Below the pieces are notes generated by a model. The model ran no database searches, was not told the origin of the DNA, and saw only the letters and a list, made by a program, of their open reading frames with translations. Shown piece after piece: positions 1 to 64,000 of a stretch of DNA of 64,000 nucleotides (positions within the stretch are counted from its first letter, which is position 1; every line of letters starts with the position of its first letter). A program made the translations under genes and the position numbers. The stretch comes from Eledone cirrhosa (Eukaryota). The stretch spans positions 15,810,001 to 15,874,000 of the forward strand of contig OZ024740.1 in the NCBI GenBank assembly GCA_964016885.1, in the 5' to 3' direction.

Positions 1-3000
1 TTAATGTATGATACAGGTGTTACATGTTGTCTCTAGTAATAATGTTTAATGTATGATACAGGTGCTACATGTGGTCTCTAGTAATACTGTTTAATATATG
101 ATACAGGTGTTACATGTGGTCTCTAGTAATAATGTTTAATGTATGATACAGGTGTTACATGTGGTCCCTAGTAATAATGTTTAATGTATGATAGAGGTGC
201 TACATGTGGTCTCTAGTAATACTGTTTAATATATGATACAGGTGTTACATGTGGTCTCTACTAATAATGTTTAATATATGATTTAGATGCAGCATGTGGT
301 CTCTAGTCATAATGTTTAATATATGATGCAGGTGTTACATGTGGTCTCTAGTAATAATGTTTAATATATGATACAGGTGCAGCATGTGGTCTCTAGTAAT
401 AATGTTTAATATATGATAAAGGTGTTACATGTGGTCTCTAGTAATAATGTTTAATATATGATACAGGTGTTACATGTAGTCTCGAGTAATAAAGTTTAAT
501 GTATGATACAGGTGTTACATGTGGTCTCTAATAATAATGTTTAATATATGATACAGGTGCAGCATGTGGTCTCTAGTAATAATGTTTAATATATGATACA
601 GGTGTTACATGTGGTCTCAAGTAATAATGTTTAATATATGATACAGGTGCAGCATGTGGTCTCTAGTAATAATGTTTAATATATGATACAGGTGCAGCAT
701 CTGGTCTCTAGTAATAACATTTAATATTTGATACAGGTGTTACATGTGGTCTCTAGTAATAATGTGTAATATATGATACAGGTGTTACATGTGGTCTCTA
801 GTAATAAATTTAATGTATGATACAGGTGTTACATGTGGTCTCTAGTAATAATGTTTAATATATGATACAGGTGCAGCATGTGGTCTCTAGTAATAATGTT
901 TAATATATGATACAGGTGTTACATGTGGTCTCTTGTAATAATGTTTAATATATGATACAGGTGCTACATGTGGTATCTAGTAATAATGTTTAATACATGA
1001 TACAGGTGCTACATGTGGTCTCTAGTAATAATGTTTAATATATGATACAGGTGCAGCATGTGGTCCCTAGTAATAATGTTTAATATATGATACAGGTGTT
1101 ACATGTGGTCTCTAGTAATAATGTTTAATATATGATACAGGTGTTACATGTGGTCTCTAGTAATAATGTTTAATATATGATACAGGTGTTACATGTGGTC
1201 TCTAGTAATAATGTTTAATATATGATACAGGTGCAGCATGTGGTCCCTAGTAATAATGTTTAATATATGATACAGGTGTTACATGTGGTCTCTAGTAATA
1301 ATGTTTAATATATGATACAGCTGTTACATGTGGTCTCTAGTAATAATGTTTAATATATGATACAGGTGCTACATGTGGTTTCTAGTAATAATGTTTAATG
1401 TATGATACAGGTGTTACATGTGGTCGCTAGTAATAATGTTTAATGAATGATACAGGTGTTACATGCGGTCTCTAGTAATAATGTGTAATATTTACTTAAG
1501 TTATGCTACATGTTGTCCCTAGTAATAATGTTTAATATCTGATACAGGTGCAGCATGTGGTTTCTAGTCATAATGTTTAATATATGATACAGGTGTTACA
1601 TGTGGTCTCTAGTAATAATGTTTAATATATGATACAGGTGCAGCATGTGGTCTCTAGTAATAATGTTTAATATATGATACAGGTGCAGCATGTGGTCTCT
1701 AGTAATAATGTTTAATATTTGATACAGGTGCTACATGTGGTCTCTAGTAATAATGTTTAATGTATGATACAGGTGTTACATGTGGTCTCTAGTAATAATG
1801 TTTAATATATGATATAGGTGCTACATGTGGTCCCTAGTAATAATGTGTAATATTTACTTAAGTTATGCTACATGTTGTCCCTAGTAATAATGTTTAATAT
1901 ATGATACAGGTGCAGCATGTGGTCTCTAGTCATAATGTTTAATATATGATACAGGTGTTACATGTGGTCTCTAGTAATAATGTTTAATATATGATACAGG
2001 TGTTACATGTGGTCTCTAGTAATAATGTTTAATATATGATACAGGTGCTACATGTGGTCTTTAGTAATAATGTTTAATGTATGATACAGGTGCAGCATGT
2101 GGTCTCTAGTAATAATGTTTAATATATGATACAGGTGCAGCATGTGGTCTCTAGTAATAATGTTCAATACATGATACAGGTGTTACAAGTGGTCCCTGGT
2201 AATAATGTTTAATGTATGATACAGGTGTTACATGTTGTCTCTAGTAATAATGTTTAATATATGATACAGGTGTTACATGTTGTCTCTAGTAATAATGTTT
2301 AATGTATGATACAGGTGCTACATGTGGTCTCTAGTAATACTGTTTAATATATGATACAGGTGTTACATGTGGTCTCTAGTAATAATGTTTAATGTATGAT
2401 ACAGGTGTTACATGTGGTCCCTAGTAATAATGTTTAATGTATGATACAGGTGCTACATGTGGTCTCTAGTAATACTGTTTAATATATGATACAGGTGTTA
2501 CATGTGGTCTCTACTAATAATGTTTAATATATGATACAGGTGCAGCATGTGGTCTCTAGTCATAATGTTTAATATATGATACAGGTGTTACATGTGTTCT
2601 ATAGTAATAATGTTTAATATATGATACAGGTGCAGCATGTGGTCTCTAGTAATAATGTTTAATATATGATACAGGTGTTACATGTGGTCTCTAGTCATAA
2701 TGTTTAATATATGATACAGGTTTTACATGTGGTCTCTAGTAATAATGTTTAATATATGATACAGGTGCAGCATGTGGTCTCTAGTAATAATGTTTAATAT
2801 ATGATACAGGTGTTACATGTGGTCTCAAGTAATAATGTTTAATATATGATACAGGTGCAGCATGTGGTCTCTAGTAATAATGTTTAATATATGATACCGG
2901 TGCAGCATCTGGTCTCTAGTAATAATGTTTAATATATGATACAGGTGTTACATGTGGTCTCTAGTAATAATGTTTAATATATGATACAGGTGCTACATGT

Positions 3001-6000
3001 GGTCACTAGTAATAAAGTTTAATGTATGATACAGGTGTTACATATGGTCTCTAGTAATAATGTTTAATATATGATACAGGTGCAGCATGTGGTCCCTAGT
3101 AATAATGTTTAATATATGATACAGGTGTTACATGTGGTCTCTAGTAATAATGTTTAATATATGATACAGGTGTTACATGTGGTCTCTAGTAATAATGTTT
3201 AATATATGATACAGGTGCTACATGTGGTCTCTAGTAATAATGTTTAATGTATGATACAGGTGTTACAGGTGGTCTCTAGTAATAATGTTTAATATATGAT
3301 ACAGGTGTTACATGTGGTCTCTAGTAATAATGTTTAATATATGATACAGGTGTTACATGTGGTCTCTAGTAATAATGTTTAATATATGATACAGGTGCAG
3401 CATATGCTCTCTAGTAATAATGTTTAATGCATGATACAGGTGTTACATGTGGTCTCTAGTAATAATGTTTAATATATGATACAGGTGCAGCATATGCTCT
3501 CTAGTAATAATGTTTAATATATGATACAGGTGCAGCATGTGGTCCCTAGTAATAATGTTTAATATATGATACAGGTGTTACATGTGGTCCCTAGTAATAA
3601 TGTGTAATATTTACTTAAGTTATGCTACATGTTGTCCCTAGTAATAATGTTTAATATATGATACAGGTGCAGCATGTGGTCTCTAGTCATAATGTTTAAT
3701 ATATGATACAGGTGTTACATGTGGTCTCTAGTAATAATGTTTAATATATGATACAGGTGTTACATGTGGTCTCAAGTAATAATGTTTAATATATGATACA
3801 GGTGCAGCATGTGGTCTCTAGTAATAATGTTTAATATATGATACAGGTGCAGCATGTGGTCTCTAGTAATAATGTTTAATATATGATACAGGTGTTACAT
3901 GCGGTCTCTAGTAATAATTTTTAATATATGATACAGGTGTTACATGTGGTCTCTAGTAATAATGTTTAATGTATGATACAGGTGTTACATGTTGTCTCTA
4001 GTAATAATGTTTAATATATGATACAGGTGCAGCATGTGGTCTCTAGTAATAATGTTTAATATATGATACAGGTGCAGCATGCGGTCTCTAGTAATAATGT
4101 TTAATGTATGATACAGGTGTTACATGTTGTCTCTTGTAATAATGTTTAATATATGATACAGGTGTTACATGTGGTCTCTAGTAATAATGTTTAATATATG
4201 ATACAGGTGCTACATGTGGTATCTAGTGATAATGTTTAATATATGATACAGGTGCTACATGTGGTCTCTAGTAATAATGTTTAATATATGATACAGGTGT
4301 TACATGTGGTCTCTAGTAATAATGTTTAATGTATGATACAGGTGCTACATGTGGTCTCTAGTAATAATGTTTAATATATGATACAGGTGCAGCATGTGGT
4401 CTCTAGTAATAATGTTTAATATATGATACAGGTGTTACATGTGGTATCTAGTAATAATGTTTAATATATGATACAGGTGCAGCATGTGGTCTCTAGTAAT
4501 AATGTTTAATATATGATACAGGTGCTACATGTGGTCTCTAGTAATAATGTTTAATATATGATACAGGTGCTACATGTGGTCTCTAGTAATAATGTTTAAT
4601 ATATGATACTGGTGCTACATGTGGTCTCTAGTAATAATGTTTAATGTATGATACAGGTGTTACATGCGGTCTCTAGTAATAATGTTTAATATAAGATACA
4701 GGTGCTACATGTGGACCCTAGTATTAATGTGTAATATTTACTTAAGTTATGCTACATGTTGTCCCTAGTAATGATGTTTAATGTATGATACATGTGCTAC
4801 ATGTTGTCTCTAGTAATAATGTTTAATATATGATACAGGTGCAGCATGTGGTCTCTAGTAATAATGTTTAATATATGATACAGGTGCTACATGTGGTCTC
4901 TAGTAATAATGTTTAATATATGATACAGGTGCTACATGTGGTCTCTAATAATAATGTTTATTGTATGATACAGGTGTTACATATGGTCTCTAGTAATAAT
5001 GTTTAATGTATGATACAGGTGTTACATGTGGTCTCTAGTAATAATGTTTAATATATGATACTGGTGCTACATGTGGTCTCTAGTAATAATGTTTAATATA
5101 TGATACAGGTGTTACATGTGGTCTCTAGTAATAATGTTTAATATATGATACAGGTGCTACATGTGGTCTTTAGTAATAATGTTTAATGTATGACACAGGT
5201 GCAGCATGCGGTCTCTAGTAATAATGTTTAATATATGATACAGGTGCAGCATGTGGTCTCTAGTAATAATGTTTAATATATGATACAGGTGTTACAAGTG
5301 GTCCCTGGTAATAATGTTTAATGTATGATACAGGTGTTACATGTTGTCTCTAGTAATAACGTTTAATGTATGATACAGGTGCTACATGTGGTCTCTAGTA
5401 ATACTGTTTAATATATGATACAGGTGTTACATGTGGTCTCTAGTAATAATGTTTAATGTATGATACAGGTGTTACATGTGGTCCCTAGTAATAATGTTTA
5501 ATGTATGATAGAGGTGCTACATGTGGTCTCTAGTAATACTGTTTAATATATGATACAGGTGTTACATGTGGTCTCTACTAATAATGTTTAATATATGATT
5601 TAGATGCAGCATGTGGTCTCTAGTAATAATGTTTAATATATGATACAGGTGCTACATGTGGTCTCTTGTAATAATGTTTAATATATGATACAGGTGCAGC
5701 ATGTGGTCCCTAGCAATAATGTTTAATATATGATACAGGTGTTACATGTGGTCTCTAGTAATAATGTTTAATATATGATACAGGTGTTACATGTGGTCTC
5801 TAGTAATAATGTTTAATATATGATACAGGTGCTACATGTGGTCTCTAGTAATAATGTTTAATGTATGATACAGGTGTTACAGGTGGACTCTAGTAATAAT
5901 GTTTAATATATGATACAGGTGTTACATGTGGTCTCTAGTAATAATGTTTAATATATGATACAGGTGTTACATGTGGTCTCTAGTAATAATGTTTAATATA

Positions 6001-9000
6001 TGATACAGGTGCAGCATATGCTCTCTAGTAATAATGTTTAATGCATGATACAGGTGTTACATGTGGTCTCTAGTAATAATGTTTAATATATGATACAGGT
6101 GCAGCATATGCTCTCTAGTAATAATGTTTAATATATGATACAGGTGCAGCATGTGGTCCCTAGTAATAATGTTTAATATATGATACAGGTGTTACATGTG
6201 GTCGCTAGTAATAATGTTTAATGTATGATACAGGTGTTACATGCGGTCTCTAGTAATAATGTGTAATATTTACTTAAGTTATGCTACATGTTGTCCCTAG
6301 TAATAATGTTTAATATATGATACAGGTACAGCATGTGGTCTCTAGTCATAATGTTTAATATATGATACAGGTGTTACATGTGGTCTCTAGTAATAATGTT
6401 TAATATATGATACAGGTGCAGCATGTGGTCTCTAGTAATAATGTTTAATATATGATACAGGTGCTACATGTGGTCTCTAGTAATAATGTTTAATGTATGA
6501 TACAGGTGTTACATGTGGTCTCTAGTAATAATGTTTAATATATGATACAGGTGCTACATGTGATCCCTAGTAATAATGTGTAATATTTACTTAAGTTATG
6601 CTACATGTTGTCCCTAGTAATAATGTTTAATATATGATACAGGTGCAGCATGTGGTCTCTAGTCATAATGTTTAATATATGATACAGGTGTTACATGTGG
6701 TCTCTAGTAATAATGTTTAATATATGATACAGGTGCAGCATGTGGTCTCTAGTAATAATGTTTAATATATGATACAGGTGCAGCATGTGGTCTCTAGTAA
6801 TAATGTTTAATATATGATACAGGTGCAGCATTTGGTCTCTAGTAATAATGTTTAATATATGATACAGGTGTTACATGCGGTCTCTAGTAATAATGTTTAA
6901 TATATGATAGAGGTGTTACATGTGGTCTCTAGTAATAATGTTTAATGTATGATACAGGTGTTACATGTTGTCTCTAGTAATAATGTTTAATATATGATAC
7001 AGGTGCAGCATGTGGTCTCTAGTAATAATGTTTAATATATGATACAGGTGCAGCATGTGGTCTCTAGTAATAATGTTTAATGTATGATACAGGTGTTACA
7101 TGTTGTCTCTTGTAATAATGTTTAATATATGATACAGGTGCTACATGTGGTCTCTAGTAATAATGTTTAATATATGATACAGGTGCTACATGTGGTCTCT
7201 TGTAATAATGTTTAATATATGATACTGGTGCTACATGTGGTCTCTAGTAATAATGTTTAATATATGATACAGGTGCTACATGTGGTCTCTAGTAATAATG
7301 TTTAATATATGATACAGGTGTTACATATGGTCTCTAGTAATAATGTTTAATGTATGATACAGGTGCTACATGTGCTCTCTAGTAATAATGTTTAATATAT
7401 GATACAGGTGCAGCATGTGGTCTCTAGTAATAATGTTTAATATATGATACAGGTGTTACATGTGGTATCTAGTAATAATGTTTAATATATGATACAAGTG
7501 CAGCATGTGGTCTCTAGTAATAATGTTAAATATACGATACAGGTGCTACATGTGGTCTCTAGTAATAATGTTAAATATATGATACAGGTGCTACATGTGG
7601 TCTCTAGTAATAATGTTTAATATATGATACAGGTGCAGCATTTGGTCTCTAGTAATAATGTTTAATATATGATACAGGTGTTACATGCGGTCTCTAGTAA
7701 TAATGTTTAATATATGATACAGGTGTTACATGTGGTCTCTAGTAATAATGTTTAATGTATGATACAGGTGTTACATGTTGTCTCTAGTAATAATGTTTAA
7801 TATATGATACATGTGCAGCATGTGGTCTCTAGTAATAATGTTTAATATATGATACAGGTGCAGCATGTGGTCTCTAGTAATAATGTTTAATGTATGATAC
7901 AGGTGTTACATGTTGTCTCTTGTAATAATGTTTAATATATGATACAGGTGCTACATGTGGTCTCTAGTAATAATGTTTAATATATGATACAGGTGCTACA
8001 TGTGGTTTCTAGTAACAATGTTTAATATATGATACAGGTGCTACATGTGGTCTCTAGTAATAATGTTTAATATATGATACAGGTGCTACATGTGGTCTCT
8101 AGTAATAATGTTTAATATATGATACAGGTGTTACATGTGGTCTCTAGTAATAATGTTTAATGTATGATACAAGTGCTACATGTGGTCTCTAATAATAATG
8201 TTTAATATATGATACAGGTGCAGCATGTGGTCTCTAGTAATAATGTTTAATATATGATACAGGTGTTACATGTGGTATCTAGTAATAATGTTTAATATAT
8301 GATACAAGTGCAGCATGTGGTCTCTAGTAATAATGTTAAATATATGATACAGGTGCTACATGTGGTTTCTAGTAACAATGTTTAATATATGATACAGGTG
8401 CTACATGTGGTCTCTTGTAATAATGTTTAATATATGATACTGGTGCTACATGTGGTCTCTAGTAATAATGTTTAATGTATGATACAGGTGTTACATGCGG
8501 TCTCTAGTAATAATGTTTAATATAAGATACAGGTGCTACATGTGGTCCCTAGTATTAATGTGTAATATTTACTTAAGTTATGCTACATGTTGTCCCTAGT
8601 AATGATGTTTAATGTATGATACATGTGCTACATGTTGTCTCTAGTAATAATGTTTAATATATGATACAGGTGCAGCATGTGGTCTCTAGTAATAATGTTT
8701 AATATATGATACAGGTGCTACATGTGGTCTCTAGTAATAATGTTTAATGTATGATACAGGTGTTACATGTGGTCTCTAGTAATAATGTTTAATATATGAT
8801 ACTGGTGCTACATGTGGTCTCTAGTAATAATGTTTAATATATGATACAGGTGTTACATGTGGTCTCTAGTAATAATGTTTAATATATGATACAGGTGCTA
8901 CATGTGGTCTTTAGTAATAATGTTTAATGTATGATACAGGTGCAGCATGTGGTCTCTAGTAATAATGTTTAATATATGATACAGGTGCAGCATGTGGTCT

Positions 9001-12000
9001 CTAGTAATAATGTTTAATATATGATACAGGTGTTACATGTGGTATCTAGTAATAATGTTTAATATATGATACAAGTGCAGCATGTGGTCTCTAGTAATAA
9101 TGTTAAATATATGATACAGGTGCTACATGTGGTCTCTAGTAATAATGTTAAATATATTATACAGGTGCTACATGTGGTCTCTAGTAATAATGTTTAATAT
9201 ATGATACAGGTGCAGCATTTGGTCTCTAGTAATAATGTTTAATATATGATACAGGTGTTACATGCGGTCTCTAGTAATAATGTTTAATATATGATACAGG
9301 TGTTACATGTGGTCTCTAGTAATAATGTTTAATGTATGATACAGGTGTTACATGTTGTCTCTAGTAATAATGTTTAATATATGATACAGGTGCAGCATGT
9401 GGTCTCTAGTAATAATGTTTAATATATGATACAGGTGCAGCATGTGGTCTCTAGTAATAATGTTTAATGTATGATACAGGTGTTACATGTTGTCTCTTGT
9501 AATAATGTTTAATATATGATACAGGTGCTACATGTGGTCTCTAGTAATAATGTTTAATATATGATACAGGTGCTACATGTGGTTTCTAGTAACAATGTTT
9601 AATATATGATACAGGTGCTACATGTGGTCTCTAGTAATAATGTTTAATATATGATACAGGTGCTACATGTGGTCTCTAGTAATAATGTTTAATATATGAT
9701 ACAGGTGTTACATGTGGTCTCTAGTAATAATGTTTAATGTATGATACAAGTGCTACATGTGGTCTCTAGTAATAATGTTTAATATATGATACAGGTGCAG
9801 CATGTGGTCTCTAGTAATAATGTTTAATATATGATACAGGTGTTACATGTGGTATCTAGTAATAATGTTTAATATATGATACAAGTGCAGCATGTGGTCT
9901 CTAGTAATAATGTTAAATATATGATACAGGTGCTACATGTGGTTTCTAGTAACAATGTTTAATATATGATACAGGTGCTACATATGGTCTCTTGTAATAA
10001 TGTTTAATATATGATACTGGTGCTACATGTGGTCTCTAGTAATAATGTTTAATGTATGATACAGGTGTTACATGCGGTCTCTAGTAATAATGTTTAATAT
10101 AAGATACAGGTGCTACATGTGGTCCCTAGTATTAATGTGTCATATTTACTTAAGTTATGCTACATGTTGTCCCTAGTAATGATGTTTAATGTATGATACA
10201 TGTGCTACATGTTGTCTCTAGTAATAATGTTTAATATATGATACAGGTGCAGCATGTGGTCTCTAGTAATAATGTTTAATATATGATACAGGTGCTACAT
10301 GTGGTCTCTAGTAATAATGTTTAATGTATGATACAGGTGTTACATGTGGTCTCTAGTAATAATGTTTAATATATGATACTGGTGCTACATGTGGTCTCTA
10401 GTAATAATGTTTAATATATGATACAGGTGTTACATGTGGTCTCTAGTAATAATGTTTAATATATGATACAGGTGCTACATGTGGTCTTTAGTAATAATGT
10501 TTAATGTATGATACAGGTGCAGCATGTGGTCTCTAGTAATAATGTTTAATATATGATACAGGTGCAGCATGTGGTCTCTAGTAATAATGTTTAATATATG
10601 ATACAGGTGTTACAAGTGGTCCCTGGTAATAATGTTTAATATATGATACAGGTGTTACATGTTGTCTCTAGTAATAATGTTTAATGTATGATACAGGTGC
10701 TACATGTGGTCTCTAGTAATACTGTTTAATATATGATACAGGTGTTACATGTGGTCTCTAGTAATAATGTTTAATGTATGATACAGGTGTTACATGTGGT
10801 CCTTAGTAATAATGTTTAATGTATGATAGAGGTGCTACATGTGGTCTCTAGTAATACTGTTTAATATATGATACAGGTGTTACATGTGGTCTCTACTAAT
10901 AATGTTTAATATATGATTTAGATGCAGCATGTGGTCTCTAGTCATAATGTTTAATATATGATACAGGTGCAGCATGTGGTCTCTAGTAATAATGTTTAAT
11001 ATATGATACAGGTGTTACATGTGGTCTCTAGTAATAATGTTTAATATATGATACAGGTGTTACATGTAGTCTCGAGTAATAAAGTTTAATGTATGATACA
11101 GGTGTTACATGTGGTCTCTAGTAATAATGTTTAATATATGATACAGGTGCAGCATGTGGTCTCTAGTAATAATGTTTAATATATGATACAGGTGTTACAT
11201 GTGGTCTCAAGTAATAATGTTTAATATATGATACAGGTGCAGCATGTGGTCTCTAGTAATAATGTTTAGTATATGATACAGGTGCAGCATCTGGTCTCTA
11301 GTAATAATATTTAATATATGATACAGGTGTTACATGTGGTCTCTAGTAATAATGTTTAATATATGATACAGGTGTTACATGTGGTCTCTAGTAATAAATT
11401 TAATGTATGATACAGGTGTTACATGTGGTCTCTAGTAATAATGTTTAATATATGATACAGGTGCAGCATGTGGTCTCTAGTAATAATGTTTAATATATGA
11501 TACAGGTGTTACATGTGGTCTCTTGTAATAATGTTTAATATATGATACAGGTGCTACATGTGGTATCTAGTAATAATGTTTAATACATGATACAGATGCT
11601 ACATGTGGTCTCTAGTAATAATGTTTAATATATGATACAGGTGCAGCATGTGGTCCCTAGTAATAATGTTTAATATATGATACAGGTGTTACATGTGGTC
11701 TCTAGTAATAATGTTTAATATATGATACAGGTGTTACATGTGGTATCTAGTAATAATGTTTAATATATGATACAGGTGTTACATGTGGTCTCTAGTAATA
11801 ATGTTTAATATATGATACAGGTGTTACATGTGGTCTCTAGTAATAATGTTTAATATATGATACAGGTGCTACATGTGGTTTCTAGTAATAATGTTTAATG
11901 TATGATACAGGTGTTACATGTGGTCGCTAGTAATAATGTTTAATGAATTATACAGGTGTTACATGCGGTCTCTAGTAATAATGTGTAATATTTACTTAAG

Positions 12001-15000
12001 TTATGCTACATGTTGTCCCTAGTAATAATGTTTAATATATGATACAGGTGCAGCATGTGGTTTCTAGTCATAATGTTTAATATATGATACAGGTGTTACA
12101 TGTGGTCTCTAGTAATAATGTTTAATATATGATACAGGTGCAGCATGTGGTCTCTAGTAATAATGTTTAATATATGATACAGGTGCAGCATGTGGTCTCT
12201 AGTAATAATGTTTAATATTTGATACAGGTGCTACATGTGGTTTCTAGTAATAATGTTTAATGTATGATACAGGTGTTACATGTGGTCGCTAGTAATAATG
12301 TTTAATGAATTATACAGGTGTTACATGCGGTCTCTAGTAATAATGTGTAATATTTACTTAAGTTATGCTACATGTTGTCCCTAGTAATAATGTTTAATAT
12401 ATGATACAGGTGCAGCATGTGGTTTCTAGTCATAATGTTTAATATATGATACAGGTGTTACATGCGGTCTCTAGTAATAATTTTTCATATATGATACAGG
12501 TGTTACATGTGGTCTCTAGTAATAATGTTTAATGTATGATACAGGTGTTACATGTTGTCTCTAGTAATAATGTTTATTATATGATACAGGTGCTACATGT
12601 GGTCTCTTGTAATAATGTTTAATATATGATACTGGTGCTACATGTGGTCTCTAGTAATAATGTTTAATATATGATACAGGTGCAGCATTTGGTCTCTAGT
12701 AATAATGTTTAATATATGATACAGGTGTTACATGCGGTCTCTAGTAATAATGTTTAATATATGATACAGGTGTTACATGTGGTCTCTAGTAATAATGTTT
12801 AATGTATGATACAGGTGTTACATGTTGTCTCTAGTAATAATGTTTAATATATGATACATGTGCAGCATGTGGTCTCTAGTAATAATGTTTAATATATGAT
12901 ACAGGTGCAGCATGTGGTCTCTAGTAATAATGTTTAATGTATGATACAGGTGTTACATGTTGTCTCTTGTAATAATGTTTAATATATGATACAGGTGCTA
13001 CATGTGGTCTCTAGTAATAATGTTTAATATATGATACAGGTGCTACATGTGGTTTCTAGTAACAATGTTTAATATATGATACAGGTGCTACATGTGGTCT
13101 CTAGTAATAATGTTTAATATATGATACAGGTGCTACATGTGGTCTCTAGTAATAATGTTTAATATATGATACAGGTGTTACATGTGGTCTCTAGTAATAA
13201 TGTTTAATGTATGATACAAGTGCTACATGTGGTCTCTAGTAATAATGTTTAATATATGATACAGGTGCAGCATGTGGTCTCTAGTAATAATGTTTAATAT
13301 ATGATACAGGTGTTACATGTGGTATCTAGTAATAATGTTTAATATATGATACAAGTGCAGCATGTGGTCTCTAGTAATAATGTTAAATATATGATACAGG
13401 TGCTACATGTGGTTTCTAGTAACAATGTTTAATATATGATACAGGTGCTACATGTGGTCTCTTGTAATAATGTTTAATATATGATACTGGTGCTACATGT
13501 GGTCTCTAGTAATAATGTTTAATGTATGATACAGGTGTTACATGCGGTCTCTAGTAATAATGTTTAATATAAGATACAGGTGCTACATGTGGTCCCTAGT
13601 ATTAATGTGTAATATTTACTTAAGTTATGCTACATGTTGTCCCTAGTAATGATGTTTAATGTATGATACATGTGCTACATGTTGTCTCTAGTAATAATGT
13701 TTAATATATGATACAGGTGCAGCATGTGGTCTCTAGTAATAATGTTTAATATATGATACAGGTGCTACATGTGGTCTCTAGTAATAATGTTTAATGTATG
13801 ATACAGGTGTTACATGTGGTCTCTAGTAATAATGTTTAATATATGATACTGGTGCTACATGTGGTCTCTAGTAATAATGTTTAATATATGATACAGGTGT
13901 TACATGTGGTCTCTAGTAATAATGTTTAATATATGATACAGGTGCTACATGTGGTCTTTAGTAATAATGTTTAATGTATGATACAGGTGCAGCATGTGGT
14001 CTCTAGTAATAATGTTTAATATATGATACAGGTGCAGCATGTGGTCTCTAGTAATAATGTTTAATATATGATACAGGTGTTACATGTGGTATCTAGTAAT
14101 AATGTTTAATATATGATACAAGTGCAGCATGTGGTCTCTAGTAATAATGTTAAATATATGATACAGGTGCTACATGTGGTCTCTAGTAATAATGTTAAAT
14201 ATATTATACAGGTGCTACATGTGGTCTCTAGTAATAATGTTTAATATATGATACAGGTGCAGCATTTGGTCTCTAGTAATAATGTTTAATATATGATACA
14301 GGTGTTACATGCGGTCTCTAGTAATAATGTTTAATATATGATACAGGTGTTACATGTGGTCTCTAGTAATAATGTTTAATGTATGATACAGGTGTTACAT
14401 GTTGTCTCTAGTAATAATGTTTAATATATGATACAGGTGCAGCATGTGGTCTCTAGTAATAATGTTTAATATATGATACAGGTGCAGCATGTGGTCTCTA
14501 GTAATAATGTTTAATGTATGATACAGGTGTTACATGTTGTCTCTTGTAATAATGTTTAATATATGATACAGGTGCTACATGTGGTCTCTAGTAATAATGT
14601 TTAATATATGATACAGGTGCTACATGTGGTTTCTAGTAACAATGTTTAATATATGATACAGGTGCTACATGTGGTCTCTAGTAATAATGTTTAATATATG
14701 ATACAGGTGCTACATGTGGTCTCTAGTAATAATGTTTAATATATGATACAGGTGTTACATGTGGTCTCTAGTAATAATGTTTAATGTATGATACAAGTGC
14801 TACATGTGGTCTCTAGTAATAATGTTTAATATATGATACAGGTGCAGCATGTGGTCTCTAGTAATAATGTTTAATATATGATACAGGTGTTACATGTGGT
14901 ATCTAGTAATAATGTTTAATATATGATACAAGTGCAGCATGTGGTCTCTAGTAATAATGTTAAATATATGATACAGGTGCTACATGTGGTTTCTAGTAAC

Positions 15001-18000
15001 AATGTTTAATATATGATACAGGTGCTACATGTGGTCTCTTGTAATAATGTTTAATATATGATACTGGTGCTACATGTGGTCTCTAGTAATAATGTTTAAT
15101 GTATGATACAGGTGTTACATGCGGTCTCTAGTAATAATGTTTAATATAAGATACAGGTGCTACATGTGGTCCCTAGTATTAATGTGTCATATTTACTTAA
15201 GTTATGCTACATGTTGTCCCTAGTAATGATGTTTAATGTATGATACATGTGCTACATGTTGTCTCTAGTAATAATGTTTAATATATGATACAGGTGCAGC
15301 ATGTGGTCTCTAGTAATAATGTTTAATATATGATACAGGTGCTACATGTGGTCTCTAGTAATAATGTTTAATGTATGATACAGGTGTTACATGTGGTCTC
15401 TAGTAATAATGTTTAATATATGATACTGGTGCTACATGTGGTCTCTAGTAATAATGTTTAATATATGATACAGGTGTTACATGTGGTCTCTAGTAATAAT
15501 GTTTAATATATGATACAGGTGCTACATGTGGTCTTTAGTAATAATGTTTAATGTATGATACAGGTGCAGCATGTGGTCTCTAGTAATAATGTTTAATATA
15601 TGATACAGGTGCAGCATGTGGTCTCTAGTAATAATGTTTAATATATGATACAGGTGTTACAAGTGGTCCCTGGTAATAATGTTTAATGTATGATACAGGT
15701 GTTACATGTTGTCTCTAGTAATAATGTTTAATGTATGATACAGGTGCTACATGTGGTCTCTAGTAATACTGTTTAATATATGATACAGGTGTTACATGTG
15801 GTCTCTAGTAATAATGTTTAATGTATGATACAGGTGTTACATGTGGTCCTTAGTAATAATGTTTAATGTATGATAGAGGTGCTACATGTGGTCTCTAGTA
15901 ATACTGTTTAATATATGATACAGGTGTTACATGTGGTCTCTACTAATAATGTTTAATATATGATTTAGATGCAGCATGTGGTCTCTAGTCATAATGTTTA
16001 ATATATGATACAGGTGCAGCATGTGGTCTCTAGTAATAATGTTTAATATATGATACAGGTGTTACATGTGGTCTCTAGTAATAATGTTTAATATATGATA
16101 CAGGTGTTACATGTAGTCTCGAGTAATAAAGTTTAATGTATGATACAGGTGTTACATGTGGTCTCTAGTAATAATGTTTAATATATGATACAGGTGCAGC
16201 ATGTGGTCTCTAGTAATAATGTTTAATATATGATACAGGTGTTACATGTGGTCTCAAGTAATAATGTTTAATATATGATACAGGTGCAGCATGTGGTCTC
16301 TAGTAATAATGTTTAGTATATGATACAGGTGCAGCATCTGGTCTCTAGTAATAATATTTAATATATGATACAGGTGTTACATGTGGTCTCTAGTAATAAT
16401 GTTTAATATATGATACAGGTGTTACATGTGGTCTCTAGTAATAAATTTAATGTATGATACAGGTGTTACATGTGGTCTCTAGTAATAATGTTTAATATAT
16501 GATACAGGTGCAGCATGTGGTCTCTAGTAATAATGTTTAATATATGATACAGGTGTTACATGTGGTCTCTTGTAATAATGTTTAATATATGATACAGGTG
16601 CTACATGTGGTATCTAGTAATAATGTTTAATACATGATACAGATGCTACATGTGGTCTCTAGTAATAATGTTTAATATATGATACAGGTGCAGCATGTGG
16701 TCCCTAGTAATAATGTTTAATATATGATACAGGTGTTACATGTGGTCTCTAGTAATAATGTTTAATATATGATACAGGTGTTACATGTGGTATCTAGTAA
16801 TAATGTTTAATATATGATACAGGTGTTACATGTGGTCTCTAGTAATAATGTTTAATATATGATACAGGTGTTACATGTGGTCTCTAGTAATAATGTTTAA
16901 TATATGATACAGGTGCTACATGTGGTTTCTAGTAATAATGTTTAATGTATGATACAGGTGTTACATGTGGTCGCTAGTAATAATGTTTAATGAATTATAC
17001 AGGTGTTACATGCGGTCTCTAGTAATAATGTGTAATATTTACTTAAGTTATGCTACATGTTGTCCCTAGTAATAATGTTTAATATATGATACAGGTGCAG
17101 CATGTGGTTTCTAGTCATAATGTTTAATATATGATACAGGTGTTACATGTGGTCTCTAGTAATAATGTTTAATATATGATACAGGTGCAGCATGTGGTCT
17201 CTAGTAATAATGTTTAATATATGATACAGGTGCAGCATGTGGTCTCTAGTAATAATGTTTAATATTTGATACAGGTGCTACATGTGGTTTCTAGTAATAA
17301 TGTTTAATGTATGATACAGGTGTTACATGTGGTCGCTAGTAATAATGTTTAATGAATTATACAGGTGTTACATGCGGTCTCTAGTAATAATGTGTAATAT
17401 TTACTTAAGTTATGCTACATGTTGTCCCTAGTAATAATGTTTAATATATGATACAGGTGCAGCATGTGGTTTCTAGTCATAATGTTTAATATATGATACA
17501 GGTGTTACATGCGGTCTCTAGTAATAATTTTTCATATATGATACAGGTGTTACATGTGGTCTCTAGTAATAATGTTTAATGTATGATACAGGTGTTACAT
17601 GTTGTCTCTAGTAATAATGTTTATTATATGATACAGGTGCAGCATGTGGTCTCTAGTAATAATGTTTAATATATGATACAGGTGCAGCATGCGGTCTCTA
17701 GTAATAATGTTTAATGTATGATACAGGTGTTACATGTTGTCTCTTGTAATAATGTTTAATATATGATACAGGTGTTACATGTGGTCTCTAGTAATAATGT
17801 TTAATATATGATACAGGTGCTACATGTGGTATCTAGTAATAATGTTTAATATATGATACAGGTGCTACATGTGGTCTCTAGTAATAATGTTTAATATATG
17901 ATACAGGTGTTACATGTGGTCTCTAGTAATAATGTTTAATGTATGATACAGGTGCTACATGTGGTCTCTAATAATAATGTTTAATATATGATACAGGTGC

Positions 18001-21000
18001 AGCATGTGGTCTCTAGTAATAATGTTTAATATATGATACAGGTGTTACATGTGGTATCTAGTAATAATGTTTAATATATGATACAGGTGCAGCATGTGGT
18101 CTCTAGTAATAATGTTAAATATATGATACAGGTGCTACATGTGGTCTCTAGTAATAATGTTTAATATATGATACAGGTGCTACATGTGGTCTCTAGTAAT
18201 AATGTTTAATATATCATACTGGTGCTACATGTGGTCTCTAGTAATAATGTTTAATGTATGATACAGGTGTTACATGCGGTCTCTAGTAATAATGTTTAAT
18301 ATAAGATACAGGTGCTACATGTGGACCCTAGTATTAATGTGTAATATTTACTTAAGTTATGCTACATGTTGTCCCTAGTAATGATGTTTAATGTATGATA
18401 CATGTGCTACATGTTGTCTCTAGTAATAATGTTTAATATATGATACAGGTGCAGCATGTGGTCTCTAGTAATAATGTTTAATATATGATACAGGTGCTAC
18501 ATGTGGTCTCTAGTAATAATGTTTAATATATGATACAGGTGCTACATGTGGTCTCTAATAATAATGTTTATTGTATGATACAGGTGTTACATATGGTCTC
18601 TAGTAATAATGTTTAATGTATGATACAGGTGTTACATGTGGTCTCTAGTAATAATGTTTAATATATGATACTGGTGCTACATGTGGTCTCTAGTAATAAT
18701 GTTTAATATATGATACAGGTGTTACATGTGGTCTCTAGTAATAATGTTTAATATATGATACAGGTGCTACATGTGGTCTTTAGTAATAATGTTTAATGTA
18801 TGATACAGGTGCAGCATGCGGTCTCTAGTAATAATGTTTAATATATGATACAGGTGCAGCATGTGGTCTCTAGTAATAATGTTTAATATATGATACAGGT
18901 GTTACAAGTGGTCTCTAGTAATAATGTTTAATGTATGATACAGGTGTTACATGTGGTCCCTAGTAATAATGTTTAATGTATGATAGAGGTGCTACATGTG
19001 GTCTCTAGTAATACTGTTTAATATATGATACAGGTGTTACATGTGGTCTCTACTAATAATGTTTAATATATGATTTAGATGCAGCATGTGGTCTCTAGTA
19101 ATAATGTTTCATATATGATACAGGTGCTACATGTGGTCTCTAGTAATAATGTTTAATATATGATACAGGTGCAGCATGTGGTCCCTAGCAATAATGTTTA
19201 ATATATGATACAGGTGTTACATGTGGTCTCTAGTAATAATGTTTAATATATGATACAGGTGTTACATGTGGTCTCTAGTAATAATGTTTAATATATGATA
19301 CAGGTGCTACATGTGGTCTCTAGTAATAATGTTTAATGTATGATACAGGTGTTACAGGTGGACTCTAGTAATAATGTTTAATATATGATACAGGTGTTAC
19401 ATGTGGTCTCTAGTAATAATGTTTAATATATGATACAGGTGTTACATGTGGTCTCTAGTAATAATGTTTAATATATGATACAGGTGCAGCATATGCTCTC
19501 TAGTAATAATGTTTAATGCATGATACAGGTGTTACATGTGGTCTCTAGTAATAATGTTTAATATATGATACAGGTGCAGCATATGCTCTCTAGTAATAAT
19601 GTTTAATATATGATACAGGTGCAGCATGTGGTCCCTAGTAATAATGTTTAATATATGATACAGGTGTTACATGTGGTCTCTAGTAATAATGTTTAATATA
19701 TGATACAGGTGTTACATGTGGTCTCTAGTAATAATGTTTAATATATGATACAGGTGCTACATGTGGTCTCTAGTAATAATGTTTAATGTATGATACAGGT
19801 GTTACATGTGGTCGCTAGTAATAATGTTTAATGTATGATACAGGTGTTACATGCGGTCTCTAGTAATAATGTGTAATATTTACTTAAGTTATGCTACATG
19901 TTGTCCCTAGTAATAATGTTTAATATATGATACAGGTACAGCATGTGGTCTCTAGTAATAATGTTTAATATATGATACAGGTGCAGCATGTAGTCTCTAG
20001 TAATAATGTTTAATATATGATACAGGTGCTACATGTGGTCTCTAGTAATAATGTTTAATGTATGATACAGGTGTTACATGTGGTCTCTAGTAATAATGTT
20101 TAATATATGATACAGGTGCTACATGTGGTCCCTAGTAATAATGTGTAATATTTACTTAAGTTATGCTACATGTTGTCCCTAGTAATAATGTTTAATATAT
20201 GATACAGGTGCAGCATGTGGTCTCTAGTTATAATGTTTAATATATGATACAGGTGTTACATGTGGTCTCTAATAATAATGTTTAATATATGATACAGGTG
20301 TTACATGTGGTCTCTAGTAATAATGTTTAATATATGATACAGGTGCTACATGTGGTCTTTAGTAATAATGTTTAATGTATGATACAGGTGCAGCATGTGG
20401 TCTCTAGTAATAATGTTTAATATATGATACAGGTGCAGCATGTGGTCTCTAGTAATAATGTTCAATATATGATACAGGTGTTACAAGTGGTCCCTGGTAA
20501 TAATGTTTAATGTATGATACAGGTGTTACATGTTGTCTCTAGTAATAATGTTTAATATATGATACAGGTGTTACATGTTGTCTCTAGTAATAATGTTTAA
20601 TGTATGATACAGGTGCTACATGTGGTCTCTAGTAATACTGTTTAATATATGATACAGGTGTTACATGTGGTCTCTAGTAATAATGTTTAATGTATGATAC
20701 AGGTGTTACATGTGGTCCCTAGTAATAATGTTTAATGTATGATACAGGTGCTGCATGTGGTCTCTAGTAATACTGTTTAATATATGATACAGGTGTTACA
20801 TGTGGTCTCTACTAATAATGTTTAATATATGATACAGGTGCAGCATGTGGTCTCTAGTCATAATGTTTAATATATGATACAGGTGTTACATGTGTTCTAT
20901 AGTAATAATGTTTAATATATGATACAGGTGCAGCATGTGGTCTCTAGTAATAATGTTTAATATATGATACAGGTGTTACATGTGGTCTCTAGTCATAATG

Positions 21001-23567
21001 TTTAATATATGATACAGGTGTTATATGTGGTCTCTAGTAATAATGTTTAATATATGATACAGGTGCAGCATGTGGTCTCTAGTAATAATGTTTAATATAT
21101 GATACAGGTGTTACATGTGGTCTCAAGTAATAATGTTTAATATATGATACAGGTGCAGCATGTGGTCTCTAGTAATAATGTTTAATATATGATACCGGTG
21201 CAGCATCTGGTCTCTAGTAATAATGTTTAATATATGATACAGGTGTTACATGTGGTCTCTAGTAATAATGTTTAATATATGATACAGGTGTTACATGTGG
21301 TCTCTAGTAAGAAAGTTTAATGTATGATACAGGTGTTACATATGGTCACTAGTAATAATATTTAATATATGATACAGGTGCAGCATGTGGTCCCTAGTAA
21401 TAATGTTTAATATATGATACAGGTGTTACATGTGGTCTCTAGTAATAATGTTTAATATATGATACAGGTGCTACATGTGGTCTCTAGTAATAATGTTTAA
21501 TGTATGATACAGGTGTTACAGGTGGTCTCTAGTAATAATGTTTAATATATGATACAGGTGTTACATGTGGTCTCTAGTAATAATGTTTAATATATGATAC
21601 AGGTGTTACATGTGGTCTCTAGTAATAATGTTTAATATATGATACAGGTGCAGCATATGCTCTCTAGTAATAATGTTTAATGCATGATAGAGGTGTTACA
21701 TGTGGTCTCTAGTAATAATGTTTAATATATGATACAGGTGCAGCATATGCTCTCTAGTAATAATGTTTAATATATGATACAAGTGCAGCATGTGGTCCCT
21801 AGTAATAATGTTTAATATATGATACAGGTGTTACATGTGGTCTCTAGTAATAATGTTTAATATATGATACAGGTGTTACATGTGGTCTCTATTAATAATG
21901 TTTAATATATGATACAGGTGCTACATGTGGTCTCTAGTAATAATGTTTAATGTATGATACAGGTGTTACATGTGGTCGCTAGTAATAATGTTTAATGTAT
22001 GATACAGGTGTTACATGCGGTCTCTAGTAATAATGTGTAATATTTACTTAAGTTATGCTACATGTTGTCCCTAGTAATAATGTTTAATATATGATACAGG
22101 TACAGCATGTGGTCTCTAGTCATAATGTTTAATATATGATACAGGTGTTACATGTGGTCTCTAGTAATAATGTTTAATATATGATACAGGTGCAGCATGT
22201 GGTCTCTAGTAATAATGTTTAATATATGATACAGGTGCAGCATGTGTTCTCTAGTAATAATGTTTAATATATGATACAGGTGCTACATGTGGTCTCTAGT
22301 AATAATGTTTAATGTATGATACAGGTGTTACATGTGGTCTCTAGTAATAATGTTTAATATATGATACAGGTGCTACATGTGGTCCCTAGTAATAATGTGT
22401 AATATTTACTTAAGTTATGCTACATGTTGTCCCTAGTAATAATGTTTAATATATGATACAGGTGCAGCATGTGGTCTCTAGTCATAATGTTTAATATATG
22501 ATACAGGTGTTACATGTGGTCTCTAGTAATAATGTTTAATATATGATACAGGTGCAGCATGTGGTCTCTAGTAATAATGTATAATATATGATACGGGTGT
22601 TACATGTGGTCTCTAGTAATAATGTTTAATATATGATACAGGTGTTACATGTGGTCTCTAGTAATAATGTTTAATGTATGATACAGTGTTACATGTGGTC
22701 TCTAGTAATAATGTTTAATATTTGATACAGGTGCAGCATGTGGTCTCTAGTAATAATGTTTAATATATGATACAGGTGTTACATGTGGTCTCAAGTAATA
22801 ATGTTTAATATATGATACAGGTGCAGCATGTGGTCTCTAGTAATAATGTTTAATATATGATACAGGTGCAGCATGTGGTCTCTAGTAATAATGTTTAATA
22901 TATGATACAGGTGCAGCATGTGGTCTCTAGTAATAATGTTTAATATATGATACAGGTGCAGCATGTGGTCTCTAGTAATAATGTTTAATGTATGATACAG
23001 GTGTTACATGTTGTCTCTTGTAATAATGTTTAATATATGATACAGGTGTTACATGTGGTCTCTAGTAATAATGTTTAATATATGATACAGGTGCTACATG
23101 TGGTATCTAGTAATAATGTTTAATATATGATACAGGTGCTACATGTGGTCTCTAGTAATAATGTTTAATATATGATACAGGTGTTACATGTGGTCTCTAG
23201 TAATAATGTTTAATGTATGATACAGGTGCTACATGTGGTCTCTAGTAATAATGTTTAATATATGATACAGGTGCAGCATGTGGTCTCTAGTAATAATGTT
23301 TAATATATGATACAGGTGTTACATGTGGTATCTAGTAATAATGTTTAATATATGATACAGGAGCAGCATGTGGTCTCTAGTAATAATGTTAAATATATGA
23401 TACAGGTGCTACATGTGGTCTCTAATAATATTGTTTAATATATGATACAGGTGCTACATGTGGTCCCTAGTAATAATGTTTAATATGTGATACAGGTGCT
23501 ACATGTGGTATCTAGTAATAATGTTTAATATATGATACAGGTGCTACATGTCGTCTCTAGTAATAAT
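1..23567. repeat. 45-bp tandem satellite array, ~520 monomers, continues beyond left edge
   Basis: Consensus TTAATATATGATACAGGTG(TT/CT/CA)(A/G)CATGTGGTCTCTAGTAATAATGT repeats with 45-nt period throughout; occasional 47-bp variant monomer GTAATATTTACTTAAGTTATGCTACATGTTGTCCCTAGTAATAATGT; no ORFs in the track. Confidence 0.99.
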
Positions 23568-23746
23568 TGTTTCTACTTTTGGCACTAGGCCAGCAATTAC
23601 CCAGTACATTACTGGTACTATATTTTATCGACCCCGTAAGGATGAAAGGCAAAGTTAACCTCGGCGGGATTTGAACTCAGAATGGCAAGTCCATAACTCT
23701 ATGCTGGACAGCATGGCGTCCAACCCTCTACCGATACTGCCAATCC
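23564..23746 (-). mobile_element. tRNA-derived SINE (short-tail family), full length, inserted near satellite edge
   Basis: Minus strand has A box TGGCAGTATCGG, B box GAGTTCAAATCCC, central CCTTTCATCCTTACGGGGTCGATAAAA..AGTACCAG domain and tail CCAAAAGTAGAAACAATT; similar copies at 53524-53661 and 63311-63495. Confidence 0.9.
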
Positions 23747-23855
23747 AATATATGATGCAGGTGCTACACGTGGTCCCTAGTAATAATGTTTAATATTAAC
23801 TTAAGTTACGCTACAGGTGGTCCCCAGCAATAATGTTTAATATTAAGTTAAGTTC
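23747..23855. repeat. Degenerate terminal satellite monomers beyond the SINE
   Basis: ATATATGATGCAGGTGCTACACGTGGTCCCTAG followed by TAATATTAACTTAAGTTACGCTACAGGTGGTCCCCAG, resembling the 47-bp variant monomer. Confidence 0.85.
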
Positions 23856-24402
23856 TATTTTGGTATAATTTAGTTTTCTATTTAATTTTATCAAGTCTAA
23901 TGTTAAAATTTGAATGTGAATTTTACTATATAGTGTGTAGTGTTTTCTGGGTGGGGCTTATGTTGTGAAGATTTAGCGGACTTAGTTTCATTTGTTTAAG
24001 TTAAGTGCTAATTTCTAATTGGTTGTTTTCTTTACTAATTTATGGAGTGGTTAATTTAGTTTTGGTTATTTTTTTTTTTAGTTCTTATTTCTTGAAGGAT
24101 AGTTGGTTGATTGAATCAATTTCGTTTGGATAGCCTGGTTGACAGCCATTAAGTTTGATTGTGTGTTTATTAGTCTGTTTCTTAATATGATTAACTACAC
24201 TACTTAATATATAATGCTAATTTATCACGTAGCCACCACTCGACAGAATCCGGGCGTTAATTGCGACAGTAGCCTGACGAAGTTCGTCCACTTAGTGACG
24301 TATAGTGAGATGGTATAAATTTTAATTTTCTTATTTTATTGTCTTCTTTGGTGTGTTATAATCTTGGTTTACATTTATTACTTGGTTCATAAATCTAAAT
24401 AA

Positions 24403-24656
24403 GGCGTTGGAATGTCGGAGAGAATGTTTTGCGGGATTTGTTACGGATTATTGCTCTCTCAGTACAATCCCGCCGAGGTCAATTTTGCTTTCCATTCTTT
24501 AGAGTATGAAATAAAAAAAAACAGTACCTGTCTGGTACTGGGGTTGATTGTTCCTCGATATATATTTCTCACTTCCATTCTCGCACTGTCTATCCTTCCC
24601 TGGAAGAAATCTGCTGTATTCAGACTTGGAGAGGGATGAGCTCCAACAGTGAGACG
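24403..24656 (+). mobile_element. Degenerate tRNA-derived SINE (long-tail relative)
   Basis: GGCGTTGG head, AATCCCGCCGAGGTCAATTTTGCTTTCCAT core, tail GGAAGAAATCTGCTGTATTCAGACTTGGAGAGGGATG shared (reverse complement) with 63071-63294. Confidence 0.7.
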
Positions 24657-24879
24657 TATATATATGTATATACATATATATATATATATTGGACAGTAAA
24701 TGACTTATGGAGCCGCAGAAACCTAAATACTGGATTTTACCATCTCTCCAGGGGTCCGGGTAAATTTTCAACCATATATATTTTTATATATTTTTATATT
24801 TGTATATCTGTTTGACACGAATTAGGCGGTCGATTTTTCGCTGTGCGGATGATTAGTTTAACCACCATCTCAGTGTGTT

Positions 24880-25000
24880 TGGCCTTTAACGTAAGTTGTA
24901 AGCTCTAATTCATATGAATTATCGAGCGCTTGCCGCACAACTCGGAAGTGTTTTTCGTCAATTCCTGAGCTGAAGTTCGATTCTCGCTAATTTTTACTTG
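24880..25000. repeat. Diverged dispersed repeat, reverse-complement homolog of ~61500-61620
   Basis: AGCTCTAATT..TGAATTAT.GAGC..TGCCGC..CTCG matches the reverse complement of CGAG..GCGGCAGAGGGCTCTATAATTCAAATAAATTAGAGCT. Confidence 0.55.
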
Positions 25001-25596
<596 letters not shown>

Positions 25597-25975
25597 TTAC
25601 GTGGTTTTGTCTTTGCGGGCAATTGTTCTCCACGCTCCACATATGACGTACTATCTTCGTTTTTTTCGTTCATTGCCAGAGAACGTCTCTATGAACCACC
25701 TAAGAGAACATTAGTCTACGACCTCTTTTATACCGTAAACGTGGTTCTGTCTTTGCGTGTAATTGTTTGTCACCACTCCTATTAATGACGTATTATATTC
25801 TTTTTTCCCGTTCTTTGCCAGGGAACGTTTCCACGAACCAAAGTATCGTCTTCCTGTCTTCCTCCGGTTGCAACGGTTTTTGAAATATCAGACGTTTACA
25901 GACTGACTTTGTTAGTTTCAGAAGATCCCGTTAAGGGTGAAAGCAGCGATTCTTTGCTTAAACTTTAATCTGTTA

Positions 25976-26732
<757 letters not shown>

Positions 26733-26736
<4 letters not shown>

Positions 26737-26943
26737 TTTTGAGTTTATGTTGGTTGTATACCAACACCTCAGTATGCAGGCTGGAGCACTCAACGAAGTG
26801 CGCAGGTTGGTTTGGTTACTCCGGAGTAGTGTAAAATAAAGTTAAATAAAAGTCAAATGATTAAAATTTAGCTTCGTTTAAAATATAGCAGTAATAAACG
26901 AAGCTAAATTTTAAATTTTAATCATTTGACTTTTATTTAACTT

Positions 26944-26950
<7 letters not shown>
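26733..26950. mobile_element. Fold-back PLE-terminus element, family A (short copy, HHR lost at the fold)
   Basis: Asymmetric inverted repeat (TAAAATAAAG..TTTAGCTTCGTTTA / TAAACGAAGCTAAA..CTTTATTTTA) between (TA)n tracts; same sequence as 28184-28626. Confidence 0.75.
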
Positions 26951-27029
<79 letters not shown>

Positions 27030-27031
<2 letters not shown>

Positions 27032-27580
27032 TATATTCCGGGTTGAATCGGAGGTAACCACAGTAAGTAAGGTACTCAATACATAGCAGAGTATAAAAGT
27101 TATAATATAGATGAGATTCTACAGGACTTGAAGTGTTTCATTCTTTAGAAATCATCAGGAATCTGGGTATCCAAAAATAAAAGTGGTATATATAGGTCTT
27201 TTCAGGTGGTAGGAGAGGTTGGGGAGTGGGATGGGTAGAGGTCATTGGTTGATAGAAAAGGGAATTCATTAAAAGCTAATTCTTTAAAGCTATAATTTAT
27301 ATTTAGAGTGACAAAGGCAGAAAGAATTCTATAAACAAGTTTAGATTGGGGTGCCACTCCATATATTTAAGTTTCTCTTAAGCTAACAAAGCCTATATTT
27401 CAGGTGTCTATAAGATCATTGGGGGTCGGTCATGGTTGAAGGATTTAAAGAAAAGGGAATTTTTTTAAAAGCTAATTCTTTAAAGTTCTACTAAAAGAAT
27501 TCTATAGACCAGTTCAACATATTGGGTGCCTATCATATCATTATCTTCAAATTTCTCTTAAGCTATATTCCAGGTGTTAA
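27030..27580 (-). mobile_element. PLE pseudo-LTR / 3' region, family B, carrying an HHR
   Basis: Contains HHR at 27114-27164; 27427-27493 is the reverse complement of 33178-33250, which abuts the PLE ORF fragment; left part near identical to 34186-34296. Confidence 0.7.
27114..27164 (-). ncRNA. Type I hammerhead ribozyme (family B)
   Basis: Minus: AGATTC-CTGATGA-TTTC TAAA GAAT-GAAAC ACTTCAAGTCCT GTA^GAATCT; stem I AGATTC/GAATCT. Confidence 0.8.
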
Positions 27581-27651
27581 AAGACACATTCACAAACACA
27601 CACACACGCGCGCGCGCACCCACACACACACGCACATATATATATATATAC

Positions 27652-27690
<39 letters not shown>

Positions 27691-27895
27691 TATACATATA
27701 CATATACACATGTATATATATATATACACACACACATATATATATATACACACATATATATATATACATATACACATATATATATATATACATATACACA
27801 CATATATATATATATATACATATACATACATATACACATATACATACATACACACATATATATATATACTTATACACATACATACATACATACAC

Positions 27896-27942
<47 letters not shown>

Positions 27943-28059
27943 TATACACATATACACATATACATACATATATGTATACACATATACACATACATACATA
28001 TATACACATATACACACATATATATACAAATATATATATATATATACATACACACACAT

Positions 28060-28111
<52 letters not shown>

Positions 28112-28121
28112 GCACACACAT

Positions 28122-28189
<68 letters not shown>

Positions 28190-28234
28190 AAGTAAAATAA
28201 AAAGTCAAATGTTTAAAATTTAGCTTCGTTTATT

Positions 28235-28291
28235 ACTGCTATATATAAATTTCGGTGACAGCCATCTTTGGTTGTGACCTCTTCAGGCAGT
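28235..28291 (-). ncRNA. Type I hammerhead ribozyme (family A, left arm)
   Basis: Reverse-complement counterpart of 28423-28479: ACTGC CTGAAGA GGTCACAACCAAAGATGGCTGTCACC GAAA TTTATATATA GCAGT. Confidence 0.8.
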
Positions 28292-28422
28292 CCGAATTAG
28301 TGTGGTATAGACAAGTACATATATTGCTGAGGTGTATAGTTTTGTCAATAATTTTGTCAATAATATTGACAAAATTATACACCTCAACAACATATGTACT
28401 TGTCTATACCACACTAATTCGG

Positions 28423-28479
28423 ACTGCCTGAAGAGGTCACAGCCAAAGATGGCTGTCACCGAAATATATATATAGCAGT
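28423..28479 (+). ncRNA. Type I hammerhead ribozyme (family A, right arm)
   Basis: ACTGC-CTGAAGA-GGTCACAGCCA AAGA TGGCTGTCACC-GAAA-TATATAT ATA^GCAGT; stem I ACTGC/GCAGT, long stem II, palindromic AT-rich stem III. Confidence 0.88.
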
Positions 28480-28622
28480 AATAAACAAAGCTAAATTTTA
28501 AACATTTGACTTTTTATTTTACTTAATTTTACATTACTCCGGAGTAACCAAACCAACCTGCGCACTTCGTCGAGTGCTCCAGCCTGCATACTGAGGTGTT
28601 GGTATACAACCAACATATACTC

Positions 28623-28695
<73 letters not shown>

Positions 28696-28800
28696 ACATA
28701 TATATATATATTTACATATATATATACATATATACACATATACACATATATACACACATATACATATATGCATACACATATACACACATATATATGCATA

Positions 28801-28854
<54 letters not shown>

Positions 28855-28885
28855 TATATACACATACACACACATATACACATAT

Positions 28886-28954
<69 letters not shown>

Positions 28955-28965
28955 TACACACATAT

Positions 28966-29052
<87 letters not shown>

Positions 29053-29066
29053 TATACATACACATT

Positions 29067-29108
<42 letters not shown>

Positions 29109-29237
29109 CACATATATATACATATAAATATACATATATATACACATATATATACATATATATATATACATATATATAAATATACACATACACATACATA
29201 CACAAATACACATATACACACGTATATACACACACAC

Positions 29238-29268
<31 letters not shown>

Positions 29269-29283
29269 CACACACATACACAC

Positions 29284-29316
<33 letters not shown>

Positions 29317-29325
29317 CACATACAC

Positions 29326-29376
<51 letters not shown>

Positions 29377-29401
29377 CATATACATACAAATACGCACTCA
29401 C

Positions 29402-29448
<47 letters not shown>

Positions 29449-29472
29449 AATACACACACATATATATACATA

Positions 29473-29542
<70 letters not shown>

Positions 29543-29566
29543 AATACACACACATATATATACATA

Positions 29567-29638
<72 letters not shown>

Positions 29639-29723
29639 TATATACACATATATATATATATACACACACATATATACAAACACATACACGTACATATATA
29701 CACACACACATATACATATACAC

Positions 29724-29768
<45 letters not shown>

Positions 29769-29799
29769 CACATACATAGACACACACACATATATATAT

Positions 29800-30410
29800 G
29801 GGTAACCAATGTTAAAGAGAGAGATGGAGATAGTAGAGGAGATATGAGAGGAGAGATTGGTGAATTAGTTAGAAGCCAAAGCGTAAAGGCATGTGCTCAA
29901 TGTGCAATATGCAGTAGAAAGCAGCTAGGTGGCTGGGCTCATGCAGAAGTTAGGTGCGCAGAGCTGGAAATATTCATTAGTTAAGCAAAACAAGACCACA
30001 AATTTCATAAGGAAGACATTATTAAAAGATTGTCAACATATTTCAGATTGATGTAAGAAATGTAGAGAATAATAATAATAATAATATTAATAATAATAAT
30101 ATTATTAATAATAATAATGCCCGTTTACAATTTTAATTTATATTTCCTTGAAGTTCCGATGAGCCGCTCTGTCTTTTAAATATGTTAATTATTTTCAACT
30201 GAACCAGATCGATTATGATATATAGTCATCTGATCCAGAAATAAAATATGGAGTAGCGAAACAATTGTAAACGGACATTATTATTATTATTAATATTATT
30301 ATTATTATTATTCTCTACATTCCTTACATCAAACTAAAATATGTTGACAATCTTTTAATAATGTCTTCTTTGTGAAATTTGTGGTCTTGTTTTGCTTAAC
30401 TAATGAATAT
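29800..30410. mobile_element. Fold-back PLE-terminus element, family C, with HHR-like motif
   Basis: Inverted arms ~29973-30132 and ~30262-30410; left arm extended to GGTAACCAAT; second copy at 52025-53078 with the same ends; (TA)n flanks. Confidence 0.8.
30153..30272 (+). ncRNA. HHR-like motif with CCGATGA core and ~95-nt stem II region (family C)
   Basis: GTT-CCGATGA-GCCGCTC..(long insert)..GAGTAGC-GAAAC AATT GTA^AAC; same motif on minus strand at 52328-52460. Confidence 0.55.
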
Positions 30411-30436
30411 ATATATATATACATATACATATATAC

Positions 30437-30491
<55 letters not shown>

Positions 30492-30676
30492 CACACATAT
30501 ATATATATACATATATATATACATATATATATATATGAAAAGTGTAAGTTTCTACACAAAACGAAGGTTATAGAGAAAATTGAGGTTGGTAATGGCACAT
30601 GGAATATATAAGAGACAGAGTACTTTTTTGTGAAAAAACATATAATTTTATAATGTAAGGAAAGAATAAAGGGTAT

Positions 30677-30727
30677 AAAAAATGACCGGTTTCGATGGGT
30701 CTGCAAAAGCCATCTTTTCAAATGTTG
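30677..30727 (-). ncRNA. Minimal HHR, U3:A8 core variant (family D)
   Basis: Minus: AACAT-TTGAAAA-GATGG..CCATC-GAAAC CG GTC^ATTTT; stem I weak; homolog at 50783-50832. Confidence 0.5.
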
Positions 30728-31251
30728 ATTAATATTAAGAAAAATTAATAATAAGAAGAGTTAAAATTTGAGATTTGAAAATTCAAGTATAAAATTCAGT
30801 GTGGGATTTCATAGTAGTTTTCATCTTGGTAGCAGCAAGTTGACTGCTGTGTGTCCCTTTCTGGTAGTGAATGAGGAATTAAGGTCAGATTTAGCAATGG
30901 CCAGATGGCCAGGTGCTGGTCAGTGAGGGGGTGGAAGCAATATACATACATACATATATCTCTATGTGGTCGGTAGGAGAGGAGAGAGTGCTAGAAAGGG
31001 ATTTAGTGCACTTACACCTATATATACACATACCCTCATCCACACACACATACATATACATACACATATATATATATATATACACACACACACATACATA
31101 CACACACACATACATACATACACACACACACATATACACATACACATATATACACACACACACACATATATATACATACACATACATCCAGATACACACA
31201 TACATACACACACACACACATACATACACATATATACATATATATGTACAT

Positions 31252-31307
<56 letters not shown>

Positions 31308-31865
31308 ATACACACACATATATATACATACACACATACAAACACACATACACACATATATACACACATACACACACACACACACACATATATATATACA
31401 TACACATACATCCAGATACACACATACATACACACACACACATATATACATACACATACATACATCCACATGCACCAACATACACACACACACATAGAGA
31501 AATGGCCTCCAAATATATATATATACATACATACACATATATTTTTTCCATAATATAAGAAGTTAGAACAGTGAAATTAAAATACAAGTCATTCTGATCA
31601 CATTGAGTTCTTCATGTAGATTGGGCCCCGCAACCGACAGTGGTGAATTCTGTGTGCGCATATATATATAGATATATGTGTGTGCACGTGCAGGGTTTAA
31701 CATGGATGTGTTGGTCACACAAAGGCATGGTCTGTCAATGAATAAACCTGATTCTACAGAATTGGTCTCTGGTCTTTAATAGTAGTGATAATTATATACA
31801 TGCACACATACAAACACATATATCTGTCACTCCGTGCGTATGTGTGTTTATATTTTATGACAATT

Positions 31866-31977
31866 CTATTGGGGTGATAACCCGTTTAGTTTTGGTTTAA
31901 ATTTGTTAAGGAATAGATTTTCTTTGTTTATTCTTTGTTGCTGTGTGAACGAATCTGAGCACTTGTAGAAGGGGAAG

Positions 31978-31982
<5 letters not shown>
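31866..31982 (-). pseudogene. C-terminal tip of a PLE GIY-YIG endonuclease, truncated at a (TA)n tract
   Basis: KIFPFYKCSDSFTQQQRINKENLFLNKFKPKLNGLSPQ* resembles the R..(K)E..F...F.P.LN end of PLE GIY-YIG domains. Confidence 0.55.
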
Positions 31983-32033
<51 letters not shown>

Positions 32034-32339
32034 TACACAAAAGTATATAAACATACAAATAAATATAAATATACACACAGAGAGGACAAGTAATCGCACC
32101 TCCACACAGCGATATGCATACAAACGAACGGCCACTCATATAAATACATGCAAATAAGTACTCATAAATATACGCATATACACAGACACATAAAAACAGC
32201 TCTACAATCAGAAAATGCAGATAGGTCAGAGGTACTCACATAACCATAGTGACCGTATTTCAGGTTGAGGAGGGGTGGGTGGCGTGGGAAGGAGGTAGAG
32301 GGCCTAAAAGGGGGAAGTCGTTTTTAGCCATCGGGCATT

Positions 32340-33180
32340 TTTTAGCCATAAGGTATTTGAAAGTTGCAAAGTTCTTGTGCATGCAGTTCGGGCAATGTTC
32401 AGAGAGTTTGTTCAGTAGCGGGCCCTAGGCGAATAAAATTTCATAGCTCTCTCAGATACAAAGGTCGCAGCCCTTGTGTCCTCCGTTGTAAGAGCGCGCT
32501 TTCTGGAGTATTTTCCATTTAAGCGTAAGGGGGGTGGAGTTCCTTTTGAAGTCCCAAACATAGCAGGCGAGTGTTGTCTGGTTTGATTTGTCCGGTCTTC
32601 TGAAGGAGTGGGTATGGGCACCCCAACGGGTCTTAAAGTTATTGGAAGTCATGCCGATGTAAGTATTTTTGTTGCTGCAATCATCGGTGCCTGAGATGAC
32701 ATGGCATTTGTATACGATATCATTTGTCAAGCATTTGTTTTCAAGTGGGCAGGCTTCCTTATTTAGGCAATTACACAAGGCCACAGTCCGGGGATTGGGT
32801 TCGGAGGTGGTTGGCTTATTTAATTTTTTAGAATTGTGATTGGCTATATTCCTAGCTAGGTTGGGTGTGGTGGAGTAGGAGAGTCTTATTGTGTTCTTAT
32901 TAAAGATGGTGTAGTACTTATGTTGTATGGGGAAGTGTGTTTTCAGCAAAGTGAAGAAAATCCTAGCTATCAGTGTAGAGACCTCTCTATTGAAGGGAGG
33001 GTTGTACCAGCTAATCTGCCTATGCCAATTCCTCCTCTGCAATCTTGCGGTGGTTTCTAGGTAGGTAATCTTTTCTTTAAATCCGCTGCGGGCGATGGCG
33101 TCATTGTAGTAGGAGGCAGAGGCGTTGAAAATATCTTCGTTGACAGAGAGGCCAGAGATTCTAATGGAGACACTTTTTAC
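32340..33180 (-). pseudogene. 5'-truncated Penelope-like element: RT thumb plus GIY-YIG endonuclease
   Basis: ORF 32452-33267: WYNPPFN, IFNKNTIRLSYS, CNC..CPL..CL, IVYKC..TYIGMT..FKTRW..H..SF, CDLCI; ends at a stop right after CDLCI, earlier than the 44-45 kb homolog. Confidence 0.9.
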
Positions 33181-33278
33181 TAAGTAGAACTTTAAAGAAT
33201 TAGCTTTTAAAGAATTTCCCTTTTCTTTCAATCCTTCAACCATGACCGACCCCAAATTAAATACCACTTCTACTTATA

Positions 33279-33342
<64 letters not shown>

Positions 33343-34112
33343 TGTATATATAGTGTATTTTGCAATACACTGTATGCTTAATTAAAAGCATTTTGAAGAC
33401 CTTACGCTATTGTTTTAAAGTAGTGACTATGTCACTTACTTCTTTTTTTAACAAACAAAGAGACACACACACATGAAAACGTGATATATTAATATATGTA
33501 TGTGTGTATTAATATATGTATGTGTGTATGTATGTGTGTATGTGTGTATGTATCTCTACTTTCTCTCTCTCTTTCTCTCTCTCTTTTTCTCTTTCTCTCT
33601 CTCTCTCCCTCTCGCTCTCTCTCTCTCTCTGTATTATATATATATATATGTATATACTGAGACACATACATACGCATTTATGTATATATTTAAGTCAGCA
33701 TTTAACTCCAAGATACTTCTAAAGCTGTCGTCTGTTTATACAGGAAGACATTGGCAAAGACGCGAAGTTGGTTCAAACCCTGCAAACCAGGGCTTTCACC
33801 TCCTTTGTTTACCTTTCGTCTCGACTCTGTAGCTAAGAAAACAATGTCCCCTTCTGAGAAGGGTTTCGTCTTATATATCTTGTAGATCTTGCCCTATTTT
33901 CTCTTCTTTTCTCTCTCTCTCTCTTTCACTTTTCTTTCTTTCTATCCCTTTTGCTGGTTTTTTCTACACACAGACACACACACACATGAAAACGTCATAT
34001 TAATATATATATGTATGTATTATGTATGTATGCATATATGTATGCATGTATGTATGTATGGATGTGTGTATGTATGTACGTATCTCTACCTTCTCTCTCT
34101 CTTTCTCTCTCC

Positions 34113-34184
<72 letters not shown>

Positions 34185-34185
34185 G

Positions 34186-34350
34186 TTATTCCGGGTTGAA
34201 TCGGAGGTAACCACAGTAAGTAAGGTACTCAATACATTGCAGAGTATAAAAGTTTTAATATAGATGAGATTCTACAGGACTAGAACTGTTTCATTCCTGA
34301 TGATTTCTAAAGAATGAAACAGTTCTAGTCCTGTAGAATCTCATCTATAT
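34186..34350. mobile_element. Fold-back PLE-terminus element, family B, with plus-strand HHR at 34293-34339
   Basis: Arms 34258-34296 / 34312-34350; ATTC-CTGATGA-TTTC TAAA GAAT-GAAA CAG TTCTAGTC CTG TA^GAAT; (TA)n both sides. Confidence 0.85.
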
Positions 34351-34487
34351 ATATATATATATACATATTTATACATTTGCCTATTCATTTCAATATATAG
34401 TATTCATAGAAATTGTGTATATATGCTTGTGCATGTATTTACGTATGTATATTATATAGATATATGTATGCATATACATATAAACAG

Positions 34488-34530
<43 letters not shown>

Positions 34531-34542
34531 AACACACACACA

Positions 34543-34585
<43 letters not shown>

Positions 34586-35054
34586 CACTGTCTCCTGTTG
34601 GAGACGACGCCATGTTTGTCTTACTCTAACTTCACTCAATCTTTTTCATTCTATTTATTTGGGATTTTTTAATATTTTCTAGTCAGCTTTCTCTAAAGGA
34701 AGTCCCTAATTAAAACAGCCCTTTGTACTAAACCCTAACCTTAACTCTAAACCCATAAGCTACCCTTTACAATGTGAGGCGGTTCATTTATAGCACAGTT
34801 CACTGTAATTAAGATCGTTCTTCTTCTTCTTCTTCTTCTTCTTCGTAGATAGACAATACATACATACATACATACATAAAAAGTAAGAAAGTTAGATAGA
34901 TAGATGGATGGGCAGATGGATAGATAGATAGAGAGAGGGAGGGAGAGTGAAATGTATTGATAAATGTATATATATGGAACCAGATGGACCATAACGCACC
35001 AGAGTACTCAATACTTAGGGTAGTAGTGTGTAATAGGAGAAAGTCATACTTTCT

Positions 35055-35112
<58 letters not shown>

Positions 35113-35152
35113 CATATACTTATATACATATATATATATACATGTATATATA

Positions 35153-35211
<59 letters not shown>

Positions 35212-35286
35212 ATATATATATATATTTTATATATATATATATATATATGTGTGTGTATATATATATAAATACATATACTTATATGC

Positions 35287-35327
<41 letters not shown>

Positions 35328-35604
35328 CATATATAGAGATAGAGAGAAAGAGAGACAAATAGAGAAATAGATAGATAGATTTCTTTATTTGCCACAAGGG
35401 CGCACAAGAAAAGGGGACAATACAAAGACATACCGGGGATTTTACATACAGTCGTGTAAAAATATAAAACAAACAATTACAACAATCGAAATCGCCAATA
35501 GGAGCACCACAAATGGGTTGTTTAATACCCCGTCGATAGAACAACCCTCAACTCCAGGAGCGTGTTGTGCAAGTGCTCCTTCTTCCTTTGCTCTCTTCTT
35601 CAAC

Positions 35605-38600
35605 CTACAGGCTTATAAACAGAGAAGGCCCAATCACTCGGGTCATTTTCGCTTCATTCACCCACCTTTCAGTAAATTTACTGAGGTGCAGTGCCTCTCT
35701 CTCCACTCTGATTCTCCTTCTAAAGTGATACTTATAGAAGGGAATCAATTATTGTCCGGGGAGAAAGGCATCTGTCCTCAGTCCTCTCAATCTCGTCTAC
35801 CATATAATTTCTTTCACCATAGCCACTGTACAGTGGAAAACCGCCTCTCTTTGGTTTTTGAAAGAGGCTGGCGGTGTGATCCTTACTATGGACTCGGCAG
35901 TCAACTGGATGTGTCCCATACGCGACAGCAGGTGTTCTGCATAGATCCACAGGTCGGTTACGCCCGGGCAGTGTACAATTGCGTGCAGGACTGTTTCAAT
36001 GTCCTGCGCGCATCTTGGACACGTCCTCTTGGAAGGATCCTTGCCGGGGCGTCCGTGCCTGTAGATCTTGTCAAGAACCGGTAGAGCTCCTCGGTAGCAC
36101 TGCTAGGCCAGGGACCTCTGGAATTTGTCCATAGGTCCTGGGCGGAAAGTCCTACCAAACAGTCTGGTGAGCTCATCGTCTTCGACGCCCAGAGTCTCTC
36201 CGAGCACGTCGTCGCCCTTGTAACGTACAATCCCTCTATAGAATGTCGAAGTGGAGTCTCCACTGATTGCTGTGCCCGCTTGCCAGAGGACTGTGAGCGC
36301 CTGAGCGCATTCAATGTGGCAGGCGCCCATCGTTTTCGGTTTTTCTTGACCCAGGACTGCAGCTCCGTCAGCGAGACGAGCTGTGGGAAAGCCTGTCTCA
36401 CAAACGGTGCCCACGCACGTTGGGGGTCGGTGAGGAATACCTGGAGATGCCACACCCTCAGCGCATGTTTGCGCATCATCATCCACAGCATTCCCAGCCC
36501 TCCGTTGGAAGGGTGCTGACAGCAGACGGATCTCACCAGCGGAGCCTGCTTCTTCCACAGAAACTGGAAGAGCATGCAAGGTACGACAGTCAAGCGGTAG
36601 TAGATGACGGACGCTATGAAAGTGTTCGCCACCTCCGCTCGACCTTTCAAGGACAGTTTGCACTCTGCCCACTTCCGGGTGAGCGCAAACACCTTGGACG
36701 TGACCTCGTTCCAGTTTTTCTCCACCTGGAGGTCTGGACCGAACCAGACCTCGAGCAATTTCACCGGTCCATCCGTCCAGCGTCCAACGACGCTGTCGGA
36801 CATCATCGGTTTGCCTCTCCACGTACCGAGTTGCAAACCGACAGACTTGTCCGGGTTTAGTTTTGCTCCCGTCAGCGTTTCGTATTCTTTCAGTAAGTTG
36901 CCGATCACCCCGATTTCCGAGGTGCTCGACACCATTACCAAAGCGGCGTCGGCATAAGCCGACGCCGCTTTGCGCAGTCCCGGTTCTAGAGGGATGCCCT
37001 GCAACAGCTCCAATTTCCGCAGTAGTGGCTCTAGAGTCAATACATACAGAATGGAGGAGAGAGGCACCCCTGTCGAATGGAAAGTGTGATTGCGAACGGC
37101 TCCGATAGGTAGCCGTTCACCTTGACCCTCGAGCAGATGCTGGTGTGCATCGCCTCGATCCATCCTCTGAACACGGGACCGAAACCGGCCGCCTTGAGGA
37201 CCGCTCCCAAGTATCGATGGTCGACCCTATCGAATGCCTTAGACTGATCCAAATTGATCAGAGCCCCACCGAAGCCGGGTTTACTACCCACCCTCTCTAT
37301 GATGTATCGCATGAGGTGGATGTTGTCGTGTATGGACCTGGTCGGGATTGCACACGTTTGCGCTTTCCCTACCAGGTTCTCGACGACAAGCGCCAACCTC
37401 GTCGCTAGCACCTTGGCCAAAATCTTTAACTCTGTGTTGAGCAGAGTTATGGGCCTGAAGTTGTTAATTTCGTCCCCCTTGTTCTCGTCTTTCCTGGTCA
37501 GCGTTACTACGCCCTTGCCTGCAGAACTGGGAATTCTCCCGTTCTGCTGCCAATTTCAGTAGACGGCTTCGAGGACGCCAGAGAACAAGTCCGGCATGCC
37601 TATGTTAAACTCATAGGTTAGACCATCTAGACCTGGTGACTTGCGTTTCCTGCACCGACCCAGCGCGTCCCGTACCTCAGTGTCCGTGATCGGTCTTTCG
37701 CAGAACTCGGCGTCCGTGTTCGAGAGACGCGGCAGGCCGTCGAAGTATGAACTAAAGTCCATTGCCCCGTTCGGCTCACCGTCGTTCTGCTCAAACAGTC
37801 GCGCAAAGTGCTGCTGAAAGGCCGCGCACCTTTGCTTGGGGTCAAGTAGCACGCGCCCGTTTTGGTCTTTCAAAGACCGAATCGTGGACTTGTTGCCACT
37901 TTTTGCCTCCGCCACTCAGGCCCAGCTGACAGATTTCGCTCCTTCGTTTTCTAGAGCACGTGTTTTGCTTCTGACCACGCAGCCTTCGTGTTTCACGTCG
38001 AAGAACTGGTCTAGTGCCGTTCTCGACGCTAACACTCTAGCCGCGTTGCCACTTCTAAGTGCCTCCTCTACCTTGGCTACTAGTTCTCTTTCTATTTTGT
38101 TTTTCTCTAAGGCTAACTCTCTGCTAAACTCTATCGATTCTACTCTAATTGCTTTCTTGAGAGAGTACCACCATCTATTGTTGACGATAGCTCCCGTTAA
38201 CTGTTGCTTCACTAATCTACTTATCCGTTCACTGTAAGCTTTACGTGCCGGCAACGACACGTACAGCTTCCAGTATCCGGGTCCCTGTCTATGTATTTTA
38301 TCACGGTTGACTCAGTAGACGACTAACTTGTGATCTGAGTAGGCAACCATGTGCATTCGTGGACAGCTTAACATCTCCTTGTCCCTTTTTCTAATGAAGA
38401 ACCTATCTAAATACGATCTAGATGTCCCACTGCGGTTTACCCACGTCCACTGTGGTGCAGTCAGGAAATCCAGTCGATACCGATCGGCCAGTTGGAATTG
38501 GCCAATTAAAGTTTTGAGGCTGTTGCACCCCTCTCTACTGGGACATGCTCCCACATAGTCCCATCGTGCATCTAGGATACCATTCCAGTCCCCCATTCCC

Positions 38601-38980
38601 AGAAAAGACTCTAGACGCTTAAAGAAGTCTGGCCGTGATTGCGATTGCCCGATCGGGGCATAAACGGCCACCAGTCTGAAGGCTCTACCTCCGATACTGT
38701 TCACGTCTAGGACTACCAGTCTACCTTCCGGGTCCAATTGTACTTGCTGTATTTCGACGTCCAGGTTCTTCCGAAACATGACAGCCACTCTACCTCCACC
38801 TCCTGGCTTACAGAGAGATGCGTAGATCTCAAAGTCGTCGAAGATGGGGGTTAGATGCTGCTGCCTGTTGTGGATCCTGGACTCGGTGATGGTTATCACA
38901 TCCATATCGTGTGACCTAAGGTCGTTTAAAAGTTGGCTCTGTTTCCAGGGCATCCCGCTTTCAACTCGTAAACTAGCCAT
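35605..38980 (-). pseudogene. LINE ORF2 (AP endonuclease, reverse transcriptase, C-terminal Zn domain), broken by stops and frameshifts
   Basis: Fragments: ITITESR, GDWNGIL, SYLDRFF, YSDH (APE); KSPGLDGLTYEF, LDQSKAFDRVDH, IRQGCLSP, YADA (RT, YADD mutated). Confidence 0.92.
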
Positions 38981-39022
38981 ATTGGTGAAGAAAAGTTGGA
39001 GAAAAAGGACGAAAAGGTGCAC

Positions 39023-40922
39023 TTACCTTTTCGTTTCCTGGAGATCGGGTTGTTCAATCTCCATTCGGGTGCTGGATGGGGTGTTGGGTGAGGTGGGGAA
39101 ACATTTTAATAGGACGTGGTTGATGGGTTTCTGGCAGGGGTTGCCCACGTCCTGTGAAAATTTATTTTTCAGGTCACTATAGGTCTCCATAGAAACCCTT
39201 ATAAGTTTAAGGTGTGGAGACGATTCTGCTTTGACGAAAGTTTTGCCCTCCGTCTCCAGCTTGGGGTTTTGGGAGATGACCTCAATCAAACTCCTGTTGT
39301 TTGTGTTGATGTATGTGTATTGTTGTTTGTGTTTTTGTTGTGTTGTTTTAGTTTGTTGTTCGTCCGGGAGTTTTCTTTTTATGGTGGGTGCTTGTGTTTG
39401 GGGTGGTGTTGGTTTTGTTGGTAGGGGATATTTGATTGTGGTGTTGTTTGTATTGTGTTTGTGTCTGTGGTTGTGTGTTGGTGTTGGTGATTGGAGTTTT
39501 GGGGGTTTTGTGGTGTCTCTTTTTTGTTTTTAAAATTTCCGAGGCTCTCCCTCTTCTTCACTTAAAGAAGGAGAAGCAGCCTCATCTGTCGGTGAATAAT
39601 CATCGTCAGGAGTGTGGGGTAAGGTATGTTGCGTGGTGGTGGTGTTTCGGTGTGTGTGTTTGTGGTAGTGTTTGCTGGAGTGGGATGGGTGGGGCTGTGT
39701 TCTTCATGGGTGTTGTCTGTGTTTTTTTCTGTTGTTGTTGGTCGAGTGGCTGTTTGTTTTGATGTGTTTGCTCGTTTCGTCTGTTGTTGTACTTGTGCTG
39801 GTGGTTGTTTTGGTGTTGGTGTTGGTGTTGGTAATAGTGTTTTTTTAATGATGTTGTTGTGGTGTGTTTGTGAAGGACAGGAGGCTTTTAGGTGTGCTGT
39901 GCTACCACAGCGAAAGCAATGAAATTTACGCCCTTCTACCGAAATGTTTACTTTGTTGTTGTCGTCGATGACGACTCTTTCGGGTATTTTAAAGATTCTC
40001 TCCGGCCTCATTTACATCAGAATCTCCAAATCAGTACCCGCCCACCTTTGTCTAATAGATTTTCATATCGAAAGAATCATATCAGTCTCTGGTTCTACGA
40101 AGCCAGCCAAGATCCACCAGATGTTAATGTTTGGTGGTATATTTTTTATTCTTATTTTTTGTGTCCTTTTTCCTATGTACGTAGGGAAGGTGAATGCTTT
40201 TGACACCATTGGTGTCACAGAATGTTTTTGGGCGAGTGCCTCACTTTTAAACAGTACGGAAACACTTCCGTACTGTTTTCCTCGCTGGAGAAAGTCAATA
40301 TTTGCTAGAATTTCCTTCAAGGTAGCTTCTATATATCCTTGACTAACAAATATCGGCTTTCTCGTTGTATTGGAGACAGTACTGGAGGTCACTGTCCTTC
40401 GAACTGTGTCTTCTTTTATTTCGAGGGGTGAGTTAATTATAAATCCACCCTTGTCTTCGAAAGTTACAAATTTTCTCCCTTGCTGGAGCATATCTCTTGC
40501 ATTGGAGATGTCAAGATTTATAAAATCTTGTTTTTTGTTCACTGTTTCAGCGAAAGACATTTTTTGTGTGTGGTGTTGCTGTTGTTGTTGTTGTTGTTGT
40601 TGTTGTTAGCCTCGGTGTTGGAAATTACAATTTCTTGACGACGTGAAATTTTATGTGTAGATGTATCTATGGAGTTGTTGTTGTAGTCTTTTTCATGTGT
40701 ATGTATATTAATAGGTTTAATTCCTGTATGCTGTGTGTTATTTTTCTCCGCTTCGACGGTAGAAATTTTAAAATCTTCAAGTGGTAATATTCTTTTCTCT
40801 TTGTTGACAGTCGTATCTATGGCGACGTCCATAGTAGCAGAAGCAGATATAACGTTAATATCTGCCTCTTTACTTCTCTTCTCTCTGTCGACGTTCTCTA
40901 GCGTTATTTTCGAGTTATTCAT
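39023..40922 (-). pseudogene. LINE ORF1 (gag-like, CCHC zinc knuckle), frameshifted
   Basis: Fragments 40539-40922, 40063-40560, 39562-40011 (CFRCGSTAHLKASC), 39023-39289; homologous to ORF1 of copy 2. Confidence 0.85.
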
Positions 40923-41499
40923 GTTTTATAGTTGGCAAAATTTGATATTTTAAAACAATTTTTAAAATAAAATATTCGCCCCTAAAGGGGCGAAAAATGG
41001 GGTTACCACCCAGCTGACAATTCAGCTTGGGGGTTAATCTACAAAATGATATGTTTTTTCAAACAATTTGTTCTGTTTTTCGTATATAAATTTACAAAAT
41101 GTTTTACCGGCAATGTTCCACGAGTCAGGCAGATAAAGAGATAGATAGATAGATAGATAGGAAAATAAATAGATATATCCTCTTCCACTTCCTCCACCAC
41201 CACCTCATCTTCTGGCTTCCTCTTCCTCCTTTTTCTTTTTCCCTCCTTTTCCTTTCCTCATCAGTCTATTTATCGTCTGCTTCTGTTTGAGTTGACATCG
41301 CTGTGGTGAGCATACAATAGATTTTATAAGTGATTATTGCTCCATAAATATTTCATTACATAGAAGCTATGTTAGCAGCAAGACATATGTGAAAACAATC
41401 AGTTTGTCTTGTAATAACCATTCTGTTGGAGACAGAGAACTGCAGACGATGGTGAACACCTGGGTTTCATTTTCTAACGGAGAACACACCGTTTACATC

Positions 41500-42030
41500 A
41501 CTCATATCTATATATATACATGCACATACACACACACATACTCACACACATGCATGCTTGCACACATACGCATACACACACCCCACACACAAGCACACAC
41601 ATACACACACACACATGCACACACACAAACTCACGCGCGCACACACACATACGTACACACACACACGCGCACTCACGCAAACACATATGTGCACACACGT
41701 AGACACTCACATGGACGCCACATATGATATGCACATGCACGCACATACATGCACACTCAGACACGCACACACGCACACACACACGCATGACACACATGCA
41801 ATGCACACACACCATACACCCACCCCCACCCCCCACACACACAGATACACACGTGTCTGCCTGCACTTATTCGCACATAGAGATACACATGCACGCCACA
41901 TATGCACACGCACGCACATACATGCACACGCAGACGCGCACACACGCACACATGACACACACACACACAATACACACTGCTCCTCCCACACATACACAAA
42001 CAGATACACACGTGTCTGCCTGCACTTATT
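41500..42030. repeat. Degenerate (CA)n/(CACG)n low-complexity tract with internal duplication
   Basis: CAGATACACACGTGTCTGCCTGCACTTATT occurs at ~41842 and ~42001. Confidence 0.85.
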
Positions 42031-42178
42031 GACACATAACTCAGATAACTTGATAAGAGTTAGTCTTAGGGAAAAAAACAAATGATTCTATTTTCGATGA
42101 CAAGAATATCACACATTGTTTCTCCTTCCTTTCCAGCTTACCAGGTGGTTACAATGACAGACAGATCATGTGAAAGGA

Positions 42179-42336
42179 AAATATTAGATGACACCATTTG
42201 GGGGTCTTCGTGTGGCATAGCTTGCCAGCTAAAATATTAAACGTCACCATTTTGGGTCTTCGTGTCGCATAGCTTGCCAGCTAAAATATTAAACGTCACC
42301 ATTTTGGGTCTTCGTGTCGCATAGCTTGCCAGCTAA
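42179..42336. repeat. 52-bp tandem repeat, ~3 copies
   Basis: CACCATTTTGGGTCTTCGTGTCGCATAGCTTGCCAGCTAAAATATTAAACGT at 42245, near-complete copy at 42297, diverged copy at ~42192. Confidence 0.9.
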
Positions 42337-42644
42337 CAGCTAAAACAAATGAGAGTTTGCAACTTGAGATTGAGAAAGATTGTCCAACGTGACATGATAT
42401 TTTCACTATATTCTGCTAAGAAATATATTTGTAAATAAGAAAAATGTTAAAGAATTTGAAAAATTTCTACAATTTTCTACCGTCAGAAAATTTTAATTTT
42501 GATATTTTCATCGACTTTACATTTTACTAGCTGACCCCGTCCTGTTGTCCCTCTATCAAAATTGAACCATCCGAATGGAACCATCACGAAGTATTATAAA
42601 GATCAATATGACATTTTAAGTGTTTTATATATTATATATATATA

Positions 42645-43424
42645 AATTTTAGGTAAGCATTGACGAAGCTTTAGTATACGGCCAAGCTAGCGTTTATGCA
42701 TAATCGGTCTGTAGCTTTAGCACTCGGATGAGGTAAGACCCCAGAGTAATAACATGACGTTCAGACAGCTTAGCAAATCAGATATAGCAGTCGGGAATCC
42801 AACCGCATTACCAGAGCAACGAAAATACAGGACACAGGAAAAGATTTTATACTGACCCGGACATAGTGGTGAGGCCGAGTGTAAAATATATAACTTACAT
42901 CGTATATCCACAATATAGATCACAATATCACATCCAACATCAGCGCTAAGTTTCTGCAAATCCAAGATCGACAAATTCCTATTGCAGAAGTCTGCAATAT
43001 AATGGTTTTTGACGATAGAACATAGGATTTACTTCTTCAGCAAGTCTTTCGTTCTTAGCCAAAGCGGGTATGTTGTAACTTTAAAAGTCGCCACAGACAC
43101 GTGGTTTTCTCCAATGGAGGTAACCCCCGCTTAGGCGGTGTATTCTAATTTGAGGTAAAGGAATGAATCCCTTTATACAAACCGAATAAAGCACTCGATT
43201 AGAAGTTATCAAACAAACTTAAACAATTAATCAATCAATAGAATCATCTAATTAAATTAATCAGTTAATCGTTAATTCTAGGAGTAAATATAAATTTTAG
43301 TACAGCATTGACGAAGCTTTAGTATACGGCCAAGCTAGCGTATATGCATAATCGGTCTGTAGCTTTAGCACTCGGATGAGGTAAGACCCCAGAGTAATAA
43401 CATTACGTTCAGACAGCTTAGCAA

Positions 43425-43428
<4 letters not shown>
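42645..43428. mobile_element. Non-coding element with ~135-bp terminal direct repeats (648-bp period) between (TA)n tracts
   Basis: 42645-42780 recurs at 43292-43428 (TGACGAAGCTTTAGTATACGGCC at 42661 and 43309). Confidence 0.8.
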
Positions 43429-43479
<51 letters not shown>

Positions 43480-43621
43480 CCAAAAGTTAAACAAGGTTCA
43501 TTGATTAATCAATGAATATAGTTTTACTATAGATTAGAAGCACTCAACAATAAATCTTTTCTTGGCAGTCAAGACTGGAATTGAACCATCACTACAGTTG
43601 AGGTATGTCATACATCAATTT

Positions 43622-43693
43622 ATATATTTTATCTGATGAGGACGTACTGAGGAAACACCACAGTACCTCCGAAATATATATAATAAAATATAT
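43622..43693 (+). ncRNA. Type I hammerhead ribozyme (family E)
   Basis: ATATATTTTAT-CTGATGA-GGACGTACTG..CAGTACCTCC-GAAA-TATAT ATA^ATAAAATATAT; 11-bp stem I. Confidence 0.85.
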
Positions 43694-43781
43694 TTGATTA
43701 CATGATTGTGTATATTTATTAATATTTTGAATTAATATATATATATATATATATATAATGTATAAAAATCAATACAATATA

Positions 43782-43859
43782 ATTACCTCATTACCAGAGG
43801 TTTTCCGAATGAGGCGAATACGAAAGAAACGTCTTCATTCGTTCGTCAGACGAGGCAAT
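43782..43859 (-). ncRNA. Type I hammerhead ribozyme (family F) just upstream of and antisense to the PLE ORF
   Basis: Minus: ATTGCCTCGT-CTGACGA-ACGAATGA..TCATTCG-GAAAACCTCTG GTA^ATGAGGTAAT; paralog at 49501-49576. Confidence 0.75.
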
Positions 43860-44149
43860 ATAAAAAAACATGGGTAAATACTTGGAAAGTCTCATCAAGA
43901 AAAGCAAAAAAAAAAAAAATATAGACAAATGAATTAGAATATGAAATATATAAAAATCTTTCAAGAAATATAGTTAGGTGTGTGTATATGTATGTATATA
44001 CGCTCACAGATGTGCATATATGTGTATGCACATATGTATACGTATAGTGAAAAAGTGTGCGTAAATATATAATTTAGGGCAAATGTATCTGTGTATCTGT
44101 AATCTACAGACAGAATAGATACATCATAAGAATATGAAGGCCTACACAC

Positions 44150-45799
44150 ACGTACATTCAGATTAATTGCACCATCTAAATCTGACCTGGGCAAACTTAG
44201 CAAAAATATTCTAAACAGGGTAATACAACAAATTAAAAACTTACCAAATTTATCTTACTTAAAATTATGGAAAGGGACAAGTGAGGTTATCGATTGGTTT
44301 AAAGAAATTAAATATAACTATGATAATAAGTTTATTCAGCTGGATATTGCTAACTACTATTCATCTATCACTCCTAATCTACTGAATAAGGCACTAAATT
44401 ACGCATTTAAACATACAGACCTAACTAGAAATGAAATGCACATTATATTATCGGCAAGGAAAACATTGATAGAATTTAATAACCAACTCTGGACTAGGGC
44501 AGATAGAAATAATAATTTCGACATAACTATGGGATCATCAGACTCAGCTCAGGTAACGGACCTTGTGGGCCTATTTATAATTAATTCGCTACATAGAAAA
44601 ATACCAGGTGTAACCGGAGGCTTATATCGTGATGACATGCTTTTACTTATACAAAATAATAGCTGTGAACTAAATAGAAAAAGAAAACAAATTATACAAT
44701 TTTTTAATTACCTTAACCTAAAAGTAGAAATAGAGAATAACCATAAAATAGTCAATTTTCTTGACGTAACACTAAATCTCAACACATGTCTTCATTATCC
44801 ATTTCATAAACTAAATGAGAACTTGAATTATGTTAATTTTAACTCTAATCACCCCAGATCTGTTAAAAATACTATAGTGAACTCTGTTCAAGAAAGAATT
44901 TCAAGAATTTCATCTAATAAAAATATATTTGATGAAAAAGCGCAGTACTACAACGAAGCGTTAGGTAGAGCTGTATATAGAAATGAAATGAAATACATTG
45001 ATAATAATAATAATAGCAAACTAACCAAAATAATAACAATTTTAATTATGGTAACAACTTTAACAACTATAATAGAAAACATTACAATAATTCCAAAAGT
45101 CGAAAAAGAAGTAGAACTAGAAATATATTATGGTTTGCTCCCCCTTTCTCACTAAATATTAAAACCCCTATTGCTAAACTATTCTTTAAAGCTCTTGACA
45201 AACGCTTCCCTAGAACACGTAAATATTACTCAATTTTTAATAGACACACTATAAAATTAACTTACTCGTCCACCAAAAATTTAGCACAAAATATTAATAG
45301 AATTAATAATAAAAATGTAAAACCTAACCAAAATACCAATAATAACCCAAGCAATATTCAATTGAATAACTGTAACTGTAGAAATAAATCTAACTGTCCG
45401 TTAAATAACAACTGCTTAGCTAAAAATGTAGTGTACAATTGTAATGTTAAAACTAATTTAAATTCGTTTAACTATGTTGGTTCTACTTCTACAGAATTTA
45501 AATTTCGCTTCAATAATCATAAAAATTCTTTCACAGATCCAAATAAAAAATCTTCAACTTCGCTATCTAGCCTACTATGGGACCTAAAACGAGATAATGT
45601 TAAATATTCGATGACTTGGAATATTATTTCACAAGCTACTCCTTTTAATTCCTCTTCAGAAAATTGTGATCTTTGTATTAAAGAAATATTCTTTATATTA
45701 AAGTCCAAAAATTCCCTTAATTTAAGGAACAATTTATTCAGTTGCTCCAGACATAGATTGAGCTCAACGTTTAAATATAAATATAAATTTAAAATGTAG
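44150..45799 (+). pseudogene. Penelope-like element ORF (RT plus GIY-YIG), 5'-truncated, frameshift near 45030
   Basis: FDITMGSSDSAQVTDLVG, GGLYRDD, VNFLDVTL, YVNFNSNHP (PLE RT); CNC..CPL..CL, VVYNC..YVGST..FKFRFNNH..SF, CDLCIKE (GIY-YIG). Confidence 0.93.
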
Positions 45800-46875
45800 T
45801 ATAATTAATTAAGTAATTTAGTTAATATATGAAACCTGTCGATAAATCATTAGATTCCTTCACCTTTTTCTTTTTAAACTTTCTTCCTAAATATAAACAT
45901 AGATATAATAAACTACTCTAAAATGTCTATACTTCCAATGTCTTAAATAAAATATACGTAAGATAAATTTCTATACTAAATATAAGGATATCTGTAGAAT
46001 CCTTCGTTTTTTAAATCTTTAAAATTTTTGAATTTTTAAAATTTTTTAAATTCTTTTTGAAATTTTTTGAAATTTTTAGATCTTTAAATTTTTAAATTTT
46101 TAAATTATATTGATATAATATTTATTTAAATTTTATTTTATTTTATTTTATTTTTATTTATTTTTAATAGTTTTGCTTTGATTCTGATAGCTTCTCATAA
46201 TTCTCATAAGTCTACCCTTTCAATATCTTGATTGAAATATAAGTAGGATAATTTTCTATACTAAATATATGAAACATATTATTTTAACTTAAGATACTCT
46301 ATAGTGTTTTAAAGATATTTAATGCTTTGACATTTCTAGAATTCGTTTGTCCTTTTGACTATATTGATATAGTTGTATTTCCAAAATATAATCCTTTGGT
46401 ATTTTAAATTTATATTGGTATAATTATATTTCCAAAGTATAATCCTTAGTAATATATTGATATTTGATTATCTCTATACAAAAGTATACGTGTGTATTAA
46501 CATGCATATAAAAGTGTTATAGGTTTTTTATGATTGTATATATGTCTGTATGTATACATGAGCGATGCCTGATGACGCACGCAGATATTTATTTATACAT
46601 ATATAGGTGTATATATATATATGTGTGTGTATGTATATGTGTGGGTAAAAGTTATGTTGCATAACCACGCAGTTTGGATTGCAGAAATGTTAAATGCATG
46701 AATGGTAATCATATATATGAAGTCATGAATGTTAATCGTATATATTTATGTGTATATATACTGTGAACTTTTTATAACACAAGGAATATATAGCAGTGAT
46801 TAAGAGAAATCGTCTACGCTTTATATGTCTATATTGTTGACTTGAGTAAATATAATTTCTATTTTCAGGACGTGC

Positions 46876-46950
<75 letters not shown>

Positions 46951-47557
46951 GTGTCTTTGCCTGAGATACTGACCTCTCTAGCAATGTGTACATTTTGGAG
47001 ATTAAACCCAAACTTTGGTATATTGATCTCAAGGTTTAAACTAAACATATAGTCATTATTAAACAATATTTAATTTCTTATATTATATATCTATGTCCCA
47101 TTCATGAATATTAATATTTATATTTTTATTATTCATTTCATATGAATTGTTAACTCAATTTAACATGACATGACGTAAAGTTTTCATAATCTCCCTCTCT
47201 CTATATATAACATTTCTCTCTCTTGAGTTTTTCTATCTGTCTGTTGACTTAATATCTCTCTGTTGCTTTCCTCTGTTTTTCTTATTTCTTCCTTTTTTCT
47301 TCTTTCTTCCTTTCCTCCTGTCTTTACTTATCTCTTTCTTTTTTTCTCCATGCATCTCTCTCTCTCTCTCCGATATTTCTCCACGTTTTTTCTTTCTTTC
47401 CGTCTTTTTTCTTTCTCTCCGTCTTTTTCTAATTGTCCTTAACACTATGACTTATTAAAGTAATATAAACAAATCACTATCCGGATGACTTCCAAAAACA
47501 ATGGTTGCATTTTAATAGGGTACGTCAAAGCTTATTTGTAAAACTGTTATATATTGT

Positions 47558-47621
47558 ATTTTGTCTGATGAAGGCATACCATAATTTAATTTGGTATCCC
47601 TGAAATATGTATAATGAAATA
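47558..47621 (+). ncRNA. Type I hammerhead ribozyme (family E-like)
   Basis: ATTTTGT-CTGATGA-AGGCATACCA..TGGTATCCCT-GAAA-TATGT ATA^ATGAAAT. Confidence 0.75.
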
Positions 47622-48145
47622 AATATGGTTTTATAAATATAGTTTCCATTTATTAATATCGTATATCTACTCGAAATACTTGTCGAGTGCTTTATATCAG
47701 TTATAAAAAATATTTACTTGTTGTATCCCAACAATTTTAAATAGAACTTTTGCATATATATATATATATATATATATATTGGTAAACGGAATAGAAAATG
47801 CTGACAAATTGTTCACAGTTGAAAAATGGTTTAATTAGGAATAAAAGAGTATTAGTGATTGTATGGGTTAGTATTCAGTTATGGTTTTAAGTTTTTAAGT
47901 TTTTACCGGTTGCGCATTTCTAAATGCTTTTCAAAAATAATTTTGAGATAGAGTGTCCGTGTTGTTTGCTCTGATCTGATTAGTTTTGGGAATTCTACCT
48001 GTTTTTATGTTAAAAAAGTGGCTTCAGCGTTACTTTGGTGTTGCAAAAATTCTTGTGGTCAAAACAATTTTGATTGGTCGGTAGAGGTCATGTGAATAAA
48101 AAATTGGTTTTGCGTCAAGATTGAGAAATGACTCTTTCACAACAA

Positions 48146-48256
<111 letters not shown>

Positions 48257-48451
48257 AGGTGTTCGATGTTGTGATAATGGTTAGCAGGGATGTGTGTCAA
48301 ATGGCTATTAAGAAAAGTGTGTGTGTGTGTGTGTGTGTGTAGCAGAGTAATTCGTGGTAGCAGGGATGGTCAGTAAGAATGTGTCTGAAAGCAATGGGGG
48401 GTATTTTAGCATGTCAAAAGATATTTTTCAGCTTTTGTCTTATACGGAGAA

Positions 48452-48490
<39 letters not shown>

Positions 48491-48532
48491 AGTCTCTTTG
48501 TATGTTAATGTACGCGTGTGTATGTGTGTGTG

Positions 48533-48571
<39 letters not shown>

Positions 48572-49113
48572 ACCAGTATTTTTCCCCCTGGTAAAATGGT
48601 GTACATTATTCGATTTTTTCAGTAAAATCGGTTCTCTTAATAGAACATCAAAAATCTTAACAATAAAAGGTGTGAAATGATATTCACTATATATATATAT
48701 ACACATACATATATTCACTATATATATATATACATACATATATACACATATATACACACATATATATATACATACATATATACACATATATACACACATA
48801 TATATACATACACATATATTGTTTTGTGTTGCACCATAGAGCATGTGTGTTTACGTATGTCATTGTGTTTATATGTGGGTAGAGATGTGTGCTGATGTAG
48901 GTATGTATGTTGACGTGTGTATGTTGTGGGTTCGTCTTAGGGAGAAGTGTTTAGACGGGGTCCGTATTTGTTAATGAAGTAAGATTCCTTGCTGATGCGC
49001 TGGGTGTGGGTGGCATTATCTTTAAATTTGTAGAGGGGAAAGATAATACCACAATTTCAAACTGCTAGCCTCGAGTGATACGTTGATGTAAATAATGATC
49101 TTACAATCACATG

Positions 49114-49169
49114 TTATATGCCTTGAAAAGTTCCACCATGTGGGCGGACGAAACGGCTGTCGGCAATAA
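49114..49169 (+). ncRNA. Type I hammerhead ribozyme, U3:A8 compensatory variant (family G)
   Basis: TGCC-TTGAAAA-GTTCCACCATGTGGGCGGAC-GAAAC GGCT GTC^GGCA; stem I TGCC/GGCA. Confidence 0.75.
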
Positions 49170-49318
49170 ACTTGTTATAACGTCATAATAGTTCCTTTGT
49201 TCTTTATCACTAATATTTCTGCTCTGCGTATACGCATAGAGCTTAACTAGCTACCGTCACATATTTGGTAGGTCAGACGTGATCATCGCGATTCACATAC
49301 GACCTACCATACATCTTA

Positions 49319-49400
<82 letters not shown>

Positions 49401-49477
49401 TATTGAAGTCTCCGTTGAAAATTAAAAATGTCATAGGAGTGAAGAGTGCTCTATGTAAGTACCAGAGCTAAATTTAA

Positions 49478-49830
49478 TGTATAATAAACAATACAATATA
49501 ATTACCTCATTACCAGAGGTTTCCCGAATAAGACGAATACAAAAAACGTCCTTATTCATTCGTCAGACAAGGCAATTTAAAACATAGTGAAATATTTGAA
49601 AAGTCTCCTCAAGAAAGGCAAAAGTTTAACGGGTAAATAAATATATAAATAAAAGTAATGCAAGAGATATATAAAAATAAAATAAGGAAATATAGGTAGG
49701 GTATATGTATAAATGTGTGTATATTCACTCACAAATGTACATATGTGTGTATGTACAAATGCATCTGTATAGTGAAAAATGTGTGCGTAAGCACATATGT
49801 GAGGGCAAGCATATCAGTGTATGTGTGACC
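49478..49830 (-). mobile_element. PLE pseudo-LTR, family F, with intact HHR at 49501-49576; paralog of 43757-44100
   Basis: Minus: ATTGCCTTGT-CTGACGA-ATGAATAAGGACG..CGTCTTATTCGG-GAAAC CTCTG GTA^ATGAGGTAAT. Confidence 0.8.
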
Positions 49831-50577
49831 ACAAATACGTATATAATATATGTTGAAAAAGAAATGGTAACGGACATCCAGATTCAGGTATTAAGGATTG
49901 AAATATATACAGATACAGGCATGAAAGCACGCGTATAAACACACGCGCGACCACACACATGCGAGTGATATATACAGGGAAGGGAGTGTATCAGTCAAAG
50001 CAGTGTCAGGCTGAGGCTCGATACATATATAAGAATAAACATTTTTTTTTTAAATCAAAGAGAAAGTAAGAGGGAGGTGTTATCAATTATAAAGTAACAC
50101 TAGAGAAAATAGAAAACAAACGTTGGTTCGTACGTACACATATATATAAAAATATATATATAAATACGTACAGACAAAAGCATATACATACGTACATACA
50201 TACAAAGGCGCGCATACATACACACGAAGCACATATATATATATATATAGGCACATGTATATCTAATCACACGCACGTACGTGACTATATATATATATAC
50301 ATATAGACACATACACATACATATATATACATATACATACATATGCATATACATGCGCCCATGCAAACACACACGTATATATAAGTATGTAAAAAACATA
50401 GATATAAAATATAAAAACACACATATACACACACGCGCACATACGAATGCGTTCGTATACATATACAAACACGCATACACACACATGCACACTCACGCGC
50501 ATAGATACAAATTAAAAACCAGCCGTATGAATAAATGAGTACAAATTATACATACATAAAAGCGGCTGAGAGACAAC

Positions 50578-50634
<57 letters not shown>

Positions 50635-50782
50635 GAAGTTGGAAATAGCACGGAAAATATATTTACGGGTCTGGTTTGAGGGGGGGGGATTCCTTTCTTT
50701 GATTCGTCAAAGTGACATTATTGAAAAAATGAGAGGGACAATTCTTTTTAAAAAAAGTTTTATAAAGTATATAAAGTATATA

Positions 50783-50832
50783 AAATATTACCGGTTTCGA
50801 TGTATTATTAAAATTCATCTTATCAAATGTTG
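50783..50832 (-). ncRNA. Minimal HHR, U3:A8 variant (family D)
   Basis: Minus: AACAT-TTGATAA-GATG..CATC-GAAAC CG GTA^ATATT, within repeat 50633-51020 homologous to 30540-30900. Confidence 0.5.
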
Positions 50833-51264
50833 AGTATTGAAATAAAAAATTGAAAAGAATTAATAAAGAATTAATAAAAATTAAAGATTTAAAATTAAAA
50901 TCAAATGTTGGGGTAAGTTTTCTTCCATCTTTCTTGCTCAAAATTTTGCTGGAGAATGAGTTCTTGTTAATAGAGAGGTGGTAGTGAAGATAGCAGCAGC
51001 TATGTTTCTTCACAGAACAAAGTTGTTTTTTTTTGGGGGGGGGGGGGCAAAGGAAACCTCCTGTAAATATATGTGTGTATATCTGATTGTGTTAATTGAC
51101 TGGTCAAAAGTTCAAAAGGGAATTGTAAACTAGAGGTAAATTCTATGGCAGTAGCAGAAATTTAAAGAGAAATTTTATTATTGGAATATGGTTTTAAGGA
51201 GTGTGTGTATATGTATATATATAGTGTGTTAGGGTGTATATATAACAATACACACACGAGTGTG

Positions 51265-51347
<83 letters not shown>

Positions 51348-51967
51348 CAGCCTCTCTGTCACATATATATTAGCGGGCTGGGTCTAAAAATATAGGTTGC
51401 CAGGAGACAAGGGGACCACTCACAACTACAATACTATCATTTAATTTTTATATCGAATAAATAAAATTTACAAAAAAATAAAATTGTAAAGTGAGAATAC
51501 GGATTATAGAATATATTAAGAATCTCTTACCTTCTCCAATAAAACATCTTGTGAAATATACACATCCACAAAATAACAGTAATGCACTTTGATCTTTCAT
51601 ACTCAATATATATATCTATAACTTGATCTATTTTCTCTTCGGTTACTTTACATACTTTACATACATGCCATTGTCCTGTGTTCCCCATTCTATCGGTATG
51701 TTTACTTCGTTTTTTTCCTTTTTTCTTCTTCCCTTTTTCTTTCTTCCTCTCTCTTCACTATCAGTTCTTTCCCTCGTGGCCTTTTGATAGATAAAAGGCC
51801 ATGGGCGTGCTACGGATCGATGTTCTGTTTTAAGCGCCGAAACATCTAAGATCCGTAGTAAACAGCTGACGAAGGGAAACTTTTTCTTCTCTTGTTTCTG
51901 TCCTGATTTCCTTCTAACACTTCGTCGTTTTCAGTAACCACACAGCCTCGCCTCCTAACCCATATTT

Positions 51968-52015
<48 letters not shown>

Positions 52016-52024
52016 TGTTCAAGA

Positions 52025-53078
52025 GTAACCAATCTTAAAGAGAGAGATAGAGATAGTAGAGGAGATATGAGAGGAGAGATTGGTGAGTTAGCTAGAAGCC
52101 AAAGCGTAAAGGCATGTGCTCAATGTGCAATATGCAGTAGAAAGCAGCTAGGTGGCTGGGTTCATGCAGAAGTTAGGTGCGCAGAGCTGGAAATATTCAT
52201 TAGTTAAGCAAAACAAGACCACAAACTTCACAAGGAAGACATTATTAAAAGATTGTCAACATATTTTAGTTTGATGTAAGGAATGTAGAGAATAATAATA
52301 ATAATAATAATATTAATAATAATAATGTCCGTTTACAATTGTTTCGCTACTCCATATAATATTTCTGGATCAGATGACTATATATCATAATTGATCTGGT
52401 TCAGTTGAAAATAATTAACATATTTAAAAAAACAGAGTGGCTCATCGGAACTCAACGGAATATAAATTAAAATAATGTTACATAATATAATGTTCCATAT
52501 ATTGGTTTTTACTATGGTGTCTTGGTTGCATCAGCTGTCATCCATAATCAAGCAGTATTCATCTGTCGAGGCTGCATTGTGTGAGATCTGCCTATGGGTA
52601 ACAAGATGGCTGCCAAAGGGCATATTTACCTTACTAATTAGAGGGTGGTTTCAGGGGAAGTAACTTCTCGAGAGATTAGAGATTGTGTTATTTTATAGTT
52701 AAGTGCTAGTATTTAAATTATTTAATTGAGAGACAATGTAGGGGAGGTAACTTATAATTATCGAGTTGTTCATAGCAATTTAACTTATTAGCTACAATTA
52801 GAGATGGGGCTACATGACTAAGTTGGGTCAAAAACTCTATTGGCGAAGGAATTAGTCCTTCGATGTTGACAGCTAATGGTTACCTCCGTTCTATCGTTAA
52901 TTGGTAGAGGTCGTGATAGAGTTGAAACAATTGTAAACGGACATTATTATTATTAATATTATTATTATTATTATTATTATTCTCTACATTCCTTACATCA
53001 AACTAAAATATGTTGACAATCTTTTAATAATGTCTTCCTTGTGAAGTGTGTGGTCTTGTTTTGCTTAACTAATGAATA
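52025..53078. mobile_element. Fold-back PLE-terminus element, family C (long copy)
   Basis: Arms ~52195-52345 / ~52925-53078; same termini as 29800-30410; HHR-like motif on minus strand 52328-52460. Confidence 0.8.
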
Positions 53079-53137
<59 letters not shown>

Positions 53138-53200
53138 GAAAAAGAACGAACAAAACGCAGGAGGCAATCCTACACAGTTTCACGTGTAGGAGTGGGGGAG

Positions 53201-53240
53201 GCTTCAGCGTTTCGGACAGAAGTCCTTCATCAGGAAAGTT
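53201..53240 (-). ncRNA. Minimal HHR core, cleavage triplet apparently degenerate (family H)
   Basis: Minus: CTTTC-CTGATGA-AGGAC TTCT GTCC-GAAAC GCT GAAG. Confidence 0.55.
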
Positions 53241-53523
53241 CGGATAGGGGGGAAACGGAAACTCCGAGGAGTAAGGGGTTTAGGGAGGGAATTTAAAAGT
53301 AAAAAATAGAAAATGGATAAATAGAAAGTAAAAATAAAAATAAAAGGGATAGGGGGTGTAGTTGAAGGCTGAGGGCTAGGGTGGTGGGTAGAGGGTGGCA
53401 TGGGTGGATTAGTATGGGGGTTTGAAGGGGAGAGGATAGAGGAGGGATGTAAAAGTACTCAGAGTCCAGGAAGAGACGGCCAAGGCTTAAGTGTGTGTTT
53501 GTGTAGATGTAAGTGTATGTGTA

Positions 53524-53661
53524 AGAGTTACGGCCCTTTATGGTCTGAGTTCAAATCCAGTCGAGGTTAACGTTGCCGTTCATCCTTACGGGGTCGATAA
53601 AATAAAGTACCAGTAATGTACTGGGTAATTGCTGGCCTTGTGCCAAAAGTAGAAACAATTA
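53524..53661 (+). mobile_element. 5'-truncated tRNA-derived SINE (short-tail family)
   Basis: B box GAGTTCAAATCC, core and tail matching 63311-63495. Confidence 0.88.
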
Positions 53662-53842
53662 TAAATAGTAATCTTTGGTATCTCTGTGGACTTACCAACT
53701 TTACAGTTACCTATGAATTTAAATATTTTACATCGTTGGATACTGGGTTCGCTTATTCTGTCAATTATTAAAGACTAATATTTACTTTTATATATTTTAT
53801 TTATTTCATGTTTATTTCTACAAATAAATAATTCTCTCTCTC

Positions 53843-53912
<70 letters not shown>

Positions 53913-53978
53913 GCCTCACTTTCATATAGATTAAATTTTTGTTTTTAAAGTCCACTGTCAATAAATACACAATGATTT

Positions 53979-54039
53979 TTTCATTCTGATGACTGAAAGC
54001 AAATTTTGTTTGCTTTCAAGAAACCACTGGTAAATGAAA
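53979..54039 (+). ncRNA. Type I hammerhead ribozyme (family I)
   Basis: TTTCATT-CTGATGA-CTGAAAGCAAA TTTTG TTTGCTTTCAA-GAAAC CACTG GTA^AATGAAA; 7-bp stem I, 10-bp stem II. Confidence 0.88.
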
Positions 54040-54248
54040 TAATTATCTTATGTTGTTTATTACATACCTAATAAACTCTGTAACCTACATAGAAGACTCT
54101 TTTTTCCTGGACCTTTCCGACGGAATTACTTCATTTATATATATAATAGTAGAACACTGGAGTGGTTATATCCATAGTAGTAGGGCACTCAGTCCATGGG
54201 TCGAGTTTGGTAGAAATATTTACACAGCAGTTAGTTCACCATAGTCAG

Positions 54249-54291
54249 ACCGAGCTGAAGATCCTATCAAGGTGAAACATTTGTTCTCGGT
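54249..54291 (+). ncRNA. Type I minimal hammerhead ribozyme (family J) capping a longer hairpin (~54223-54311)
   Basis: ACCGAG-CTGAAGA-TCC TATCAA GGT-GAAAC ATTT GTT^CTCGGT; outer arms CACAGCAGTTAGTTCACCATA / TATGGTGAATTAACTGTTGTG; left arm also at 26673-26694. Confidence 0.82.
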
Positions 54292-54537
54292 ATGGTGAAT
54301 TAACTGTTGTGGAACTACTTCTATCTATCTCCGGATGGTATAGACGTTCTTCACATCGGCTCCTCAAGTATTGGAGATATTACGTGTTAACAGTAAGTGT
54401 TTGTCTGTATTCTTGCGTTATTGTGTTAATTAACCCCCTTGCCTGGGTCTTCGGACATTAGGGTTAATTTATTTCACCCCTTTTGGGGTGAAATTTTTCA
54501 TCCTAAAAATCTTGTAATTGTCTCTACGCTAGTGGTA

Positions 54538-56407
54538 ATGGAAGCCATTACCACAGGTAACGATGAGACGCCCACTAAACACACTGAAGGAGAGCGGGTA
54601 GCTGAGGCAACAAGCCTCCCTACTGAAAGAATAATGATTATTAGAAACATTGAAAAAATGGAGCCTAACCCTAATGAAAAAAATTGACTCGGAGAAATTG
54701 CCAACATTAATGGATGCCGTTTAGACTTTTCACGGTGCCACGCCCACCAGCAAAGGTGAAAGAGAGGTGGAAGCTGTGACTACAAGTCTCTCGGATACTG
54801 AAAATATAAGTGAACATTTTGAAAAAATGGAGTCTAACCCCAACGGGGAAAAAAATGTGAACGCATACACCAACATAAATAACACAAACACAACAAAAAG
54901 TGAAAATTGTAACAACAAAAAACAAGAAAACCACATTTCGACAAATGTAAACAAAGAGGGGGCGAACAAAATGACGTTCGCGCAAAACATAAAAAGAAAC
55001 TATTGTGTACGAACCTGTTGACATTTCGAACATGGCTCAGCAAATGGAAAATGCACGGAAGTATATAACTTTGGAGGAGAATGGTCTATTTTCTTTAAAT
55101 TCTCCCCCAGAGCTAAAAAATGAAAATAGCTTAAAAACTATTATTTATAGGACAATATCAAACAAAACCCGTAAGCCAGTACAACTCACACAGACAGAGA
55201 TTGAACTGGCTTTAAAAGATCATCTGAAAAACATTGTATTCATTCGGAAGGATAGACTCTACGTTAGTCTATCCATTCGAATGAAAGATAAATTGACGGC
55301 CGAAAAACATTCCCTGGCCCCAATTGTGTCCCCCTTATTTACCTTCTTCCCCACTTATTTGGGAAGAAAAACACAAAGATTGACCATACACAGTATCGAT
55401 CCAGATATTGATTTCTGGGCTGTACTGTGTGGCCTCCTCGACTTGAAAGAGGATGCAGTAATTTCGGTAGGTAAGTCTTCCAGCAACGTGTTCGGTGGAA
55501 CTAGCCTGCAAGTTCTGGTGCAAATGCAGCCAGAACGAATTGCTAGGATCCCCGACCGCATATTGCTGGATGGGCTTGCCTACTTACACATCACAGTAGA
55601 GGGTAGACGACCCGCTTGTTACCTCTGTGGTGGCAGGGGTCACCTGAGGGCTGCCTGTTCCCAAGCAAACAAAAAAACACCGATTTTGCCCACACCAACA
55701 ACTACAACTCTACCAATACAACCTCCACCACCACCACAAAAACAAGTAACATCACAAGTTAAAACACAACTGAACCCCCCCCCCCCCACACACACACAGA
55801 AAACAAATACAATAACACCCACACCACAAACACGAGCAGAAAATGAACTCCTCCCCTCGAATACAGAAGACGACCCCCTTTCGTCGTCAGACGAGGGGGG
55901 GGGGGCACTTTCATAAAGTTAGAAGAAAAAAAAGAAAACACACCACAGGAACACAAATACAAACAACCCCTCCCCAAGACATAACACAGAAATCAACACA
56001 CAAAAACACACAACAGCAAACAAAAAATATCACCCAAAAAGAAAAATATGCTTATACTTACATAAATACAATAAACAAAAAACTGTTAAACGTTATTTAT
56101 AATAACAACTTAATAAAAACCGAAGGTTCGAACTTCGCACAAGCAACGGGGCTTCCCCATCTAAAAATGATAAAATCCCCAATGGGCATTTACAAAACGT
56201 TAAAAGACACTTTTAAAGAGGACGTGGGACCCCCTGCGTCAGACCCATTAACCGTGTCCTCCTAAAAAAAATCCCCCCCCCCAGACACCCACACAACTTC
56301 AAACACCCTAACCTCACCACACACTGATGGCCCTACACTTCCACAAACCACCACCACACCCAACAACCAATCCCCCACCTCCATGGAAATTGTGCGCAGA
56401 GAGGTAA
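54538..56407 (+). pseudogene. LINE ORF1 (CCHC zinc knuckle), frameshifted
   Basis: Fragments 54767-55021, 55005-55916 (CYLCGGRGHLRAAC), 55843-56265; start position approximate. Confidence 0.85.
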
Positions 56408-56431
56408 GTGCCTTTTCTCTTTACCACCAAC

Positions 56432-59400
56432 ATGGCTGTGTTGAGAATAGGTTGTCTAAATGCGCGTGGCTTGGGCTCAACTTGGAAGCAAGCAATGCTT
56501 CTAAATGACCTCAGGTCACGATGTATAAATGTGATGGTTATTTGCGAGGCCCGGATCAGCAGCGTGCGGCAGCTGGCCCCCACCTTTGATGACTTTGAGA
56601 TGCACGCATCTCTCTGTCAGCCCGGAGGTGGGGGTGGGGTTGTCGTTCTGCTGCAAAAACATCTGGCTCTCACTACACAGACGGTACACTTGGACCCGGA
56701 GGGTCGACTAGTGGATCTGGACCTTGGCAGTGGTGAAGGCGGAGCTTTTAGGCTGGTCGCCGTCTAGGGCCCTTTTGGGTCAACGCGGCCGGACTTCTTC
56801 CATCGTCTGGATACTTTTCTAGGGACGTTCCGCTCCTTGCTTTTAGTGGGGGACTGGAATGGTATCCTAGATGCACGTTGGGACTATATAGGGGCATGTC
56901 CTGATAGAGGGGGTTGTAACAGCCTGAAGGGGTTAATCGGCCGATTCGACCTGGCGGATAGATATCGACTAGATTTTCTGACTGTGCCAATCTGGACTTG
57001 GAGAAACCACAGCGGTCAATCTAGATCGTACCTAGATAGGTTCTTAGTTAGAAATAAGGATAGGGACATTTTAAGTTGTCCAAAAATGCTCATGGTTGGC
57101 TATTCAGACCACAAGTTATTGACCACCATGGTCAACCTTGATAGAACGCATAGACAGGGACCGGTTACTGGAAGCTCAATTTGTCCTTACCGGCAAGTAA
57201 AGCTTACAGGAACCGGATTAGTACATTAGTTAAGGAGCAGTTGACGGGCGCCATCGTCAACAGCAGGTGGTGGGGCTCTCTCAAAAGAGAGATTAGAGTA
57301 GATTCAATAGGAGTTAGTAAGGAGCTAGCCTCAGATAGAAATAGGAAGGAAAGGGAGTTGGTAGATAGTGTAGAAGAGGCAATTAGAAGCGGCGACGTAG
57401 CCAGAGTGCTAGCGTCGAGAACGGCCTTGGGCCAGTTCCTCGACGCGAAACACGAAGGCTGCGTTGTCCGAAGCAAAATACGTGCTCTGGGAAACGAGGG
57501 GACAAAAGCTGTTAGCTGGGCCAACGTGACAGAAGCAGGATGGACGGGTGATCCTTGAGCCTAAGCAGGTGTGCGAGGCCTTTCAAAGGCACTTTGCCCG
57601 ATTGTTCGGAAGGGATGAGGGGCCGGATGGGGAGGTGGACCTCGGTCCATACCTCGACGTCCTGCCACATCTTTCGGACGAGGAGGCGAAGTCTGCGTGA
57701 GGCCGATCTCAGCTGCTGAAATAGGGGACGTGCTGAGCCAATGCGGCAGACGCAAATCTCCGGGGCTCGATGGTCTTCCATACGAACTGTATTTAAGTAT
57801 GCCGGACTTGTTCTTCGATCTCCTCGAAGCGATATACTGAAACTGTGACCAAGGGCGTAGTCTCGCTAGTGAGGAAGGACGAGAACAAGGGGGATGAAAT
57901 AAGTAATTTTAGGCCCATAACACTGCTAAATGCAGAGTTAAAGATTTTGGCCAAGGTGTTAGCAAAGATGGTGGCGCTTGTCGTGGGCAACCTGGTGGGA
58001 GATGCGCAGACATGCGCCATCCCCTCCAGGTCCATTCACGACAACCTCCATCTCATGCGATACATCATATAGAGGGTTGGGAACGAACCCGGCTTTGGTG
58101 GGGCCCTGATCAACTTCGATCAATCTAAGGCGTTCGATAGGGTCGACTATCGTTACCTGGATGCGGTGCTAGTGGCGGCAGGTTTCGGGCCCGTTTTCAG
58201 GGGCTGGATCACTGCCATGCACAGCAGCCGCATCTGCTCTAGGGTCAAGGTGAACGGCTACGTCTCGGAGCCGTTCGAAATCACGCGGTCCATTCGACAG
58301 GGATGCCCTCTCTCCTCCCTTCTGTATGTATTGGCCCTAGAGCCACTGCTGCGGAAGTTGGAGTTGTTACAGGGCAGCCCTTTGGAACCGGGATTGCGGA
58401 AAGCGGTGTCGGCCTACGCCGATGACGTGATAGTAATGGTGTCAACCGCCTCGGAAATCGGAGTGCTCGGCACCTTACTGGAGGAATACGAAACGTTTAC
58501 AGGGGCTAAGCTGAACCGGGACAAGTCAGTCGGTTTGCAACTCGGCGAGTGGAGGGGCAAACCGATGGCCTCCAACGGCGTCGTCGGACGTTGGACGGAG
58601 GGCCCGGTGAAGTTGCTCGGGGTCTGGTTCGGACCAGACCTCTAGGTGGAGAAGAACTGGGGTGAGGTATCGAACAGGGTGTTTGCGCTGACGTGGAAGT
58701 GGGCGGAGTGCAAACTATCCCTGAAAGGTCGGGCGGAGGTGGCGAACGTTTATATAGCGTCCGTCATCTATTACCGCCTGACCGTCGTGCCTTGCCCAAG
58801 GGAAACGCTCACCAAAATGGAGCGCGCACTCTTCAAATTCCTTTGGAATAAGCGGGCTCCTTTGGTGAGGATATCCATCTGCTGTCAGCACCCTTCGAAA
58901 GGAGGGCTGGGGGAGCCGTGGCTGCTGATGCGTAAACATGCATTAAGGCTACGGCACCTCCAGGTATTCCTTACCGGTCAACCGGTGTGGGCCCCGTTTG
59001 TGAGGCAAGCCTTTCCGAGACTCGTCTCGCTCACCGAGCTGCAGTCCTGGGTCAAGCAAAGAACGAGAAAACTGGGCAAACACCGAGTGTGCCCAGACGC
59101 TCACGGCTCTCTGGCAGGTGGACCCGGCTATCGGTGGCGACTCAACCTCGTCATTCTATAGAGGGCTGGTGGTTTGTAGGGGCGACGACGCCCTCGGACA
59201 AGCCCTAGGCATGGAGGAAGACGAACTGGCCAACCTATTCGGGAGGATATTTGGCCCGGGACCTATGGACAACTTCCAGAAGTCCCTGGCCTGGCAGTGC
59301 TACCGAGGGGCGCTGCCCGTTCGAGAAAAGCTCTACAGACACGGGCGCCCGGGTAGGGACCCCTCGAAAAAAATCTGTCCCAGATGCGTGCGCGACGAGG

Positions 59401-59791
59401 AAACCGTTGTAACGCATTGGTACACTGCTCGGGAGTTGCCGATCTGTGGGGCTATGTCGAACGACTGCTGTCACGGGTGGGACCAATCCGGTTGACTACT
59501 GAGTCCATTGTAACGATCAAGCCGCCTTCCCCCTTTATAAATGAAGAAGAGGCGGTCTTCCTCTGTGTAATAGCCATGGTGAAAGAGCTGATATGGTGAA
59601 CACGTTTGAAAGGGCTGAGGTCGGCCACCTTTCTCTCCGGCCAACAACTGGTCCTTTTCTTTAAATACCATTTTAAGAGAAGGATCAGAATGGAGAGAGA
59701 GGTGCTCTACCCCAGCAAGTTTTATGAAAGGTGGGTGAAAGTAGCGAGAATGGCCCGTGTGAATGGGCCTTCTCTCTTTATCAGCCTGTAG
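56432..59791 (+). pseudogene. LINE ORF2 (APE, RT, Zn domain) with multiple stops, frameshifts and deletions
   Basis: MAVLRIGCLNARGL, VICEAR, GDWN, YLDRFL, YSDH; FRPITLLNAELKI, IRQGCPLS, AYADD; CPRC..ETV. Confidence 0.93.
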
Positions 59792-59980
59792 GCGCAAAGG
59801 TGTAAGTGCAAAGGAGCACTCCCTCTCTGTGCTCCTAAGGAAAAGGTTTGCACACTTTTTCGGGGGGGGGGGTAACCCCCAAAACGCCTCCTCTCTATTG
59901 AGGACTGTATTGTTAATTTTATATTTGTTATTTATTTTTTACTCGTTCCTTTATGTAACCCCCTCCCTTGTATTTGTCCC

Positions 59981-61033
59981 CAAACACGTGCTCAGGCTGC
60001 GGCACCTCCACGTATTCTTCACCAGAAACCGGTGTGGGCCCCGTTCGTGGGGTGAGCCTTCCCACGACTCGTCTCGCTGACTGAGCTGCAGTCCTGGGTC
60101 AAGCAAAGACCGAGGAAAATGGGCGACTGGCACATCGAATGTGCTCAGGCGCTCACAGTCCTCTGGCAAACGGACCCGGCGATCAGTGGAGACTCCACTT
60201 CGACATTCTATAGAGGGTTGGTCCGCAGCAAGTGCGACGACACGCTCGGAGAAACTCTAGGCGTAGAGGAAGATGAACTGGCCAGTCTGTTCGGTAGGAC
60301 CTTCCGCCCGGGACCAATGGACAACTTCCAAAAGTCCCTGGCCTGGCAGTGCTACTGAGGAGCTCTACCAGTTTGAGACAAGCTCTACAGATACGGGCGC
60401 GACGAGGAAACCGTCGCGCACGCATTTGTACACTGCCCGGGGCGTTACAGACCTGTGGGGCTATGTAGAATGACTATTTTCGCGGGTGGAACCAATCCAG
60501 TTGACCACCGAATCCATTGTCATGATCAAACCGCCCCCTTCCTTCAAAAACGAGGGAGAGGCGGTTTTCCTATGTGCTATTGCTATGGTGAAAGAGGTTA
60601 TATGGTGGACGAGGTTAAAAGGGCTGAGGTCAGACACCTTTCTCTCCGGCGAGCAACTGATTCGTTTTTTCAAATATCATTTTGGAAGAAGAATCAGGAT
60701 GGAGAGAGAGGTGCTGTACCCCAGCAAATTTTATAAAAGGTGTGTGAATGTGTCAAAGATGGCCCGAGTGGTTGGACCTTCTCTCTATATAAGCCTGTAG
60801 GTTGAGGAAAAAGAGGAAGAGAGGAAGGGAGTACTCACTCTTGGTGCTCCTGGAGATGAGGGTTGTACATTTTTTCGGGATGTGTACAACCCCTGTGTAA
60901 CGCCTCCCCCCTATTGGGGATATCAATTGTTATTTGTTATTTTATTAATAGTTTTATTTTCATATCCCTGGAAGTAAACTCCTCATTTGTATTTGTCCCC
61001 TTCTTTTGTGCCCTTGTGGCTAATAAAGAAATC
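59981..61033 (+). mobile_element. Second, 5'-truncated 3' end of a related LINE, fused directly onto copy 2
   Basis: Restarts at AAACACGTGCTCAGGCTGCGGCACCTCC (equivalent to ~58933), stop at 60800, complete tail CCCTTGTGGCTAATAAAGAAATC followed by (TC)n. Confidence 0.9.
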
Positions 61034-61042
61034 ACTCTCTCA

Positions 61043-61098
<56 letters not shown>

Positions 61099-61306
61099 TT
61101 ATTTAGGTTTGTTGGTTCACCACCGGATAGAACTGGTCATTCCGTATGGTCAATCTTGATGCAATATTATGGAGAGTACTCAATGTAGTGCAGTTCACCC
61201 ATCTTCGTTTGTGTAGTTGGTGGGGCTAATACGGAATTATCTATAAATAAAATAAGAGGAGGCTGGACTGGTGTAAATCCTTGAAAGGTTTATTATACTC
61301 TGATAA

Positions 61307-61357
61307 TTTCAATGACCGGGTTCCGTATGAATCCGATGACATCATCAGGTATTGGAA
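61307..61357 (-). ncRNA. Degenerate HHR-like motif
   Basis: Minus: TTCCAATAC-CTGATGA-TGTCATCGGATTCATAC-GGAA CCCG GTC^ATTGAAA; GAAA mutated. Confidence 0.4.
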
Positions 61358-61450
61358 TATAACAAAGGAATATATAAACATCCATGGATCCGAAAATCAG
61401 TGACAGAGAGGACGACTGACCAACTAGCTGTTTTCACCTCGGTCAGTCGC

Positions 61451-61504
<54 letters not shown>

Positions 61505-61752
61505 GAATAATCGAGTATCGAAAAATCGGCGCACGAGTTCACGATAAACAAAATTCGAGATGAGCGGCAGAGGGCTCTATAATTCAAATAAATTAGAGCT
61601 ATAACTATCGTTAAATACCGTCACACGTAGAATATGTCTACAATCAACCAAATAACCGATAAGTTCGATATGGAAGATTCGGGACACTCAGATAAATTAT
61701 CAATAAATCAATAAATGAAATGAATGTAAAATGCGTGTAAAATGCATTATAT

Positions 61753-61801
<49 letters not shown>

Positions 61802-61803
61802 GC

Positions 61804-61858
<55 letters not shown>

Positions 61859-62030
61859 AGTAAGGTTGCTTGGATACGTCCATAGGTGGTATGCCAATTG
61901 ACCACTCTATGCTCCTTTGGAGCAGAGTATAATAATATGGAAAACGAAGAAACAGTGATGCATCGGAACGCAATTTATTACGTATTACAATTGTTTCTCC
62001 AGCGATATATATATATATGTGTGTGTGGGT

Positions 62031-62240
62031 ATATTTATTAAAATAACAAATTAAAGTTTAAGCAAAGAATCGCTGCTTTCACCCTTAACGGGATCTTCAG
62101 AAGATCCCGTTAAGGGTGAAAGCAACGATTCTTTGCTTAAACTTTAATCTATTATTTTAATAAATATTTGCTCTACGGTTCTTATATATTTGATATATAT
62201 ATTTATCCTTATCTTTGGATTTTAGTCTTCAAATTTATTA
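62031..62240. mobile_element. Fold-back element, family K (arms ~62031-62098 / ~62100-62168) with HHR core at the fold
   Basis: Centre GGATCTTC-A-GAAGATCC; left arm on minus strand reads CTGAAGA TCCC GTTAA GGGT GAAA; single-arm copy at 25917-25981. Confidence 0.75.
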
Positions 62241-62254
62241 TTATTACTTTATAT

Positions 62255-62422
62255 AGTATGATAGAATAGAAAACGAAATATATATATATATATATAGAAT
62301 AGAAAACGAAATATATATATATATATAGAATAGAAAACGAAATATATATATATATAGAATAGAAAACGAAAAATCAGTGATGCATCTGAACTCTAATTTT
62401 TCGTTTTCTATTCTATCATACT
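62255..62422. repeat. Four tandem (TA)n-GAATAGAAAACGAAA units with an inverted copy forming a hairpin
   Basis: AGTATGATAGAATAGAAAACGAAA / TTTCGTTTTCTATTCTATCATACT; 62420-62485 resembles the reverse complement of 61860-61930. Confidence 0.75.
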
Positions 62423-62488
62423 CTGCTCTGTAAGAGCATAGCGTGCTCAACCGGCATATCGCCTATGGAAGCATCTTAGCTACCATCA

Positions 62489-62573
<85 letters not shown>

Positions 62574-63070
62574 AGAAAGAGAAATATTGACTGGCATGCC
62601 TACCCAGATATTCATTGTGTGTTATAGAGATATAACCCAATATACATACACATCATATCCCCCCCCCCCTCCTTCCTGCAGTATAGCCTTACCTTGCAAC
62701 TGGAAGCCTGTTTCCTTGAAAACTTCTCGAAATCTGACGATATCACTTTTAGTAACTAGAAGAAAGTTCGAGATGTTCTATACCATCACGGTGTCTTCCG
62801 TATGTGCCGACGCAGCCCTTCCACGCCCCAGTTCGAAAGTGTTAACATATCGCAAACCCATCATTAGACAGGGCATTCCAAGACCTCCACCTAGAAAATG
62901 TTTATATTAGATAGATCTACTATCCATCCCAGGAAGTGAAAGATCAGATGCTCCATTCTGGTGATGTAGTTTGGAATAAGGCATAATGTATGTATGGTGC
63001 CGTAACACCTGATAGAGTTGTAGGGACGCCGCTGTATTGACGGTGTTTCTTGGACATTTTACGCCTGGCG

Positions 63071-63294
63071 GAGCCCATCCCTCTCCATGTCTGAATACAG
63101 CAGATTTCTTCCAGAGGAAGGAAATGCAAAAGAGATATAGAGGAACAATTGACCCCAGTATTAGACTGGTACCCCAGTATTAGATTTGTACCCCAGTATT
63201 AGACTGGCAAAGTTAACCTCGGTAGGATTTGAACTCAGGGAGCAGACAGCCGGAACGAACACCATAAAGTATTCTATCGGACTAACGACTCTGA
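63071..63294 (-). mobile_element. Degenerate long-tail SINE with internal 19-bp triplication
   Basis: B box GAGTTCAAATCC on minus strand; ACCCCAGTATTAGACTGGT-like unit x3; tail shared with 24403-24656. Confidence 0.75.
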
Positions 63295-63310
63295 TAAGGT
63301 ACACTAGTCA

Positions 63311-63495
63311 GGCGTTGGCTGTATCGGTAGAGAGTCGGACGCCATGCTTTCCTGCATAGAGTTACGGCCCTTGATATTCTGAGTGCAAATCCCGCCGAGG
63401 TTAACTTTGCCATTCATCCTTACGGGGTCGATAAAATAAAGTACCAGTAATGTACTGCGTAATTGCTGGCCTTGTGCCAAAAGTAGAAACAATTA
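63311..63495 (+). mobile_element. tRNA-derived SINE (short-tail family), full length
   Basis: A box TGGCTGTATCGG, B box-like GAGTGCAAATCCC, core and tail as at 23564-23746. Confidence 0.9.
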
Positions 63496-63641
63496 GTGTA
63501 TATTACTGAAGCGATGGAGACGTCCGACCATCTCTCCTTCACCTTTTGTAACAACATTCTCTCAGCCGATATCTAGATCCCAGTACTTATCTACTGGAAA
63601 TTCCGACTGAAATGGAAGCCAAGTTCCTTTCAATGGACCAT

Positions 63642-64000
63642 CACAGTCAAACTACACTGTCCAGTGACATGGGCTATAAGCAACATGGATGGCCGTCACA
63701 ATCAAACTACACTGTCCAGTGACATGGGCTATAAGCAACATGGATGGCCGTCACAGTCAAACTACACTGTCCAGTGACATGGGCTATAAGCAACATGGAT
63801 GGCCGTCACAATCAAACTACACTGTCCAGTGACATGGGCTATAAGCAACATGGATGGCCGTCACAATCAAACTACACTGTCCAGTGACATGGGCTATAAG
63901 CAACATGGATGGCCGTCACAATCAAACTACACTATCCAGTGACATGGGCTATAAGCAACATGGATGGCCCTCACAGTCAATCTACACTGTCCAGTGACAT
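63642..64000. repeat. 55-bp minisatellite, at least 6.5 copies, continues beyond right edge
   Basis: CACA(G/A)TCAAACTACACTGTCCAGTGACATGGGCTATAAGCAACATGGATGGCCGT at 63642, 63697, 63752, 63807, 63862, 63917, 63972. Confidence 0.97.

Follow-up and report, generated by a model that had tools for sequence, protein, structure and literature searches.

Features of the window

The window (the whole stretch of 64,000 nucleotides that was analysed; contig OZ024740.1, positions 15,810,001-15,874,000, forward strand) is rich in microsatellites and in pieces of retroelements. A 45-bp satellite with 523 copies (90% match) occupies positions 1-23572, and a 55-bp tandem array is found at the window end (63633-64000). 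Two decayed LINEs, which from their motifs we take to be L1/Tx1-like, are located at ~35900-40900(-) and ~55000-59900(+); they contain pieces of ORF1, APE endonuclease, and reverse transcriptase (RT), are 82-84% alike, and have inverted orientation. Broken frames from Hydra-type Penelope-like elements (PLEs) code for RT and endonuclease (44130-45799(+)) and for an endonuclease with a Pfam GIY-YIG match (32452-33273(-)).

Three hammerhead ribozyme motifs carry U at core position 3 and A at core position 8 (U3:A8). These and their host elements, which were delimited by comparison with other copies in the genome, are as follows.

49119..49165, plus strand: hammerhead A, type I; core TTGAAAA at 49123-49129, with U3 at 49123 and A8 at 49128
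49046..49320, plus strand: family A, 5'-truncated Hydra-type PLE, represented by a 275-bp fragment of its 3' terminal repeat (pLTR); 95-98% identical to other copies from 49046 onward
49321..49397, no strand: (TA)n run seen in the sequence, bordering copy A on its 3' side; probably the insertion target
30682..30723, minus strand: hammerhead B1; core TTGAAAA at 30721-30715, with U3 at 30721
30537..31983, minus strand: family B1, 5'-truncated Neptune-type PLE; of the endonuclease, the last 44 codons (31982-31851) remain, together with the 3' region and pLTR
50787..50828, minus strand: hammerhead B2; core TTGATAA at 50826-50820, with U3 at 50826
50633..51366 (5' limit approximate), minus strand: family B2, 3' piece of a Neptune-type PLE from a sister family, with an (AG)n run at its end

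The broken PLE frames at 44130-45799(+) and 32452-33273(-) were considered as hosts of these motifs and were rejected, as they belong to none of A, B1, or B2. No hammerhead could be tied to these two frames.

Structure of the three hammerhead motifs

The cores TTGAAAA at 49123(+) and 30721(-) and TTGATAA at 50826(-), which a preceding sequence-only reading had reported together with the retention of stem II, GAAAC, and GUC/GUA triplets, were confirmed. The order is the same in all three motifs: behind the core come helix II, with G10.1-C11.1 as its closing pair, then GAAAC, a short stretch of helix III that is self-complementary, and the cleavage triplet (GUC in A and B1, GUA in B2). All three thereby show the core YUGANRA, Watson-Crick 3:8 pair, GAAA, and NUH of a type I hammerhead.

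In hammerhead A, helix I consists of TGCC/GGCA (4 bp plus an extension), helix II spans 49130-49149, and GAAAC-GGCT-GTC spans 49150-49161, with the predicted cut at 49161/49162. Hammerhead B1 has GATGG/CCATC as helix II (30714-30694), followed by GAAACCGGTC (30693-30684; predicted cut 30684/30683), and hammerhead B2 has GATG/CATC (50819-50799), followed by GAAACCGGTA (50798-50789; predicted cut 50789/50788). In contrast to hammerhead A, helix I comprises just 2 uninterrupted bp in B1 and B2, and none was formed for these two motifs in a constrained fold. Helix II has 4-5 bp in all three motifs and is weakened in the window's A copy, which differs from typical copies by two private changes (49132 and 49144). 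When a typical family A copy is folded, the structure with the hammerhead helices lies no more than 1.5 kcal/mol above the free minimum, whereas in the A copy of the window helix II is partly lost (-13.1 compared to -18.5 kcal/mol for the free fold). The short self-complementary helix III segments known from dimeric PLE hammerheads are present, with predicted self-duplexes of 8 bp (including two G-U pairs) and 6 bp (-9.7 and -8.3 kcal/mol). Elsewhere among the analysed loci, U3:A8 hammerheads occur with long helices II and III which could fold as monomers (L033 ~8060(+), L110:8282(+), and L095:986(-)).

With positions 3, 7, and 8 left free in the descriptor, a search of the window gave seven hammerhead-like motifs. 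Three are the U3:A8 motifs (49123+, 30721-, 50826-) and four have C3:G8 (28428+, 28286-, 43633+, 47565+), the latter showing an AT-rich palindromic helix III. A stricter descriptor, defined after the motifs had been seen and accepting any letters at positions 3 and 8, returned exactly the three motifs from window positions 23601-64000. In 60 dinucleotide shuffles of that region, there was no U3:A8 match, and matches of any kind averaged 0.017 per shuffle; the view that these are not chance motifs, already taken in the sequence-only reading, is thus upheld. An Rfam scan of the window gave 115 matches at E<=1, none to a hammerhead family; those obtained were microsatellite miRNA artefacts only. 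Because the four C3:G8 motifs were missed as well, the Rfam models do not cover this hammerhead subtype.

Host elements

Judged from the copy comparisons, A, B1, and B2 each reside in the 3' pLTR of a 5'-truncated PLE, with a microsatellite adjoining. A search of the genome (3.0 Gb, 1,796 contigs) yielded 1,228 candidates for family A, of which 40 were scored (96-97% identity). Family A copies have their 3' end fixed at (TA)n and a variable 5' truncation, and an inverted partial copy is often present; what the window contains is a solo pLTR end of 275 bp. A full unit of ~5.4 kb was found in locus L035, where the pLTR repeat lies on both sides of the RT-endonuclease ORF and hammerheads are located at 2060 and 7446; its 3' region is ~2.5 kb. 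In the protein (L035:2832-4931), RT and endonuclease are separated by long inserts of low complexity, a feature shared with the protein of the sister family L113. The family A protein shows RWR (in place of RWK), DKT, CxCX5C, CxxC, and CxH motifs and, at the C terminus, a GIY-YIG-type region, which together with the (TA)n targets suggest that family A belongs to the Hydra clade of PLEs, an assignment by motifs and target, not by a tree with references.

For family B1, 1,273 candidates were found, 40 of which scored at 99-100%. The window copy is 97.7% identical to the end of a 710-aa frame in L097, and (TA)n runs flank it on both sides. In the longer copies, this 710-aa frame includes DKG and a linker of the form CX4CxxC; the GIY-YIG core of the family contains cysteines, and its targets are (TA)n. 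Family B2 gave 2,311 candidates, with the scored copies mostly at 89-93%; the window fragment is 76.5% identical to the 3' end of an ORF-bearing element in L093. Hammerheads B1 and B2 are located ~1.1 and ~0.8 kb downstream of their ORF ends, respectively. Both families appear to be Neptune-type, as judged from motifs (not from a reference tree), namely DKG and a CX2-5CxxC linker before the C-terminal endonuclease, features which are common to Nematis.

The hammerheads of these families are found in the pLTR of an element with RT and GIY-YIG endonuclease. Pfam detected GIY-YIG in one of six PLE frames and in none of the family A frames, and the GIY-YIG assignment of family A is based on motifs and on similarity to the GIY-YIG-positive window frame. 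The sequence-only reading had attributed the motifs to two independent families. Two distant PLE types are indeed involved, as the best match between the A and B1 proteins is 28% over 67 aa (E 2.5e-4), but the motifs at 30721 and 50826 are from sister families (ORFs 73% identical at the amino acid level) and count once. A further family, C (e.g. L090:5616(+)), also appears to be Neptune-type; helix II of its U3:A8 hammerhead has 4 bp, and the motif often occurs as inverted pairs ~100 bp apart.

Abundance of U3:A8 and C3:G8 hammerheads

Pattern matches were counted genome-wide for the classes given here, and variable gaps in the patterns may count one place twice. The family A pattern has 808 exact matches (control 0); among the first 100, T3 occurs in 100 and A8 in 99, while N7 is represented by A (74) or T (26). 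The GAAACCGGT class has 17,922 matches (control 172), about 17,500 of which are U3:A8, and family C accounts for 83 of the first 100. In this class, 191 matches have A8 with a base other than T at position 3 (C3 in 48 of the first 100), and 181 have Y3 with a base other than A at position 8 (control 148; U3:G8 in 53 and C3:G8 in one of the first 100). The GAAACGT class has 2,754 matches (control 167), the first 100 being U3:A8 (90), C3:G8 (4), C3:A8 (3), and U3:G8 (3). By these counts, U3:A8 is common, not rare, in this genome, with about 20,000 copies.

The GAAATATRTATA class has 81,707 matches (control 1,326), which is a very large number for such motifs; the first 100 are C3:G8 (97), U3:G8 (2), and C3:A8 (1), with no U3:A8. 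Tandem C3:G8 hammerheads resembling non-LTR retrozymes were observed in L012 (310-bp spacing) and L090:6723-7206 (483-bp spacing).

Do positions 3 and 8 change together?

Double changes at positions 3 and 8 had been taken in the sequence-only reading as a sign of selection on catalysis, to be examined by covariation among paralogs. Within families, single changes at position 3 or 8 affect ~1% of the copies each and are uncorrelated; double changes in the GAAACCGGT class amount to one (in 100 of the 181 matches with Y3 and non-A8), compared to ~0.5 expected if independent. These copy-level changes look like neutral decay after insertion, as expected. Because copies decay neutrally, a test of covariation has to compare families. 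Covariation among copies was discarded as a test of selection, and the uncorrelated changes, which had been proposed as a refutation, are misleading in that role.

Between families, a joint change was observed. One motif was taken per distinct type from ~0.73 Mb of window and fetched loci, which are enriched by the searches. Among the resulting 31 hand-picked types, 16 have U3:A8, 15 have C3:G8, and none is mismatched; as the types are related and chosen by hand, they do not represent 31 independent events and a Fisher p overstates the case. Mismatched single copies of otherwise paired families (L078; L049/L091) were omitted from this set, as were the L115 family (mutated copies only), three weak matches, and a LINE-end look-alike. 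Position N7 takes all four bases in both the U3:A8 and the C3:G8 group. A candidate U3:G8 family (3 of 100 matches in the GAAACGT class) was discarded, as the single copy inspected lies behind a LINE-like ORF and is devoid of helix I.

In an unrooted tree of 11 Hydra-type rows (9 of them labelled, 5 filling under half of the columns; 6 short or redundant rows were dropped), family A (U3:A8) is sister to L113 (C3:G8) with support 96/98. At least two changes of the 3:8 pair are needed on this tree, in which three of the C3:G8 links come from single copies, and a topology uniting the five U3:A8 rows in a single clade is rejected (p-AU 0.0026; a quick first tree had been seen before these groups were tested). 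The pLTRs of A and L113 align downstream of the ribozyme, so that both core bases differ in homologous motifs.

On these comparisons, the signal of selection on the 3:8 pair sits at the level of families and not of copies, and the interpretation given in the sequence-only reading is supported in part. We lean towards the view that, within one PLE clade, the pair has switched two or more times between C:G and U:A, one of these switches separating sister families whose pLTRs are homologous, and that whole lineages, with ~20,000 copies, have U3:A8 as their fixed state, mostly having G10.1 directly after A9. Among the families that could be linked, no Neptune-type one carries C3:G8, and the 3:8 change may have gone either way; U3:A8 may be ancestral to both PLE types rather than separately gained.

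Interpretation

We consider it probable (roughly 85%) that the three motifs are type I U3:A8 hammerheads in the 3' pLTRs of truncated PLEs, the versions in the parent elements likely cutting the element RNA as dimers. Self-cleavage in the parent elements is a likely prediction by analogy with the proposed dimer processing of element RNA via helix III (PMC4209133, PMC6765202). Two copies, located on one tandem or inverted transcript or meeting in trans, would pair via their self-complementary helix III segments; U3:A8 would preserve the Watson-Crick core pair; and cleavage after C17 or A17 would process the element transcript. Selection would work only on lineages which are still transposing, and the solo copies in the window are therefore likely inert and decaying, so that activity of the window copies themselves is doubtful. 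Among four sequencing runs compared with the ribozyme, those presumed to be RNA showed no coverage of it, and a low-depth contig from another organism has an A-to-T change at N7 along with helix II changes; these data speak neither for nor against expression. Between families, positions 3 and 8 change jointly, and N7 and helix II vary freely.

Alternatively, the motifs, B1 and B2 above all, might be descendants of hammerheads which no longer cut, with U3:A8 merely inherited and multiplied, or the fold might have another role (protein binding, a 3'-end signal). The 2-bp helix I of B1 and B2, absent from the predicted fold, would be in line with this, but the Penelope element of D. virilis has also been described with a 2-bp helix I (PMC4209133). 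Metazoan PLE hammerheads are reported to cleave weakly in vitro, even as dimers, and other functions were left possible by the authors (PMC4209133); Naiad PLEs spread without canonical hammerheads; and the changes among copies are uncorrelated, as noted above. Against this, the whole core and G10.1-C11.1 are retained while the helix II sequences wholly differ between families, N7 alone varying in the core, and positions 3 and 8 both differ between the sister families A and L113. We regard this alternative as unlikely. A chance origin in AT-rich repeat DNA, where TTGAAAA is a common word, is hardly credible even without an Rfam hammerhead match, being refuted by the absence of U3:A8 from the 60 shuffles, the 17,922 genome matches compared to 172 in the control, and the constant pLTR location.

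Relation to known hammerheads

That U3:A8 is a compensatory pair, as assumed in the sequence-only reading, agrees with the literature: several natural U3-A8 hammerheads have been described, and earlier in vitro activity is cited (Perreault et al. 2011, PMC3088659). The pair is the same as in the present families, but in section 8 of that paper it is not presented as a clade-wide state of a retroelement. About 1,300 U3-A8 motifs have been tied to schistosome PLEs, together with a dimer model (Cervera and De la Pena 2014, PMC4209133). The motifs described here resemble those of the Cercyon elements of Schistosoma mansoni in being type I, in pLTRs, with U3-A8, G10.1-C11.1, and a short palindromic helix III, and in occurring mostly solo or as inverted pairs from truncated copies (PMC4209133). 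They differ from Cercyon (~1,300 matches) in number (~20,000), in their presence in both Hydra-type and Neptune-type elements, in mostly having no extra base between A9 and 10.1, and in keeping a helix III segment of 6-8 nt (PMC4209133).

Family A shares with the Hydra clade (Craig et al. 2021, PMC8557442) the RWK-like motif (RWR), DKT, CxCX5C, CxxC, CxH, the GIY-YIG-type region, and (TA)n. Canonical hammerheads are reported for that clade in the passages considered (supplement S2 may differ), in contrast to U3:A8 in family A, and the ~5.4 kb unit compares to 'generally <3 kb' (PMC8557442). B1 resembles PLEs of the Neptune or Nematis type in DKG, the CX2-5CxxC linker, its GIY-YIG core cysteines, and (TA)n (PMC8557442). 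In the literature searched, U3:A8 was not found to be described for Hydra or Neptune elements, although such a description may be contained in file S2 of Craig et al., in figures S2-S5 of Cervera and De la Pena, or in Lunse et al. 2016; the passages considered from a 2026 bioRxiv preprint on retrozymes do not contain the term U3-A8.

U3:A8 and its link to PLEs are thus already in print (2011, 2014), and the present case is an ordinary new example which alters no mechanism. As the sequence-only reading had anticipated, searches requiring CUGANGA miss these motifs. In a genome of this kind, tens of thousands of hammerheads go uncounted in this way; if the interpretation is true, a census based on CUGANGA would overlook about one fifth of the motifs counted in this analysis. 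The comparison adds family-level evidence for selection on the catalytic core pair of PLE hammerheads, and families A and L113 would, if the interpretation is true, offer a matched pair from nature for studying the context in which U3:A8 works.
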